A stretch of DNA of 64,000 nucleotides from an uncultured Actinomycetes bacterium (GCA_963788215.1 CAWBFX010000008.1:30404-94403); one strand, 5' to 3'. Positions 1 through 64,000 are shown, counted from the stretch's first letter. The notes: generated by a model not told the origin, from the sequence alone. Made by a program: numbers and translations.

Positions 1-1037
1 CCGTGGGTCTTGAACTTCAGCCAGTCGCGTGAGCGCTTACCGGGCAGGTAGCGCGAGTCGACGCGCTTGCCCATGATCCCTTCGAGCCGCCGCTCCTCCG
101 CCGCGTCGAGCAGCGCGCGGCCGTCGTCGAACGACTCGGAGAAGCGAACGCAGCGGTTCCGGCCGTCGAGCAGCTTCTGCAGCCGCGCGCGCCGTTCGGT
201 GAGCGGAAGGTCGATCACCGGCTCGCCCTCGACCTCGAGCAGGTCGAAGACGTAGTAGACGATGGGCGTCTTCGGCCCGCCCTGCTGCATCGCCGAGAAG
301 CTCGGGCGGCCCTCCTCGTCGAGCGCGCAGACCTCGCCGTCGACGACCGCGTCCGGCGTCTTGAGCGCCTTGACGAGCTCCTTGGCGACGTTCGCGAACC
401 GCTCGGTGTAGTCCTGGTCCTTGCGCGAGAGCAGCCGCGCCTCGCCGCCCGCGACCAAGCCGAGGATCCGGTAACCGTCCCACTTGATCTCGAACTCGAA
501 GCCCTCGCTCGGGATGTGATTCGGGTCCTCGAGCGTCGCGAGCATCGGCCTGTAGACGCGGCGCGCAGCGGGCTTGGCGCCGTCGTCGCGTTTGCGGATG
601 ATCAGCCAGTTCTTCTCGTCGCCGGAGAGATGAGCCGGCACGAGCGCCCAGGTGCCCTCGAGCTTCTTGCCGTGCAGCCGGACGGTCATGCCGCCGTTGG
701 GCTTGTCCTCCAGGAGCTCGTAGGTGCCGTTGTCCCAGATCTCGACAGTGCCGGCGCCGTACTGGCCCTTCGGGATCTCGCCCTCGAAGGTCCCGTAGTC
801 CAGCGGATGATCCTCGACGTGGACCGCGAGGTGCTGCTGGCCAGGCTCGAGCGGAACGCCCTTCGGCACGGCCCAGCTCAGAAGAACGCCGTCCCGCTCC
901 AAACGGAAGTCGTAGTGCAGCCGCCGCGCGTCGTGTCGCTGCACGACGAAGGTCGGCTGCTTCGACTTCCGCTTGCCCTTGAAAGGCTCCGGGGTCTTCT
1001 TGGGGTCGCGTTTTCGCTCGTACTCGCGGAGGCTCAC
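1..1037 (-). CDS. ligD: ATP-dependent DNA ligase LigD, 3'-phosphoesterase domain followed by ligase domain (3' end runs off the window)
   Basis: Hand translation from GTG at 1037, which overlaps the Ku stop as GTGA: PTFVVQRHDARRLHYDFRLE...GEIPKGQYGAGTVEIWD (PE domain), then FEIKWDGYRIL (KxDG adenylation motif). Missing from the ORF track because it has no stop in the window. Confidence 0.85.
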   Translation of the reverse strand, partial: MSLREYERKRDPKKTPEPFKGKRKSKQPTFVVQRHDARRLHYDFRLERDGVLLSWAVPKGVPLEPGQQHLAVHVEDHPLDYGTFEGEIPKGQYGAGTVEIWDNGTYELLEDKPNGGMTVRLHGKKLEGTWALVPAHLSGDEKNWLIIRKRDDGAKPAARRVYRPMLATLEDPNHIPSEGFEFEIKWDGYRILGLVAGGEARLLSRKDQDYTERFANVAKELVKALKTPDAVVDGEVCALDEEGRPSFSAMQQGGPKTPIVYYVFDLLEVEGEPVIDLPLTERRARLQKLLDGRNRCVRFSESFDDGRALLDAAEERRLEGIMGKRVDSRYLPGKRSRDWLKFKTH

Positions 1038-1840
1038 GACGCCTTTTTAGCGCGTGAGCGCGAGCGACCCTGCTTCTGGGTGCGCTCCACGGACTCCCGC
1101 AGCGCGGCCATGAGGTCGACGACCTCGCCGTCTTCCTCGGCTTCCGGCTCCGGCAGCGGCTTGCCCTTCGCCTTCGCGCGGAGGAGGTCGAGCAGCTCCT
1201 TGCGATACGTGTCGTCGTATTTCTCAGGCTTGAACGGCTCGCTCAGGTTCTCGACCAGCGACTTCGCCATCTCGACCTCGGGCTTGCGCAGGTCAACCTT
1301 GCCGTTCACCTCCTCCGGCTTCCGCACCTCGTCGGCGTAGTACATCGTCTCGAGCACGAGCACGCCCTCGTACGGGCGCAGCGCAGCGAGGTGCTGCTTG
1401 TTGCGGATCACGACCTTGGCGATCCCGACCTTGTTCGTCTCTTCGAGCGCGCGCGTGAGCAGGCGGTACGGCTTCTCGCCACCTTCTTGCGGCAGCAGGT
1501 AGTAGGCCTTGCGGTAGTAGATCGGGTCGATCTCCTCGAGGTCGACGAAGTCGCAGATGTCGATCGTCTTGGTCAGCTCGATGTCGAGCCGGTCGAGGTC
1601 CTCGTCCTCGAGCGGCACGAACTGGCCCTTCTGGACCTCGAACCCGCGGACGACGTCCTCGTTGTCGACGTGCTCGCCGTTGTCGCGGCGGACCTTGTCG
1701 TAGCCGATGGGAGCCAGGTCGCGCTTGTCGAGGAAGTGGAACTTCAGCTCCTTCGACTCCGTCGCGCCGACCATCCGCACGGGGACGCTGACGAGTCCGA
1801 ACGAGATCGTGCCGGTCCAGAGAGAGCGGGCCATATGCAC
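1034..1840 (-). CDS. ku: Ku DNA end-binding protein (NHEJ)
   Basis: 268-aa ORF with ARSLWTGTISFGLVSVPVRM, ICDFVDLEEIDPIYYRKAYYLLP and a basic C-terminal tail, all typical of bacterial Ku. The start may be ATG at 1834. Confidence 0.9.
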   Translation of the reverse strand: MHMARSLWTGTISFGLVSVPVRMVGATESKELKFHFLDKRDLAPIGYDKVRRDNGEHVDNEDVVRGFEVQKGQFVPLEDEDLDRLDIELTKTIDICDFVDLEEIDPIYYRKAYYLLPQEGGEKPYRLLTRALEETNKVGIAKVVIRNKQHLAALRPYEGVLVLETMYYADEVRKPEEVNGKVDLRKPEVEMAKSLVENLSEPFKPEKYDDTYRKELLDLLRAKAKGKPLPEPEAEEDGEVVDLMAALRESVERTQKQGRSRSRAKKAS

Positions 1841-1930
1841 GTGTTTACCGTTCGCAGGGCTGTGGTAACCCCAACTCGTAAGCAGTACGCATCTGCCTTA
1901 CAAAGCTTCTCCACCCAACGGGGGGTAACG

Positions 1931-1959
1931 GTCGAGGCCGGCTCTAAGCCGGCCTCGAC
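1931..1959. terminator. Perfect 12-bp GC hairpin (GTCGAGGCCGGC-tctaa-GCCGGCCTCGAC) in the accA/Ku intergenic region
   Basis: Inverted repeat read directly. It lies downstream of accA on the minus strand and has no clear U-tract. Confidence 0.4.
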
Positions 1960-2020
1960 ATGTGTACGGGCAGGGGATAAGACTGTGGAAGATGTGGAAA
2001 GAAGCCGCTAGAACGGCTTT

Positions 2021-2965
2021 TCAGGCGGTTGTAGACACCTGGCCAATTGTGCGGAAACGCACACGTCTCTGCCGGCGCAGCTCGTCCCCTGAGACTCCGT
2101 CGAACAGCTCCAGGGACTCGGCGAGAGCGTCGCCGAGCAGCCGCGCAGCCTCGTCGGGATCGCTGTGCGCGCCACCCTCCGGCTCCGGCACGACCGCGTC
2201 GATCACGCCGAGCTCGAGGCAGTGCATAGCGTCCGGCTTGAACGCCGCGGCCGCCTTCTTCGCCTCGCCCGCGTCGCGCCAGAGGATCGCTGCGCAGCCC
2301 TCGGGCGAGATCACGGTGTAGATCGCGTTCTCCTGCATCAGCACCCGGTCGGCAAGCGCCGTCGCGATCGCGCCGCCCGAGCCGCCCTCGCCGATGATGC
2401 AGGCGACCGTGGGCACCCGCAGCCGGGCCATCAGCGCCTGCGACCGGGCGATCGCCCCGCCCTGGCCGTGCTGTTCCGCGGTCACCCCGGGGTAGGCGCC
2501 GGGGATGTCGACCAGCGAGATCACCGGAAAGCCGTGCCGGTCGGCGAGCTCCATCGCCCGCATCGCCTTGCCGTAGCCCTCGGGATAGGCCATCCCGAAG
2601 TTGCGGCGCGTGCGCTCCTTGACGTCGCGGCCCTTCTGGTTGCCGAGCAGGACGATCGTCCGCCCGCGGAAGCGCCCCAGGCCGACCACGAGCGCGGCGT
2701 CGTCGCCGTGCGCGCGATCGCCGTGCAGCTCGAACCAGTCGTCGAAAAGCCGTTCCACGTAGTCGAGCGTGTACGGCCGGTCCGCGTTCCGTGCGAGCTC
2801 GACCGAGCGCCAGATCTCCTCGTCGCTCGGCTCCGCGACGATCTTCTCGAGCTGCCTCTGCAGGCGCTCGAGCTCGCCCTCGAGCCGCGCGCCGCGAAGG
2901 AGCGGGAGGCTGCGCAGGCGGCTCAGCTGCCCGCGGAGACGGAGCTCGGCCTCACGCGGCGGCAT
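2021..2965 (-). CDS. accA: Acetyl-CoA carboxylase carboxyltransferase alpha subunit
   Basis: Inner ATG (MPPREAEL) of the 378-aa ORF. Motifs: GRFRGRTIVLLGNQKG, MAYPEGYGKA, IIGEGGSGGA. The start overlaps the accD stop by 14 nt. Confidence 0.9.
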   Translation of the reverse strand: MPPREAELRLRGQLSRLRSLPLLRGARLEGELERLQRQLEKIVAEPSDEEIWRSVELARNADRPYTLDYVERLFDDWFELHGDRAHGDDAALVVGLGRFRGRTIVLLGNQKGRDVKERTRRNFGMAYPEGYGKAMRAMELADRHGFPVISLVDIPGAYPGVTAEQHGQGGAIARSQALMARLRVPTVACIIGEGGSGGAIATALADRVLMQENAIYTVISPEGCAAILWRDAGEAKKAAAAFKPDAMHCLELGVIDAVVPEPEGGAHSDPDEAARLLGDALAESLELFDGVSGDELRRQRRVRFRTIGQVSTTA

Positions 2966-3800
2966 TGGAGAAGAGCCGCAGGAGACGGGCCACCGTCGCG
3001 CGCAACTCGGGTCGGGGAACGATCTGGTCGACGTGGCCGTAGCGGTAGTTGGACTCGGCGCGCCCGAAATCTTCGGGCAACTTCTCGCGCGTCGTCTGCT
3101 GGACCACGCGCGGGCCGGTGAACGAGAGCAACGCGCCCGGCTCGGCGAGGATGACATCGCCGAGACTCGCGAAGCTCGCGAGTACCCCGGCCGTGGTCGG
3201 GTGGGCCATCACGGAGATCATCGTCCCGCCGGAGTCATGCAGATCCTCGACGGCGCAGACCGTCTTCGGCAGCTGCATCAGCGAGAGGATCCCCTCCTGC
3301 ATGCGCGCGCCGCCCGAGGCGGTCACCGACACGAGCGGGACGCTGCGCTCGGCTGCGCTCTCGCAGGCACGCGCGAACTTCTCGCCGACGATCCGGCCCA
3401 TCGAGCCACCCATGAAGCCGAACTCCATCACCGCGAGCTCGCACGGCAGGTCCTCCACGGCGGCGCGGCCGATCACCATCGCCTCGCCGAGCCCGGTCGT
3501 CAGCTCCGCCTCGGCGAGCCGCTCCGTGTAGGGCCGCAGGTCGAAGAACCCGAGCGGGTCGTCGGAGCGAAGCTCCGAGGCCTCCTCCGAGAAGCTGTCC
3601 TCGTCGGCGAGCTGGCGGATGCGCTCACGCGCGTGCACCGGGAAGTGATGGCCGCACTGCGGGCAGACGCGGAGCGCCGCGTCCAGCTCATCGTCGCGGT
3701 AATGCGACCCGCAGCCGGGGCACGTGTTCGGGTGCGGCCGCGCTCCGTCCTCCGGCGGCGCGTGCCTGTGCTCGATGGAGACGTCGATCCGTTCGGACAC
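2952..3800 (-). CDS. accD: Acetyl-CoA carboxylase carboxyltransferase beta subunit
   Basis: C-terminal 283 aa of the 562-aa ORF, from in-frame GTG at 3800. Zn-ribbon CPGCG...CPQCGHH, then MEFGFMGGSMG and SGGARMQEG. Confidence 0.85.
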   Translation of the reverse strand: MSERIDVSIEHRHAPPEDGARPHPNTCPGCGSHYRDDELDAALRVCPQCGHHFPVHARERIRQLADEDSFSEEASELRSDDPLGFFDLRPYTERLAEAELTTGLGEAMVIGRAAVEDLPCELAVMEFGFMGGSMGRIVGEKFARACESAAERSVPLVSVTASGGARMQEGILSLMQLPKTVCAVEDLHDSGGTMISVMAHPTTAGVLASFASLGDVILAEPGALLSFTGPRVVQQTTREKLPEDFGRAESNYRYGHVDQIVPRPELRATVARLLRLFSNAAA

Positions 3801-3811
3801 GACAGCCGAGT

Positions 3812-4588
3812 TTAGAGCGATAAGGCCGAGCTGAGTCGCGAGAGAGGCTCGAGGTTGGCGGGATCCGGGAGCAGGGCGGTGAAACCGGCGCCGAGGACCG
3901 GCGCTTGACCGGCCACACGGCGAAGCAGCGACTCCGCCTCGTCGAGCGTGAGCCCTCCCGGCTCGGGCATGAACGCGCTGATCTCGCTCGGCTCGAGCGA
4001 GTCGGCATCGAAGGCGACGTAGACGCCGTCCGTGCCGGCGAGCACGTCGTCGAGCTCGTTTGGGTCGGTGCGGAGGCCGATCTCCGCGATGTGCTCGACC
4101 TCGGGCGGGTCGAGGCTCCGCGCGCCGACGAGGATCGCGTCTTCGGCAGCCACCGCGCCGGAGTCGAGGATCATCCGTAGCGGCATGCCCCAGAGGTTTC
4201 CGGTGGGGGAGCTCTCCGGCGTGTTCAGGTCGCCGTGGGCGTCTACCCAGACGAGCGCCAGGCGCTCGTGGCGGGCCGCGAGGCCCTCGACCGCGCCGAC
4301 GTGCGTGCAGCAACAGCCGCCGAGGACGAGCGGGCGCTCGGGCAGCTCCGCGGCGAGCGCGAGCGTCTGATCGCCGAGCGTGTCCTCCTCGACGACCGCC
4401 GCCTCCGGGTACGGGAGCGGCAACGCAGCGGCTTCCGCGATCGCCTCGCCACCCGCGCCCCAGGCACGCGGCACGCGGACAAGGCCTGCGGCGAACTCGC
4501 GCCCGCACGCGTGGCACTCGTACCCGGGCCCGAGGGCGACCGCCGTGAAGGTCCCGCAGTCCGGGCATTTCGCGCGCAGCCGGCTCAC
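3812..4588 (-). CDS. Arginase/agmatinase/formiminoglutamase-fold (ureohydrolase) protein with an N-terminal zinc ribbon
   Basis: GTG at 4588 overlaps the upstream stop as GTGA. CPDCG..17..CHACG, then VDAHGDLNTP, AFDADSLEP and EPGGLT ureohydrolase motifs. The first metal motif reads GGCCCTH instead of GGDHS. Confidence 0.7.
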   Translation of the reverse strand: MSRLRAKCPDCGTFTAVALGPGYECHACGREFAAGLVRVPRAWGAGGEAIAEAAALPLPYPEAAVVEEDTLGDQTLALAAELPERPLVLGGCCCTHVGAVEGLAARHERLALVWVDAHGDLNTPESSPTGNLWGMPLRMILDSGAVAAEDAILVGARSLDPPEVEHIAEIGLRTDPNELDDVLAGTDGVYVAFDADSLEPSEISAFMPEPGGLTLDEAESLLRRVAGQAPVLGAGFTALLPDPANLEPLSRLSSALSL

Positions 4589-5497
4589 GAGAGGTCTCTC
4601 GACCAGCGCGCGGTGCGGTGCAGAACGTGCATCCCGGCATCCTCGTAGAGACGGACGGCGCCGGTGAGGTTCTCGGCGTCCACGTTCAGGCGCGCCTGCT
4701 CGCAACCGCGGCGCCGCAGCTCGCGAAACGAGTGCAAGAGGAGCGCTTTCGCGAGGCCGCGACGGCGCCACGGTCGCCGCACGCCGAGCACGTGGACGTG
4801 GCCGACGGGCTTGTCGCGCTTCGAACAGAGCGAGAACGCAGCCAGATCGTCACCGTCCTCGACGAGGAACCAGAGCTCTGGATCGAAGTCCGAGCTTCCG
4901 AGGAAGTACTCGCGCCACTCCTCGAAGGTCACGTCCAGCGGATCCCAGTGGTCCTCGAACGCCTCGAGGTCGGCGTCGTAGACGGCGCGCGCATCTTCCG
5001 TGGTGAAGGTCCTCGGGCCGAAGCCGGCCGGCCAGACCGGCTCGGGAGGCTCGGCGGCGAGGTCGATCTCCATCTCGAAGAAGTAACGAACGAGCTCGTA
5101 GCCGCGGGTTCGAAGCTCCTCGGCCAGCGGCCCATCACCGTCGTCCGCCGGCACATGGGCGTTGACGGCTGCGCCGCCCGACTTCTCGACCACGCGCTTC
5201 TCGGCCCAGTCGAGCAGGCGGGCGTACGAACGGGCCGTCGCGCGGAAGCGTCCGGACGCCGATGAACGCGCGATCGGTCTGAGCCTCGGGCGACCACACG
5301 GAGGCCCAGCCGGTCACGCTGCCGTCCTCGAGCTCGATGCGGTAGTTCTCGCCGACGTTGTCCCCCGGGCGCGTGAGGTCGTCGCGGAGCTTGCCCTCGG
5401 TGGGCACGTGAGCGCCGTACCGGTCCCGCAGCTCTGCGAAGAACGCAGCGAGCGCCGGGAGATCGTCGAGGGTCGGCGCGCGAAACTCGGTGCTCAC
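4585..5497 (-). pseudogene. Two-domain GNAT acetyltransferase (MshD-like), reading frame broken near 5240
   Basis: N-domain in the frame of ORF 5135..5863 from GTG 5497 (VSTEFRAPTLDDL...FIGVRTLPR). The rest is in the frame of ORF 4585..5193, which stays open upstream (ATARSYARLLDWAEKRVVEKSGG...). Both halves align colinearly with the intact paralog 5494..6381. Confidence 0.55.
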
Positions 5498-6381
5498 AGC
5501 GTTTGCTCGTAGATGTCGCTCCGGCGAGCGACATGCATCCCGACGCTCTCGTACAGCCGGACCGCGCCGGTCGTGTTCTCGCCGTCCACGCCGAGGCCCA
5601 CCCGGGTCGCACCGCGCCCGCGAAAGTCGCGGAAGGAGTGGCGAAGGAGCGCTGTGGCGAGCCCGCGGCGGCGCCAGGGCTTCCGGACGCCGAGGATCCC
5701 GACCCAGCCGAATTGCGGGTCGCCGGACGAATGCCAGGAGTTGACTGCGAACGCGGCGAGCTCGTCTCCGTCGTCGACGAGCCACCAGAGCGACGGCTCG
5801 TAGCTGTGATCGTTGACCGCGAAGGCCAGCCACTCGTCGAACGGGATCCGGTGGTAGTCCCAATGGTCGGCGAAGGCTTCCTGGTTCGCCTCGTAGACGC
5901 GTTCATGCTCGTCCTCGCGGGGGTTGCGCGGGGTCAGGCCTTCAGGCCAGACGGGCTCCGGCACCTGGTCGTCGAGGTCGATCCGCATCTGGAACGAGTA
6001 CCGGATCGGCTTCCAGCCGCTCTGCTCGAGAACGTCGCGAAGAATCGGCTCGTCGCCCTGGACGAAACCGCGCACGGCCTCGGCCCCCTGCTCGCGCGCG
6101 AGCCGCTCGGCCTCCTGGAGCAGCACGTGCGCGGCGCCGGCGTCGAGCGTCCGGATATCCACCGGGAAGCGGCCGCTGTCATCCGCGTAGATGTCGAGGT
6201 AGCCGACTGGGACGCCGTCACGGACGGCGAGGCGGATCGAAAGCTTCGGGCGCGTGAACCAGCTGCGCACCTCGTCTTCGCTCAGCTCCGGCTCGCCGAA
6301 TGCCGCATGGGCGTGCTCCTCGAGCAGAGCCCGGACCTCCGGCGCCTCGCCAATCGCCGGCGTGCGGACCTCGATCGTCAC
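5494..6381 (-). CDS. Two-domain GNAT family N-acetyltransferase (mycothiol synthase MshD-like architecture)
   Basis: 295-aa ORF. The C-domain has VGILGVRKPWRRRGLATALL (acetyl-CoA Q/RxxGxG/A-like loop). Paralogous to the downstream gene. Confidence 0.75.
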   Translation of the reverse strand: MTIEVRTPAIGEAPEVRALLEEHAHAAFGEPELSEDEVRSWFTRPKLSIRLAVRDGVPVGYLDIYADDSGRFPVDIRTLDAGAAHVLLQEAERLAREQGAEAVRGFVQGDEPILRDVLEQSGWKPIRYSFQMRIDLDDQVPEPVWPEGLTPRNPREDEHERVYEANQEAFADHWDYHRIPFDEWLAFAVNDHSYEPSLWWLVDDGDELAAFAVNSWHSSGDPQFGWVGILGVRKPWRRRGLATALLRHSFRDFRGRGATRVGLGVDGENTTGAVRLYESVGMHVARRSDIYEQTL

Positions 6382-7013
6382 GCGAGCTCGTCCAGGGTGT
6401 CGGCGAGCCGGGAGAGGTCCGGCAGCTCGCGCGTCGGCTGCGGGCCCTGTGCCTCGCCGAGCCTGTTGATCCAGATCGACGGCAGGCCGAGCTCGTTCGC
6501 CGGCGCGACGTCGTGGAAGAGGCTGGCGGCGACATGGACGTCCGGTGGACGGCCGACCCGCTCCTCGAACGCGCGCCAGTGGCCGAGCGCAGGCTTGTAC
6601 GAGCCGATCTCGGACGCAACGATCGCCTCCTCGAACGGGACGCCGATCCGGTCCATCGACGCCTCGATGTAGTCGCGGTCGGTGTTCGACAGGATCGCGA
6701 GCTTCCAGCCACGCTCACGCGCCTCGCGCAGCGCCTGCGGCACCTCCGGGAACGGCCGCCAGCCGGTCAGCGAGTCGGCCAGGGCGACCTCGCTGTCGCG
6801 CGGCGCGCCGAGCCGGCGCATCGCCTCGGTCAAGACTTCGCGGTAGGGACGTGCCCCGTCTGCCTCGAGCTCGGGCTCGATGACGTGGTACCGCTCGAGC
6901 AAGCCGTCGGCGCGCTCCTCGCCGAAGACGCGCGCAAGCTCACGGCGGATCCCGCCGTTCCAGTCGATCAGCGTGCCGTAGCAATCGAAGGTCGCCCACC
7001 GGTCCTGAGCCAC
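6378..7013 (-). CDS. HAD-superfamily hydrolase (haloacid dehalogenase type II-like)
   Basis: FDCYGTLIDW (DxYGTLxD motif I), ILSNTD (motif II), SYKP and HDVAPA motifs. Confidence 0.75.
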   Translation of the reverse strand: MAQDRWATFDCYGTLIDWNGGIRRELARVFGEERADGLLERYHVIEPELEADGARPYREVLTEAMRRLGAPRDSEVALADSLTGWRPFPEVPQALREARERGWKLAILSNTDRDYIEASMDRIGVPFEEAIVASEIGSYKPALGHWRAFEERVGRPPDVHVAASLFHDVAPANELGLPSIWINRLGEAQGPQPTRELPDLSRLADTLDELA

Positions 7014-7075
7014 GGCGCCGAGCCTAGCCGAGACACCCCCAGCGGTTGAGCCGCGGCTTCAGCAACGATTCGTAC

Positions 7076-7873
7076 ATGCGAAAGCGCCTCGCCCTCGTCG
7101 CGGCAGTTCTGACCGCGGCGGCCTCAGCGTCTGGCTGCGGCTCGGACTCGGAGCCGCCGACGCCGCTGAAGGTCACCGACGTCTCCCTGCAGAGCAAGCT
7201 GATGGGCCGCCAGATGCTCGACCTGCTCGTCACGCCGCCAGGCGGCGGAAAAGGGCGACCCCTGCTCATCTTCCTCCACGGCTACGGCGCGACGCCGAGG
7301 GAGACGCTCAGCCCGGCCTTCGTCGACGCCATCCGCAAGCTCGGAAAGCGGGCGCCGAACGTCTTCCTGCCCGAAGGCGACACGGGCTGGTGGCACGACC
7401 AGCGCTTGGGGCTGTGGGGCTCGTACGTCCTTCACGAGGTGATCCCGGCCGCGCTCGCGCGCACCGGCGCCGACCCGGATCGCGTCGCCATCGGCGGGAT
7501 CTCGATGGGCGGCTTCGGTGCGCTCGACCTCGGCCGCCAGGAGCCGAAGCGCTTCTGCGCCGTCGGCGGCCACTCGCCCGCGATCTTCGCCCGCGGCTCA
7601 CACGAAATCGAGTTCGGCTTCGACGACGCGGCCGATTTCGCCAAGCACGACCTCCTGCGAATCGCCCGCGACCACTCGCCGTACCGAGGCCCGGTCTGGA
7701 TCGACATCGGCGAACAGGACGAGCTCCGGCCCGGCGCCTCCCGACTCGCGCAGGAACTGAAGGCCGACGGGACGAACATCAGCTTCCACATGTGGCCCGG
7801 AGCGCACACGGGCGAGTACTGGGAGGCGCACATCGCCCAGTACCTGCGCTTCTACGTCGACGCCTGCACCTAG
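7076..7873 (+). CDS. Secreted alpha/beta-hydrolase (esterase family) lipoprotein
   Basis: MRKRLALVAAVLTAAASASGC signal peptide with lipobox. IGGISMGGFGA nucleophile elbow (GxSxG). Inner ATG of ORF 7046..7873. Confidence 0.7.
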   Translation: MRKRLALVAAVLTAAASASGCGSDSEPPTPLKVTDVSLQSKLMGRQMLDLLVTPPGGGKGRPLLIFLHGYGATPRETLSPAFVDAIRKLGKRAPNVFLPEGDTGWWHDQRLGLWGSYVLHEVIPAALARTGADPDRVAIGGISMGGFGALDLGRQEPKRFCAVGGHSPAIFARGSHEIEFGFDDAADFAKHDLLRIARDHSPYRGPVWIDIGEQDELRPGASRLAQELKADGTNISFHMWPGAHTGEYWEAHIAQYLRFYVDACT

Positions 7874-9132
7874 TCCTCGAAGCGGCGAACCACGATGCAC
7901 GCGTTGTGGCCGCCGAAGCCGAACGAGTTCGAGACGGCGACCCTCACGTCGGCCTCGCGCGCCTCGTTCGGGATGTAGTCGAGGTCGCACTCGGGGTCCG
8001 GCTCGTCGTAGTTGATCGTCGGCGGCAGCATGCCCCGGTCGACGGCCAGGGTCGTGAACATCGCCTCGACCGCACCCGCGGCGCCGAGGCAGTGGCCGGT
8101 CGCGCCCTTCGTCGAGGAGACCGGCGTCTTGAGCGCGTTCTCCTCGCCGAGCGCGAGCTTCAGGACACGCGTCTCGGAGGCGTCGCCGAGGGGCGTCGAC
8201 GTTCCGTGCGCGTTGATGTAGTCGATCTCGTCGGGAGAGATGCCCGCGTCGCCGAACGCCATCTGCATCGCCCGCGCCGGGTTCACGCCGGTCGGGTCGG
8301 GCTCCGTGATGTGGCGCGCGTCCGAGGAGACGCCGTAGCCGAGCAGCTCTGCGTAGATCTTCGCGCCGCGCGCCTGAGCGTGCTCGAGCGCCTCGAGGAC
8401 GACGACCGCACCGGCCTCGCCCATCACGAACCCGTCGCGACCCGCGTCGAACGGACGGCTCGCCTTCTCCGGCTCGTCGTTGCGGCGAGAGAGCGCGCGC
8501 ATCGCGGTGAAGCCCGCGATCCCGACCTCGGTCACCGGCGCCTCGGTCCCGCCGCAGAGCATCACGTCGGCCCGGCCGAGCCGGATCGCGTCTGCGCCCT
8601 CGCCGATCGCCATGTTCGACGCCGCGCAGGCGGTGCACTGCGAGCTCAGCGGACCCTGCGTCCCGAGCTGCATCGAGACCCAGGCCGCGCCCATGTTCGG
8701 GATGATCTCCGGGATCGAGAACGGGTTCACGCGGTCCGGCCCGCGTTCGAGGAGCTCGGCATGGCAGTCCTGGAAGGCCTTCAGCCCGCCGATGCCGGTC
8801 GCGATCGCCGCGCCGACCCGGTCCGGCTCCTTGGAGATCTCGAGGCCGGCGTCCTGCTCGGCCATGCGGGCGGCGCCGACGATCAGGTGCGCGAAGCGGT
8901 CCATGCGCCGCGTCTGCTTGCGCTCGATGAAGTCCGTCGCGTCGAAGTCCTTCACCTCGCAGGCGAAGTGGACGTAGAAGTCGCTCGAGTCGAACTGCGT
9001 GATCGGGCCGGCGCCCGACTTGCCGGCGATCAGGCTCTCCCAGCTCGTCTCGGCGTCGTTGCCCAACGGGGTCAGGGCACCGAGGCCGGTGATCACGACC
9101 CTGCGTCTGCCGTTGAGAGAAGCCCCGTTCAC
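7870..9132 (-). CDS. fabF: Beta-ketoacyl-ACP synthase II
   Basis: 420 aa. RVVITGLGALTPLG, active-site CTACAASN, HGTSTPLGD, SFGFGGHNA. Confidence 0.92.
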   Translation of the reverse strand: MNGASLNGRRRVVITGLGALTPLGNDAETSWESLIAGKSGAGPITQFDSSDFYVHFACEVKDFDATDFIERKQTRRMDRFAHLIVGAARMAEQDAGLEISKEPDRVGAAIATGIGGLKAFQDCHAELLERGPDRVNPFSIPEIIPNMGAAWVSMQLGTQGPLSSQCTACAASNMAIGEGADAIRLGRADVMLCGGTEAPVTEVGIAGFTAMRALSRRNDEPEKASRPFDAGRDGFVMGEAGAVVVLEALEHAQARGAKIYAELLGYGVSSDARHITEPDPTGVNPARAMQMAFGDAGISPDEIDYINAHGTSTPLGDASETRVLKLALGEENALKTPVSSTKGATGHCLGAAGAVEAMFTTLAVDRGMLPPTINYDEPDPECDLDYIPNEAREADVRVAVSNSFGFGGHNACIVVRRFED

Positions 9133-9893
9133 ATTCCCAAGCCGCCGTCGACGAGCATGACCTCGCCCGTGATGAACGAGGCCTCGTCGGAGCAGAGGAA
9201 GCGTACCGCCCCCGCGATGTCCTCCGGCTCGCCGAGCCGGCCGAGTGGCGTGTTCGAGAGCATCGCCTCACGCGCCTCCTCGGGCAGGACGTCGGTGAGG
9301 CGCGTGTTCACGTAGCCAGGCGCGACCACGTTCGCCCGCACGTTGCGGCTGCCAAGCTCGCGGGCGAGCGACTTGGTGAAGCCGATGATCCCGGCCTTCG
9401 AGGCGCCGTAGTTCGTCTGGCCCCAGTTCCCGTGGATGCCCACGATGCTCGAGACGTTCACGATCGAGCCGGAGCGCTTCTTCATCATCGGCCGCGCAAC
9501 CGCGCGGCACGTGTAGAAGACCGACGAGAGGTTCGTCTCGATCACCGCGCGCCAGTCGTCGTCCGGCATGCGCGCGAGGAGGCCGTCGCGAGTAAGGCCC
9601 GCGTTGTTGACGAGGACGTCGACGTCGCCCGCGTCCTCCACGAGCTGCCGTGCCGAGGCGGGGTCGGAGACGTCGGCCTGTACGGCGCGCCCCCCGGCCT
9701 CCGCCGCGACCTGCTCGGCCTCCTCGCCGCCCGAGTTGTAGCCGACCACCACCTGCGCGCCGGCGCGCCCGAGCTCGAGCGCGATCGCACGGCCGATCCC
9801 GCGGGAGCCGCCGGTGACGAGAGCGACCTTGCCTTCGAGCGAGCAGAACTCGCTAGTGCCCTGCCCGGTAATGCCGCCGCCCTTCTGGTTCAC
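9129..9893 (-). CDS. fabG: 3-oxoacyl-ACP reductase
   Basis: [17 protein letters not shown] (TGxxxGIG), NNAG, YGASKAG catalytic motif. Start placed at in-frame GTG 9893 (uncertain). The stop overlaps the fabF start as ATGA. Confidence 0.88.
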
Positions 9894-10016
9894 GAGCACC
9901 AAGCCAGAGTTCGCACTTGCCCGCAGCAAGGCTTGGTTGCCTTGCTAAGGGGAAGGGCGGGCTCTGGCGTAGCGTGATCGTGGGCCAGAAGCCGGCATGT
10001 ATTGCTGGGCAGGGCA

Positions 10017-10952
10017 CTAGGCAGAGTGCAGAGTCTCCCGCAGCTTCTCGATCGAAGCGAGATCCCCGACCGGGATCGCCTTCACGGTCCTGTCGATCCT
10101 CTTCAGTAAACCGGTGAGGACGTTGCCCGGGCCGACCTCGACGAAGACGGTCGCACCCTGGCGCATCAGCTCGCGCGCCGCCTGCGTGAACTTGACCGGG
10201 GCGGTCAGCTGCTCGACGAGGAGCGACGCCAGCCGCTGGGCGGGCTCGATCTTCGCCGTCACCGTCGACATGAACGGCGCGACCGGCTCGGAGAAGCGCG
10301 CTCGCTCGACGACCGGCCGGAGGCGCTCCGCCGCGCGTTCTATAAGCGGACTGTGGAACGCGCCGGAGACGCGCAGCTTGACCGTCCGCCGAGCGCCTTC
10401 GAGCTGCGCCTCCGCGCAGCACTCGTCGACCGCGTGGTTCTCGCCGGACACGACGATCTGGCCGGGGCAGTTGTAGTTCGCGGGCCAGACACGCGTGATC
10501 CGCTCGCAGAGCCGCTCGACGATGGAGTCCTCCAGGCCGAGGATTGCCGCCATCGAGCCGGGGTTCTCACGCGCGGCCGCGGCCATCGCCAGTCCGCGCT
10601 CGCGGACGAGCGCGATCGCCTCGAAGGTCGGCAGCGCCTTGGCGGCGGCGAGCGCGGCGAACTCGCCGACCGAGTGGCCGACGACGTAATCCGGCTCGAG
10701 CCCGCGGGCGCGCAGCGCGGCCAGCACGGCGAGGCTCGTGGTCACGAGCGCCGGCTGCTGCACTTCCGTCTGCACGAGCTCTTCCTCCGGAGCCTCGAAG
10801 CACAGGCGCGCCAGGTCGAGGCCCGACGCCTCGCTTCCACGCTCGTACACCTCCATGGCCTCGGGCACCGCATGGGCGATCTCACGACCCATGCCGACCT
10901 CCAGGGAGCCCTGGCCGGGGAAGCAAAACGCAATCTTTGGGGGCGTGCTCAT
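10017..10952 (-). CDS. fabD: Malonyl-CoA:ACP transacylase
   Basis: FCFPGQGS, GHSVGEFAAL (active-site Ser), SGAFHSPL. Inner ATG (MSTPPKIAF) overlaps the fabH stop as ATGA. Confidence 0.9.
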   Translation of the reverse strand: MSTPPKIAFCFPGQGSLEVGMGREIAHAVPEAMEVYERGSEASGLDLARLCFEAPEEELVQTEVQQPALVTTSLAVLAALRARGLEPDYVVGHSVGEFAALAAAKALPTFEAIALVRERGLAMAAAARENPGSMAAILGLEDSIVERLCERITRVWPANYNCPGQIVVSGENHAVDECCAEAQLEGARRTVKLRVSGAFHSPLIERAAERLRPVVERARFSEPVAPFMSTVTAKIEPAQRLASLLVEQLTAPVKFTQAARELMRQGATVFVEVGPGNVLTGLLKRIDRTVKAIPVGDLASIEKLRETLHSA

Positions 10953-11962
10953 CTTCCTCCTCCGTCCGTCCATTCGATCAAACCAGAGCCCCAGGTGAGG
11001 CCTGCACCCATTCCGGTCATCAGCACGAGCTTCCCGGGCTGAAGCCGGCCTTCCCGTCTTGCATCTGCGAGCGCCAGCGGAATCGATCCGGAAGAAGTGT
11101 TGCCGTAACGGTCGACGTCAATCACCACTTTTTCCTTCGGAATGCCCAGTTTCTGCGTCGCATACTCAATGATGCGCACGTTTGCCTGATGGGGAACGTA
11201 CACGTCCACATCGTCAATCGTGCGCCCGCACTCGGCCAGCACGGCCTCCGCCGACGTGACGAGCACCCGCGTCGCGAACTTGAAGACCTCGCGGCCGTTC
11301 ATCTGGACGAAGTGCAGGCGGTCGGCGACGGTCTCCGCCGTGGCGGGTGAGCGCGAGCCTCCGGCCGGCAGATAGAGCTGCGGACCGCCGGAGCCGTCCG
11401 CGCCGAGCTCGAAGCCGAGGAAGCCTCCTTCAGGAACCTGCTCGAGCACGACCGCGCCCGCTCCGTCGCCGAAGAGGACGGCGGTCCCGCGGTCGCTCCA
11501 GTCCAGGATCCGCGAGAGGACGTCTCCGCCGACCACGAGCGCCCGCTGCCCAAGCCCCGCGGCGAGCATCCCGTATGCCTGGGCGACCGCGTACATGAAG
11601 CCGGTGCAGCCCGCGGAGAGGTCGTAGGCGGCTGCGTCCTTGGCCCCGAGCTGGTCGGCGATGATCGCGCCGGTCGCCGGGAAGGCCATGTCCGGCGTGA
11701 CGGTCGCGACGATGACGAGGTCGAGGTCCGCGCCCTCGAGCCCGGCCGCCTCGAGCGCCTCGCGCGCGGCAGGAAGCGCCAGGTCGGACAGTGCCTCGCC
11801 GGGCTCGGCGATCCGCCGCTCGCGAATCCCGGTGCGCTCGACGATCCACTCGTCGGAGGTCTCCATCATCGTCGAGAGCTCGTCGTTCGTCATCACGCGC
11901 TCCGGGACGCGCGCGCCAAGCCCGGTGATCGAGACGGCGACCCCGTTCGACGTCCCGATCAC
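10949..11962 (-). CDS. fabH: Beta-ketoacyl-ACP synthase III
   Basis: [25 protein letters not shown] (active-site Cys), [20 protein letters not shown] 11962 overlaps the fabZ stop as GTGA. Confidence 0.9.
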
Positions 11963-12399
11963 GTCTGCTCCACAGCAAATGTGAGGGTGCCGCGGGCTGC
12001 CAGCTTCCCGTCCACTTTCGCGGTCGCCTTGCCCTTGCCGATCGGGCCTCGAACGGCCTCGATCCGGCACTCGAGCTCGAGCTCGTCGCCCGGCTCCACG
12101 ATCCGCTTGAAGCGGACCCCGTCGATGCCGCCGAAGAACGCGATCCGGCCACGGTTCTCCTCCTGCGAGAGGACGGCAACCGCGCCCGTCTGCGCCATCG
12201 CCTCGACGATCAGCACGCCCGGCATCACGGGCCGGCCGGGGAAGTGGCCGGCGAACCACCACTCGTCGCCGCGCACGTGCTTCCGCGCGACGACCCGGGT
12301 GCCCGGCTCGAGCTCGACGACCTCGTCGATCAGGAGAAACGGGTCCCGGTGCGGCAGGATCGCCTCGATCTGTTCACGCCCGAGCGTCGTCTGGGCCAC
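11959..12399 (-). CDS. fabZ: 3-hydroxyacyl-ACP dehydratase
   Basis: [13 protein letters not shown]...[20 protein letters not shown]. Start at in-frame GTG 12399, giving 146 aa. Confidence 0.88.
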
Positions 12400-12420
12400 G
12401 GCGGGCCTAGTGTATGGCCC

Positions 12421-13005
12421 GTGGGTGACTCGCTCGCGCGGGAGGACGTGCTTCCACGCCTGCGCGGCCGGCTCGGGCGCGAATACCGCTACGTCGATTC
12501 GACTCCGTCGACCCAGCTGCTGATCCCGCCGGACGCCTCCGAGGGGACGCTCGTGGTCGCTGGGCAGCAGACGGAGGGGCGCGGACGGCTGGGGCGGCGC
12601 TGGCTGGCTCCCGCGGGCACGAGCCTGCTCTGCTCGCTGCAGCTGCGACCCAATGTGCCGGGCGAGCGGCTGCCCGAGCTGACCGGCGTCGCGGCCCGGG
12701 CCTGCGCGGCCGCGATCGCTTCGCTGACCGGGCTCGAGCCGGAGCTGAAGTTCCCGAACGACGTCCTGCTCGCCGGGCGCAAGGTCGCAGGTGTCCTCGC
12801 CGAGGCGCGCGAGAGCCGCGTCGTCCTCGGGATCGGCGTGAACGTCAACGTCACCGAAGCGCAGCTCCCGCAGGAGGTCGACCGCCCCGCGACCTCCCTC
12901 CTGGTCGAGAGCGGCCGCGAGATCGACCGCGCCGAGCTGCTCGCGGAGCTGCTCGAGCAAATGGAGCGCGGCTACGACGAGTGGGTCAGCGGTGCGCGCG
13001 GATGA
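12421..13005 (+). CDS. birA: Biotin-[acetyl-CoA-carboxylase] ligase (group I, no HTH domain)
   Basis: [14 protein letters not shown] (GRGRxGRxW), [17 protein letters not shown]. Start is uncertain: GTG at 12421 or 12448. The N-terminus of the 253-aa ORF is antisense to fabZ. Confidence 0.75.
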
Positions 13006-15067
13006 CGCGGCTCCGGTTGCCGGCCGCGTCGACGGCCCAGGCGCGCAGCGTGCGCACGGTTCCGCGGTGACCGACCCGGAAGACCCCGGGTCGCTTGACG
13101 TTCAGCCGCCGAGCGCGGCCATTCAGCACGAGCGTGAGCCGCGCCGGCTCGTTGAGCCGGAACCGGAGGTAGCGCAGCGAGAGCAGTCTCAGGGCGGGCG
13201 GGACGCGGTCGAGCCGGAGCGTGCGCGTACGGACGACCGTCGCGACCGAGTCGGTCACGGTCAGAACCGCCCGGTACCGGCCGTCGCGGACGCTCGCGCC
13301 GTCCCAGGTCGGTTCCTGCAGGCCTGCGCCGAAGTCGCCGTCGAGCAAGGTCGCAACCGTGGCTCGGCCCGAGACGATGCGCAGCGAGACCGTGGCAGGC
13401 GCATTGAGCTCGACCCGCAACGCGACCGGCCGGGAGAACACCGCGGCGCTCGGGTCGAAGCCGGCCAGCGTCGCGTCGGCGATCACGTCGCTCGACGCCT
13501 GCGCCTGGCGGCCTCGTGCGTCCTGGGCAACGACCTGGATGCGGTACTGGCCGTCGGGCACGCCGGAGATGCCGTTCCAGGAGAACTTCTGCGGCCCGGC
13601 GTGCTGCAGCTTCCTGAAGAAGAGCGTCTGGATGATCAGCCCGTTCGGGTCGAGGACGGTCGCGGTCACGAGCGACTGGCTCGCCAGGCGATACCTGAGC
13701 GTCGGCCGATCCGACGGCGTGAGGACGGCCGGCGCGACCTTCAGGCCACCCACCGCGGGCGGCGGCAGCGCAGTTCCGATCGCCCCGGTGGCGCTCCTCG
13801 CGTCGGGCGCGGCGATTGCCCACGTGTAGCGCTGGTCAGCCGAAACGCCCGTCGCGTCCCAGGTCCAGTCGACCTGCGTTCCGGTGCCCGAGCCGCTGCC
13901 GACGACCGTGCCCGACTCGTCACGGACGGTGACGGTCCAGTCAGACGAGCTCGAAAGGCGTGCCGTGAACTGGACGGGCCCACCGAGCGCCCCCGCCACC
14001 GCAGGCCCGTAGATCTTCGGTAGGCCTGTCTGCGCCACGGCCGTGCGAATCGAGGGAAGCTGGCGGTAGAGGCTGGTGCCGGGACAGCTCGTCGGGTACG
14101 TGTCTCGGTGCCCGGAGATCGCGTTCAGCGTCACGGCGCGGCCCGGCGGGTAGCGGGGGTTGCCGGCCGAGATGCGCACGACCCGGGAGAGCGGGTCGAC
14201 GTGAGCGAGATCCAGCCGCCAGGCGAGCAGCGAGACGAGGGCGGCCTTCGCCGCAGACGAAATGGGCGTCGAGCCGTAGTTGCCGAGCACCGCAACCCCC
14301 GCGCTGCCGGCGTTGAACCCCATCGCGTGCGCGCCGATCACCGGGCGCGTAATGCCGCCGTACCGGCCTTCGAAGACCTGGCCGTACTTGTCGACGAGAA
14401 AGTTGTAGCCGATGTCGTTCCAGCCGTTTCCCTGAACGTGGTAGAGCATGATCGCGCGCACGATCGAGCCCGACTGGCTCGCGCTGTAGTTGTTCGAGCC
14501 GGCCGTGTGGTGGACGATCGCGAGGTGGACGCCGTCCGCGTAGCTCGGCGGCGCCCGCCGGATCGACTCGGGCGCGTGCCACTGGGCGCGGGTGATGATC
14601 GTCGGTTGCTCGCTGAAATCGGGCCGCTTGAAGTCTGGCCGGCGGAAGACCCGACCCTGCGCTCGGCCGCGGACGAAGAAGGCGCGGACCGCACGCACGC
14701 GGCCCACCGTTCGGTACTGGAGAGCGTCAGCGTTACCCGTCCAGTACGGCGAACCGAGGTGCCAGCCACGACGGCGGTTCTCTACGCCGCGGTTCGGAAG
14801 GTCGTCCGCCTCCGGGGCCGCGGGTTGCCAGCGGCCCCAGCGCCCATCCGCCGAGCGTGTCCGGAAGAGCACCCTGCCGGTTCCGCGCCAGTGGAGGCCC
14901 ACGAGATCGAAGCGCTTGACCGCGATCGGCCGGCCGCCGCGCAGGTCCTGCGAAGCGAGAGAAAGGCCCGCTGCGGAAGCGACTCCGGGCGCTGCGAGAG
15001 CGAGCACGGCTGCGGCGAGGACGACCCGCACCCGGCCGAGAGTCGCAGAAGAATGCTGCGGCCGCAA
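12986..15067 (-). CDS. Secreted N-acetylmuramoyl-L-alanine amidase (PGRP/amidase_2 domain) with C-terminal Ig-like beta-sandwich repeats
   Basis: Signal peptide [49 protein letters not shown]. The C-terminal half resembles FlgD-Ig/bacterial Ig repeats. Confidence 0.8.
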
Positions 15068-15093
15068 GGCTCGCTGATAGCATCCTTACAACT

Positions 15094-16392
15094 GTGAAAG
15101 GGCCGTTTCTGCGGGCATTTTTGGGGTCGCTCGCCCTGGCGCTCGTCATCCCGGCAGTGGCCCTCGCGAGCTCCTCGAAGCCGAAGGTGCTGGTGATCCA
15201 CTTCGGGCTCGAAGTGAACCCGGTCACGTCGAGCTACCTCGATCACCAGCTCCACCGCGCCGAGAACGGCCACTACTCAGCGGCCGTGATCGCGCTCGAC
15301 ACTCCCGGCGGGCTCTCGGAGTCGATGCGCACGATCGTCAAGAACGAAGTCGCCCTGAAGATTCCGGTGATCGTCTACGTCTCCCCCCAGGGCTCCCGCG
15401 CCGCGTCGGCCGGCGTCTGGATCACGGAGGCCGGGGACATCGCCGCCATGGCGCCGCAGACGAACATCGGCTCCTCCACGCCGATCGACTCGAGCGGCCA
15501 GAACATCTCCTCCGACCTCCGGCGCAAGGTGATCAACGACGCCGTCGCCTCGCTCGAGAGCCTGATGCGCTACCACGGCCGCAACGCGGCCTGGGCCGAA
15601 GAAGCGGTCAAGCACGCCGCGAACGTGGACGAGACCACTGCGCTCAAGATCAACGTCGTCGACGTTCTCGCCCCGACGTTGCCGGACCTCCTGAACAAGA
15701 TCGACGGCCGGACCACCGTGGGCAAGAAGCTTGTCCTCCACACGGCCGGCGCCGAGCTCGTCGACGTCCATCCCGGCTTCTTCACGCGCCTGCTGAACGC
15801 TTTGATCGATCCGAACCTGATCCCGCTCCTCTTCCTCGCAGGGCTCGCTGGGATCGGCTTCGAGATCTTCCATCCCGGAGTCGTGCTGCCGGGCGCACTG
15901 GGCGCTGTATCGCTGCTGCTCGCGCTGTTCGGCTTCGCCGTGCTCCCGATCAGCTGGGCAGGGCTGGCGCTGTTGATCCTCGGCGCAGCCTTACTCGTGA
16001 TCGACGTCCACGTCGTCACCCACGGCGCCCTGACCGTCGCGGGGCTGATCAGCATGGTCGTCGGCTCGCTGCTGCTCTTCCACAACGCGCCGGCCCCCTA
16101 CGGCAACGTCAACATGCCGCTCCTGATCGCCTTCGCCCTTGCGATCGGCGGCTTCTGGGCGTTTGCCCTCTCGAAGGCGATGGCGGTGCGGCGGCGACCG
16201 GTATCGGTCGGGCCGCAGACGATAGTGGGCGAGGTCGGGGAGGCACGGCGCGACGACCTTGTCTTCGTGCACGGAGAGCTCTGGCGCGCTCGCCCGACCG
16301 ACGGCGAGCCTCTCCGGCCGGGCCAGCAGGTTCAAGTGGCCGGCATCGGGCCCGACCTGTCCCTCGACGTTATCCACCTCGAATCGGATTAG
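15094..16392 (+). CDS. NfeD-family membrane-bound ClpP-class serine protease
   Basis: ALDTPGGL and SAGVWI ClpP-like motifs, a central polytopic segment and a C-terminal OB (NfeD) domain. Sits directly upstream of an SPFH gene, the classic operon partner. Confidence 0.85.
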   Translation: MKGPFLRAFLGSLALALVIPAVALASSSKPKVLVIHFGLEVNPVTSSYLDHQLHRAENGHYSAAVIALDTPGGLSESMRTIVKNEVALKIPVIVYVSPQGSRAASAGVWITEAGDIAAMAPQTNIGSSTPIDSSGQNISSDLRRKVINDAVASLESLMRYHGRNAAWAEEAVKHAANVDETTALKINVVDVLAPTLPDLLNKIDGRTTVGKKLVLHTAGAELVDVHPGFFTRLLNALIDPNLIPLLFLAGLAGIGFEIFHPGVVLPGALGAVSLLLALFGFAVLPISWAGLALLILGAALLVIDVHVVTHGALTVAGLISMVVGSLLLFHNAPAPYGNVNMPLLIAFALAIGGFWAFALSKAMAVRRRPVSVGPQTIVGEVGEARRDDLVFVHGELWRARPTDGEPLRPGQQVQVAGIGPDLSLDVIHLESD

Positions 16393-16401
16393 GATCGCGC
16401 C

Positions 16402-17169
16402 ATGACCGCCGCAATCGTCGTCGTCCTCGTCCTCCTCTTCCTGCTCGTCCTCTTCCTGATCTCCGCGATCAAGGTCGCGCGGGAGTACGAGCGGGGGATC
16501 ATCTTCCGCCTCGGGCGCCTGCTGCCGGAGCCGAAGGGGCCGGGCCTGTTCCTGCTGATCCCGGTCGTCGACCGGATGGTCAAAGTCGACCTCCGGACGA
16601 TCACGCTGAACATCCCGCCGCAGGAGGTCATCACCAAGGACAACGTCCCGGTGCGGGTGAACGCCGTCGCCTACTTCCGGATCGTCGAGCCGAAGAACGC
16701 GATCGTCCAGGTCGAGAACTTCATGGTCGCGACCTCCCAGATCGCCCAGACGACGCTCCGGTCGGTCCTCGGCCAGCACCTCCTCGACGAGCTCCTCTCG
16801 GAGCGCGACAAGATCAACGCGATCCTGCAGGAGATCATCGACGAGGCCACCTCGCCCTGGGGAATCAAGGTCGCGATCGTCGAGGTCAAGGACGTCGAGA
16901 TCCCGTCGAGCATGCAGCGCGCGATGGCTCGCCAGGCCGAGGCCGAGCGCGAGCGGCGCGCGAAGGTGATCGCCGCCGAGGGCGAGTTCCAGGCCTCCGA
17001 GCGGCTGAAGGACGCGGCCGTCGTCATCGAGAAGCACCCGATCGCGCTCCAGCTCCGCTACCTGCAGACGCTTCTCGAGCTCGGCTCCTCGCAGTCGACC
17101 ACCATCGTCTTCCCGGCGCCGATCGAGCTGCTCAAGCCGTTCATCGAGCGGACGAGCTCCAGCTCCTGA
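16402..17169 (+). CDS. SPFH/band-7 (stomatin/slipin-like) membrane protein
   Basis: N-terminal TM, then [31 protein letters not shown]. Confidence 0.9.
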
Positions 17170-17999
17170 GACGCGATCCCCTGTCAGGGCGCCTCGTCGC
17201 CTTCGCTCCTGCACGCGCCCGTCGCCCGGGCGCAGGCGTGGACGAGGTCGAGCCGGAGAGTCCCGAGGAGCTCGAGAGCTGCCCCTTCTGCGAGGGACGC
17301 GAGGACCGGACGCCTCCCGAGGTCCTCGCGCTGCCGGCGGGCGATCGCGCGCCCGACACGCCGGGTTGGCGGGTTCGCGTAGTGCCCAACCTCTACCCGG
17401 CCTTCGAGCGCCAGGAGGTCGTGATCCACTCGCCCCGGCACGTGCGGACCTTCGCCGAACTCACCGACGACGAGATCGAGCTCGTCGCCGAGGTCTGGCG
17501 CACGCGCACGACCGGCGAGGGGCCGGGCTACGTCCACGCGCTGATCAACGAGGGCCGCGCCGCGGGAGCAAGCCTGCCGCACTCGCACTCGCAGCTCGTC
17601 TGGCTCCCGGAGCCGCCTCCGGCAGTCGCCGCCGAGCGGCCTGAGGCACTGGCCGAGCTGCTCTCAGCGGCGAGGGAGCAGCGACTCGTCGTTGCAGAGG
17701 GAGACGGCGTGGTCGCGTTCTGCCATCCGGTCGGCCGGCTGCCCTACGAGACGCTCATCGTCCCGGAAGCAGACGCAACGCTTGCGGCCGCACTACGCCT
17801 CCTGCGCGAGCTGGTGGCCCGCCTTCGGCAGGCCGAGGGCGCCGTTCCGTGGAACGCCTGGCTGCACCACGATGGCAGCGCCTGGCACATCGAGCTCCTG
17901 CCGCGGCTGTCCGTCCTGGCCGGCCTCGAGCTCGGCGCCGGGATCTACGTCAACTCCGTCCCGCCCGAGCAGGCGGCCGAGAGCCTGCGCGGCGGCTAA
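17166..17999 (+). CDS. Galactose-1-phosphate uridylyltransferase-like HIT-family nucleotidyltransferase
   Basis: CPFCEG zinc motif and [11 protein letters not shown] (HxHxQ). In-frame upstream [22 protein letters not shown] matches the GalT N-terminus, implying a CTG start at 17166 that overlaps the SPFH TGA. The ORF track starts at GTG 17238. Confidence 0.7.
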
Positions 18000-18307
18000 G
18001 CGCCGTTACGCGCGGCGGACTTCGTCGCGCGGAAGGTGCGGGCGGCCTCGATCGCGGCGCCGAGGTTCAGGCCCTTGTCCTTCGCCTGCTTGATCAGCAT
18101 CACGGTCTCGAGCGCTTCCATGTCGTAGATGCGCTGCTTCTTGCCCTTGGTCGGGATCTGGGCCTTGTTCGTCCAGTAATCCAGCTGCATCTTCGAGATC
18201 CCCGCGATCTGGCAGACCTGGCCCAGGTAGAGCTCGATCTTGTCGAGATGCTCGGAAATGTCGATGGGCTCCAGAAAATCCACTGCCTTGTCGTACATAG
18301 GATCCAC
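17996..18307 (-). CDS. MerR-type HTH transcriptional regulator (small)
   Basis: LYLGQVCQIAGISKMQLDYWTNKAQI helix-turn-helix. GC looks lower than its neighbours. Sits directly downstream of gyrA. Confidence 0.6.
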   Translation of the reverse strand: MDPMYDKAVDFLEPIDISEHLDKIELYLGQVCQIAGISKMQLDYWTNKAQIPTKGKKQRIYDMEALETVMLIKQAKDKGLNLGAAIEAARTFRATKSAARNGA

Positions 18308-18393
18308 CTTCCGCCGGGGTCGTCTAACTTCAAAGGTATACAGGCCCGACGCGAGTTTTGGAAGAGGACCCCGCGTGTTTCGGCTAAAAGTTG

Positions 18394-21300
18394 CTATTTC
18401 TTAGTGTTTTCTACATCAGACGCCAACGCGGGCGCCGGGCCGGCGCCGTCCTCATCGCCGCCGCTCTCAGCCTCACCCTCGGCGACGCGGGCGATGCTGG
18501 AGACCACTTCGTCCTTGCGCAGGCGCACCACGATCACGCCCTGAGTCGAGCGGCCAAGCCGCTTGATGTCGTTGACGGGCATCTTGATGACGGTGCCGCC
18601 GGTTGAGATCAGGATCAGCTGTTCGCCGTCGCGCACCGCGGCCGCGCCGGCGAGCTGTCCGCGCGCTGCAGTGAGCTGCACCGTCTTGACCCCGAGCCCG
18701 CCGCGCCCCTTGACCGGGTAGTCGGCCACGCGGGTGCGCTTGCCGTAGCCCTGGTCGGTGACGACCAGGATGTCGAGGTCCTCGCGCGCGATCGAGGCTG
18801 AGATCACCTCGTCGCCCTTGCGGAGGCCCATGCCCTTGACGCCCGAGGTTGCGCGTCCCATCGGCCGGGCCTGCTGCTCGTGGAAGCGAATCGCCTGGCC
18901 CTTGCGCGAGATCAGCATGATGTCGTCGGTTCCCGACGAGTGCAGGACGTCGACGAGCGCGTCGTCCGGCCGCAGCTTGATCGCGATGATCCCGTCGGCC
19001 TTGAGCGGCGTGTTGTACTCCTCGAACTTCGTCTTCTTGACCATCCCCTTCTTGGTCGCGAGCACGAGGTACTCGGCTTCCTTGAAGTCGCGCGTCGCGA
19101 TCACCGCCTTCACCTGCTCGTCCTGGCCGAAGGGAAGCAGGTTGACGATCGCGCGGCCCTTCGACTGGCGCGTTCCGAGCGGCAGCTCGTGCACCTTGAG
19201 CCGGTAGACCTTGCCGACGGAGGTGAAGAAGAGCAGGTAGTCGTGCGTGGAGGCGACGAACAGGTGCTCGATGTAGTCGTCCTCCTTCATGTCCATGCCC
19301 ATCACCCCGATGCCGCCACGGCGCTGCTCGCGGTAGGTCGTGACAGGTAGCCGCTTCACGTAGCCCGAGCGCGTGATCGCGATGACCATGTCCTCTTCCG
19401 CGATCAGGTCCTCGAGCTCGAGGTCGTCCTCGCCCACCACGATCTCGGTGCGGCGTTCGTCGACGCGGGCGTAGGCGTTCACCAGCTCGTCGAGCTCCTC
19501 CTTGATCACGCCGTCGACCTTCGCCGGGTCGCCGAGGATCGCGCGCAGCTCGGCGATTCGCTCCTGGAGGTCCTTGAACTCGTCCTCGATCTCTTTGCGC
19601 GCGAGCCCGGTGAGGCGCGCGAGGCGCAGGTCGAGGATCGCCTGAGCCTGGATCTCGGAGAGCTCGAACTGCTCCATCAGGCCCGTGCGCGCGTCTTCGG
19701 TGTCCGCCGCGTTGCGGATCAGCGTGATCACCGCGTCGAGATTGTCGAGCGCCTTGAGATAGCCCTCGAGGACGTGCGCGCGGCGCTCGGCCTGGCGCAG
19801 CTCGTACTTCGAGCGGCGGGTGACGACCTCGCGCTGGTAGTCGAGGTAGTGCCGGACGAGCTCGAGCAGCGAGAGCGTCTTCGGGACGCCGTCGACCAGC
19901 GCGACCGCGTTGTAGCCGAAGGTCGTCTGGAGCGGGGTCAGTTTGAAGAGCTTGTTCAGCGCCACCTGCGGCACCGCGTCGCGCTTGAGCTCGACGTAGA
20001 TGCGCATGCCCTCCTTGTCGGAGTGGTCCTGCAGCGCCTCGTCGGACATCGGTACCTCGGTGAGCGTCTGCGCCTTGACGAGGTCGGCGATCTTCTCGAT
20101 CACGCCGCCCTCGCCAGCCTTGCGGACGCCGTAGGGGAGCTCCGTGATGATGATCGCGCTCTTGCCGCCGCGCAGCTGCTCGATGTGCGCGCGGCCACGC
20201 ACGGTGATGCGCCCGCGCCCGGTCCGGTACGCGTCGCGGATCCCGGAGAAGCCGACGATGGTGCCTCCCGTCGGGAAGTCCGGTCCCTTGACGTGCTTCA
20301 TCAGCTTCTCGACGTTGATCGACGGGTCCTCGATCATCGCCACGATGCCCTTCACGACCTCGCCGAGGTTGTGCGGCGGCATGTTCGTCGCCATCCCGAC
20401 CGCAATCCCCGCAGAGCCGTTTACGAGCAGATTCGGGAAGCGAGCCGGCAGCACGGTCGGCTGGCGCCGCGACTCGTCGTAGTTGGGCTCGAAGTCGACC
20501 GTGTCCGCGTCGATGTCGCGCAAGAGCTCGGTCGCGATCCGCGAGAGGCGGCACTCGGTGTTGTGGCTGACGAATCCGTTGGTGAGGAACGAGTGGTCGT
20601 CGGTCTCGACCCGCAGCGAGTAGACGGGCTGGACGCCGGCGTCCGCTACAGATTCGACCTCTGCGTAGTAGTAGTCGCCCGTGACGAGCGGCTCCACCAC
20701 GCGGCGGACCTCTTCCGGCTCGATGCGTTCGAGCATCGCCGTTGCAGAGCGCTCCCAACGCTCGGATCGATCGAGGTTCGTCCTCCGAGCCCAGCGCGTA
20801 TCGACCTCGGAGCGGATGTAGTCGGAGACGAACGGGACGATGTCTCGGCTCAATGCGCGCGCGTCGGGCATGGCCTCGAGACCCGTTTCCAGCTTCGTCT
20901 GCTTCGCACCGAGGAAACCGACGCGGAAGGCGAAGCGCCGCGCATCGCGCCGGTTCGAGACGACGACCTTGATCTCGCCCTTTGCGTAGCGGCAGAGGCG
21001 GCTGACGATGCCGAAGTCGAGCAAAAGCAGCTGCACGTCCTTGGCGAGCTGCTCGCTATAGGTCGAGTACGAGATCTGGATCGAGTTGCGCGGGAGGACT
21101 GACGACGAACCGTCGCCGGTGAAGAGCGCCTGGAGGAAAGTGCGCTTGAAAGCAAGCCCGGATCGCCAGACGCGCTCCGGGACGCGCTTGTCCGCGGTCG
21201 CAACGCCGATCAGCTCGGCGAGCGGACTTTGCCGGACGGTGTCGAGCTTCTGGACGTCAAGCTCACACAACAGGCTTCCCGAGCGAATCGTTCGCTCGTA

Positions 21301-22185
21301 GACGTAGCGCGAACCCCCGACGATGCCGTCATAAGCGGCGAGCACCTCGTCGAAGAACTCGCGGTCGACGTTGTTGAAGCCGCCGCGGGTCTCGCTGAAC
21401 CAGCCCTCGGCGAGGAACGCGCCGAGGAGCAGCGCGGTTCGCCGCTCGCTCTCATCGAGCGTGTCCGTGTCAGGGCGAAGCGTCCGCGAGATCAGAACCC
21501 GATCGCCGGGCCGGATCTCCTCGAGCAACTTCCAGAAGAGAAGCGGAACCCCGGCCATGTCGACCAGGCACAGGAGCGGATGATTGTGGGTCCCGGTGAC
21601 CTCGAAGCCTTCGCGCGTCCGCAACCGAAGCGTCGGGTGCTCGCCTGAATGGAAGAGCTTCGACGCGTGCACGGGGCGACCGAGCCGGTCCAGGACTTCG
21701 AGCGCCACCTCACGCTCCGACTCGGGCTCCAGTCGCGGATGGATGTCCGCGATTCGCAACGTCCCGCCGGGAGTCGCCACCCTCGTGTCGCCCACCACGC
21801 AGTAGCGCATCGCGCCGGCGGGATCGCCGTCGACCGAGCCGAAGTAGCCCTGCCCGTCGACGAGCGGGTAGCGCAGCGAGAACGGCTGCGCCAGGCGGAC
21901 GAGCGCGTCGTAGATCGCCTGGTCGCCGTGCGGGTGGTAGTTGCCCATGACCTCGCCGACCACGCGCGCGCACTTCCGCGTCGGCCGGTTCGGCTGCAGA
22001 CCGGACTCGTGCATGGCGTAGAGCACGCGGCGGTGCACCGGCTTGAGCCCGTCGCGCACGTCCGGCAGCGCGCGGCTCACGATCACGCTCATCGCGTAGT
22101 CGAGGAAGCTCGTGCGGACTTCCTGGTCGAGCTCGCGGCTCTCGATCCGGCCGGCGCCGAGCGGGCCGCTCTCGATCTCAGACAT
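18394..22185 (-). CDS. gyrA: DNA gyrase subunit A, interrupted by an in-frame intein (849-aa extein + 414-aa intein)
   Basis: [38 protein letters not shown] active-site context, six C-terminal beta-pinwheel blades, acidic tail. The start overlaps the gyrB stop (ATGTCTGA). Confidence 0.95.
20560..21801 (-). mobile_element. GyrA intein with a LAGLIDADG homing-endonuclease domain, inserted directly after the catalytic Tyr
   Basis: Extein ...GAMRY | [13 protein letters not shown] ... EVTGTHNHP (block B TxxH) ... [11 protein letters not shown] and [11 protein letters not shown] (LAGLIDADG blocks) ... [10 protein letters not shown] | TECRLS. Residues 129-542 by residue count. Confidence 0.85.
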
Positions 22186-24568
22186 CCAGGTTCCTCACCT
22201 CGAGGGCGTTCTGCTCGATGAACGCGCGGCGCGGCTCGACCTCGTCGCCCATCAGCCGCGAGAACCAGAGGTCGGCGGCGGCGGCGTCCTCGACCTCGAC
22301 CCGGACGATCATCCGGTTCGCCGGGTCCATCGTCGTCTTCCAGAGCTCCGGAGCGTTCATCTCGCTGAGGCCCTTGAAGCGCGTGATCTGAATCCCGCTC
22401 TTGGCGAGGCCGAGCGCGTGGGAGCGGAGCTCCTCGAACGTGAGCGCGTACTCGGACTCCTTGCCGAGCTGCAGCTTGAACGGCGGCAGCCCGCCGACGA
22501 TCTCGGCGAGTCGCATGTGCGCCTTCCGCAGGTGCTCGAAGATCGGCGAGCCAAGGAGCTCACCAGGGACGACCACGTTCATCGTCGCGTTCGTCTCCTG
22601 CTCGATCACCTGGACGAGCAACGAGTCGCCGTCGACCGAGGCCTCGAGGCCGAAGCCGTTCTGGTCCCTGGCCGCGATCGCCGCCACGGCGTCTGCCGCG
22701 GAGGCCACGTCGGTCTCGACCAGCCGGTGGGCGACCACGAACTCCGAGGCCTGCGGGCCGAAGTCGGAACGCAGGCGCGCGACCCACCCCGAGTACTCGC
22801 TCAAGGCGCGGGCGAACCGCTTGTAGCGGCTCTCGGTGAGCTTGATCTGGACGCCGTCGCGCGCCTCGACCTCGAGATCGCCGAAGCGCTCGCGCACAAG
22901 CAGGTCCTCGAGCTGCGAGTCCTTCTCCAGGTAGCTGTGCTGGTTCCCCAGCCGTGCAAGGTAGAGCGGTGGGACCGCGATGTAGACGTAGCCCCGTTCG
23001 AACAGCTCGGGCATGTGCCGGTAGAGGAACGTCAGCACCAGCGTGCGGATGTGCGCGCCGTCCACGTCGGCGTCGGTCATGACGACGATCCGGTGGTAGC
23101 GCAGCTTCGAGATGTCGAACTCGTCGCCGATGCCGGTGCCGATCACCTGCACGAGCAGCTGGATCTCGGTGTTCGAGAGCACCTTGTCGATCCGGTTCTT
23201 CTCGGAGTTGATGATCTTCCCGCGCAGCGGCAGGATCGCCTGGTTGGACTTGTCGCGCGCCTCCTTGGCGGCGCCGCCGGCGGAGTTGCCCTCGACGATG
23301 AACATCTCGGCGAGCTCCGGGTCGCGCACCTGGCAGTCGGCGAACTTCTTCGCGATCTCTCCGCCGAAGGCGCCCTTGCGCCGGGTCAGATCACGCGCCT
23401 TGCGCGCGGCCTGGCGAGCACGGGAGGCCGCGATCGCCTTCTGGATGATCTGCTTTGCGTCCTGCGGGTTCTCCTCGAGGAACTGCCCTAGCTTCGCGTT
23501 GACCGTCTGCTCGACGAAGCCCCTGACCCACGGGTTGCCGAGCTTCGTCTTCGTCTGACCCTCGAACTGCGGGTTCTGCAGCTTGACCGAGACGACCGCG
23601 GCGAGGCCTTCGCGGGCGTCTTCACCCTCGAGGTTGTCCTCCTTTTCCTTGAGCAGGCCGAGATCTCGCGCGAACTTGTTGATCGTGCGCGTCAGCGCGG
23701 CGTTGAAGCCCGAGAGGTGCGCGCCGCCCTCGTGGGTGTTGATGTTGTTGGCGAAGGTGTAGAGCGACTCCTGGTACGAGGAGTTCCACTGCATCGCCAC
23801 CTCGACCGCGCCCTGCTCGTTCTCACCCTCGAAGTAGGCGATCTGCTTGTGGATCGGGTCTTTCGGCGAGTTGACGTGGGCGACGAAGTCGCGGATGCCG
23901 CCCTCGTAGTGGTACTCGGCGCGTTCCCCGCCGGCGCGCTCGTCGGTGAGGACGATACGCAGGCCGCGCGTCAGGAACGCCGTCTCGCGCAGGCGCTGGC
24001 TGAGCGTCTCGTACGACCAGTCGCCGTCCTCGAAGATCTGCTCGACGTCGGGCAGGAACGAGATCGTCGTCCCCGTCTCCTTGGTGTCGCCGACGATCTC
24101 GAGCTCGCTCGTCGGCTCCCCGCGGGCGAAGCTCTGGCGATGGACCTTGCCGTCGCGCTTCACCTCGGCGACCAGCCACTCCGACAGCGCGTTCACGACC
24201 GAGATTCCCACGCCGTGGAGGCCGCCGGAGACCTTGTAGGCAGCGTCCTCGCCACCGAACTTGCCGCCGGCGTGGAGCTTCGTCAGCACCACCGTCAGCG
24301 CGGAGAGGCCCTGCTCGGCCATCAGGTCCACCGGGATGCCGGAACCGTTGTCGGTGACCGTCACGGAACCGTCCGGATGGAGCGTCACGTCGATGCGATC
24401 GGCGCGTCCCGCAAGGGCCTCGTCGACCGCGTTGTCGACCGCCTCGTAGATCAGGTGGTGGAGCCCGCGTGCGCCCGTCGAGCCGATGTACATGCCCGGT
24501 CGCAGCCGGACGGGCTCGAGGCCCTCGAGGACGGTGATGTCTTTGGCAGTATAGGAGTCTTTACTCAT
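22178..24568 (-). CDS. gyrB: DNA gyrase subunit B (796 aa, long form)
   Basis: Inner [85 protein letters not shown]...FKGLSEMN. The long N-terminal extension in the ORF track is rejected. Confidence 0.95.
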
Positions 24569-24611
24569 GAAAAAAGCCCTGCAACTTGCACATTTCCGGG
24601 CTGAAGTTAGT

Positions 24612-25076
24612 CTACCAGACGGAGCGGCCGGAAGAGGCCCTCGCGAGGCTTGCACGCGCAGCTTTTTCCACTGTTTTGCGCAATTCCTCCGAGTCGATCG
24701 CGGCGGCCCAGGAATGGGCCTCGCGCGCCTGGTCGAAAGTGGCCTCCGGAAGGGGCTCCGGCCGGGCCTCGGACGCCTCCGGCGAGACCTCCGGAAGCGG
24801 TCCTGGAGCGAACCGCAGACGCTTCGGTGCCGAGGGCCCGAGCGCCTCCTGGAGGCGCGGCAGGATCTCGCCCTCGAGCTGCCCGAGCTCGAACGCCCAC
24901 GCCGAGGAGCTCGCGTTGACGTGCAGCGTCCCGTCCCGCGCGATCCGCGCCGGCCACGCGTTCGCAGCCACCTGCTCGCCGACCAGCCCGGGCCACGCGT
25001 TGACGACGTCCGGCATCGCGCCCGAGCCTCCGAAACGGCGAAGCTCGTGCCGGACCGTGTCGCCGATCCGCTCCAT
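24612..25076 (-). CDS. DUF721 (DciA-like) protein in the conserved recF-gyrB position
   Basis: VVNAWPGLVGEQVAANAWPARIARDGTLHVNASSSAWAFEL matches the DUF721 pattern. Positionally equivalent to the actinobacterial recF-gyrB spacer gene. Confidence 0.7.
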   Translation of the reverse strand: MERIGDTVRHELRRFGGSGAMPDVVNAWPGLVGEQVAANAWPARIARDGTLHVNASSSAWAFELGQLEGEILPRLQEALGPSAPKRLRFAPGPLPEVSPEASEARPEPLPEATFDQAREAHSWAAAIDSEELRKTVEKAARASLARASSGRSVW

Positions 25077-26153
25077 TCAGGCCGCCTCCACGCGGCTCGT
25101 CCCGTCGCTGTCCTGCGCAACGACAACCGTCTGGGCGGGCTCGCCCGGAAGCGCGTTCCGGCTCGCGCTCGTGACCAGCGCCTGCCCCGACGCTCGCAGC
25201 CGGTCCGCCAGGATCCGCCGCCGGTCCGGATCGAGCTCGGAGAGAACGTCGTCCAGGAGCAGCAGCGGCCGAGCGCCTCGACGCTCCTCCAGAAGCTCCG
25301 CCTCGCCGAGCAGGAGCGCGAGGACCGCAAGACGCTGCTCGCCTTGCGAGCCGAACGCACGCAGATCGCGGTCGCCGGCGAGGACCCCGACGTCGTCGAG
25401 GTGCGGGCCCAGGCTCGTCGTCCCGCGCTCGATGTCGCGCGCGGTGCGGGCCTCCAGCTCGTCCACCGTCGGGGCTTCGGCCTCGTACGCGAGCGTCGCG
25501 CCGGCGAGGCCCAGCTCGGCGGCGCGCTCCGCGAACGGCTGCCGTAGCTGCGACACGGCCTCCCGCCGCCCTTCGACCAGCTGCCCGCCGAGGAGGCTCA
25601 CCTGCTCGTTCCACGGCGCGAGCGCGTCCCGCGAGGAGAGACCCTGCGACACCCGTCGGAGCGCAGCGTTCCGCTGTCCCACAGCCGCGCCGTACTCGGC
25701 GGAAAGGCCGGCCCGTGACGGAGAGATCCGTCCCAAAACGCGGTCGAAGTACGCGCGCCGCGCAGCGGGGCCGCCCTTCACGACGACAAGCCGGTCGGGG
25801 GTGAAGACGAGCGTGGCCACCTCCGAGCGCAGCTGCTCGGCCGCACGGAGCCTCGCGCCGTTCAGGCTGGCCCGCTTGCCGGTCCCGAGCTCGAGCGTCA
25901 CCTCGACTTCAACCGGCACTCCCGCCCGCCGCCCGCGGAGGGCGACGCGCGCTGCGTCACGCCCGAAGCGCACGAGCTGGGCATCAGCGCGCGTCCGCGG
26001 CGAGAAGCCCTGGGTGCCCACGTGCAGCGACTCGAGCAGGTTCGTCTTGCCCGCTCCATTCGGACCGGTCACGAGTACGAGCCCCGGCTGCAGCTCGAGC
26101 TCGAGCCGCGCGTAGGAACGGAAGTCGCGTAAGGAGACGGCGCCGACGATCAG
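25077..26153 (-). CDS. recF: DNA replication/repair protein RecF
   Basis: GPNGAGKTNLLE (Walker A), FGSQGEQR signature, LLLLDDV (Walker B). Upstream in-frame LIVGAVSLRDFRSY aligns with the RecF N-terminus, implying a CTG start at 26153 that overlaps the dnaN TGA. That start is uncertain. Confidence 0.88.
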   Translation of the reverse strand: MIVGAVSLRDFRSYARLELELQPGLVLVTGPNGAGKTNLLESLHVGTQGFSPRTRADAQLVRFGRDAARVALRGRRAGVPVEVEVTLELGTGKRASLNGARLRAAEQLRSEVATLVFTPDRLVVVKGGPAARRAYFDRVLGRISPSRAGLSAEYGAAVGQRNAALRRVSQGLSSRDALAPWNEQVSLLGGQLVEGRREAVSQLRQPFAERAAELGLAGATLAYEAEAPTVDELEARTARDIERGTTSLGPHLDDVGVLAGDRDLRAFGSQGEQRLAVLALLLGEAELLEERRGARPLLLLDDVLSELDPDRRRILADRLRASGQALVTSASRNALPGEPAQTVVVAQDSDGTSRVEAA

Positions 26154-27286
26154 CCCGCGAGCCGGATCGGCATGATCAGGTACAGGAAGTCGTCGCTCTC
26201 GCCCTGCAGCACGGCCGGCCGCAGCGGGCTGATCAGCTTCAGGCGCAGCTGCTCGCCGACGACCGAATCGACGCCGTCGCGCAGAAACTCCGCGTTGAAG
26301 CCGATCTCGAGCGCCTCCGCCCCGAACGGCGCAGGCAGCGACTCCCGCGCCTCGCCGACGTCCTGCGTCTGCGCGGAGACCGTCAGCTCGCCGTCCGCGA
26401 ACCGCAGGCGAAGCGGCGAGTTGCGCTGCGCCATCACCGAGACGCGGCGGACGACGTCGAGGAGCTCCTCGCGCGGCAGCGGGACCTCGTGCTCGAAGGT
26501 CTCCGGGACGAGCTGCTTGTAGTTGGGGAACTGCCCGTCGATGCGGCGCGTGGTCAGCCAGGCGGTGCCGGTCCCGAAGACGACCTGGTTCTCGTGGACG
26601 CCGAGCGAGACGTGCTCACCCTCCGGCGCGATCCTGGCGAGCTCGCCGAGCGCGCGCGCCGGCACTATCGCCTCGAGTTCCGGAAGCGTCCCTTCGATGG
26701 CCGTCTCCTTGACCGAGAGGCGGTACGAGTCGGTCGCGGCCATGACGAGCTTGCCCGGCTCGAAGCGCATCAGGACGCCGGTCAGGACCGGGCGCGACTC
26801 GTCGCGCGATGCGGAGCGGCTGACCCGGGCGACCGTGTCGAGCAGCGTGGCGCGGTCGACGTCGTGGAACTCGATGCCTTGCGTCTGCGGCAGCCGCGGG
26901 AAGTCCTCCGGGTTGTACGTGTGCAGCCGGTAGCTCGCGGAGCCGCAGCGGATCTCGACCGCCGCTTCCTCGGGCTTGTGCTCCAGCGATACCTCCGCTG
27001 CCGGCAGGAGTCGCGCGAGCTCGAGCAGGAGCCGGCCGGGAACCACCACCGAGCCCTCCGACTCGACCTTCGCCTCGAGCGAGGTGCGGAGCGAGACCTC
27101 CATGTCGGTCGCGGCTAGCCGCAGCGTCCCCTCCTCGGCCTCGAGCAAGATCCCCGACAGGATCTGGACGGTCGTACGCGTCGACACGCCTCGCGAGACG
27201 ATCCCGAGCGCATGCAGGAGCTCGTCACGCGAGCAGACGGTGTTGAGGGTTCCTCCGGTCACCACGGCTTCTGTTGTTTCCATCAT
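26150..27286 (-). CDS. dnaN: DNA polymerase III beta sliding clamp
   Basis: 378 aa, three-domain clamp pattern (LLHALGIVSRGVS..., ILSGILLEA, RLSVKE, IDGQFPNYKQLVP, LIMPIRL). Confidence 0.92.
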   Translation of the reverse strand: MMETTEAVVTGGTLNTVCSRDELLHALGIVSRGVSTRTTVQILSGILLEAEEGTLRLAATDMEVSLRTSLEAKVESEGSVVVPGRLLLELARLLPAAEVSLEHKPEEAAVEIRCGSASYRLHTYNPEDFPRLPQTQGIEFHDVDRATLLDTVARVSRSASRDESRPVLTGVLMRFEPGKLVMAATDSYRLSVKETAIEGTLPELEAIVPARALGELARIAPEGEHVSLGVHENQVVFGTGTAWLTTRRIDGQFPNYKQLVPETFEHEVPLPREELLDVVRRVSVMAQRNSPLRLRFADGELTVSAQTQDVGEARESLPAPFGAEALEIGFNAEFLRDGVDSVVGEQLRLKLISPLRPAVLQGESDDFLYLIMPIRLAG

Positions 27287-27440
27287 TTATGAAATTCCTT
27301 TGTCGTAGTCATAGAGAGTGTGGATGACGGGGAAGACGCTCCGAAGCCGCTTGAGAAGCGGGCTTGGGCTGTGGGGGCGAACTGGGGAGAAGTCGCGGTT
27401 GTCGACAGGGCTCGGGCCGGCCGGCTGAACACTCCACATT
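27287..27440. promoter_or_regulatory. dnaA-dnaN spacer: AT-rich tract plus two DnaA-box-like 9-mers (candidate oriC/DUE)
   Basis: AT-rich ttatgaaattcctttgtcgtagtcatagagag (about 27287-27318). TCATCCACA (27319-27327, minus strand) and CACTCCACA (27430-27438, plus strand). Confidence 0.4.
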
Positions 27441-28784
27441 TCAGCGGGCCTGTTTGACCCTTGCGGTCAGCTCTTGCACAAGGTTGTAGACAGACCTGTC
27501 CTCCCGGATCATGCCCGCGATCTTCGTGGTCGCGTGGATCACCGTGGTGTGGTCGCGGCCGCCGAACTGGCGCCCGATCTTGGGCAGCGACGCGTCCGTC
27601 AGCTCGCGCGAGAGGTACATCGCGATCTGCCGCGGGTAGACGATGTTCTGCGAGCGGCGCTCGCCGCAGAGCTCCTCGAGCGAGAGGCCGAAGCGCTCCG
27701 AGACGAGCTCCTGGATGCGCTCGATCGAGACCTGCCGTACCTCGCCCTGGGGGAAGACGTCCTTGAGCACGTCCTGGGCGAGGTCCTCGCTCATCGGACG
27801 GCCGGTAAGCGACGAGAACGCGACGACGCGCGTGAGCGCGCCCTCGAGCTCGCGGATGTTCGACGAGATGCGGCCCGCGATGAACTCCAGCACCTTCGGG
27901 TCGGGGATGTGGATCCCGTCGGCCATGACCTTCTTCCGCAGGATCGCGATCCGCGTCTCGAGGTCGGGCGGCTGGATGTCCGTGATCAGCCCCCACTCGA
28001 AGCGCGAGCGCAGCCGCTCCTCGAGGGTGGAGATCTCCCGCGGCGGGCGGTCCGACGAGATCACGAGCTGTCCGCCGGCCTCGTAGATCGAGTTGAAGGT
28101 GTGGAAGAACTCCTCCTGGATCCGCTCTTTGTGCTCGAAGAACTGGATGTCGTCGATCAGGAGCAGGTCGTAGGCGCGGTAGCGCTGCTTGAAGCCCTCG
28201 ATCCGCTTGTCGCGGAGGGCGTTGATGAAGTCGTTCATGAAGGTCTCGCTCGTCACGTAACGCACCGTGAGCTCGCCCTGGTGCTCGCTGACGTACTGCG
28301 CGATCGCCTGGAGGAGGTGCGTCTTGCCGAGCCCGGTGCCGCCGTAGATGAAGAGGGGGTTGTAGGCCTGCGCGGGCGCCTCGGCGACGGCGAGGGCAGC
28401 TGCGTGCGCGAAGCGGTTCGAGGAGCCGATGACGAATGAGTCGAACGTGTACTTGGGATTGAGCCCCACTCCCGGCGATTCCTTGCGCGGGACTTCGACC
28501 TCGACCGCCGCGTCCTCGCCCACCTCCGCGACCGCGAGCTGCACGCGGCGCTCCTGACCGGTGGCGTCGCCGATCGCGGCCCGGATCAGGCCGAGGAAAT
28601 GACCCTCGATCCAGTCCCGCGTGAATGCGTTCGGGACCGAGAGGACGAACTCGTCGTCGTTGAGCGCCAGGCCGTCGACGTGGTTGAACCACGTGCGGTA
28701 GGTCGTCTCGTTTAGGGCGCCCCTGAGCCGACTAGAAACCTCGCTCCACAGGCTGTCCGCAGTCAGCTCGATTGAGGGCTCCAC
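27441..28784 (-). CDS. dnaA: Chromosomal replication initiator DnaA
   Basis: [30 protein letters not shown] (Walker A), [19 protein letters not shown]-terminal [16 protein letters not shown]...GGRDHTTV. Start set at in-frame GTG 28784 (uncertain). The ORF track extends to 28934. Confidence 0.92.
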
Positions 28785-29109
28785 GCCGCCGGCAGGCTCC
28801 TTCGTCGGGGGGACGGGCGAGCGCCGAGCATAGCAGCGCCCGAGTGCGACCTCAATGGGTCCGGTGTTGTTTGCAAGGTGGACAAAAAACATGCGATTTG
28901 CAGGGAGTTGACCGCCCTCCACACCGCCCTCCACAGGTGTGGACGATGGGTCAGTGCAGACAACGCTTGCACCTCGAGAAGGGCTGCTAGTGCCGCGTTT
29001 CCGGCCCCGCTTGTGGCGCCTCAGGTCTGTGGAGAACTACCCCTGAGCGCCTCGTCTATACTGGTTCGACGCCGCCCTTCTTCGGGCGGCTCTTCTTCGA
29101 TTTCGACTC
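28785..29109. promoter_or_regulatory. dnaA-rpmH divergent spacer with a cluster of five DnaA-box-like 9-mers (candidate oriC / dnaA autoregulation)
   Basis: TTGTCCACC (28877-28885, minus), CCCTCCACA (28915-28923, plus), CCCTCCACA (28927-28935, plus), TCGTCCACA (28938-28946, minus), TTCTCCACA (29028-29036, minus). Positions were checked against the ORF 28878 frame. Confidence 0.5.
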
Positions 29110-29244
29110 GTGAAACGCACCTATCAGCCCAACGTTCGAAGGCGCAAGCGGAGGCACGGCTTCCGCGCCCGCATGTCCACCCGTGCCGGGCGGGCGATCC
29201 TCAAGCGCCGCCGCGCGAGAGGGCGCAAGCGCCTCTCCGCGTAA
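29110..29244 (+). CDS. rpmH: 50S ribosomal protein L34
   Basis: Hand-translated 44-aa ORF from GTG: [44 protein letters not shown]. Below the ORF-track size cutoff. Confidence 0.9.
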
Positions 29245-29251
29245 CGCGCGC

Positions 29252-29608
29252 GTGAACCGCCGCCACCGCCTCTCGCGCTCGCGGGACTTCGACGCCGTCT
29301 ACCGCCACGGGCGGTCGGTCTCGACGCGCTACCTCGTCCTCTACTGGTTCGAGCGGGGCGGCGAGGAGCAGGCTGGCGACGCGCCCCGGCTCGGCCTCGC
29401 TGTGCCTAAGGCGGTCGGGACGGCGGTCGTGCGCAACCGGATGAAGCGGCGCCTGCGCGAGCTCTTCCAGGCGCGCACCGAGCAGCTCCCGCAGGACCAC
29501 GACTACGTCCTCGTCGTACGGCCCGGGCTCGCCGAGGCCGCGGAGCAGCGAGGGTTCGACTGGCTCGGCGAGCGCGTCGAGGAGATCCTCGAGAAGGCCC
29601 GCGCATGA
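29252..29608 (+). CDS. rnpA: Ribonuclease P protein component
   Basis: GTG 29252: VNRRHRLSRSRDFDAVYRHGRS...AVVRNRMKRRLRE (RNR motif). Follows rpmH, the conserved order. Confidence 0.85.
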   Translation: MNRRHRLSRSRDFDAVYRHGRSVSTRYLVLYWFERGGEEQAGDAPRLGLAVPKAVGTAVVRNRMKRRLRELFQARTEQLPQDHDYVLVVRPGLAEAAEQRGFDWLGERVEEILEKARA

Positions 29609-29853
29609 GGCACGCGCTGAGGCTTCCGACCTACGCGGGGATCGGCCTGGTCTACGCGTACCGGTGGACGCTGGGCGTCCTCTGGGGCGGACAGTGCAAG
29701 TACCACCCGAGCTGCTCGCAGTACGCCCTCGACGCGCTCCGCCACTACGGGCTCGTGCGGGGCACGGTCCTCACCGGCTGGCGCCTGCTTCGCTGCAATC
29801 CCTGGAGCCGCGGCGGGGTCGACTACGTCGAGCAGCAAAGGATCTTTCGTTGA
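29605..29853 (+). CDS. yidD: Membrane protein insertion efficiency factor YidD
   Basis: YRWTLGVLWGGQCKYHPSCSQYALDALRHYG...RLLRCNPWSRGGVD. Confidence 0.88.
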   Translation: MRHALRLPTYAGIGLVYAYRWTLGVLWGGQCKYHPSCSQYALDALRHYGLVRGTVLTGWRLLRCNPWSRGGVDYVEQQRIFR

Positions 29854-30677
29854 TCTTCGGCTCGCCTCTCTCGCCGCTCGAGAACCTCCTCCGGAGCATC
29901 CTCGACTGGCTGCACAGCTCGGCCGGGCTTACCTGGGCGTGGTCGATCGTCGCGCTGACGCTGATGGTCCGGCTCCTGCTGGTGCCGCTGATGGTCAAGC
30001 AGATCCACTCGATGCAGAACCTGCAGCTCCACGCGCCGCAGATGAAGGAGATCCAGCGGAAGTACAAGGCCGACCGCGGGAAGCAGCAGGAAGAGCTGAT
30101 GAAGTTCTACAAGGAGAACAACATCAACCCGATGGCGTCGTGCCTGCCGATGGTGGCGCAGTTCCCGGTGTTCATCGCGCTCTACCTCGTGTTGCGGAAG
30201 TTCGCGAAGAGCCACCCGGGCGGCGACCTCTCCTGGCTCCACGGCTTCGTTCCGGACATCACCGCGCACGCGAACGCGCACTGGTCGGGATACGTGCTGC
30301 TCGCGGTCTACGTCGGCAGCCAGATCCTCTCGACGCTGCTCATGTCCGCGACGATGGACAAGACGCAGCGGACGATGTTCCTCATCCTGCCGCTGACCTT
30401 CATCTTCTTCCTGCTCAACTTCCCGGTCGGCCTGGTGATCTACTGGGTGACGACGAACCTGTGGACTGTGGGGCAGGGCCTTGTGACGCGGCGGATGATG
30501 CCGAAGGCTCAGCCCCCGCCGAAGCGCTCGTCGCGCACTCCGCCGAAGGAGCAGACGGCCCAGGATGGGGCGACAGCCCCGGAGCCCGAGCCGGAACCGG
30601 CCGTTGCGCAGGCCGCGGTGCCCGCCGAGCCGAAGCGGGTCAAGCGGAAGAAGAAGAAAGGCGGGGCCCGGCGATGA
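29850..30677 (+). CDS. yidC: Membrane protein insertase YidC (short Gram-positive type)
   Basis: TTG 29850 overlaps the yidD stop as TTGA. WAWSIVALTLMVRLLLVPL, MKEIQRKYK, NPMASCLPMVAQFPVFIALY, VIYWVTTNLWTVGQ, basic tail. Confidence 0.9.
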   Translation: MIFGSPLSPLENLLRSILDWLHSSAGLTWAWSIVALTLMVRLLLVPLMVKQIHSMQNLQLHAPQMKEIQRKYKADRGKQQEELMKFYKENNINPMASCLPMVAQFPVFIALYLVLRKFAKSHPGGDLSWLHGFVPDITAHANAHWSGYVLLAVYVGSQILSTLLMSATMDKTQRTMFLILPLTFIFFLLNFPVGLVIYWVTTNLWTVGQGLVTRRMMPKAQPPPKRSSRTPPKEQTAQDGATAPEPEPEPAVAQAAVPAEPKRVKRKKKKGGARR

Positions 30678-31370
30678 CCGAGAACGGCCCGCTGCAGGTC
30701 GAAGCGACCGGCGAGACCGTCGGGGAGGCCAAGTGGAGCGCACTCCGCGAGCTGGAGAAGCTTCAGCCGGGGATCGACAAGGCGGCCGTCCAGTTCCAGG
30801 TCCTCTCAGAAGGCGAGCGCGGCCTGCTCGGCGTCGGCTACGCGCCCGCGCGGGTGATCGCGAGCGTCGATGCGCTCAGCCGTCGCGGCGCCGGCTCCCA
30901 GCGCCGCTGTCGAGGAAGAAGGCGAGCTCGCCGCGCAGGTGCGCGAGCTGCTCGAGCACGTCCTCGAGGCCATCGGCGTCGCCGCCCGCGTCGAGATCCG
31001 CGAGGACGACGAGTCGCTTGTCGCGACGGTCACCGGCCGGGAGCTCGGGCTCGTGATCGGCAAGCACGGCCAGACGATCGACGCGATCCAGTACCTCGTG
31101 AACGCGATCGCCTGGCGCGAGCACGGCGACGAGCGGAAGCCCGTCGTGGTGGACGCAGCCGGCTATCGCGAGCGGCGCGAGGCTACTCTCGGAACGCTCG
31201 CCGTGCGCTCGGCCGAGCGGGCGAAGGCCTCCCGCAGCGCGGTCGAGCTCGACCCGATGACGGCCGTCGAGCGCAAGGTCGTCCACATGCATCTGAAGGA
31301 CGTGCCGGGCGTCACCACGCGCAGCGAAGGGACCGAGCCCAACCGGTTCGTCGTCGTCGAGCCCGAGTGA
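30674..31370 (+). pseudogene. jag: Jag/KhpB (Jag_N + KH + R3H RNA-binding protein), reading frame interrupted at about 30858-30900
   Basis: Jag_N (MTENGPLQVEATGETVGEAKWSALRELEK...GLLGVGYAPARVIASV) runs from ATG 30674 in one frame. The KH/R3H part (ORF 30870..31370: ...GLVIGKHGQTIDAIQYL...VHMHLKDVPGVTTRSEG) is in the +1 frame, which has a TGA at 30855. Confidence 0.7.
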
Positions 31371-31942
31371 TCGAACGCTGGTTGGAGGCCCTTGTCTCCA
31401 CGCCAGGCCTGACTTCTCTGAGCGGCGAGGAAGCCCGCCGCGTCCACGTAACCGACAGCCTCGCCGCCCTCGACGTCGTGCGTGGATTCGACGGCGCGAT
31501 CGTGGACGTCGGCTCCGGCGGCGGTGCTCCCGGGATCCCGCTCGCCGTGGCTCTTCCGGACCGGCAGGTGACGCTCCTCGAGGCGAGCCGCCGCAAGTGC
31601 GAGTTCCTGGAAGGCTGGGCGCGAGAGCTCCCGAACGTGAGCGTGGTCTGCGGCCGAGCCGAGGAGCAGCCCGTCGACGCGTGGGGCGTCGCGGTCGCGA
31701 AGGCGCTCGCCGAGCCGCCGGTGGCCGCGGAATGGTGTCTCCCGCTCGTCGCCCCGGGCGGCGCCGCGATCCTGTTCGTGGGCCCGAGCGCCGATTCGGA
31801 GCGGGTCGCGCGGGTCGCCGCGAAGCTCGGCGGCGAGCCGGCGGAATCCCCGCCAGGCCTGCTCGTCCTGCGCAAGCTCCAGCCCACGCCGGAGGGCTTT
31901 CCGCGGCGCCCCGGCGTCGCCAGGAAACGTCCGCTCGCGTAG
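31367..31942 (+). CDS. rsmG: 16S rRNA (guanine527-N7)-methyltransferase RsmG/GidB
   Basis: GTG 31367 overlaps the jag stop as GTGA. DVGSGGGAPGIPLAV (SAM motif), VTLLEASRRKCEFL. Confidence 0.88.
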   Translation: MIERWLEALVSTPGLTSLSGEEARRVHVTDSLAALDVVRGFDGAIVDVGSGGGAPGIPLAVALPDRQVTLLEASRRKCEFLEGWARELPNVSVVCGRAEEQPVDAWGVAVAKALAEPPVAAEWCLPLVAPGGAAILFVGPSADSERVARVAAKLGGEPAESPPGLLVLRKLQPTPEGFPRRPGVARKRPLA

Positions 31943-31955
31943 CTAGCGTGCCCGT

Positions 31956-32711
31956 ATGCCCGGCCGGGTGTATGCGCTTGCCAATCAGAAGGGCGGGGTC
32001 GGCAAGACGACCACCGCGATCAACCTCGCGGCCTGCCTCGCCGAGGCCGGCGAGCGCACGCTCGTGGTCGATCTCGACCCGCAGGCGAACGCGACGTCGG
32101 GCCTCGGGGAGCGGGCGAACGGCAGCTCGTCGTTCGACCTCCTCGACGGGATCGCGCTCGAGCGGCTGATCCGTCCGACGAAGTTCGCGAACCTCGACCT
32201 CGTGCCGTCCAAGCCGGAGCTTGCAGGCGCCGCCGTCGAGCTCGCCCGGCGGCCGGACGGGGAGCGCTACCTCGCCGAGTCGCTGGCCGGAGCAGGAGCG
32301 CGCTACTCCTTCGTCTTCCTCGACTGCCCGCCGTCGCTCGGGCCGCTGACTGTCAACGCGCTCGCGGCCGCCGATCGCGTGCTCGTGCCGGTGCAGGCCG
32401 AGTACTACGCGCTCGAGGGCCTCGCGCAGCTCGTCGGCTCGGTCGAGCTCGTGCGCTCGCGGTTGAACCCGCGCCTCGCGATCGGCGGGGTGATCCTGAC
32501 CATGGTTGACCGGCGAACGCGCCTCGCGGCCGACGTCTCGGACGAGGTGCGCCGGCACTTCGGAGAGCTCGTCTTCCGCACGGCCGTTCCGCGCTCTGTC
32601 CGCCTCGCCGAGGCGCCGAGCCACGGGCTGCCGGTGACCGCCTACGACCGCGCGTCGGCCGGCGCCGACGCGTACTGGAAGGTGGCGATAGAGCTTGTCG
32701 GCCGTTCCTGA
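31956..32711 (+). CDS. parA: Chromosome partitioning ATPase ParA/Soj
   Basis: ANQKGGVGKTTTAINLA (deviant Walker A), VVDLDPQANAT, FLDCPPSLG. Confidence 0.92.
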   Translation: MPGRVYALANQKGGVGKTTTAINLAACLAEAGERTLVVDLDPQANATSGLGERANGSSSFDLLDGIALERLIRPTKFANLDLVPSKPELAGAAVELARRPDGERYLAESLAGAGARYSFVFLDCPPSLGPLTVNALAAADRVLVPVQAEYYALEGLAQLVGSVELVRSRLNPRLAIGGVILTMVDRRTRLAADVSDEVRRHFGELVFRTAVPRSVRLAEAPSHGLPVTAYDRASAGADAYWKVAIELVGRS

Positions 32712-33540
32712 CAAACGCCGCGGCCTGGGCCGCGGTCTCGAGCTGCTTGTCGGCGGCGAGGGCCAGCCGGAGCTGGCGCACCTGCCCGTCGAGACGATCC
32801 ACGCGAACCCCCGCCAGCCGCGGAAGCGCTTCGACCACGAGGCGGCGACCGCGCTCGCGGAATCGGTCCGCGCCCAGGGCCTGGTTCAGCCTGTGGTCGT
32901 GCGGCCGCGGCAGGCCGGCGGCTGGGAGCTGATCGCCGGCGAACGCCGCTGGCGTGCAGCGCGCGAGGCCGGACTCCCGACCGTTCCGGCGCTCGTGCGG
33001 GAAGCCGACGACCGCGACTCGCTGCTCCTCGGCCTCGTCGAGAACGTCGCACGCGAGGAGCTCTCCGCCGTCGAGGAGGCGCGCGCGTACGCGCTCCTGA
33101 TGGACGAGTTCGGGCTCTCGCTCGGCGACCTCTCGGCCCGAGTCGGGAAGGCGAAGCCGACGGTCTCCAACCGGCTGCGGCTGCTGGAGCTCACCGACGA
33201 CGTGCTTGGGATGGTCGAGCGCGGCGAGTTGAGCGAGGGTCACGCCCGCGCGGTCCTGGCCGTGCCCGACAACGAGGGGCGCCGCGGCCTTGCGCGGCAG
33301 ATCGTCCGTCGGCGGATGTCGGTACGCGCGGCGGAGCGCGCCGCCCGCTGGGCGGGAGCGAAGACGAAGCCGCGCAAGGTGCCGAAGGTCGACCCGGCGC
33401 TGGCGGCTCGTGCTCGCGAAGCTGCGGAGCGTGCAACCGGGTTCACCGCGCGCGTGACTGCGGGCCGGCTCGAGATCGCGTTCTCGGACGAGACCGAGCT
33501 CGAAGAGCTGGCGGAGGCGCTGGAGCGCCTCGTCGCGTAG
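32695..33540 (+). CDS. parB: Chromosome partitioning protein ParB/Spo0J
   Basis: RRGLGRGLELL, NPRQPRKRFD, LIAGERRWRAA (GERRxRA box), HTH KPTVSNRLRLLEL. TTG start overlaps parA by 17 nt. Confidence 0.92.
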   Translation: MSAVPDKRRGLGRGLELLVGGEGQPELAHLPVETIHANPRQPRKRFDHEAATALAESVRAQGLVQPVVVRPRQAGGWELIAGERRWRAAREAGLPTVPALVREADDRDSLLLGLVENVAREELSAVEEARAYALLMDEFGLSLGDLSARVGKAKPTVSNRLRLLELTDDVLGMVERGELSEGHARAVLAVPDNEGRRGLARQIVRRRMSVRAAERAARWAGAKTKPRKVPKVDPALAARAREAAERATGFTARVTAGRLEIAFSDETELEELAEALERLVA

Positions 33541-33580
33541 CCCCGTATCTTTTCCGCGGCCGGGGGCGTTAAACGACGAG

Positions 33581-33829
33581 ATGCTCCCCGGCTGGCACCA
33601 GAACCTCGAGGGCTTCGAGGCGATCTCGCAAGACGATCTGATGCGAGACCTCGTGCTGCGCATGTCCGCGCTCTCGCAGTCGGGAAGCCTGGCGCCGTTC
33701 CTCGTCGAGCTGGCGCATGACGGAGACCTCGACGACGCGACCAAGATCAGCCTGCAGGAAATCGCGTCCGACCCGGCCTTTCTGCTCGCGGTCGAGGACT
33801 ACGTCCACCGCACCGAGATCCTCCACTGA
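33581..33829 (+). CDS. Hypothetical protein (82 aa, acidic)
   Basis: Balanced amino-acid composition, unlike the R-rich antisense ORF 33569..34327. No family recognised. Confidence 0.4.
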   Translation: MLPGWHQNLEGFEAISQDDLMRDLVLRMSALSQSGSLAPFLVELAHDGDLDDATKISLQEIASDPAFLLAVEDYVHRTEILH

Positions 33830-33871
33830 CGAGAGATTGGCGGAATGATCGCCGCGTCGTAGGCTGACGGG

Positions 33872-34426
33872 GTGTTGGACTGGCCGACGCGTCCCGAGGC
33901 AGAGCGCCTTCGCCAGTGGCCTCTGATCGTCCATGCGTCGGAGAAGGCCGAAAGCACCGAGGAGCTGGATGGTCTCCTCCTTCTCGGGTCGTTCTCGTCC
34001 GGTCGAGCGGATCAGATCAGCGACGTGGACCTCGTAGCTGTGGTCTCGGAGGGGCAGTTCGAGGCTGCATGGGCGCGTCGTCGCGAGTTCGAGACACCAG
34101 GAACCCTCTTCGAGTGGGATGTCCGCATCGAGTCTGACGGCGACGCTGCGAGCCACAAATGGATAACGCAAGACATCGTGAAGGTCGAGTGCGGCTTCGC
34201 GGACGCGGCGCGCTCCGCGATGCAACTCGCCGAGCCTTATGCCGTACTTGTCGGCGATGAGTCCGTCGCCACGCGGTTCCCACCACTCGACCCGATCGCG
34301 CCTGCCGTTCTGGAGGCTTACGCGCAAGAGCTCCGCGACAAGGGAATGGTGCCCGAAGTCGAGACGGCCTATGGAGAGCTGCGTCGAGCGCTACGAAGTG
34401 CGAGCTCGGGCCGCGGTAGCCCGTAA
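33872..34426 (+). CDS. Nucleotidyltransferase-domain protein (Pol-beta/MNT/KNTase-like fold)
   Basis: LLLGSFSSGRADQISDVDLVAVV has the GS-x(n)-DxD signature of minimal nucleotidyltransferases. Helical C-terminal half. Confidence 0.6.
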   Translation: MLDWPTRPEAERLRQWPLIVHASEKAESTEELDGLLLLGSFSSGRADQISDVDLVAVVSEGQFEAAWARRREFETPGTLFEWDVRIESDGDAASHKWITQDIVKVECGFADAARSAMQLAEPYAVLVGDESVATRFPPLDPIAPAVLEAYAQELRDKGMVPEVETAYGELRRALRSASSGRGSP

Positions 34427-34459
34427 AACGACACCCGCAGCCTTCCGGCTCGCTGTCTA

Positions 34460-34495
34460 GTAAGAAAGAGGAAGGCCCGCGCCGGAGCGCGGGCC
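34460..34495 (-). terminator. Rho-independent terminator closing the gvp locus (bidirectional hairpin)
   Basis: GGCCCGCGC-cgga-GCGCGGGCC (34474-34495). On the minus strand it is followed by TTCCTCTTTCTT. It lies 7 nt past the stop at 34502. Confidence 0.6.
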
Positions 34496-34501
34496 GTTCC
34501 G

Positions 34502-35104
34502 CTAGCTGCGTGCTCTGCTGATCGCGCGCTCGAGCTGAGCCTTGGTCATGCTCGACCGGCCGTCGATCTTCAGTCGCTTGGCCTGGTTGTAGAGCTGCTC
34601 CTTCGTCCTGCCGCTCCCGCTGCGGTTGTTGCTGCTGCTACCGCTGCTGCGGCTGCCGGACGAGCTGCTCCGGCTCCGGTTCGAGGAGCCACTACTGCCG
34701 CTGCGGCTCGAGGAGCCGCTGCTGCGGCCGGACGAGCTTCGGCTCTTGGACGACGACGAGCTCGAACGCTTCGACGAGCCCGAGCGCGCCTTCGATCCCG
34801 TCGAGCGCCGGCTCGAGCTCCCGGAGCTGCCTGAGGACCCGCTGCGCGAGCCGCTGGACGACCCGCTGCGCGAGCGGCTGGAGCCGCTGCGGGACCCGCT
34901 GGACCCACCGGAGCCGCTACGCGACCGCGAACCTTGCTGCGACCCTTCGCCGGACCCCTGGCTGTCCTGGTCGTCGTCATCCCCGCCGCCGCCGAGCACC
35001 TTGCGGCCCACGGCGACCGCGGCCGGGACGGCAACTCCGAGCGCCGCCCCCGCGACGACCTTCTTCCCGGTCGACATGCCTTCGTTGTCGTCCATCTCTT
35101 CCAT
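34502..35104 (-). CDS. Ser/Arg/Gly-rich low-complexity protein with an N-terminal Ala-rich segment and a C-terminal Rho_N/HeH-like helix-extended-helix motif
   Basis: GAAGGAGG RBS before the ATG. About 130 aa of SGS/SRS repeats. C-terminus TKEQLYNQAKRLKIDGRSSMTKAQLERAI resembles the Rho N-terminal/SAP-like fold. Confidence 0.65.
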   Translation of the reverse strand: MEEMDDNEGMSTGKKVVAGAALGVAVPAAVAVGRKVLGGGGDDDDQDSQGSGEGSQQGSRSRSGSGGSSGSRSGSSRSRSGSSSGSRSGSSGSSGSSSRRSTGSKARSGSSKRSSSSSSKSRSSSGRSSGSSSRSGSSGSSNRSRSSSSGSRSSGSSSNNRSGSGRTKEQLYNQAKRLKIDGRSSMTKAQLERAISRARS

Positions 35105-35128
35105 CGTTCCTCCTTCGGTTTGGGGCGG

Positions 35129-35443
35129 CTAGCTTCCGCCGCCCGCCTCGTTGAACGACTCGATGAACCGCGGCACGATCCGCTCGCGGATGATCTCGGG
35201 TGCGTTCTCGGCCACCCATTCGCCCGCGGCCCCTGCGGCATCCTCGGCCGCCGGAAGCAGCGCGTCCCGCGCCGCGTCCCAGCCGCCCGAGAGCGCCGAC
35301 GTGAGCATCGAGCTCATGTCGCCGCCCTTCGACCCCGAGTCGCCGTTGCTCGAGCTTCCGTTGGAGCCGCCTCGGTGCGAGAGCGCCTTCTTCGCGGCGA
35401 TCGCCGCCACGCTCGTCGCGGCCGCCGCGGCAGCGGCCTTCAC
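35129..35443 (-). CDS. Hypothetical gvp-locus protein (104 aa from GTG; may extend to ATG 35529 if the frame is corrected)
   Basis: VKAAAAAAATSVAAIAAKKALSHRGGSNGSSSNGD..., followed by a conserved-looking C-terminus EWVAENAPEIIRERIVPRFIESF. Confidence 0.5.
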   Translation of the reverse strand: MKAAAAAAATSVAAIAAKKALSHRGGSNGSSSNGDSGSKGGDMSSMLTSALSGGWDAARDALLPAAEDAAGAAGEWVAENAPEIIRERIVPRFIESFNEAGGGS

Positions 35444-35529
35444 GGCCGTGCTGCCACCGCCGCCACCGCTGCTGCTCTGCTGCTCGTCTTGTTCTGCTGG
35501 TTCTGCTGGTCCTGAGTCTCTTCAGCCAT
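35440..35529 (-). CDS. Possible 29-aa leader ORF (MAEETQDQQNQQNKTSSRAAAVAAVAARP), or the true 5' end of the downstream gene
   Basis: ATG 35529 is preceded by GAAGGAGG at the right spacing. Its TGA overlaps GTG 35443 as GTGA. Confidence 0.3.
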   Translation of the reverse strand: MAEETQDQQNQQNKTSSRAAAVAAVAARP

Positions 35530-35546
35530 CTCTTGGCCTCCTTCGT

Positions 35547-35798
35547 CTAGGAGCGCGCCTTGGAGCGGGCAGAGCCTGATGCGGACCCGGCGCCACCCTT
35601 CAGCTCTTGCAGGCGGCTCGTCAACGCTTCGTTGACGGTGCTAAAGGTTCCGGCAGCCTCGTCGGCGTGCTCGCTGATCTGGTCCGCGATCCGGACGAGC
35701 TTGTCGAAGCTCGCGCTGTCGCGGATCTCCTTGCGCAGGTTGTCGACGAGACCCGCGAGGTCGTCGGCGACCTGTTCGACGTCTTTCAGTGATGCCAT
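35547..35798 (-). CDS. Hypothetical small helical protein (83 aa) of the gvp locus
   Basis: AAAGGAG RBS before the ATG. MASLKDVEQVADDLAGLVDNLRKEIRDSASFDKLVRIADQISEH... has a helical/coiled-coil character. It is the C-terminal part of ORF 35547..36380. Confidence 0.55.
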   Translation of the reverse strand: MASLKDVEQVADDLAGLVDNLRKEIRDSASFDKLVRIADQISEHADEAAGTFSTVNEALTSRLQELKGGAGSASGSARSKARS

Positions 35799-35860
35799 CG
35801 GTGTTCTCCTTTCACGAGGACTCCTACGGGTATCACCGACCCGCTCGTTTTCATGCAGGT

Positions 35861-36217
35861 TTAGAGAAGATTTCCGAGCGGACCCAGATCGAGGTTCAAA
35901 TCCCGGTCTTCGAGGCCGAACTCGGCCTTCAGCTCGTCCATGCGCTGGTTGAGCTTCATGAAGGTCTCGCCGAGCTGGTCGAGCTGCTCGTCCGTCAGCG
36001 TCCCGCCCTCCATCCGGCGAAGCGCCTGGCGCTCCATCAGCTGGCGAAGGAGCTCGACGAGGGTCAGCACAAGGCGCGCGAGGCCTTGCTCGACCTTCTC
36101 CGGGTCGGCGTTGATACGTCGCGGGAACGCGTCCTGGACGTGCTCCAGCTCGCCGGCGATTCGGTTGAGGTCGCCGCTGCCGGCGAGGACCTTGTCGATC
36201 GGCTCGTGAGCGCTCAC
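35861..36217 (-). CDS. gvpK: Gas vesicle protein GvpK
   Basis: GTG 36217 (GTGA overlap). INADPEKVEQGLARLVLTLVELLRQLMERQALRRMEGGTLTDEQLDQLG...LNLDLGPLGNLL. Confidence 0.88.
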   Translation of the reverse strand: MSAHEPIDKVLAGSGDLNRIAGELEHVQDAFPRRINADPEKVEQGLARLVLTLVELLRQLMERQALRRMEGGTLTDEQLDQLGETFMKLNQRMDELKAEFGLEDRDLNLDLGPLGNLL

Positions 36218-36855
36218 TTCGCGGCCTCCGCTCCGAACGAGTACGGCGGCCACGGCCCCGTGCAGGCGAGCGACAGCTCGGGGTGCGCCGCTTGCAGCTC
36301 GCGGACCGTGCCGAGAAACGTGGACGCGTCCTCGTCGCGCACGAGGTAGGCGCGCTCGAACACGTTGCTCCCCGTCGCACCGCCTGCAGTCTCCTGCGCG
36401 AGGCGGGCGAGCGGCTCGTCGAGCTGGGCGATCAGCTGCGAGCGGCGACGCTCCTCGTCCAGCCGGGCGCGCAGGTATTCGGCTCCGGACTCTGTTTCGG
36501 GACCGCTCTCCGGCGCCGGCGCAACGACGCGCACGCCGAGCTCGACGCAGCCTCGAACACGCTGCAGCCGCTGCTCGAGGTCGGAAGCCTTCGCGGTCAC
36601 CGCGGAGACCAGCTCTTCGTCGCCGGCGAAGGGTCGGCTGAACTGCGCGGGCAGCACGGCTCGGCTGCGGCCCATCAGGGCCTCGACGACCTCGGCGTGG
36701 CGCAGCACGGCTTCCTGCGTGACCTCGTCGCGCGGGACCTCGCTCACCACCAGCTCCAGCGCGTCGACGCGCCTGCGCTCGAGCGGCGCGCCTTCGACGC
36801 CTTCGACGGGCGGCAGGGAGTCGAGCTCGTCGACGATCCCGTAGACGTGGATCAC
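36214..36855 (-). CDS. GvpF/GvpL-family gas vesicle protein (third paralog)
   Basis: MIHVYGIVD...VLPAQF...AYLV...LACTGPWPPYSF, the hallmark GvpL_GvpF ends. Confidence 0.85.
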   Translation of the reverse strand: MIHVYGIVDELDSLPPVEGVEGAPLERRRVDALELVVSEVPRDEVTQEAVLRHAEVVEALMGRSRAVLPAQFSRPFAGDEELVSAVTAKASDLEQRLQRVRGCVELGVRVVAPAPESGPETESGAEYLRARLDEERRRSQLIAQLDEPLARLAQETAGGATGSNVFERAYLVRDEDASTFLGTVRELQAAHPELSLACTGPWPPYSFGAEAAK

Positions 36856-37067
36856 CGCAGCGCGTCTCCGATCGCGACCGGCATGCCCTGCTCCTCGAGC
36901 GTCGCCACGGAGGCGAGGAGCACGCGCAGGCCGACGTAGACGAGGTCGACGTCCGCGACCGAGAGCGTGATGTCACCCGAAAGGACGACGCCCTTGTTGA
37001 GCACCCGGTCGACCAGCTCGAGCAGCGTGACCTGCTGGCGGAGGTCTGGACGGAGGTCGGAGCTCAT
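36852..37067 (-). CDS. gvpS: Gas vesicle protein GvpS (GvpA/J/M-family, small)
   Basis: Inner ATG overlaps the gvpL stop as ATGA. TLLELVDRVLNKGVVLSGDITLSVADVDLVYVGLRVLLASV. Confidence 0.8.
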   Translation of the reverse strand: MSSDLRPDLRQQVTLLELVDRVLNKGVVLSGDITLSVADVDLVYVGLRVLLASVATLEEQGMPVAIGDALR

Positions 37068-37849
37068 GCCCGCAGCTCCTCCGAGACGAAGTTGTACGGA
37101 GGCCATGGCCCGGTCAGCTCGAGCTCGAGCCCTCGTTCGGAGAGCTCCCGCGCCAGAGCGGCGAGCTCGCGCTCGAAGCCAGGCCGGTCGGAGACGAGGT
37201 AGGCGCTGTTGAGCACCATCTCTTCGTCGCGGCCGCTCAGCTCCGGCCGCTGGAGGTCGAGCAGGACGCCGCGCTCTGCGGCGTCCAGCAGGCGGCGGTG
37301 CAGCTCGGAGGCGGCCTCCTGCCCGAAGCGCGCACGCTCGTCGCCGACGAGGCGCTCGAGCCGACGCGACTCGAGGTAGGCGCGGCCGCCTTGTGCGCCT
37401 GCCGCCTGCGCGGTCAGCTCGCGGATTCGGTCGTTCTCCTGGGCGCCGCCGGCCGCAAAGCGTTCCGGGTCGACGAACGCCTTCACGCCCAGCTCGACGC
37501 GGCCCGCGACCTCGGCGAGCGCTGCCGACAGCGCGTCCTGCCGGTCGCTGAGGAACTGCTTCAGCTCAGCCTCTGTCCGGTAGACCGTGCAGAAGCGACA
37601 GGGCAAGACCGTCGTGGACGCCAGCACGCGCTCGAGCACCTGCTCGTGGCGGCGGATGTTCTCTTCCAGCCAGGCCGCGTCGCCGAGCCGCTCTACCAGG
37701 GCCGCCTCGTCGAACTCCTCGAGCGAGACGCGGCTCGCTACCCCGGCGAGCCGACCTTCGGTGACGAGCTCGACGGCCTGCCCGGCGTCGACGGCTCCCG
37801 GCGCGCCCGCCTCGACGACGCCGTAGAGGTACCAGCCTTCCGCGTTCAC
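37064..37849 (-). CDS. gvpL: Gas vesicle protein GvpL (GvpF/L family)
   Basis: GTG 37849 (GTGA overlap with gvpJ). WYLYGVVEAG...VLPCRF...AYLV...LTGPWPPYNF. Confidence 0.85.
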   Translation of the reverse strand: MNAEGWYLYGVVEAGAPGAVDAGQAVELVTEGRLAGVASRVSLEEFDEAALVERLGDAAWLEENIRRHEQVLERVLASTTVLPCRFCTVYRTEAELKQFLSDRQDALSAALAEVAGRVELGVKAFVDPERFAAGGAQENDRIRELTAQAAGAQGGRAYLESRRLERLVGDERARFGQEAASELHRRLLDAAERGVLLDLQRPELSGRDEEMVLNSAYLVSDRPGFERELAALARELSERGLELELTGPWPPYNFVSEELRA

Positions 37850-38154
37850 GACTCCTCGTCGCTCGTCGGCAGGCCGACCTTCTCCTCGATCGCGCGCAGC
37901 CGCTTGTCGAGCTCGCCGCGGCCGTTGCTGCCGGACAGGAACGGATCGCTCTGCCACCAGTCGATGCCCATCTCCTTGGCCTTGTCGGCGGAGGCGATCA
38001 GCAGCCGGATCTTCACCGTGAGCAGCTCGATGTCGAGCAGGTTGATCTGGATGTCGCCGGCCACGACGATGCCCTTGTCGAGGACGCGCTCGAGCACGTC
38101 CGTGAGCTGCGCCGGCTGGCCGGAGCGATAGCCCTCGAGGTCGCGGCTGCTCAC
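37846..38154 (-). CDS. gvpJ: Gas vesicle protein GvpJ (GvpA-family)
   Basis: LTDVLERVLDKGIVVAGDIQINLLDIELLTVKIRLLIASADKAKEMGIDWW. Confidence 0.85.
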   Translation of the reverse strand: MSSRDLEGYRSGQPAQLTDVLERVLDKGIVVAGDIQINLLDIELLTVKIRLLIASADKAKEMGIDWWQSDPFLSGSNGRGELDKRLRAIEEKVGLPTSDEES

Positions 38155-38846
38155 AGCCCTTCTCCGTTGGCCTGCGAACGCGTGTAGCGCCGGACCTGGC
38201 GGTAGCTGCGGAGGCCGAGCTTCTCGTCGAGCTCGAGCTCGTACGACGCGAGCACGTCGGTCGTCTCGGGAATGCGCGACAGCTCGAGCACCTCGAGCGT
38301 GGCCACCCAGCCGTTCTGCGTCCGCTCCAGCGCGGAGGCGGACTCGACCGCCTTGCCGAGGAGCTCCTGAAGCTGGTCGCGGGCCGTCCTCATCGCCTTG
38401 CCGGCGTCGCCGAGCGAGGCGCCTTCCACCGGCTCGGGCTCGTGGTGCTGCTCGTCGCGCTGCCGGTCGTCGTCCTGGCGCGCGTTGTCGTGCTGGTGCG
38501 CTTCGGGCTGCTGCTCTTCCGGCTGCTCGGCCTGTGGCTCGTCGTCCTGCTCGGACTCCGCCTCGGGCTCGTCGGGCTTCTCGGGCTCGGCCCGCTCGTC
38601 CTCGGTGCCGCCATCGGCGTCGTTGCCGTGATGGGTGAACGCGCGGGCCGCAGCGGCGGCTGCGCCGACGGCGGCTCCGGCGGCGGCGACCTTGGCGGCC
38701 TGCTTTACGGCCTCGAGCGGCTCTCCGTTCCGGGCCTCCGAGCTGTCGTCCCGCGAGTTGTCGTCCTGCTGAGGCTCCTCGGAGCTGCCACGCCGCTTCT
38801 GGCGGGACTCCTGCCGCTTCTTCTGCGCGTCGGTCAGGTCAGCCAT
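38151..38846 (-). CDS. gvpO: Gas vesicle protein GvpO with a long acidic/Q-rich N-terminal region
   Basis: C-terminus NGWVATLEVLELSRIPETTDVLASYELELDEKLGLRSYRQVRRYTR matches the GvpO domain. Confidence 0.8.
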   Translation of the reverse strand: MADLTDAQKKRQESRQKRRGSSEEPQQDDNSRDDSSEARNGEPLEAVKQAAKVAAAGAAVGAAAAAARAFTHHGNDADGGTEDERAEPEKPDEPEAESEQDDEPQAEQPEEQQPEAHQHDNARQDDDRQRDEQHHEPEPVEGASLGDAGKAMRTARDQLQELLGKAVESASALERTQNGWVATLEVLELSRIPETTDVLASYELELDEKLGLRSYRQVRRYTRSQANGEGL

Positions 38847-39082
38847 TCGCGCTCCTCCTGTTCTGCTTCCAGCTGGTCGAGCGCCGCTTCCTCGATGACT
38901 TCGTATTCCTCGTGCGAGAGGACGCCCAGCTCGAGCTGCCGCTCCGCGACCAGGAGCCGCCGGCGCGCCGACTGCGCGCCGTAGAGCTGGCGCTCGGCCT
39001 CGGCGGCGAGCTGCTCGGCGATCCAGACGGTCCCGCGGACCGGCGCGAGCGGCAGGGTCAGCAGGCCCGTGATCATGCCCAT
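38834..39082 (-). CDS. gvpG: Gas vesicle protein GvpG
   Basis: ITGLLTLPLAPVRGTVWIAEQLAAEAERQLY...LELGVLSHEEYEVIEEAALDQL. Confidence 0.85.
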   Translation of the reverse strand: MGMITGLLTLPLAPVRGTVWIAEQLAAEAERQLYGAQSARRRLLVAERQLELGVLSHEEYEVIEEAALDQLEAEQEEREWLT

Positions 39083-39850
39083 CAGCGGCGCTCCTCGAGT
39101 CTCACGAAGCTGTGCGGCGGGAGGGGCCCGACGTACGAGAAGTCGATCCGCCCGGCCTGCGCGGCGGCGAGCTCCTCCATCGCCTCGTCGAAGGCCTTCA
39201 TGCGCTTCCGCTCGACGAGGAAGGACGCGCGCAGGAGCTGGTGCTCGATCTGCTCGTCCGAGACGTCGTACGCGAGGGCGATGGCCCCGAGCCGCTCCAC
39301 GATGGAGCGGGCATCGCGCGCCGTTCGGGCCTGCAGCTCGGCCGAGACGAGCTCGCCGAGCTCCAGGAGAGCGGGAGGGGAGCCGCCGCCTTGCGTCTGC
39401 TCGCGCAGGCGCGCGACCCGCGGGCTCTCGCGGACGATCTCGGCCAGCACGGCTTCCTCGCGGTAGTGAGCAGTCACCCGCAGCTCGACGCGGTCGCGCA
39501 GCTCGCGCAGCAGCCCGGCGAGCTCGTCATGGCGCGGCTCGAGGAAGTCGCGGACGAGCGAGTCCTCGTCGTCGAAGACGATCCCGAAGCGAAGCGGTAC
39601 GACGGTCCCGCGCTCGAAGGCGGTTGCGAGCACGTCGAAGTGCGTGAGCAGGTCCGCCCGGCGCGCCCGCACCTTTCCCGGCGGCGCGGCGCTCGTGAGA
39701 GCGGCGAGCTTCCGGAAGCGGACCGGCTCGACCGACGGCGCCGGCCAGGCCGGCGTCCGGCTGCGAGGCCACGCCGTCGGCGGACGTGACGCCGTAGCAG
39801 TACAGCGCGGTTGAGAGCGGCGCCCGGGTCGGGGGGGTCTGGAGCGCCAT
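39082..39850 (-). pseudogene. gvpF: Gas vesicle protein GvpF, reading frame interrupted near 39735-39742
   Basis: N-terminus MALQTPPTRAPLSTALYCYGVTSADGVASQPDAGLAGA runs from ATG 39850 in one frame. The continuation SVEPVRFRKLAALTS...VRARRADLLTHFDVL...VVPLRF...FLV...YVGPLPPHSF is in the frame of ORF 39082..39672, which stays open upstream with no start codon. Confidence 0.7.
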
Positions 39851-39854
39851 GTGC

Positions 39855-40238
39855 CTAGTCGCGCTTCACGCGCTCCTTCACGCCCTCTTTCGCGTCCGAG
39901 GCCTTGTCCTTGGCTCCTTCCATCATCCCCTTCGCCTTTCCGCCGCCGTTGTCCCCACCGCCACCGCCGCCGTCGCGGAGCTCCGCGAGGCCGGCAGCCT
40001 CCGTCTGCGTGAGATCGAGCCGGTTGACCTGCTCGGCGAAGCGCAGGTAGGTGTCGACGCTCGCGATCACGATCCGTGCGTCGATCGTGATCAGCTCGAT
40101 CCCGATCACGGCGATCCGGACGTAGGCGTCGATCACGAGCCCCTTGTCGAGGATCAGGTCGACGACATCCGCGAGCCCGCTCGGGCTGGGCGCGCGCTGG
40201 AGGTAGTTGCTCGCGGTTCCCTGGGTTGCGATTGCCAT
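39855..40238 (-). CDS. gvpA: Major gas vesicle structural protein GvpA, copy 2 (127 aa, Gly/Lys-rich tail)
   Basis: LADVVDLILDKGLVIDAYVRIAVIGIELITIDARIVIASVDTYLRFAE. Confidence 0.9.
   Translation of the reverse strand: MAIATQGTASNYLQRAPSPSGLADVVDLILDKGLVIDAYVRIAVIGIELITIDARIVIASVDTYLRFAEQVNRLDLTQTEAAGLAELRDGGGGGGDNGGGKAKGMMEGAKDKASDAKEGVKERVKRD
40002..40238. repeat. Direct repeat unit B (5' 237 nt of gvpA copy 2)
   Basis: By eye this is near-identical to 40775..41011; I saw 2 mismatches (GCA/GCC at codon 4, GAT/GAC near codon 75). Confidence 0.8.
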
Positions 40239-40247
40239 CAGATCTCC

Positions 40248-40559
40248 TTAGGTCGATCCCGTCTGCTCTAGAGCTTTTCGCCGCTGACCGCGGCGCTTCT
40301 CGCGGTCCTGGCGCTGGGTGTCGCGGCTCGGCTCGGCCTCGGCGTGGGCGCCGCTGTCAGCGGCCTGCCCGTTGCCGTCGCCGCGCTCGCGCAGCATCGG
40401 GAGCAGCTTCTCCTGCGCGAGCGAGCCCGCTTTCCGTCCGAGGTACGCGCTGGCGGCGTGGACCACCGCGGCGACGAGCGGCGCGAGGGCCTTTCTCAGC
40501 ATCGCCTTGAGGAAGCCGCTCGTGCGGCCGGGCGACGCCGTCTCGGCGCTCTCCGCCAT
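40248..40559 (-). CDS. Hypothetical protein between the two gvpA copies (103 aa)
   Basis: ATG overlaps the gvpA-1 stop by one base (A 40559). LRKALAPLVAAVVHAASAYLGRKAGS Ala-rich segment, then a charged tail. No family recognised. Confidence 0.5.
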   Translation of the reverse strand: MAESAETASPGRTSGFLKAMLRKALAPLVAAVVHAASAYLGRKAGSLAQEKLLPMLRERGDGNGQAADSGAHAEAEPSRDTQRQDREKRRGQRRKALEQTGST

Positions 40560-41011
40560 CAGTCTTCGTCCCCCGATCCGTTGTCGTTTCTCTTCGAGGC
40601 GATCTGACGTGCCGCCGCCGCCGCAGCGCCGACCGCCGCCGCAGCCGCCGCGCCCTTCATCGCCTTGCGGATGCCCGGGCTGTCGGGCGTGACCTCGTCC
40701 TCGACGCCTTCGATGGCGCCTTCGGTCATCTTCTCGGCGCCCTTTTCCTGCAGTTCCGGGAGACCGGCGAGTTCCGTCTGCGTGAGGTCGAGCCGGTTGA
40801 CCTGCTCGGCGAAGCGCAGGTAGGTGTCGACGCTCGCGATCACGATCCGTGCGTCGATCGTGATCAGCTCGATCCCGATCACGGCGATCCGGACGTAGGC
40901 GTCGATCACGAGCCCCTTGTCGAGGATCAGGTCGACGACATCCGCGAGCCCGCTCGGGCTGGGCGCGCGCTGGAGGTAGTTGCTCGCGGTTCCCTGGGTG
41001 GCGATTGCCAT
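40559..41011 (-). CDS. gvpA: Major gas vesicle structural protein GvpA, copy 1 (150 aa, acidic + poly-Ala tail)
   Basis: First 79 aa are identical to copy 2. The tail carries KAMKGAAAAAAVGAAAAAARQIASKRNDNGSGDED. Confidence 0.9.
   Translation of the reverse strand: MAIATQGTASNYLQRAPSPSGLADVVDLILDKGLVIDAYVRIAVIGIELITIDARIVIASVDTYLRFAEQVNRLDLTQTELAGLPELQEKGAEKMTEGAIEGVEDEVTPDSPGIRKAMKGAAAAAAVGAAAAAARQIASKRNDNGSGDED
40775..41011. repeat. Direct repeat unit A (5' 237 nt of gvpA copy 1)
   Basis: See repeat unit B. The repeats are 773 nt apart in the same orientation. Confidence 0.8.
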
Positions 41012-41050
41012 TTGACGCAGCTTTTGCCCGGATTACCCGCTTCTAACCAC

Positions 41051-42034
41051 TCACGACGAGGACGTCAGCGACTTGCTGCGCTCTTCGCGCCGCTTCGCCC
41101 TGTCCTCGCGGTCCGAGTCGCGGTCCTTGTCGTCGTCGCCGGCGTCGTCATCGCTGTCGTCGCCGCGGCCCTGAGCCTCCTGCTCGTCGCCGCTCTCGTC
41201 GTCCTCCTCGTTGCCCTGGTTCTGCTCCATCTCGGCGGGCGACGACTTGTACTCGAGCCCCTTGACGTCGCCGAACTCGACGTACGCCTTGAAGCGGGCG
41301 AGGTCGGCCTCGACGGCGCGCTTCACGAAGCGCATGCCCGAGGCCATCTTCTCGAGGATCCCCGAGGGGACGAAGTCGAGCGTCACGAGCACGCGCGTGA
41401 GGTTCGAGTCCAGCTTGTGGAAGCTGATCACGCCGGAGTGCTGGGTGCCGCTCACCGACTTCCAGGCGATGCGGTCGTTCTTGCGCCGCTCGGTGATCTC
41501 CCCGTCCCACTCGCGCGTGCTGAACCAGATCTTCTCGCGCCAGTGGATCTTGTTGTTGTCCCCGTCGTCCTTCTCGACGTCGAGAACGCGATGCATGAAC
41601 TTCGGGAACTCCTCGAACTGCGTCCACGCCTGGTAGGCCTTGTCGACCGGAACGGCGACGTCGGTCCAGCGCTGAATCGGGAGCCGGCGCGTCTTGCCGC
41701 CCTTCTGGCCGCCGCCTCCGTCATCGCCGCCACCGCCACCCATCAGCTTGGAGGCGATCTTGCCGCCCGGGCCGCTCGACGCGAGGCCCTTCTTCAGGCC
41801 CTGCATGCCCTTCTTTCCGAGCTCTTCGCCTTCTTCGCTCGCCTCGCCCTGAAGCTTCTTCATCAGGTCGGGGCCTTTCTTGGCGGCGAGCCCGGCCGCC
41901 GCGGCGCTCGCTGCTGCCGCTGCCACGGGGAAGAGCACGCCCTTGCCGCCCAGCCCGGACAGGCGGGAGCGACCTTCGTCGTCGGATCCGTTTGATGAAA
42001 CCTTGTCTTCGATTTCCTCGACTGCTTCGGACAT
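41051..42034 (-). CDS. SRPBCC (START/cyclase-dehydrase fold) protein with an Ala-rich N-terminal region and an acidic tail; first gene of the gvp locus
   Basis: GGAGG RBS before ATG 42034. WTDVAVPVDKAYQAWTQFEEFPKFMHRV...IAWKSVSGTQHSGVISFHKLDSNLTRVLVTLDF...ADLARFKAYVE matches the Polyketide_cyc2-like pattern. Confidence 0.8.
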   Translation of the reverse strand: MSEAVEEIEDKVSSNGSDDEGRSRLSGLGGKGVLFPVAAAAASAAAAGLAAKKGPDLMKKLQGEASEEGEELGKKGMQGLKKGLASSGPGGKIASKLMGGGGGDDGGGGQKGGKTRRLPIQRWTDVAVPVDKAYQAWTQFEEFPKFMHRVLDVEKDDGDNNKIHWREKIWFSTREWDGEITERRKNDRIAWKSVSGTQHSGVISFHKLDSNLTRVLVTLDFVPSGILEKMASGMRFVKRAVEADLARFKAYVEFGDVKGLEYKSSPAEMEQNQGNEEDDESGDEQEAQGRGDDSDDDAGDDDKDRDSDREDRAKRREERSKSLTSSS

Positions 42035-42131
42035 GCTTCGGCCTCCTTCGTCACGGGAGTAGTGCAGCGGGGGTTGCCGGGGTGCCGTTTTGCTAAACGC
42101 GGGGTGGTTGGAACCGCGGAACTGAGCCACA

Positions 42132-43103
42132 ATGCTTGCGGGGATGCCGCCTTTCCCGAAGCCGCGCTTCGATTACGAGTACGACCTCGACCGCGAGATC
42201 GCGGCCGTGCGCGCCTACCGGCGGGAGAAGCCGGGGCGGCAGATCCCGCGGAAGGGCCGCGACCGCCTGCTGCTCGCGACCTGGAACATCGCGAATCTCG
42301 GCGTCCAGGACCGGCTCGACTCCGACTACGCGTTGATGGCCGAGGTGATGACGTGGTTCGACCTTGTCGCGGTGCAGGAGGTGAACGACGACCTGCGCGG
42401 GATCGAGGCGATCCACTCGAAGCTGCCGGCTCGCTACGACCTCCTCTTCTCCGACGCCTCGGGCAACCAGGAGCGGCAGGCGTTCCTCTACGACACGCGG
42501 AAGGTGAAGAGGCTGAGGGAGGTCGGCCGGCTGTCGATCCCGCCGAACCAGCTCTCCGCGATCAAGCTGCCGGGCACGACGACCGCGTTCCCGGGGTTCG
42601 ACCGCGGGCCCTACCTCGCGAGCTTCGAGTGCGGGTCGTTCCGCTTCTCCCTGCTGAACGTCCATCTCTACTACGGCTCGCCGGATCCGCCGGACGTCGA
42701 CCGGCGCGTGCTCGAGACGTTCGCCGTCGCGTGGTGGGCGGACCGCAAGCACCGCGACGCGCGTTCGTACGTGCCCGAGGTCGTCCCGCTCGGCGACTTC
42801 AACCTCCCGAAGCAGGAGACTGGCGACCCGATCTTCGACGCCCTCTGCGCGCGCGGGCTCCACGTGCCGCCGCACACCTCCCAGATCGGCTCGGCGATCG
42901 CGTCGGACTCGTACTACGACCAGATCGCGTTCTTCCCCGGCGCGACGCAGGACCGCTTCACGGGCGCGAGCAACGTCTTCGACTTCGACGGCGCGCTTTT
43001 CCAGGACCTCTGGCAGCAGCGCCCCGGCTCGCCGTTCCTGAGCTACGTCAGGTACCACATGAGCGACCACCGCCCGCTGTGGGCGGAGTTCCACACGACC
43101 TAG
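42132..43103 (+). CDS. Endonuclease/exonuclease/phosphatase (EEP, DNase I-like) family protein
   Basis: LLLATWNIANLG, VAVQEV, LLNVHL, PLGDFN, MSDHRPLWAEF, the canonical EEP catalytic motifs. Confidence 0.8.
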   Translation: MLAGMPPFPKPRFDYEYDLDREIAAVRAYRREKPGRQIPRKGRDRLLLATWNIANLGVQDRLDSDYALMAEVMTWFDLVAVQEVNDDLRGIEAIHSKLPARYDLLFSDASGNQERQAFLYDTRKVKRLREVGRLSIPPNQLSAIKLPGTTTAFPGFDRGPYLASFECGSFRFSLLNVHLYYGSPDPPDVDRRVLETFAVAWWADRKHRDARSYVPEVVPLGDFNLPKQETGDPIFDALCARGLHVPPHTSQIGSAIASDSYYDQIAFFPGATQDRFTGASNVFDFDGALFQDLWQQRPGSPFLSYVRYHMSDHRPLWAEFHTT

Positions 43104-43169
43104 GCCGCCGTTACAGAACCGTTACGTCTGCGTGGCCTGGACGTCGCACGATCGGCGCATCATCAACGC

Positions 43170-43547
43170 GTGCACTCCAAGCCACGGAGGTTCGGGCTTG
43201 TCGCTGTTGTCGCGCTCGTCCTGGTCCCGACTGCTGCCGCCTGGCGGCAGGCGACCTTTCGGGAGCGCGAACAGATCACGAACTGGTATCCACGTTCACT
43301 CCGCGCCGCGCCGGTGATGTGCGTGCACATCGTCATTCACATCTCGTCGAGGAACCCGCGCTACGCCCTGACGTTTCCCCAATTTCTCAACTGGCGCAGG
43401 GCGCGTTGCGCTCGTTACGTCAGCAACGGCTTCTACATCCTGGAGAAGCGCCAGCCACGGTGGCGGCTGTTGTACGAGGGCTCCGATCCTCCTCCGTGCC
43501 GGCTGAGGATTCCCCGGGACCTCACGGCATGCCTTCGCCTTCCCTGA
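43170..43547 (+). CDS. Hypothetical exported/anchored protein (125 aa)
   Basis: N-terminal FGLVAVVALVLVPTAAA hydrophobic segment. Locally lower GC. No family recognised. Confidence 0.35.
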   Translation: MHSKPRRFGLVAVVALVLVPTAAAWRQATFREREQITNWYPRSLRAAPVMCVHIVIHISSRNPRYALTFPQFLNWRRARCARYVSNGFYILEKRQPRWRLLYEGSDPPPCRLRIPRDLTACLRLP

Positions 43548-43618
43548 ACGACTCGCCGCCGCGACCGACACGGCGGGCGCGGCTCACGGGCCTTCTCGGA
43601 GAGCAGCGATTTAGAGGC

Positions 43619-43666
43619 GGTTCGAAGTCGTCATGGTGCGGCTCCCGCCGCACCGGACTTCGAACC
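43619..43666 (-). terminator. Compound hairpin 5 nt downstream of tRNA-Ile (outer stem GGTTCGAAGTC/GACTTCGAACC, inner stem GGTGCGG/CCGCACC)
   Basis: Inverted repeats read directly. No U-tract. The outer stem resembles a tRNA T-arm sequence. Confidence 0.4.
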
Positions 43667-43671
43667 GACGA

Positions 43672-43745
43672 TGGGCGATCGTGGATTCGAACCACGGACC
43701 TCCGCCTTATCAGAGCGGCGCTCTAACCAACTGAGCTAATCGCCC
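43672..43745 (-). tRNA. tRNA-Ile (anticodon GAT)
   Basis: Reverse complement GGGCGATTAGCTCAGTTGGTTAGAGCGCCGCTCTGATAAGGCGGAGGTCCGTGGTTCGAATCCACGATCGCCCA folds as a cloverleaf: 7-bp acceptor stem, GTTCGAATC T-loop, anticodon loop CTGATAA. Confidence 0.9.
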
Positions 43746-43830
43746 GCGCGAGCGGCCCATGGTAGCCGCACCCGGCTCAGGGATGTTGCCGCCGACCAGA
43801 CGGGCCGAAAGACGTCTCAGTACTGCGGCG

Positions 43831-44010
43831 ATGAAGATTGGTGACCCCGTCCTCCATCAGGGCCGGCGCTACTTTCTGCGCGGGCTCGACCCGATGAGCG
43901 TGCCCAACAGGCGCGCCATGCTCGAGGACGCCCAGACGGGCGAGGAGACGACCGCGCCCATCGCCGAGCTTGAGCCCTGCCCGCCGAACGATCGCCTCGA
44001 AGCGAGCTGA
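43831..44010 (+). CDS. Hypothetical small protein (59 aa from the inner ATG)
   Basis: MKIGDPVLHQGRRYFLRGLDPMSVPNRRAMLEDAQTGEE... has plausible composition. No family recognised. Confidence 0.3.
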   Translation: MKIGDPVLHQGRRYFLRGLDPMSVPNRRAMLEDAQTGEETTAPIAELEPCPPNDRLEAS

Positions 44011-44056
44011 GTTTGACGCGCTACCCTCTGGCTATGATCGAGGCTCGGGACGCCTG

Positions 44057-44572
44057 ATGTACGAGATGGTCATCTACGGCGTGAGTTTCGACCTCGTCGG
44101 CAAGCAGCCGATCGTTCTCCTCAAGACAGCCGACGGGAACAAGTTCCTCCCGATCTGGATCGGCCACCCGGAAGCGGCCGCCATCCTCATGAAGCTGCAG
44201 GGCGCGAGCACGCCCAGGCCGATGACTCACGACCTCTTCACGGCCATGCTCGGCGAGCTCGACGCGCAGGTCGTCCGCATCACCGTGACCGAGCTGAAGG
44301 AGAACACCTTCTACGCGAGCATCACGGTGCAGCAGAACGGCTCCGAGATCGAGATCGACTCGCGGCCGTCCGATGCGATCGCCCTGGCGGTTCGCGCCGA
44401 CGCGCCGATCTTCGCGGCCGAGGAGGTCATCGAGGAGTCCGCGATCGAGTTCGAGGGGGAGGGCGAGGAAGTGAACGAGGAAGAGGTCCAGGAGATCGTC
44501 TCCGAGTTCAAGCAGTTCCTCGAGCACGTCACCCCGGACGAGTTCGCCGAGGCGAGCGGCGAAGACGACTAG
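44057..44572 (+). CDS. Bifunctional nuclease (BFN/DUF151) family protein
   Basis: PIVLLKTADGNKFLPIWIGHPEAAAI...RPMTHDL...FYASI...IDSRPSDAIALAVRADAPIF. Confidence 0.85.
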   Translation: MYEMVIYGVSFDLVGKQPIVLLKTADGNKFLPIWIGHPEAAAILMKLQGASTPRPMTHDLFTAMLGELDAQVVRITVTELKENTFYASITVQQNGSEIEIDSRPSDAIALAVRADAPIFAAEEVIEESAIEFEGEGEEVNEEEVQEIVSEFKQFLEHVTPDEFAEASGEDD

Positions 44573-44847
44573 CCCTGGCGGTCGACCTCACGCTTGGTGA
44601 GGTCGAGGATCGCCTCGAGGACCTCCCTGAGGCCCTCCGCCGAGAGCGGCCCGCGGTTGGCGCGGCTCAGGTACTGCAGCATCCACTCCTCGCGCTCGGG
44701 GTCGACGAACGACATTCCCCGCGACTCCTTGTAGCTCTTCAGGCGCGCGACGAGCTTCAGCCGCGCGTTGATCGCCTCGACGATCGCGCGGTCGTTGTCG
44801 GAGATCTGTTCTCGCAGCTGCCGGATCAGCGGGTCTGGCTCGCTCAT
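44569..44847 (-). CDS. Chorismate mutase (AroQ class, monofunctional)
   Basis: LRQLREQISDNDRAIVEAINARLKLVARLKSYKESRG...DPEREEWMLQYL. Confidence 0.85.
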   Translation of the reverse strand: MSEPDPLIRQLREQISDNDRAIVEAINARLKLVARLKSYKESRGMSFVDPEREEWMLQYLSRANRGPLSAEGLREVLEAILDLTKREVDRQG

Positions 44848-45296
44848 CGTCCTCGAAGCTTGACGTAGACGGGCTTCGCGCGCCCGTGCATCGTGAGCAC
44901 GCGGTAGACGTACGTGACGCGGGACTCGACCGGTTCGCCGAGCGCGGGTGTCTGCTCGTGGGCGTAGACGTAGATCCCGCGGCGTCGTTCTACCACGCGG
45001 TCGACCACGAGCTTGTAGCCGGTGCTCGACCGCGGCCCGAGCGAGATCACGACGACCTGGTCGCGGTCCCAGTTGAGCTTCGGCGCCCGCGGTGCCCGGC
45101 CGGGCATGGTCGCGTCGAGCAGGCGCGTGAACGAGCCGCGCGAGTGGTAGACGCCGAGGGCTCGGCGGGTGAACTCGACCGTGCCCATCTTCCCGGTGAC
45201 GTCGCGCCAGGCGACCGCATGCGATCCGCCCGCGCCCCACACCTGCGTGTAGACGAGCCAACCGGCCGCGACGAGCGCGACCGCGGCGACGCTAAT
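44844..45296 (-). CDS. Membrane-anchored PrcB_C-domain protein
   Basis: VAAVALVAAGWLV anchor. LNWDRDQVVVISLGPRSSTGYKLVVDRVV...YVYAHEQTP fits the PrcB C-terminal pattern. The start is unresolved: only ATT at 45296 or a downstream GTG is available without a deep overlap of the upstream gene. Confidence 0.55.
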   Translation of the reverse strand: MSVAAVALVAAGWLVYTQVWGAGGSHAVAWRDVTGKMGTVEFTRRALGVYHSRGSFTRLLDATMPGRAPRAPKLNWDRDQVVVISLGPRSSTGYKLVVDRVVERRRGIYVYAHEQTPALGEPVESRVTYVYRVLTMHGRAKPVYVKLRGR

Positions 45297-46644
45297 AGAT
45301 GTAGACCGCCGTGCCGTAGTCGAGGAGCGAGTAGATGTGCGGCGCCGCCCAGATCGGGATCCGGACGCAGCCGTGGCTCGCGGCGAACGTGGGCACGCTG
45401 TGGTAGCCGTGGATCGCGAAGCCGCCCACGAAGAAGGACGAGTAGTACATCTCCTTCGCGTTGTAGCCCGGCACCTTGCTGTAGACGTGCCAGAGGCCAA
45501 CGGGCGTGTTGCCCGTCGCCCCGGTCGAGACCGTGAGGACGAGCGAGGCCTGCCCGTCTCGGACGAGGAAGAGCACCTGCAGCTCCTTGCTCACCTCGAC
45601 GTGCAAGCCGGCGCCGGCGTGGCCGGGGACCGGGACGTGCGCGACCTCGAGCGCCCGCCAGAAGCGAGCGTCGGTAGCGCCGGTGCGCGCGAGCCCGTGG
45701 AGCTTCTGGAACGCGACGACCGCGTCCGCCGTATCGATGCCGTAGTAGCCGTCCGCCGCCCCGAGGTCGTAATGCAGCTCGTGCAGGCGCTGCTCGAGGG
45801 CGTAGACACTCGGGCCACGCGAGCCGAGGCGCAGGTACGGCACGTACACGGCCCGGCTGACGGTCGTGCCACCGCCGACGTAGCCCTGTGCGGGAGTGAC
45901 CGTGAGCCGGATCCGGTAGACGGCGGCCTGCCGTGTGCTCAGCCTGATCCGCAGGCGGCCGGCTCCGGTGCGCTTGGCGAAGAGGTGGTTCCCGCGCCAG
46001 ATGCGCGCCGTGAGCGTGCCCGCGCCTGCCGGTCGCTCGCGCGCGAACAGCAGGAGCGGCCGCCCGACCTGGCCCGAGCCGCGGAAGGCTGCCGTCAGCG
46101 CCGGGCGAACTCCGACCGTTGCGGGGCTCGAGACGGCCGGGCCGTAGCGCGCGGTGTACTGCGCGTCGGGCGTTCCGATTCGTCCGCGCACCGAAAAGCG
46201 CCCGCCGTGCCCGGTCTTCGCGCTGCCGACCCGCGTCGTACCGCGATAGAGCAGGATCCGCGCGCCCTTCACGCCCGGCACCAGCCGACCGTGGAAGCGC
46301 GCGCGCTGCCCGTAGCCGGCGGCGCGAGGCCCGGAGAGCGAGAGGCCGTACGACGTGACCGTCACGGACGCCTGCGAGGTCTCGCCGACCGGCGATGTCG
46401 CGGTCACGCGCGCGACGAACTTGCCCGCCGCGTAGACGTGCTGGACCACCGGCCCGTCGGCGGTCGTGCCGTCGCCGAGGTCCCAGTGGTAGGTCGCGAC
46501 GTCGCCGCTCGCGGTGAGCGTCACAGTGAGCGGAGCCGCGCCCGTTGCGGGGCTGGCCTGCGCGGTGACGGCCGGAGGCGCGGCGTGCGCAGCCGGAACG
46601 AAGAGGAACGTGAGGGCCGTGCCGATGATCGCTGCGCGCCGCAT
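45292..46644 (-). CDS. Secreted L,D-transpeptidase (YkuD) with PKD-like and peptidoglycan-binding domains
   Basis: Signal peptide MRRAAIIGTALTFLFVPAAHA. PG_binding_1 (LGSRGPSVYALEQRLHEL...YGIDTADAVVAFQ). Catalytic HGYHSVPTFAASHGCVRI. Confidence 0.85.
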   Translation of the reverse strand: MRRAAIIGTALTFLFVPAAHAAPPAVTAQASPATGAAPLTVTLTASGDVATYHWDLGDGTTADGPVVQHVYAAGKFVARVTATSPVGETSQASVTVTSYGLSLSGPRAAGYGQRARFHGRLVPGVKGARILLYRGTTRVGSAKTGHGGRFSVRGRIGTPDAQYTARYGPAVSSPATVGVRPALTAAFRGSGQVGRPLLLFARERPAGAGTLTARIWRGNHLFAKRTGAGRLRIRLSTRQAAVYRIRLTVTPAQGYVGGGTTVSRAVYVPYLRLGSRGPSVYALEQRLHELHYDLGAADGYYGIDTADAVVAFQKLHGLARTGATDARFWRALEVAHVPVPGHAGAGLHVEVSKELQVLFLVRDGQASLVLTVSTGATGNTPVGLWHVYSKVPGYNAKEMYYSSFFVGGFAIHGYHSVPTFAASHGCVRIPIWAAPHIYSLLDYGTAVYIY

Positions 46645-46664
46645 CGCCGGGAGAATAGATCGGG

Positions 46665-47270
46665 TTACCGGACGAATGCCACTGCCAACGCGATCCCGTT
46701 GAAACACGCGTGGAAGAGCATTCCGGGGAAGACGCTCTCGGTGCGCAGGCGGAGGACGGCGAGCGCGGCGCCGAAGATGAACAGCGCCGGGAATCCCTGA
46801 ACGAGGCCGTGCGCGGCGGCGAAAGCGACCGCGGACACGATCACTGCCGCGACCGCCCCGAAGCGGCGCAGCAGGGCGATGCCGAGCCCGCGATAGGTGA
46901 ACTCCTCCGCGATCGGCGCGACGAGCGCGATGACCGCGGCGTTGGCCGCATACGCGAGCGCCTTGTCCGGCTGCCAGTGCGCGGGCTCGAGGCCCTGCTC
47001 GCGGGTTGCGTGGAGCACCGACTCGAGCGCGTTCTCGGCGATCAGGATCCCGATGAAGAGGACGAGGGCGAGGCCGAGCGCCCGGCCCCAGGAGCGCGGC
47101 TGCCGAACTCCGAGCTCACCCCATGGAATCCCGCGCGCGATCCAGAGCGCGATGCCCAGGATGAGGAGCTCCTCGACCAGGCCGTTGACGGCGAACCCGT
47201 ACTGGTAGAGCGCGTCGCGAGGCGGCTTGCCGCCGCTCGCGCGGCCGATGTACGCGAAGAGCGCGAGCAC
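46665..47270 (-). CDS. CPBP-family intramembrane glutamic endopeptidase (CAAX protease-like)
   Basis: APIAEEFTYRG (EExxxR), FAAAHG (FxxxH), FHACFNG (HxxxN). The frame stays open upstream to a CTG at 47342 that overlaps the preceding TGA, so the true start may be further 5'. Confidence 0.8.
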   Translation of the reverse strand: MLALFAYIGRASGGKPPRDALYQYGFAVNGLVEELLILGIALWIARGIPWGELGVRQPRSWGRALGLALVLFIGILIAENALESVLHATREQGLEPAHWQPDKALAYAANAAVIALVAPIAEEFTYRGLGIALLRRFGAVAAVIVSAVAFAAAHGLVQGFPALFIFGAALAVLRLRTESVFPGMLFHACFNGIALAVAFVR

Positions 47271-47338
47271 GCTCGTCAGGACGAGCCATGCGGCCAGCTT
47301 CCGGTTCGAGGCGCTGGCTCTGACCGGGGCGGCGAGGC

Positions 47339-48199
47339 TCAGCGGAACGCGTCCGGGTGGAGGATCCGCGCGACCGCGACGAGCGCCTTGCCGACGCCCG
47401 GCCCCGGCTGGGCGAGGCGGCCCGGCACGATCCCGAAGCGGCCGGAGCGCACCGCTGCGAGCTTCTTCGTCACGCGGTTCGCGCGCAGCTGGGCGAGCGT
47501 CGTGCCGCTGTCCGAGAGGGCAACGTAGGCCTGCGGGTCGATCGAGGCCAGGCGTTTGAGCGGGAACGGCCCCTGCTCGGGGCTAGGCCCGGCGACGTCC
47601 TTGCCCTTCGCCGCCTCGACGATGCTTCCTAGGAGGCTGCGTGAGCCGACCGTGCTGAACCCGCCGGCGTCGATGAAGGTCGGGACCTCGGGCGTGCCGC
47701 TCAGCCGCGCCGTGACCTGCCGGCGGTCGCGCTGGATTCCCGCCGTCACCCGGCGCGCGGCCACGGGCCGGGCGGTGAGGAGGCCGACGTCGCCGATCGC
47801 GCGCTCGACGTCGCCGAGCGAGCTGTCGGGGGTGACGTAGACGGCCGCGTTCGTCGCCGATCGCGCGCGTTCGAGGTCGAGCGGGTCGACGTCGCTCGAG
47901 GCGACGATCAGGTCGGGGCGGGCCTTCTTGATCTGCGCCACCAGCGGCAGCCCGACCAGCGATTCGTTCACGGTCACGGTCCTGCGCTTGAGGCCGAGCG
48001 CCCGCAGGATCTGGTGCGGGCCCGGGCCGAGCGGGACGATCCGCTGCGGCGTCTCGGCCAGCGCGGTCGGCCGCTCGGCGGCGCCCTGGACGGTCACCGG
48101 ATAGATCGGGACGCTGGCGCCGGTCGGCTCCGCCCGCTCGCCGCAGGCGGTGCCGGCGGCGAGGAGGGCGAGCGCGCAGGCGGCGAGCGCGATCCTCAT
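47339..48199 (-). CDS. ABC-transporter periplasmic binding lipoprotein (Fe-siderophore/cobalamin Peripla_BP_2-like)
   Basis: MRIALAACALALLAAGTACG lipobox. RIVPLGPGPHQILRALG...ARPDLIVASS pattern. ATG 48199 overlaps the upstream stop as ATGA. Confidence 0.65.
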   Translation of the reverse strand: MRIALAACALALLAAGTACGERAEPTGASVPIYPVTVQGAAERPTALAETPQRIVPLGPGPHQILRALGLKRRTVTVNESLVGLPLVAQIKKARPDLIVASSDVDPLDLERARSATNAAVYVTPDSSLGDVERAIGDVGLLTARPVAARRVTAGIQRDRRQVTARLSGTPEVPTFIDAGGFSTVGSRSLLGSIVEAAKGKDVAGPSPEQGPFPLKRLASIDPQAYVALSDSGTTLAQLRANRVTKKLAAVRSGRFGIVPGRLAQPGPGVGKALVAVARILHPDAFR

Positions 48200-49443
48200 G
48201 CCACCCACTGCCAGAGCGCCCATTGCACCACCGCCACGCCGAGCAACAGCGAGCTGACGCAGAGGATCGCCGTGTGCGCCCGCGGACGGCGGCCGACGAC
48301 CGCCAGCGCGAGGAAGAACGGAAAGATCGTCAGCCCGAACCGCGGGATCGAGAGCAACGGCCAGCGCTCGCTGGGGACGCTGAGAGGGATGGCGAGGCTC
48401 ACCGCGGCGAAGAGGCCGTACGGCGCGCCGAAGCGCCGCCAGGCGATGACCGTAAGCGCTACGAAGAGCACGAGGAAGGCGAGGTTCTCGAGGTTGATCG
48501 TCGCCGCCCGGATCGGATCGGTGTCCTGCACCGCCGTCCAGTAGACGTGCGTGTGCGAGCCGGACGCGAGCTGTTCGACCCCGGCCCAGCCCGCGCGCAG
48601 GCCGTCCCAGATCCCGCCGAGCGGGCCGGCAGGCGACAAGTGGCGGCTCCAGATTCGCTGCGCGTGCAGGAACGCCCAGGGGTCGCCCTCCGCCTGCCAG
48701 AGGTAGAGCGGGTAGGCAGCGAACAGCACCGGGGCGACGGCGAGCGAGGCGAGCGCGCGCAGGCGGTCGCGCTCCTGCCAGGCGATCAGCGCCAGAGCCG
48801 GGAGGAGCGCGACACCGGTAGGCCGGGCCAGAAGAGCGAGCCCGGTCACGGCGCCCGCGGCGAGGAAGCGGCTGCGCTCGGCGAGCATGAAGGCCGCGAG
48901 CGTCAGCAGCAGGTAGAGCGACTCGCTGTAGACCGCCTGCAGGAAGAGCGCGAACGGGAAGAACGCGAGGTAGAGCACCGCCCGCCGCGCGCCGTCTGCC
49001 CCGAGCCGCTCCTCGGCGATCCGGTGCAGGAGCAGGAACGAGCCGAGCGCAGCCGCGAGCGAGATCAGGATTCCGGCCAGCACGTAATGGCCGAAGAGCA
49101 CGCGCCCGAGCACGGCCACGGCGCCGGGATAGAGCGGGTAGAAGGCGGAGGCCGCGCCGCTCGCTGCGCTGTAGCCGTGCTCCGCGATTCGCAGGAACCA
49201 GACGCTGTCCCAGCGCGCCCAAACGTCCGTGACCGCACCGAGGTCATGGGTCAGCGAGGGGTCGTCCCAGCGCGCCGCCCGCGGGTGCCGGTTGGGTACG
49301 AAGACGAAGAGCGCGAACAGCGCCGCAGCCCAGATCGCGGCCCGCGACCAGAGGAAGATCTCCGGAGCGGGGTTGGCTGCGGGAGGCAGCCGCAGCTCAC
49401 GGCGAGCCGTCCGCGGCTCGCGTACGCGTTGACCGGCGGACAC
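48196..49443 (-). CDS. Polytopic GT-C-type membrane glycosyl/mannosyltransferase (PIG-V-like)
   Basis: WDSVWFLRIAEHGY...FYPLYP, followed by about 10 TM segments. Confidence 0.65.
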   Translation of the reverse strand: MSAGQRVREPRTARRELRLPPAANPAPEIFLWSRAAIWAAALFALFVFVPNRHPRAARWDDPSLTHDLGAVTDVWARWDSVWFLRIAEHGYSAASGAASAFYPLYPGAVAVLGRVLFGHYVLAGILISLAAALGSFLLLHRIAEERLGADGARRAVLYLAFFPFALFLQAVYSESLYLLLTLAAFMLAERSRFLAAGAVTGLALLARPTGVALLPALALIAWQERDRLRALASLAVAPVLFAAYPLYLWQAEGDPWAFLHAQRIWSRHLSPAGPLGGIWDGLRAGWAGVEQLASGSHTHVYWTAVQDTDPIRAATINLENLAFLVLFVALTVIAWRRFGAPYGLFAAVSLAIPLSVPSERWPLLSIPRFGLTIFPFFLALAVVGRRPRAHTAILCVSSLLLGVAVVQWALWQWVA

Positions 49444-49462
49444 GGCGCGCGATGATACTCGG

Positions 49463-49870
49463 ATGGCCCCGCGCTACTTCACGCCGGAGGAGGCGAATGC
49501 CCAGCTCGAGCGGGTCCGGCCGGCGGCCGAGGCGCTCGTCGAGCACCGCCGCGCGATGGCGGATGCCGCACGGGAGCGCGCCCGGTTCGTGCAGCGGATC
49601 GCGGGAAACGGCGGCGACTTCGATCCCCAGGAGCCGCGTACGCTCGAGGAGCAGTTCGAGCGCGAGGGCCAGGCGGTCGCCCGCTGCGTCCAGGAGCTCC
49701 AGAAGCTCGGCGTCCAGGTGAAGGACCTGGACCGCGGTCTCCTCGACTTCCCCGCGCTGCGCGACGGCGAGGAAGTGCTGCTCTGCTGGCAGGTCGGCGA
49801 GGACGAGGTGGCCTTCTGGCACGGCCTCGAAGAAGGCTTCGCCGGCAGGAAACCTCTCCCGTTCGACTAA
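49463..49870 (+). CDS. DUF2203-family protein
   Basis: YFTPEEANAQLERVRP...VQVKDLDRGLLDFPA...EVLLCWQVGEDEVAFWH. Confidence 0.65.
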   Translation: MAPRYFTPEEANAQLERVRPAAEALVEHRRAMADAARERARFVQRIAGNGGDFDPQEPRTLEEQFEREGQAVARCVQELQKLGVQVKDLDRGLLDFPALRDGEEVLLCWQVGEDEVAFWHGLEEGFAGRKPLPFD

Positions 49871-49882
49871 CCAGGCGGGACG

Positions 49883-50605
49883 ATGCCCTGGTGGCACCGC
49901 CTGATCGTGCTGGGCGTGGTTCTTGCGATCACGCTCGCCGCCGCGCGCTTCGCGGACCGGCGGCTCTCGCGCCGCGACCTGCCGGCGAGCGCGGTGACGC
50001 GGTACCGGGTGCTGCGGCGCAGCATCGTCGCCCTGATCATCTTCATCGGCGTCCTCTCCGCGCTGCTCGTGATCCCGGAGGTGCGGGCCGTCGCGACCGG
50101 GATTCTCGCCTCGTCCGCGATCGTCGGGATCGTCGTCGGCTTCGCCGCCCAGCGGACGATCGGGAACTTCATCGCGGGGTTGCTGATCGCCTTCGCGCAA
50201 CCGCTTCGCATCGGCGACTCCGTCGAGATCGACGGCACCGCCGGCGTCGTCGACGAGATCGGGCTTACCTACACGTTCATCCGGGTAGCCGACAACGATC
50301 AGCTCGTGATCCCGAATGACCGAATCGCCTCGGATACCATCCTCAACTCGTCTCTCCGCGGACGAAGGAAGCGCGCACAGGTGACCGTCCAGATCCCTCT
50401 CGATCGTGATCTCGCAGCCGTCTCGGAGCTGCTTCGCGAAACGGCTGCCGACGAGCAGGCGGAAGTCACCGTGACCGCTCTCGAGGACAAGGCCAGCCTG
50501 GCGCTGACCGTCTGGGCCGAGGACGAGGCATCGGCCTCCCGAATCGAGAGTGAGCTCCGCCTGCGCGCGCACGAGCGGCTGCGCGAGGCCGGAGTCTTCT
50601 CGTGA
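49883..50605 (+). CDS. Small-conductance mechanosensitive channel (MscS family)
   Basis: Three TM segments, then IGNFIAGLLIAFAQPLRIGDSVEIDGTAGVVDEIGLTYTFIR...VIPN. Confidence 0.8.
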   Translation: MPWWHRLIVLGVVLAITLAAARFADRRLSRRDLPASAVTRYRVLRRSIVALIIFIGVLSALLVIPEVRAVATGILASSAIVGIVVGFAAQRTIGNFIAGLLIAFAQPLRIGDSVEIDGTAGVVDEIGLTYTFIRVADNDQLVIPNDRIASDTILNSSLRGRRKRAQVTVQIPLDRDLAAVSELLRETAADEQAEVTVTALEDKASLALTVWAEDEASASRIESELRLRAHERLREAGVFS

Positions 50606-52782
50606 CGCCGCCTCCTCCGCGAGGAACACGCAGGCGCGACCGGGACCTCGACGACATCCTCCGCCTGAGGAGGCGCCGCCGGGGTCGTGGCGCCGGGAAG
50701 CGCAGGCAGCGCTTGAAGATCTTCTTCGGCGCGCTCATCGTGCTCACGCTCACCCTGCTGGTGACCGGCGTCGGCGCGGTCGCGAAGTTCCAGTCGAGCT
50801 GTGACCTCAGCCAGCTGCGCCAGGTGCAGATCGGCGAGAACTCGTTCGTCTACGCCGCCGACGGCTCCACGCTGGGCTCGATCCCCGCCGAGAGGAACCG
50901 AACGCCCGTCACGCTGCGCAAGGTCAGCCTCTGGGAGCGGAAGGCCACCGTCGCGATCGAGGATCACCGTTTCTACGAGCACGGCGGCGTCGACTACTAC
51001 GGAATCGCGCGCGCGGCCTGGCAGGACCTGCGGGCCGGCCACGTCGTGCAGGGCGGCTCCACGATCACGCAGCAGCTCGTGCGCAACCTCTACATCTCGA
51101 AGGAGCGGACGTTCAAGCGGAAGCTGAAGGAGGTCTGCCTCGCGATCAAGCTCAGCCGGCGCTGGTCGAAGGACAGGATCCTGAACGAGTACCTGAACCA
51201 GGTCTATTACGGAAACCACGCCTACGGGATCGAGGCCGCGGCCGAGACGTACTACTCGGAGCACGCCTACCAGCTCGGGCTCGGCCAGGCGGCCCTCCTC
51301 GCGGGCCTGCCGCAGGCCCCCACGACGTACGACCCGCTGCACCGGCCTGCGACGGCGATCGCCCGGCGGGACGAGGTCCTACGCGCGATGCTTCAGTACG
51401 GCTACATCACGCCGAAGCAGTACCGCGTCGCGCTCGCCCAGCGGAAGCTTCGGTTGCGGCCCGGCAAGCTCTACACGCGGATCAAGGAGCCGTACTTCTT
51501 CAGCTACGTCCGCGACCAGCTGATCGCCGAGTACGGGTCGAGCACGGTCCGCTCCGGCGGCCTTCGCGTCTACACGACGATCAACCCACGGCTGCAGCGC
51601 GCTGCGCAAAAGGCGATCAAGGACACGCTCTACCTGCGCAACGATCCCGCGGCCGCGGTCGTCTCGATCAACCCGGGCAACGGCTACATCCGCGCGATGA
51701 CCGCGGTCACGCCTGGACGAACGGGCAACCAGTTCAACCTCGTCGCCCAGGCGCGCCGCCAGCCGGGGTCGACCTTCAAGGTCTTCGTCCTCACGGCGGC
51801 GGTCAACGAGGGCATGAACCCGGACGCGACCTACTACACCTCGGCGCCGTTCCACTACCAGCCGGACCCGTACACCCCCGCCTGGGACGTGCAGACCTAC
51901 GACCACTCCTACGCGGGCTCGATCTCCGTGACGCAGGCGACGCTGCGCTCCGACAACACCGTCTATGCGCAGCTGACGCTCGACGTCGGGCCGGACAAGG
52001 TCGCGCAGATGGCGCACCTGCTCGGGATCCGCTCGAAGCTCGACGTCGTCCCCGCGATGGGGCTCGGCGCCGACGCGATCTCGCCGCTCGAGGAGGCTTC
52101 CGCCTACGCGACCCTCGACGCGGGCGGCATCTACTCGAGGCCGACGGCGATCAAGGAGGTCAAGCTCGCGAACGGCAAGGTCGACACGGATGCGGGCTGG
52201 GGGAAGCCGCACCGCAAGCGCGTGATCTCGGACGGAGTCGCCTGGGAAGTGACGCGGATCCTGCAGCAGAACGTCCTCGGCGGCACAGGCGTGGGCGCGT
52301 ACTTCGGCCGGCCCGCCGCCGGCAAGACCGGCACGACCGACAACCACGCCGACGCGTGGTTCTCCGGGTACGTGCCGCAGCTCGAGGCGACGGTCTGGGT
52401 CGGGTACCCGCAGGGCGAGATTCCGATGACCAACGTCCACGGGATCTCCGTCCAGGGCGGCAGCTTCCCGGCGACGATCTGGCACCTGTTCATGGAGTCA
52501 GCCGTGGCCAGCAAGGCGGCGCTCGACTGGCCGCAGCCGTTCAACCCGGTCGTATGGGAGCCGTGGACCAAGGGCCAGTACGGGTCGACCTTCGCGCCGC
52601 CGCCGCCGACCTACTACAACCCGCCGGCGTCGACCTCGACCCAGACGACGACGGGCAAGGCGCCGCCTCCGCCGCCGGTCGCTCCGCCGCCGCCTCCGCC
52701 GGTCGCGCCGCCTCCGCCGCCTCCGATCCCGCCGCCGCCTCCTCCGCCCTCGCCGCCGCCCTCTCCGCCGCCGGTCCCCTAG
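50602..52782 (+). CDS. Class A penicillin-binding protein (transglycosylase + transpeptidase) with a poly-proline tail
   Basis: AIEDHRFYEHGGVD, GGSTITQQL (GT51). GSTFK (SxxK), RSDN (SxN), KTGT. The last roughly 45 aa are PPPPVAPPPPPP repeats. Confidence 0.9.
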   Translation: MTPPPPRGTRRRDRDLDDILRLRRRRRGRGAGKRRQRLKIFFGALIVLTLTLLVTGVGAVAKFQSSCDLSQLRQVQIGENSFVYAADGSTLGSIPAERNRTPVTLRKVSLWERKATVAIEDHRFYEHGGVDYYGIARAAWQDLRAGHVVQGGSTITQQLVRNLYISKERTFKRKLKEVCLAIKLSRRWSKDRILNEYLNQVYYGNHAYGIEAAAETYYSEHAYQLGLGQAALLAGLPQAPTTYDPLHRPATAIARRDEVLRAMLQYGYITPKQYRVALAQRKLRLRPGKLYTRIKEPYFFSYVRDQLIAEYGSSTVRSGGLRVYTTINPRLQRAAQKAIKDTLYLRNDPAAAVVSINPGNGYIRAMTAVTPGRTGNQFNLVAQARRQPGSTFKVFVLTAAVNEGMNPDATYYTSAPFHYQPDPYTPAWDVQTYDHSYAGSISVTQATLRSDNTVYAQLTLDVGPDKVAQMAHLLGIRSKLDVVPAMGLGADAISPLEEASAYATLDAGGIYSRPTAIKEVKLANGKVDTDAGWGKPHRKRVISDGVAWEVTRILQQNVLGGTGVGAYFGRPAAGKTGTTDNHADAWFSGYVPQLEATVWVGYPQGEIPMTNVHGISVQGGSFPATIWHLFMESAVASKAALDWPQPFNPVVWEPWTKGQYGSTFAPPPPTYYNPPASTSTQTTTGKAPPPPPVAPPPPPPVAPPPPPPIPPPPPPPSPPPSPPPVP

Positions 52783-52786
52783 CCAC

Positions 52787-54097
52787 GTGAAGCCGGCGCT
52801 CCGCGTGCCCGCGGGGAGGCGAGACGCGCTCCTGGCCGCCCTCGCCGCTGCGCCGGTCTTCCTCGCTGCGTGCGCGATCCCGGACGGCGGGCTCTTCCGC
52901 GCGGCGCGCTTCCGCGACCTGCACATCTACCAGGGCTACGCCGAGCGCTTCCTGCACGGAGCGCTGCCGTACCGCGACGTGTTCGTCGAGTACCCGCCGG
53001 GCGCCTTCGCCGTGTTCATACCGCCGACCGCGTTCGGCGCGCAGCACTACAACGCGGCCTTCAAGGCGGAGATGGCGCTCTGCGGTCTCGCGACGATCCT
53101 GGTTGCGGCGCTCGTGCTCGCCGAGCTCGGCGCGACGCGCGCGCGGCTGCTCGTGTGCGTGGGGCTGCTCGCCGTCGCCCCCGCTGCGCTCGGGCCGATC
53201 TCGCTGAACACCTACGACGCCTGGCCCGCGCTGCTGACGGTGCTCGCGCTGCTGCTCTTCCTGCGCGGCTGGGACCTCGCCGGCGCCGGGGTACTGGGGC
53301 TCGCCGTCTCCGCGAAGGTCTACCCGCTCGTGCTCCTGCCGCTGGCGGGCGTGTTCGTCTGGCGGCGGGCGGGGCCTCGTCGGCTGGCGGCAGCGCTGGC
53401 GGTGTTCTCGGTCGTTGCGGTCGCGGTCGTCGCGCCGTTCGCCGCCTACGACCTGCACGGGGTCGCCGAGAGCTTCCGCTCGCAGGCGACGCGCGGGCTG
53501 CAGGTCGAGAGCCTCGGCGCGTCGCTGCTCCTTGTCGCGGACAAGCTCGGCCTCTACCACGCGCACGTGGTCGAGACGACCGGGGTCGCGGGGCGCAACC
53601 TCGACGGCTCCCTGCCAGATGCGGTGGCGGTCGTGACCCTCGTGCTCGAAGCCGCCGCGGTGATCGGCGTCTGGCTCCTCTACGCGAGGGCGCGCGACGG
53701 GCGAAGCAGTCTCCCCGTCGCCTTCGCCGCCGCGGTCGCCGGCTTCCTCGCCTTCACCAAGGTCTTCTCGCCGCAATATCTCGAGTGGCTGATGCCGCTC
53801 GTCGTGGTCGCCGGCGGCGGGCTCGCGATCGCCCTGACGGCCGCCTCGCTGGTGCTCGGCCAGGCCTGGTTCTTCCACTACCACGCGCTCTTCCGGATCG
53901 CCTGGCCGGTGTGGCTCCTGGTTGTCCGCGATCTGCTCGTCGTCGCCACGTTTGCGGCCCTGGCCGCCGCCCTGGCTCAGCCGCGGCGGTGGAAGATCAG
54001 GATCCCGTCACGCTCGAAGACGAGGCGCCACTCGGGGTTGCGGCGCAACCAGGAGAGCTGGACCGCGGTCGGCAACGGCGCCAGTCGGTCTGCGTAG
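52787..54097 (+). CDS. DUF2029/GT87-like polytopic membrane glycosyltransferase
   Basis: PYRDVFVEYPPGA motif, then about 9 TM segments. The 3' 120 nt overlap the convergent gene and translate as a basic, non-membrane tail. Confidence 0.65.
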   Translation: MKPALRVPAGRRDALLAALAAAPVFLAACAIPDGGLFRAARFRDLHIYQGYAERFLHGALPYRDVFVEYPPGAFAVFIPPTAFGAQHYNAAFKAEMALCGLATILVAALVLAELGATRARLLVCVGLLAVAPAALGPISLNTYDAWPALLTVLALLLFLRGWDLAGAGVLGLAVSAKVYPLVLLPLAGVFVWRRAGPRRLAAALAVFSVVAVAVVAPFAAYDLHGVAESFRSQATRGLQVESLGASLLLVADKLGLYHAHVVETTGVAGRNLDGSLPDAVAVVTLVLEAAAVIGVWLLYARARDGRSSLPVAFAAAVAGFLAFTKVFSPQYLEWLMPLVVVAGGGLAIALTAASLVLGQAWFFHYHALFRIAWPVWLLVVRDLLVVATFAALAAALAQPRRWKIRIPSRSKTRRHSGLRRNQESWTAVGNGASRSA

Positions 54098-55398
54098 CCC
54101 GGAGAGGTCTCGTCGGCAGCCACCCAGGCGGCGTCCTGGATGAACGGGAAGCTGAGGACCCGCGTGCGGGCCGACAGGTGCGCGCCGAGCGAGTTGGTCG
54201 CGCTGACGACCGCCTCCCCCGGGATCAGTCGCAGCGCCCGCGCCGCGATCCGATCGTGCTGGCTCACGCGCGCGGCGCTCGCCTGGGTCTGCTCACCGCC
54301 CGGGAAGTAGCGCCAGAGCGGGATCGCGCCGAGGAAGTAGTTGGCGGCGACGGCGAGGACGACCGCGGCGGTCGGAAGCGCGCGCGCGAGGTCCGGGCGG
54401 CGGCGGGCGAACGCTGCGGCGCCGAGGACCGTCGCCGCGACCAGCACGGGGATCAGCCCGGCCGTGTAGTGGAAGTGGATCGAGGTCTGCGAGGGCGAGG
54501 CCGAGAGCACGTTGATGGCGAGCTCGGGGATCGCTGCGATCAGCATCACCGGCGCCGCGAGCATCAGCAGACCGAGCGGGAGGACGAGCCGGGCGACGTA
54601 ACCGAGGCCGCGTCCGGTGAACGCGGTCGTGAAGATCTTCCACGGATGCGTGACGGACGTCCGGAGGATCCCACCCGGCGAGCCGCCGACCTCGCTGTAC
54701 CGCGAGAAAAAGCTCGAGCTTCCGGCCCGGTTGAAGTGCGGGATCACGATTTCGATCGCGATCAGCGAGACGGCCAGCCCCGCGAGCGCGACGGCCGCTC
54801 CCGGGAGGCGGCGGCCTCGCGCGATCGCGTACCAGATGCCGAGACCCGCGACGACGAACGCGATCTCCTCCTTGGTCGTCGCTGCGAGCAGCGCGCAGGC
54901 CGCGAACGGGATCAGCCTGTCCTCGTCGAGGAACCAGATCGCGAACAGGAGCAGCGGGCACGCGAGCGCGACCGGGTGGAACTCGTTCAGCGTCAGCCAC
55001 TGCGTGGGCGGATAGAGCAGGTACGCGAGCGCGAAGCCGAGGCCTGCGCGCTCGGACTCGAGCTGCTTGCGGGCCAGCCAGAAGACCGGCAGGGCGCCGA
55101 GCGCGACGGCTACCGCCTGCGCCACGAGCAGAACGTCAGGGCTCGGCCAGGCGAGCCAGAGCGGCGCGAACGCGATCAGGATCGGGTCGAAGTGAGCTGC
55201 GAGGCGGGAGATCTCGTCGCCGCGCAGTCCCGTGACCGCCAGTGGGTGGCCGTGCGCGGTCGACCAGACCGCCTGCACCATGTTGCCGAGGTCGAAGCGG
55301 CCGGTCTCGAACGCCCGGTGGCGCAGGACCGAGAGCGCCGAGAAACCCGCGGCGTAGGCGGCGATCGCCGCCCAGAGGAGGGCTCGCGGGGACCTCAC
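53977..55398 (-). CDS. DUF2079-family polytopic membrane protein
   Basis: GTG 55398 (GTGA overlap). FDLGNMVQAVWSTAHG...HFDPILIAFAPLW...LNEFHPVALACPLLLFA. Confidence 0.75.
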   Translation of the reverse strand: MRSPRALLWAAIAAYAAGFSALSVLRHRAFETGRFDLGNMVQAVWSTAHGHPLAVTGLRGDEISRLAAHFDPILIAFAPLWLAWPSPDVLLVAQAVAVALGALPVFWLARKQLESERAGLGFALAYLLYPPTQWLTLNEFHPVALACPLLLFAIWFLDEDRLIPFAACALLAATTKEEIAFVVAGLGIWYAIARGRRLPGAAVALAGLAVSLIAIEIVIPHFNRAGSSSFFSRYSEVGGSPGGILRTSVTHPWKIFTTAFTGRGLGYVARLVLPLGLLMLAAPVMLIAAIPELAINVLSASPSQTSIHFHYTAGLIPVLVAATVLGAAAFARRRPDLARALPTAAVVLAVAANYFLGAIPLWRYFPGGEQTQASAARVSQHDRIAARALRLIPGEAVVSATNSLGAHLSARTRVLSFPFIQDAAWVAADETSPGYADRLAPLPTAVQLSWLRRNPEWRLVFERDGILIFHRRG

Positions 55399-56465
55399 GC
55401 GGCCACCGCGCGCTCCAGAACCTCGCGCCAGCGCAGTCCGAGCACGGCCTCGCTCGCCTGCGCCTCGTAGGCGGCTCGGCCGCCCTCGCTCAGCCGCCGG
55501 CGCAGATCGGCGTCCCCGGCGAGGCGGCGCAGGGCCGCAGCGAGTGCCTCTGGGTCTCCCGGCGGGACCAGCAACGCGCTCACCTCGTCGACGAGCAGCT
55601 CGCGCGCGGCCGGCGTGTCTGCGGTGACGAGGGGCGTGCCGCAGGCGAGCGCCTGGAACGCCTTGTTCGGGATGACGCGTTGCGCCTTGGCGGAGGTGCC
55701 GAAGATTCCGAGCGCGCAGCCGGCGCCGTGCAGCTCGTCCGGAAGGCGTTCGTAGTCGACCCAGCGCACCCACTCGACGTTCGGCGGCCGGTCGGCCAGC
55801 GCCTCCTCGAGCTGTCCGCTTCCGACGAGGCGCAGAGGGACTTCGGGTGCCGCCCGGGCCGCGGCGAGGATCGTCTCGAGGCCGTGGAGCGGGATCAGCT
55901 TCCCGACGAAGAGGCACGTGAACGGCTCGCGCGGCGACCAGCCCGGCCGGAAAAGCCGCTCCTCGGCGCCGACGAAGCAGACCTCGACGCGCTCCGGATC
56001 GAGCGCGCCCGCCTCGGCCAGATGGTCTGCGTTCGCTCTCGTGTCTGCGACGACGACGCTTGCCGCGCGAAGCGCCTTCCGGTCGATCGCGCTGAGCGCA
56101 CGCGCCGCCAGCGATCCCGGCTGGAAGCGGCCGCGATCGGCGACGAACGTGTCGGCCAGCGAGACGAGCGGGTTGAACACGACCGGCCGCTTGTCGGCGG
56201 CGCGACGGGCGGCTGGGAGGTCGAAGTGGCCCGGGTAGCCGACGACGAGCACGTCGAACTGCTCCTGCGGGCGGCGCACCAGCCGCAGCTCGGCTGCGGC
56301 CAGTCTCGCGGCGGTCCCGAGGCCTGCACGGAAGCTGTCGCGGCGGCCTTCCCAGACTCCGGCGTGGTGCTCCAGCACCTCGACGCCCGCTCCCCGCAGG
56401 CACGAGATCACCTGCGCGTTCCGTGGGTAGTCGCGCTCGTACGTCCCGAAGTAGAGAGCCCGCAT
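55395..56465 (-). CDS. Glycosyltransferase family 4 (GT-B, group 1)
   Basis: C-terminal PNKAFQALACGTPLVTADTPAARELLVDEVSALLVPPGDPEALA (the EX7E-region pattern). Confidence 0.85.
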   Translation of the reverse strand: MRALYFGTYERDYPRNAQVISCLRGAGVEVLEHHAGVWEGRRDSFRAGLGTAARLAAAELRLVRRPQEQFDVLVVGYPGHFDLPAARRAADKRPVVFNPLVSLADTFVADRGRFQPGSLAARALSAIDRKALRAASVVVADTRANADHLAEAGALDPERVEVCFVGAEERLFRPGWSPREPFTCLFVGKLIPLHGLETILAAARAAPEVPLRLVGSGQLEEALADRPPNVEWVRWVDYERLPDELHGAGCALGIFGTSAKAQRVIPNKAFQALACGTPLVTADTPAARELLVDEVSALLVPPGDPEALAAALRRLAGDADLRRRLSEGGRAAYEAQASEAVLGLRWREVLERAVAA

Positions 56466-56493
56466 CAGCCGTCTCGCCCGCGCGAGGCTATCT

Positions 56494-57429
56494 CTACAGG
56501 ATCTCTTCGACGTGCAGCTCGACCCGCTCTTGCGCGCCTGTTCGCTCTTCGTGCTGGCTCGTGATCAGCTCGCTGATCAGGCCGAGCGAGAAGAACTGGA
56601 GGCCGACGACGACGAGCAGGACGCCGAGGATCAGCAGCGGCCGCTGGCCGATCGCGTGCCCCTCGATCTTGAGCACCGTCAGGTAGCTGAGCACGATGAA
56701 CCCGACGAACCCGAGCGCCATGCCGAGCCCGCCGAAGAGGTGCAGCGGCCGGTAGCGGTACCGGCCGATGAAGGACACGGTCAGCAGGTCGAGGAAGCCG
56801 CGGAGGTACCGCTCGACCCCGTAGCGCGACCGCCCGTGCTCCCGTGGCCGGTGATTGACCGGTAGCTCGGCGATGCGATGGCCGCGATAGTGGGCGAGCA
56901 CCGGAATGAAGCGGTGGAGCTCGCCGTACAGCCTCAGTCCCTTCACGACCTCGGCGCGATACGCCTTCAGCCCGCAGTTGAGATCGTGCAGTCGCAGGCC
57001 GGACACGCGCCCGGTCACCCAGTTGAAGATCTTCGAGGGGATCCGCCGGCTGAGCGGGTCGCGACGGTGGGCCTTCCAGCCGGAGACCAGGTCGAACCCC
57101 TCGTCGAGCTTCGCGAGCAGGCGCGGGATCTCCGCGGGGTCGTCCTGAAGGTCGGCGTCGATCGTGACGACGACGTCGCCCTCGGCGCTCGCGAAACCGG
57201 CGGCGAGCGCGGCGGCCTTTCCGAAGTTGCGGCGGAGGCGGACGACGCGCACGTTCCCGTGGGCGCTGTGCAGCCGCGTCAGCGCGGCGAAGGAGCCGTC
57301 GGTCGAGCCGTCGTCGACGAACACGGCCTCCCAGGGCTGCCCGAGTGGCTCGAGCGCCGACTGGAGCTCGTCGTAGAGAAGCGCGACGGTGCGCTCCTCG
57401 TCGTGGACGGGGACGACAACCGAGATCAC
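56494..57429 (-). CDS. GT2 polyprenol-phosphate glycosyltransferase (Ppm1/GtrB/ArnC-like) with two C-terminal TM segments
   Basis: GTG 57429: VISVVVPVHDEE, FVDDGSTDGS, TIDADLQDDP (DxD), C-terminal TM pair. Confidence 0.88.
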   Translation of the reverse strand: MISVVVPVHDEERTVALLYDELQSALEPLGQPWEAVFVDDGSTDGSFAALTRLHSAHGNVRVVRLRRNFGKAAALAAGFASAEGDVVVTIDADLQDDPAEIPRLLAKLDEGFDLVSGWKAHRRDPLSRRIPSKIFNWVTGRVSGLRLHDLNCGLKAYRAEVVKGLRLYGELHRFIPVLAHYRGHRIAELPVNHRPREHGRSRYGVERYLRGFLDLLTVSFIGRYRYRPLHLFGGLGMALGFVGFIVLSYLTVLKIEGHAIGQRPLLILGVLLVVVGLQFFSLGLISELITSQHEERTGAQERVELHVEEIL

Positions 57430-57487
57430 GCCGCCGGAGCCTATCCGTCCGCGTACGGTATGCGCCTCGGTGGCCGAGTTGGTGACG

Positions 57488-58663
57488 ATGGAGGAGGCCC
57501 AGCGCCTGATCATCGAGCGGGCCCGCCCGCTCCCCGCGGAGACGGTGCGGCTCGAGCAGGCGGCAGGGCGCGTTCTTGCCCAGCCGGCGCGGGCGGCGGT
57601 GGACCTGCCGCCCTTCGCGAGCTCGGCGATGGACGGGTTCGCGCTGCGTGCCGCGGATTCGCCCGGGACGCTCCCCGTGGCGGCCAGGATCGCTGCGGGC
57701 GTTCCCGCGCCGCGCGCGCTCGAGCCGGGCGAGGCGATGGCGATCGCGACGGGCGGCGTGGTGCCCGACGGGGCGGATGCCGTCATCCCCATCGAGTATG
57801 TTGTCGATCATGACAACGAAGTCGAGATTCCCGAGCCCGTTGCTCCCGGTGCCAACGTTCGCCCTCGCGGCGGCGATGTGCGCGCCGGCGAGGTCGTGGT
57901 CGAGGCCGGAACGCGCCTGGACGCAGCCCGGCTCGGGGCGCTCGCGGCGTCCGGGATCGCGGAGGTCGAGTGCTTCGCGCGGCCGCGGGCCGCCGTGGTC
58001 GCGACGGGAACCGAGCTCAGGCCACCCGGCGAGCCGCTTGGGCCCGGCGAGGTCTACGAGGCGAACGGGCTGATCCTCGCCACCCAGCTCGAGTCGGCCG
58101 GAGCCGAGGTCACGCGTGCCCCCGCGGTGGCTGACGACGAGGCTGCGCACCGCGCCGCGCTCGAGCGCGGACTCGAGACCGACGTCCTGGTCACGTCCGG
58201 CGGGGTATCCGTCGGCCCGCACGATCTCGTGCGCCGGATCGAGGCGGAGATGGGCGTCGAGGAGGTCTTCTGGCGCGTTGCCGTCAAGCCGGGGAAGCCG
58301 GTCGCGTTCGGCGTGCGGGGATCGACCCTCGTGTTCGGCCTTCCCGGGAACCCGGTCTCCTCGCTCGTCGCCTTCGAGCTGTTCGTGCGGCCGGCGGTGC
58401 TCGCGCTCCAGGGGGCGGCCGATCCTCTTCCCCGCTTCGAGCCGGGGCGGCTCGCCGCTGCCCTGCGGCGGAACGCGGAGCGAGACGAGCTAGTCCGGGC
58501 TCGCTCGAGGGAAGGCGACGGGGCGGTCGAGCTCGAGCCCCTCTCCGGCCAGGAGTCGCACATGATCGGCAGGGCCGCCGCGGCGGACGCGCTCGTGCTG
58601 GTCCCGCGCGGCCAGGGCGAGCTGCCTGCGGGCTCGGCGGTGCGTTACCTGAGACTGGGCTGA
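57488..58663 (+). CDS. moeA: Molybdopterin molybdenumtransferase
   Basis: DLPPFASSAMDGFALRA, VATGTEL, VLVTSGGVSVGPHD, GLPGNPVSS. Confidence 0.88.
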   Translation: MEEAQRLIIERARPLPAETVRLEQAAGRVLAQPARAAVDLPPFASSAMDGFALRAADSPGTLPVAARIAAGVPAPRALEPGEAMAIATGGVVPDGADAVIPIEYVVDHDNEVEIPEPVAPGANVRPRGGDVRAGEVVVEAGTRLDAARLGALAASGIAEVECFARPRAAVVATGTELRPPGEPLGPGEVYEANGLILATQLESAGAEVTRAPAVADDEAAHRAALERGLETDVLVTSGGVSVGPHDLVRRIEAEMGVEEVFWRVAVKPGKPVAFGVRGSTLVFGLPGNPVSSLVAFELFVRPAVLALQGAADPLPRFEPGRLAAALRRNAERDELVRARSREGDGAVELEPLSGQESHMIGRAAAADALVLVPRGQGELPAGSAVRYLRLG

Positions 58664-58667
58664 CGCT

Positions 58668-59399
58668 TCAGCCGGTGGTCGACGCGAGCGGCGCGGCGGC
58701 GAGCTGCGTCGCCGGCGGGTGGAGCCACCGCCCGCCGCGCGGCTCGACGCGGGCCAGCCGCGCGTAGACGAGGTACCTGTGCGTCGCGAAGAACCGCGGG
58801 TGGCACGCCTGCAGCACGACCACTTCCCGGCCGTGCGAGTGCAGGACGGCCAGGTCGTCGGCCTTGACGATCCGCTTCTGGAAGATCCGGTAGCGGAACG
58901 TCCCGTACGGCACCTCGAGGGTGATCGCGTCGCCCACCCGCAGCTTCTCGATGTGCGCGAAGGGCGCGAGATAGGTCGTCCGGTGGCCGGCGATGTAGAT
59001 CAGCTGGCCCTCGCCGGGCATGTACGTGCGCAGGTCGCGGCCCGGGCCCTTCTTCAGCGTCGCATCGTCGGTTCCGTTGACGAGGATCATGTTCACGCCG
59101 ATGCGCGGGACGCGGATGCGCCCGATTGCCTCGCCGCGCTTCGACGCGAGGCGATAGCGACGACCCTCCTGCGCGACGGCCCGCATGGTGGAGTCGACTG
59201 ACGCGTCGGAGGTGCGAGCCGGACGGTACGCGTCGAAGCGCTTCTCGTACGAGTGGGAGAGCCGGCCCTGCTGCCAGTGCGTGTAGAGCGCGGTGAACGG
59301 GTCCTGCCACCGCCAGACGACCACGACCCAGACGAGGACGAAGGCGCCCGCGACGAGGAGCACCGTCCCGCCGATCCGGAGCGACCGTTGCATGCTCAT
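58668..59399 (-). CDS. Class E-like sortase
   Basis: N-terminal TM. IYIAGHRTTY (catalytic His), VLQACHP (TLxTC-type Cys), catalytic Arg region. ATG 59399 overlaps the upstream stop as ATGA. Confidence 0.85.
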   Translation of the reverse strand: MSMQRSLRIGGTVLLVAGAFVLVWVVVVWRWQDPFTALYTHWQQGRLSHSYEKRFDAYRPARTSDASVDSTMRAVAQEGRRYRLASKRGEAIGRIRVPRIGVNMILVNGTDDATLKKGPGRDLRTYMPGEGQLIYIAGHRTTYLAPFAHIEKLRVGDAITLEVPYGTFRYRIFQKRIVKADDLAVLHSHGREVVVLQACHPRFFATHRYLVYARLARVEPRGGRWLHPPATQLAAAPLASTTG

Positions 59400-61312
59400 C
59401 CTTCCAGCGCCTTCGATTCCTCCTGTACGGGGCGTCTCCTCGCCCGCACTCCGAGAACCACCCGTCTGACTGTTTCCCGGATCGGGCCTCGCGCAGGCCG
59501 CTCGGACGCGCTCGGGTACGGCGCGTACCGGCCGGCTGCGAGAGCGGCGACCTGTCCTGCGGCGGCGAGCCAGGCGACGGCGATCACCACCGCGGAGAGG
59601 CGCACGTAGCCGCTTGCCGTCAGCTCGGCGAGGTACCACGGCGCGTCGAGCCCGAGCCCGAAGCGCACCGCGAGCGAGCCGAGCAGCAGCAAGGGGCCGA
59701 GCAGGCCCGCCGCGAACAACGCGAGTCGCGCCGAGATGGGCCGGTTGCGCACGTTCGGTAGCCAGAGCCACGCGTGCAAGGACGGAAGCAGGAAGACGAG
59801 CGCGAACGGATTCGTCGCGACGACGAGGAGCGCGACGACTGCGAGCGCGAGGAGCGCGGCAGTCGTGCCGGCAAGCTCCTCCGAGGAGCCGATCGGCCTG
59901 CGCGGCGTGAGGCTCGTCCGCGTCACGACCCAGCCGATGAGGCTGAGCACCGCGAAACCGGCAAGCGCCAGGACGGGCCAGCTCGTCGCGGGCGGCGTGT
60001 CGGGCGGCAGGGGTACCGAGGGAGCCGACGGCCAGGCGCCGGTCAGCGCGAAGAGCTCGAAGATCGCGGCCGTCCAGAGCCAGAAGCCGAGGCGGCTGCG
60101 GTAGCTGCGGAACGCGGACGCGACGCCGATGTGCCGTCGGCGGCAGCGGGCAAAGAGGTCGACCGCAGCCACCAGGAACGGGGCGAGCGCCGCGATCAGC
60201 ACGAGCTCGATCGCCCAGCCGGGCAGGATCCTGGGCCCGAAGTAGACGTAGCTTGCGGTCCCCGGCGCGAGCTCGACTCCGGAGTCGAGCCACCGCAGGA
60301 GCTGCTGCGCCGCGCCTCCGAGCTCCCCGAGGCGGATCGCATCGAGCCGGTTCGGTCGGTCGGTGAACGCCGCCGGGGGCCGCTCGCCGCCGCTCGTGAG
60401 CGTGAGCGCGGGCATCCCGTGGGCAAGGAGCGGTCCCTGAGCGTGCAAGGTGTAGGGAAAGGCGAGATCGAGGAGCTGGGCGAAGCCGGTCGGCCGCCGG
60501 GGCCGCGAGCCTGTCTGCTGCAGGACGAGCCGAGACGCGGTCTCGACCAGTCCCGGTGAGGCGAGGCGGGGCTGCGATCCCGCGAGGACGAGTCGCGCGC
60601 GGCCCGGGTCGGCGAGGGAGTCGAGGTCGATCGCCGCCAGGACGTGGCCGTGATGGGTCTGCGCGAAGCGCCGGGCGCCGAGGGCTCCGAACGCGCCGCC
60701 GTCGGTCGCGACGAAGACGAGGGTGTGCAGCGGGCTGAGCGCGCGGGCCCCGGGCGCGTCGACGGGCGTCCCGTACGAGCGCGCAAGCTGGATGAGCGCC
60801 GCGATCCCGGACCCGTTGTCGTTCGCGCCGGGCCCGCGGCCGCTGTCGTCGCGGTGCGCCATCAGGACGATCTCGTCGGGGAGCTTCCCGGGGATGGTCA
60901 CGAGCTGGTTGACGAGCGGCTGGCGGCCGTGCCCGGGCAGGAGCGCGCGGAAGCGGTCGTCGGAGACCTTCAGCCCGTACGGCGCGAGCTGCTGCGCGTA
61001 CCAGGTAGCGGCTCCCGCGGCACCGGCCGTCCCAGGCACGCGGTCCGGGTACGTCGCCGCCAGCTGCGACGCCAGCTCTACCGCACCGCTGCGGTCGAAA
61101 GCGGCCGGCAGCGCCGGAGAAGGCGCAGGCAGCGGCTCGGCCTTCCGGACGCTGAAGGCGGCGAGGAGGAGCGGGATTCCGACGAGCAGCCACGTCCCGC
61201 GGTAGAGACGCCCGCTGACGGGGCGCTCGAGCGAGCCGAGCCGCGGCCGGCGCCGGGCAGGTCGGGGCGGGAGGGCCGCCATACCCTGGCTATAGTAGGT
61301 ACGCGGTCTCAC
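59396..61312 (-). CDS. M28-family Zn-aminopeptidase domain fused to a C-terminal polytopic membrane domain
   Basis: LMAHRDDSGRGPGANDNGSGIAALI (M28 metal ligands), then at least 7 predicted TM helices. The start may be the inner ATG at 61282. Confidence 0.8.
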   Translation of the reverse strand: MRPRTYYSQGMAALPPRPARRRPRLGSLERPVSGRLYRGTWLLVGIPLLLAAFSVRKAEPLPAPSPALPAAFDRSGAVELASQLAATYPDRVPGTAGAAGAATWYAQQLAPYGLKVSDDRFRALLPGHGRQPLVNQLVTIPGKLPDEIVLMAHRDDSGRGPGANDNGSGIAALIQLARSYGTPVDAPGARALSPLHTLVFVATDGGAFGALGARRFAQTHHGHVLAAIDLDSLADPGRARLVLAGSQPRLASPGLVETASRLVLQQTGSRPRRPTGFAQLLDLAFPYTLHAQGPLLAHGMPALTLTSGGERPPAAFTDRPNRLDAIRLGELGGAAQQLLRWLDSGVELAPGTASYVYFGPRILPGWAIELVLIAALAPFLVAAVDLFARCRRRHIGVASAFRSYRSRLGFWLWTAAIFELFALTGAWPSAPSVPLPPDTPPATSWPVLALAGFAVLSLIGWVVTRTSLTPRRPIGSSEELAGTTAALLALAVVALLVVATNPFALVFLLPSLHAWLWLPNVRNRPISARLALFAAGLLGPLLLLGSLAVRFGLGLDAPWYLAELTASGYVRLSAVVIAVAWLAAAGQVAALAAGRYAPYPSASERPARGPIRETVRRVVLGVRARRRPVQEESKALEG

Positions 61313-61326
61313 AGCGCCGGCAGGCC

Positions 61327-62028
61327 TTGCCGATGCCCGATTCCTCCACGATTCTGCTGGTCGACGACGAGGACGCTGTCCAGAAGCTCCTCGCCTATCC
61401 GCTCGAGCGGGACGGCTTCCGCGTGATCCAGGCGCGCGACGGCGAAGAGGCGCTCGAGCGGTTCGAGCGCGAGCACGTCGATCTCGTCGTCCTCGACCTG
61501 ATGCTCCCGAAGCTCGACGGGCTCGAGGTCTGCAAGCGCCTGCGTGCGGGCAGCGCCGTGCCGATCATCATGCTCACGGCCCGCGACGACGAGCTCGACA
61601 AGGTGCTCGGCCTCGAGCTCGGCGCGGACGACTACATCACGAAGCCGTTCTCGATCCGCGAGTTCCGCAGCCGCGTGCGAGCGCTTCTTCGGCGCGCAGC
61701 GACCGCGCGGCCCGATGACCCGCAGGAGGAGATCGAGGCGAACGGCCTTCGGATCGACCTCGCGCGCCGGGAGGTCATCGTTCACGACCGGGCCGTGCAG
61801 CTGACCTACGTCGAGTTCGAGCTCCTGCGCACGCTCGCCTCGCACGCGGGTCGCGTCTACACCCGCGAGCAGCTGCTGCAGGCGCTCTGGGGCGGCTCCG
61901 AGTACCGCGAGCCGCGAACGATCGACGTCCACGTGCGGCATCTGCGCGAGAAGCTCGAGCGCGACCCGCACGAGCCCGAGTTCATTCTCACCGTGCGCGG
62001 CGTCGGGTACCGCTTCCGCAGTAGATGA
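61327..62028 (+). CDS. OmpR/PhoB-family response regulator
   Basis: ILLVDDE, DLVVLDLMLPKLDG (phospho-Asp), winged-helix LTYVEFELL...TVRGVGYRF. Confidence 0.92.
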   Translation: MPMPDSSTILLVDDEDAVQKLLAYPLERDGFRVIQARDGEEALERFEREHVDLVVLDLMLPKLDGLEVCKRLRAGSAVPIIMLTARDDELDKVLGLELGADDYITKPFSIREFRSRVRALLRRAATARPDDPQEEIEANGLRIDLARREVIVHDRAVQLTYVEFELLRTLASHAGRVYTREQLLQALWGGSEYREPRTIDVHVRHLREKLERDPHEPEFILTVRGVGYRFRSR

Positions 62029-63455
62029 GCCGTTTCTTCCGCAGCGTCGGCGCGCGCCTCAGCCTGGCCTTGCTCCTCGTCGTCGCCGCCGCGCTGGGAA
62101 TCGTCTACCTGGCGGTCGTCCCCTCGTTGCAGTCGCGCCTGGAGAACACGCGTGTCCAGCAGCTCGCGGCAGCCGCGCAGCACCTCGTCCCCGAGGCGTC
62201 GGACGCCCTCTTGCCGCAGGACTTCGTCGACACCGCCGCGCACGACGTGGGCGCGCGCGTAATGGTCTTCCAGACGACGAACGCCGTGCCCGGCGGCTCC
62301 AGCGTGGGCAGCCCGATCGCCGACTCGAGCGGCGGTCAGCCGTCTCACACAGAGCCCACGGACGACCCGATCGCGATGCGCGCCCTCCGAAGCGGACAGG
62401 TCGAGCAGGGCTTCGTGAAGCAGGACCACGTTCACTACGCCGAGGCTGCGATCCCCTACGACGGCGGCGCACACGTGTTGCTCCTCCGGGACTCGCTCGA
62501 GAACCAGTTGGGCAGCGTTCGCCTCGTGCAGCGCCGGGTGCTCTTCTCGGCCGGCGCCGCGCTGCTGATCGCGCTGCTGCTCGGCTACGGCGGCGCCTGG
62601 ATGTTCGCGCGGCGGATTCGTCGGCTCGAACGCGCCGCGGACAGGATCGCTGCCGGCCAGTTCGACGAGCCCGTGCACGACGGCGGCCGCGACGAGCTCG
62701 GCGACCTCGCCGCCGCCTTCGACCGCATGCGCACCAGGCTCGCGCAACTCGACGACGCCCGGCGCGAGTTCGTCGCCAACGCGTCGCACGAGCTGCGGAC
62801 GCCGTTGTTCTCGCTGTCCGGCTTCCTGGAGCTGCTCGACGACGAGGAGCTCGACGAGCCGACCCGCCGCGAGTTCCTCGAGTCGATGCGAGACCAGGTG
62901 GACCGTCTGACCAAGCTCGCCTCCGACCTGCTCGACCTCACCCGTCTCGACGCTGGGCGCCTGCGCGTCGAGCGTGAGCCCGTCGACCTGAGCGCACTCG
63001 GCCGTGACCTCGTCGAGGAGTTCGGGCCCGCGGCGGCGGCTTCGCAGCACGATCTGGAGCACGAAGGCGAGGGCACGAGCGCGCTCGCCGACGAGCTTCG
63101 CGTGCTTCAGATCGGCCGGATTCTGGTCGAGAACGCGATCCGGCACACGCCGCCGGGCACGCCGGTACGCGTCAGGACACTCGCCCGTGGCGGAAACGCA
63201 GTGCTCGAGGTCGAGGACGCAGGCGGAGGTATCCCGGCAGAGCGCCGGGAGCAGCTGTTCGAGCGCTTCTTCCGCCTGGACGGCACCCGCGCGTCAGGCA
63301 GCGGTCTCGGCCTCGCGATCGCGCGCCAGCTCGCCGAGCTGATGGACGGCTCCGTCACCGTAGAATCGGCGCCGGGCCGAACCATCTTCACGCTTCAGCT
63401 CCCCCTTTCGACTCAAGCCGAACGCCACGAGGAACCGCTCGCGGTCGCTGACTGA
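62025..63455 (+). CDS. Sensor histidine kinase (TM-sensor-TM-HAMP-HisKA-HATPase)
   Basis: FVANASHELRTPL (H-box), NAIRHTP (N-box), DAGGGIP (G1), GSGLGLAI (G2). Confidence 0.9.
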   Translation: MSRFFRSVGARLSLALLLVVAAALGIVYLAVVPSLQSRLENTRVQQLAAAAQHLVPEASDALLPQDFVDTAAHDVGARVMVFQTTNAVPGGSSVGSPIADSSGGQPSHTEPTDDPIAMRALRSGQVEQGFVKQDHVHYAEAAIPYDGGAHVLLLRDSLENQLGSVRLVQRRVLFSAGAALLIALLLGYGGAWMFARRIRRLERAADRIAAGQFDEPVHDGGRDELGDLAAAFDRMRTRLAQLDDARREFVANASHELRTPLFSLSGFLELLDDEELDEPTRREFLESMRDQVDRLTKLASDLLDLTRLDAGRLRVEREPVDLSALGRDLVEEFGPAAAASQHDLEHEGEGTSALADELRVLQIGRILVENAIRHTPPGTPVRVRTLARGGNAVLEVEDAGGGIPAERREQLFERFFRLDGTRASGSGLGLAIARQLAELMDGSVTVESAPGRTIFTLQLPLSTQAERHEEPLAVAD

Positions 63456-63494
63456 GCTTTTTGACGTGAAAACGCCCGCTACAGTGCGTGAGCG

Positions 63495-64000
63495 ATGCGG
63501 ACGACAGTTTTCGCGCTTATCTGTGCCGTCATAGGAGGTCTCGCCGCGCTCGGGATCGGCAAGGCCACCGGCTGGGTCGGGTCCGGCTCGACGACGACCG
63601 TCTTCCGCGCGTCTCCGATCCCGCTCGCGGGCGCCCAGCCCGCGGCCGTCGGGCCTTCCGCGAAGCCGCTTGCGGGCAACGGCTTCGACCCCCGCCGCAT
63701 CTACGCCAGCCGGTCGCACGGCGTCGTCACGATCTACGCCCAGTACGGAACCGGCGCTTCCGCCGAAGTCGCCCAGGGCTCGGGCTTCGTCGTCTCGAAG
63801 GACGGCTACATCCTCACGAACTCGCACGTGGTCACGAATGCGGGCGAGGGCGGGGCGGTGCACGGCGCCGACCGCGTCTACGTCGAGTACCAGGACCTCG
63901 ACCGCGTGCCCGCCAGGGTCGTCGGGTGGGACGTCTTCGACGACGTCGCGCTGATCAAGGTCGATCCGCAGGACCACAGCCTCGCGCCGGTGCCGCTCGG
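63495..64000 (+). CDS. HtrA/DegP-like S1C serine protease (5' part; runs off the window)
   Basis: Hand translation from the ATG: MRTTVFALICAVIGGLAALG (anchor)...GSGFVVSKDGYILTNSHVV (catalytic His)...DVALIKV (catalytic Asp). Absent from the ORF track because it has no stop in the window. Confidence 0.8.
   Translation, partial: MRTTVFALICAVIGGLAALGIGKATGWVGSGSTTTVFRASPIPLAGAQPAAVGPSAKPLAGNGFDPRRIYASRSHGVVTIYAQYGTGASAEVAQGSGFVVSKDGYILTNSHVVTNAGEGGAVHGADRVYVEYQDLDRVPARVVGWDVFDDVALIKVDPQDHSLAPVPL

Follow-up and report, generated by a model that had tools for sequence, protein, structure and literature searches.

Alanine-rich segments conserved in the gas vesicle locus of an uncultured Actinomycetes bacterium: candidate docking peptides

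Introduction

Why do several unrelated proteins encoded in a single gas vesicle (gvp) locus carry short runs of Ala, Gly and Val bracketed by Lys or Arg? The question arises in a 64,000-nucleotide stretch of DNA from an uncultured soil Actinomycetes bacterium (CAWBFX010000008.1:30404-94403; hereafter the window), in which a gvp cluster of 15 ORFs occupies the minus strand from 34502 to 42034. The original prediction, made from the sequence alone, proposed one locus-specific module in six of the cluster proteins, possibly a shell-docking or air-interface-anchoring peptide or a weak transmembrane (TM) helix. To our knowledge, no targeting peptide has been described for gas vesicles, and the literature searched contains none. 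Here we examine whether the segments form one module, whether they are specific and conserved, and which function they might serve.

Results

Six segments, three types

The segments are real, specific to the gvp system, conserved and of fixed length, at the positions given in Table 1. All six are found on the minus strand, offset by at most about 25 nt from where they were first placed. Each contains a run of 15-20 residues free of D, E, K and R, with at least 60% A/G/V and with K or R at both ends. The linker proposed to follow most of them is also present, as a G/S/N/D-rich stretch begins within about 10 residues in five of the six; in the SRPBCC protein a G-rich stretch lies about 50 residues downstream. 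The modules are placed differently in unrelated proteins, and their linkers, rich in G, S, N, D and E, are poorly conserved.

Table 1. Features of the gvp cluster and of the segments under study; "segment" denotes the stretch as first proposed, and coordinates are those of the window.
Feature	Coordinates	Strand	Description	Support
SRPBCC protein, gvp-linked	41051..42034	(-)	327 aa from Met at 42034	Pfam Polyketide_cyc 2e-14, aa 126-231
Type II motif, SRPBCC N-terminal extension	41840..41962	(-)	aa 25-65	type II HMM 50.1 bits
Segment, SRPBCC	41873-41947	(-)		
gvpA1	40559..41011	(-)	shell protein paralog, 150 aa, long C-terminal tail	Pfam Gas_vesicle 1.7e-12; NCBIfam GvpA subfamily 5e-39
Type I module, GvpA1 tail	40607..40657	(-)	K-GAAAAAAVGAAAAAA-R, aa 119-135	type I HMM 48.0 bits
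Segment, GvpA1 tail	40577-40666	(-)		
orf103	40248..40559	(-)	small protein between gvpA1 and gvpA2, basic C-terminal tail	
Type II motif, orf103	40389..40511	(-)	aa 17-57	type II HMM 49.4 bits
Segment, orf103	40422-40499	(-)		
gvpA2	39855..40238	(-)	second shell protein paralog	core equals GvpA1 over most of first ~80 residues
gvpO	38151..38846	(-)	231 aa	Pfam GvpO 5.3e-27, aa 144-226
Type I module, GvpO	38643..38693	(-)	K-VAAAGAAVGAAAAAA-R, aa 52-68	type I HMM 39.8 bits
Segment, GvpO	38619-38705	(-)		
orf104	35129..35443	(-)	small protein	538 homologs, typically 124-131 aa
Type I module, orf104	35390..35440	(-)	K-AAAAAAATSVAAIAA-K	type I HMM 38.5 bits
Segment, orf104	35357-35440	(-)		
Charged type II-like motif, orf104 C-terminal half	35168..35275	(-)	AARDALLPAAEDAAGAAGEWVAENAPEIIRERIVPR	type II HMM 14.6 bits
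S/R-rich protein	34502..35104	(-)	200 aa	orthologs L001, L002, L004, L006, L009
Type III segment, S/R-rich protein	34976..35068	(-)	KK-VVAGAALGVAVPAAVAVG-RK	
Segment, S/R-rich protein	34976-35068	(-)		

The idea of one module common to all six proteins did not survive profile comparisons, which divide the segments into three types. Type I consists of K, 15 uncharged residues and K or R, and is carried by the C-terminal tail of GvpA1, by GvpO and by orf104. Type II extends over about 38 residues (LxP-Ala-rich-Y-A-KKGP-…VLPK) and is carried by the SRPBCC N-terminus and orf103 and, in a charged form, also by the C-terminal half of orf104. The S/R-rich segment represents a third type with weak likeness to type I (13.5 bits; hhalign 55-57%). 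The type I families match one another at 92-97% in hhalign with scores of 30-40, well above the reversed controls (16-17), and are therefore alike beyond composition; an HMM built from orf104 alone ranked GvpA1 tails and GvpO at the top among 1,660 proteins. For type II, orf103 matches the SRPBCC N-terminus at 95.7% (score 38; reversed control 20), and the motif of orf104 matches orf103 at 95% and the SRPBCC N-terminus at 89% (reversed controls <1%), reaching up to 28 bits with the type II HMM in orf104 orthologs.

Carriers of the segments

In GvpA1 (47.7 bits against PF00741, cutoff 25), GvpO (94.1 bits against PF05800, cutoff 25) and the SRPBCC protein (54.4 bits against PF03364, cutoff 23.4) the matched domain does not include the module. 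The GvpA1 tail comprises about 60 residues with a conserved Ala-rich block at its end, the module following helix alpha2 on a linker of about 30 residues. GvpA1 homologs of about 150 aa form more than 120 clusters in metagenomes (84-96% identity), and the tail module is near-invariant in 33 homologs. The tail of GvpA2 has no module, and such a pairing of one GvpA with and one without it occurs in 21 loci.

GvpO is built of a disordered N-terminal region of basic and acidic residues, the type I module, an acidic linker and the GvpO domain. Its module is found in 58 related loci and is absent from GvpO of Streptomyces and Solirubrobacterales. Among 22 loci in which both copies could be assessed, 19 have both, two have the GvpA1 tail module only and one the GvpO module only; in this last locus (L153) the GvpA1 tail lacks an HMM match and is divergent and Ala-rich. 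One subclade (L003/L126) keeps the GvpA1 tail module and has a GvpO without it, which makes the GvpO copy dispensable. Modules of the same locus are no closer to each other than those of different loci (likeness 0.667 versus 0.680; permutation p=0.92), a result that does not point to co-evolution of the copies. Their co-occurrence may stem from a single ancestry, because every module-bearing locus falls in one clade.

A Pfam domain was detected in none of the 538 orf104 homologs. The protein only appears to begin with its segment, as a frameshift relative to the close homologs P0001 and L081 removes some 25 polar leader residues that start with an ATG near 35529. Across 38 homologs, K29, A32, A33, A35, A36, T37, A40 and A41 are invariant.

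Among the type II carriers, the SRPBCC protein is composed of an N-terminal extension, the SRPBCC domain and an acidic tail; homologs of it are encoded by almost all of 80 actinobacterial gvp loci, and its motif is kept in orthologs, with a charged version in L007 and L027. Positional orthologs of orf103, which has no Pfam or NCBIfam match, occur in L001-L004, L006 and L009. The S/R-rich protein displays an acidic N-terminus, the hydrophobic segment, a short acidic stretch, a long basic Ser/Arg tail and a C-terminal Rho_N-like motif (E=0.0056, below the Pfam cutoff). Mean pairwise identity of its segment among six orthologs is 81%, versus 27-36% in the flanks.

Specificity and conservation

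The proposed restriction to the locus is borne out by several counts. A lax motif, fitted post hoc to the six segments, matches 6 of the 15 cluster proteins versus 1 of the 43 other called proteins of the window (Fisher p=7e-4), the sole outside match being a TM-like helix of the 59396-61312 protein; of 803 proteins that flank 80 further actinobacterial gvp loci, it matches 24. A strict motif is present in 17/87 proteins of Gaiellaceae-type clusters, in 1/92 of those flanking them and in 0/550 of those from the other gvp clusters. When the residues of each of the six proteins are shuffled, the segment arises with a probability of 1e-4 to 1.6e-2.

At a cut-off of 12 bits, the type I HMM was scanned against 14,477 six-frame ORFs in 1.82 Mb. 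It recovered GvpO (57, and one ORF labelled GvpJ by its best BLAST match), GvpA1 (21, and one tail fragment) and orf104 (21), the remaining matches being five weak S/R-rich orthologs and one unplaced small protein (P0264); gvp loci of Streptomyces and Solirubrobacterales, 1.33 Mb in all, gave zero. Within the sequences scanned, the frequency of the motif is hence not similar elsewhere, type I being confined among these ORFs to gvp families and P0264. A search of 1.84 billion proteins with a three-sequence type I profile returned 15 matches: 12 belong to GvpO, orf104 or the GvpA1 tail, two are repeat proteins and the last is an unplaced small protein. No Pfam or NCBIfam family covers the segments and no paper in the searched literature describes such a module, in agreement with the claim that it is undescribed.

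Conservation in orthologous gvp loci had been suggested as a check, and the segments are indeed kept in Gaiellaceae-like loci, where their Ala codons turn over synonymously. Among distinct locus sequences the type I core is exactly 15 aa long in 17/17 GvpA1, 43/51 GvpO and 19/20 orf104 proteins, and in metagenomic homologs in 38/38 (orf104) and 31/33. Conservation of the modules is 0.43-0.81 versus 0.15-0.37 in neighbouring 25-residue stretches, although the upstream neighbour of the GvpA1 module reaches 0.61. For the GvpA1 tail, comparing codons pairwise gives 164 synonymous and 89 nonsynonymous differences. As judged from these alignments, selection on the modules is at the protein level, because conservation exceeds that of most flanks, Ala codons turn over synonymously and core length is fixed.

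Discussion

Putative docking at the vesicle shell

What might such peptides do? Putative shell docking appears to be the most plausible reading of the segments, and we assign a probability of roughly 40% to their being tethered peptides for protein-protein interaction, by which accessory proteins would be fastened to the surface of the shell; the same peptide would be displayed there by the GvpA1 tail. Ala-rich peptides on flexible linkers look like candidate docking tags built into the gas vesicle system. Helicity, exposure and binding partners of the modules are what we infer. The type I peptide would be an Ala-rich helix of 15 residues, with small residues all around and K/R brackets; in GvpO and orf104 it is borne on flexible linkers of low complexity, and it also stands at the end of the C-terminal tail, presumably facing the cytoplasm, of GvpA1, one of the two shell paralogs. 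A shell containing GvpA1 would therefore show many copies. Accessory proteins could be held there either by packing of their helices on the GvpA1 tail helices, or by peptides taking the tail's own site on the invariant GvpA core. Type II would be a different motif, probably helix-turn-helix, and because orf104 has both types, it could serve as an adaptor between the two sets of proteins. AF2 places helices over the modules, but both models are of low confidence (mean pLDDT 52 and 44), and the helical state is thus only a propensity.

[quoted passage not shown] Since such tails are flexible and bound by GvpU, we infer from the cytoplasm, anchoring at the air interface, as once envisaged, is unlikely for the GvpA1 copy, located as it is past helix alpha2 on its long linker. 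The GvpB tail of B. megaterium has 22 residues and is not Ala-rich, in contrast to that of GvpA1, and GvpU carries no copy of the shell-protein tail sequence, unlike GvpO and orf104 here. No GvpU homolog was identified in the cluster with Pfam and NCBIfam.

The segments resemble the encapsulation peptides of bacterial microcompartments, short helices by which enzymes are directed to the shell. Those peptides have about 15-20 residues, stand at or near a terminus, are joined by a poorly conserved flexible linker to a functional domain and recur on several unrelated proteins of the organelle's own locus. Encapsulation peptides are amphipathic, whereas the gvp segments are uniformly small and hydrophobic, with Eisenberg hydrophobic moments (100 degrees) of only 0.02-0.19 in the six cores; moreover, the gvp shell protein GvpA1 has its own copy, and gvp docking is putative. 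Encapsulin cargo-loading peptides, which direct cargo to a protein shell, are likewise short, conserved and set on a flexible linker, but they are C-terminal and extended and bind a pocket inside the shell, while the gvp segments are probably helical, lie mostly near N-termini and are also on the shell subunit.

The predicted helix of the GvpA1 tail is also comparable to the helical element that cyanobacterial and haloarchaeal GvpC is proposed to form on the outside of the GvpA shell, and because no gvpC was identified in the cluster, a tail-borne helix could in principle take a GvpC-like place. GvpC is a separate protein made of amphipathic 33-residue repeats, in which vesicle stabilisation depends on conserved F, L and R residues (PMC9994262). 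Type I, by contrast, is a single 15-residue block with no sequence similarity to it, and GvpC-type shell proteins were rejected as a match for the segments, there being one block per protein, no tandem 33-residue repeats and no GvpC hit in Pfam or NCBIfam for the cluster proteins scanned. YtxH-type GvpP and GvpQ of B. megaterium are small gvp-cluster proteins that bear, near their N-termini, a hydrophobic Gly/Ala-rich segment flanked by K. The type II motif differs in having its own consensus (LxP...Y.A.KGP...VLPK), and neither the six module regions nor orf103 or orf104 gave any Pfam match at E<=10, YtxH (PF12732) included.

Alternative explanations

The peptides might instead shield the gas-facing, aliphatic side of GvpA before assembly, the GvpA1 tail acting in cis and GvpO and orf104 in trans, so that the shell protein stays soluble until insertion or nucleation of the first gas cavity is helped. 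Shell proteins are expected to have protein escorts all the way from synthesis to insertion (PMC11445434), which is in keeping with this idea. We consider it unlikely, as it leaves unexplained why GvpA2, with a near-identical core, has no such tail, why core length and basic brackets are fixed, and why the SRPBCC, orf103 and S/R-rich proteins have different motifs.

Improbable, too, are membrane or lipid anchors, that is, short TM or in-plane helices tethering the proteins and, via GvpA1, the vesicle to the cytoplasmic membrane. The segments are uncharged and K/R-bracketed, with Kyte-Doolittle means of up to 1.3-1.9 over 19 residues; the most hydrophobic are those of the SRPBCC protein (20 aa, dG +3.0) and the S/R-rich protein (18 aa), and SRPBCC domains are often lipid-binding. 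The Hessa dG of the best 19-residue window, on a simple additive scale rather than a full predictor, is +3.0 to +7.3 kcal/mol for the segments versus -6.9 to +0.9 for true TM helices of the window, so that with cores of 15-20 residues the proposed weak TM helix finds no backing. The type I cores are in addition fixed below bilayer span, charges occur inside the type II segment in the L007 and L027 orthologs and the orf104 C-terminus, basic residues on both sides provide no topology signal, and the GvpA1 copy is C-terminal. Sec/Tat signal peptides were rejected as well: the GvpA1 copy lies near the end of its 150 residues and the GvpO copy is internal, and those of orf104, SRPBCC and S/R-rich proteins come after acidic or polar leaders of 12-30 residues and have K/R behind them. 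A weak match to TIGR02811 (E=0.0084) is far below cutoff.

It is also improbable that GvpA1 tails on adjacent vesicles or ribs adhere to one another by self-association of the peptides, as Ala-zipper helices or silk-like poly-Ala beta-sheets, and thereby bundle or stiffen vesicles, with the accessory copies as modulators. Poly-Ala blocks with Gly-rich spacers do resemble the crystallite blocks of silk, and Pfam and NCBIfam gave neither a GvpC nor a GvpN homolog for the 15 ORFs of the cluster. Clustering of vesicles via the shell-protein tail is moreover known for GvpU/GvpB (bioRxiv 10.1101/2023.06.01.543273). Against this stand the single block per protein without repeats, the charged brackets, which act as gatekeepers against beta-aggregation, and the helix predicted, at low confidence, by AF2; self-association alone also leaves the peptide in GvpO and orf104 unexplained.

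That the segments are functionless Ala runs placed by chance in disordered regions of a genome of about 70% GC is very improbable: although Ala makes up 15-24% of four of the six proteins (6-9% in the SRPBCC and S/R-rich proteins) and the motif definitions were fitted post hoc, such an origin is contradicted by the fixed length, the conserved positions (e.g., T37 in orf104), the synonymous codon turnover, the shuffle probabilities and the specificity of type I, whose matches among some 14,000 equally GC-rich ORFs keep to gvp families and P0264 and, in the 1.84 billion proteins, to gvp families apart from a small unplaced protein and two false positives in repeat proteins.

Cluster organization and genomic setting

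The window has a GC content of about 70% and includes a replication-origin neighbourhood (the dnaA/dnaN/recF/gyrB/gyrA region, rnpA-yidC and parAB), which the gvp cluster adjoins on the minus strand. Directly beside the cluster lie parB/parA, gidB, a KH/R3H protein gene and yidC/rnpA (32695-33540, 31956-32711 and upstream), that is, the oriC neighbourhood, and this arrangement is the same in the close relative L081. The genes follow one another in the order SRPBCC, gvpA1, orf103, gvpA2, gvpF, gvpG, gvpO, gvpJ, gvpL, gvpS, a second gvpF, gvpK, orf83, orf104 and the gene of the S/R-rich protein; no GvpC or GvpN homolog was identified among the cluster ORFs. The nearest genomes are metagenome-assembled Gaiellaceae and unclassified Actinomycetota (GvpJ identity of 80-82%), and the gene order is kept in the related loci L001-L006 and L009.

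Coordinates of gvp cluster genes discussed in the text
Feature	Position	Strand
SRPBCC protein	41051-42034	minus
gvpA1	40559-41011	minus
orf103	40248-40559	minus
gvpA2	39855-40238	minus
gvpF (first)	39082-39672 + frameshifted N-terminus	minus
gvpO	38151-38846	minus
orf104	35129-35443	minus
S/R-rich protein	34502-35104	minus

Segments and their specificity to the locus

Six segments, in the SRPBCC protein, the GvpA1 tail, orf103, GvpO, orf104 and the S/R-rich protein, are found approximately where the original prediction placed them. Each comprises 15-20 residues devoid of D, E, K and R, contains at least 60% A/G/V and carries K or R at both ends, and in most of the six a G/S/N/D-rich stretch follows. 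Their predicted restriction to the locus also stands for the proteins compared, as a lax motif, fitted post hoc to the six segments, occurs in 6/15 cluster proteins versus 1/43 other proteins of the window (Fisher p=7e-4), and in 24 of 803 proteins from the flanks of 80 other actinobacterial gvp loci. A stricter motif, likewise post hoc, is present in 17 of 87 proteins of Gaiellaceae-type clusters, in 1/92 in their flanks and in 0/550 in other gvp clusters; the background counts include some ORFs read in the wrong frame, and this would raise the background, if it changes it at all. The background genes were called with a crude GC3/codon-usage caller that missed gvpK, orf83 and the S/R-rich gene, and the cluster proteins were therefore curated by BLAST.

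Since the motif definitions were post hoc, profiles were used as well. An HMM of the segment common to GvpA1, GvpO and orf104 (type I, see below) was searched against 14,477 six-frame ORFs, wrong frames included, from 163 loci (1.82 Mb of DNA with an equally high GC content). At 12 bits or more it retrieved GvpO, GvpA1, orf104, weakly the S/R-rich orthologs and one unplaced small protein, and nothing else; no match was obtained in 1.33 Mb of Streptomyces and Solirubrobacterales gvp loci. Within the window the scores were 48.0 (GvpA1), 39.8 (GvpO), 38.5 (orf104) and 13.5 bits (S/R-rich protein), the next best hit reaching 7.1. Against 1.84 billion representative proteins, a profile of the three window fragments gave 15 matches at E<=1e-3: eight are GvpO, two orf104 and two GvpA1 tails, and the others are two repeat proteins and a small acidic protein. 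The acidic protein P0264 (L082 231-524; 97 aa) has a type I module that scores well, TAAKGAAAGAAVGAAAGAAQHVISSRRGE (34.7 bits); with a contig of only 742 bp, it may represent a fourth carrier family or a fragment.

Distinct module types

When profiles were compared with one another, reversed sequences serving to control for composition, the earlier proposal of one module shared by all six proteins was not borne out: hhalign of type I against type II performed no better than the controls. Type I is common to the GvpA1 tail, GvpO and orf104 (hhalign 92-97%, scores of 30-40 vs controls of 16-17) and reads K-15 uncharged-K/R, next a small residue, then [FLI]-[ST]-[HS]. Type II unites the SRPBCC N-terminus and orf103 (96%, score 38 vs control 20), as part of a motif of about 38 residues, …L-x-P-Ala-rich-Y-x-A-x-K-G-P-x-L…V-L-P-K. 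The type II HMM also matches the C-terminal half of orf104 in a charged version, AARDALLPAAEDAAGAAGEWVAENAPEIIRERIVPR (hhalign 95% and 89% against the type II carriers; controls <1%), and both types are thus present in orf104. Charges within the segment are likewise found in more distant SRPBCC orthologs (L007, L027). Given these charged versions, type II is an ordinary small motif, and its restriction to A/G/V between basic brackets is a peculiarity of this clade. The segment of the S/R-rich protein (type III), KKVVAGAALGVAVPAAVGVAKK, is 81% identical among orthologs and bears a weak likeness to type I; the first 54 residues of this protein, used as query, retrieved only 12 fragmentary orthologs and no other family. 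None of the modules matches Pfam or NCBIfam, even at E<=10, the orf104 profile has no relative in the PDB, and a literature search found nothing on such modules in gas-vesicle proteins.

Conservation and selection

All six segments are kept in orthologous loci, as the original prediction had demanded of a genuine module (orf103 orthologs were located by position). Mean pairwise identity is 0.43-0.81 in the modules versus 0.15-0.37 in most neighbouring 25-residue stretches, the exception being the stretch upstream of the GvpA1 module (0.61). The tail block hardly varies across 33 GvpA1 homologs, and among 38 orf104 homologs most invariant columns of the N-terminal half fall in the module, a mid-module Thr included. 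The uncharged core measures exactly 15 residues in 17/17 GvpA1, 43/51 GvpO and 19/20 orf104 distinct sequences. Alanine codons differ freely among orthologs and between the GvpA1 and GvpO copies, so that selection acts on the peptide rather than on a repeat in the DNA. A DNA-level repeat or recent duplication of the module-coding stretches was rejected on the same codon differences between GvpA1 and GvpO, together with the mostly synonymous differences among orthologs.

Distribution and co-occurrence

Type I is confined to a Gaiellaceae-like clade to which all module-bearing loci belong, and it is absent from the GvpO proteins and GvpA tails of Streptomyces, Solirubrobacterales and intermediate MAGs. 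The analysis also took in 80 additional soil-metagenome loci; of the 22 loci that could be assessed, 19 have both the GvpA1-tail and the GvpO module. In L003 and L126, which belong to one subclade, the tail module is present and GvpO is devoid of it; the one locus that seems to show the reverse (L153) has a GvpA1 tail that is divergent, Ala-rich and 18 residues long. Every locus showing GvpA1 also encodes a second GvpA with a near-identical core and no module. In the window, the cores of GvpA1 and GvpA2 hardly differ in their first ~80 residues, and the tails are wholly different; the pair is kept in 21 related loci, with the Ala-rich block in GvpA1 only.

Modules from the same locus are no more alike than those from different loci, and the GvpA1 tail and the GvpO module show no sign of co-evolving (permutation p=0.92). 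GvpO and orf104 modules show a tiny same-locus excess (0.628 vs 0.600, p=0.005).

Possible function of the modules

The question at stake here is how the accessory Gvp proteins reach the growing shell and act on it, the known interactions having been mapped protein by protein; we found no description of a recognizable motif shared among them. The GvpA fold resolved in solved shells stops after helix alpha2, with flexible tails at the C-terminus (PMC9994262), and in B. megaterium alpha2 together with the tail forms the GvpU binding site (bioRxiv 10.1101/2023.06.01.543273). The ~60-residue GvpA1 tail would accordingly be expected to place its Ala-rich block on the cytoplasmic shell face, on a tether of about 30 residues. 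Occurrence of the same block on GvpO and orf104 would then be accounted for most simply by a shared interaction, in which the Ala-rich helices might pack on one another, or a single site on the GvpA core, which is invariant, might serve all blocks. With a single site, it would also be understandable that the block is extremely conserved and that its copies do not co-vary. Type II could in turn link the SRPBCC protein with orf103 and orf104, the last of these possibly serving as adaptor. To this reading as a whole, a type I interaction at the shell plus a type II linkage, we assign a probability of roughly 0.4. A natural tagging system of this soil actinobacterial clade, in which the 15-residue peptide displayed by GvpA1 on a flexible tail recruits GvpO and orf104 to the vesicle surface, and orf104 as adaptor brings in the SRPBCC protein and orf103, is a more doubtful proposition. 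The proposed logic resembles that of microcompartment encapsulation peptides, encapsulin cargo peptides and the GvpU-GvpB tail interaction; however, the modules described here are not amphipathic (hydrophobic moments of 0.02-0.19) and have a copy on the shell subunit itself. AF2 places helices over the modules at residues 25-48 of an orf104 homolog and 112-141 of GvpA1 (pLDDT ~45-55; alignments of 38 and 34 sequences, mean pLDDT of 52 and 44), low values that make them a hint of helical propensity only.

Other explanations can be weighed against this shell interaction. The peptides might mask the gas-facing hydrophobic face of unassembled GvpA, which we regard as unlikely. That they serve as membrane anchors is quite unlikely: the weak transmembrane helix suggested earlier finds no support, as the best 19-residue windows have Hessa dG values of +3.0 to +7.3 kcal/mol versus -6.9 to +0.9 for the true transmembrane helices of the window, and segment length, too, speaks against such a helix. 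Tail-to-tail bundling or stiffening seems decidedly improbable. A compositional artefact can hardly be the explanation, given that residue shuffling of each of the six proteins yields such a segment with a probability of 1e-4 to 1.6e-2, and that slippage-prone low-complexity sequence would not keep its length as the 15-residue cores do.

The cluster thus offers a short, sequence-defined peptide on both a shell subunit tail and accessory proteins, along with a second motif that links three further proteins. Should docking hold true, it would explain how accessory proteins are organized in a cluster lacking gvpC and gvpN and would offer a small genetic handle to decorate the gas vesicles used as acoustic reporters; if tagging did, it would provide the first targeting code defined by sequence for the accessory proteins of gas vesicles, with a peptide that could be transferred to engineered vesicles. 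Even if docking proved false, the modules would still be a clean case of Ala-rich sequence whose length and residues are strictly constrained.

Reading frames and other proteins of gvp loci

Homologs of orf104 comprise 124-131 aa and bear an acidic/polar leader of about 25 residues ahead of the segment. In the window the segment only seems to stand at the start of orf104, as the CAG/AAC-rich leader differs in length by 8 nt from that of close relatives and the frame is shifted; relative to L081, this stretch has insertions of 5 nt and 3 nt. The 5' part (35443-35545, minus) has an ATG at ~35529 with the ribosome-binding site GAAGGAGG and opens 'MAEETQDQQNQQNK…'; this frame stops, and the remaining protein lies in another. 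The shift stems from an indel introduced in assembly or from a true mutation. An apparent frameshift is also seen in the first gvpF (39670-39850, minus), whose typical N-terminus 'MALQTPPTRAPLSTALYCYGVTSADGV…' runs in one frame from 39850 and whose remainder '…PVRFRKLAALTS…VRARRADLL…' is in a different one. In L081 (GvpA1 identity of 96%, 394-kb ENA contig) the gvpF and gvpO gene calls are fragmented too, which suggests indel-prone assemblies.

The orf83 product (35547-35798, minus) is a conserved small helical protein with a Ser/Gly/basic tail at its end; its gene lies always between gvpK and orf104 in this clade, and the protein matches no family, giving only weak, apolipoprotein-like coiled-coil hits.

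The C-terminus of the S/R-rich protein contains a weak Rho_N/SAP-like motif (Pfam E=0.0056, below cutoff), and its orthologs in L004, L006 and L009 have Lys/Arg/Thr-rich tails in place of the Ser/Arg tail. As this tail is very basic, and GvpO regions and the SRPBCC C-terminus are very acidic, a charge-driven association is conceivable. An analogous architecture is found in a second type of Streptomyces gvp locus (L020 7198-8268, L037, L039, L043, L047, L063), where a minus-strand protein adjoining the SRPBCC gene has an N-terminal 'TTK-IALAAAVAGGYVLG-RAKKG', then a hyper-acidic region rich in Glu, and ends in a histone-H1-like AKKAPAKK tail (Pfam HC2 1.9e-6, below cutoff). Homology of orf103 or the other modules to its N-terminal hydrophobic segment found no support (hhalign <5%).

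The SRPBCC protein, for which a gas-vesicle role appears undescribed, occurs in nearly all of the 80 actinobacterial gvp loci (L010-L080, e.g. L010 8856-9998). In Streptomyces its gene is located directly upstream of gvpJ, a position that is listed in S. coelicolor tables as the 'conserved hypothetical' gvpY/gvpZ (PMC5839063).
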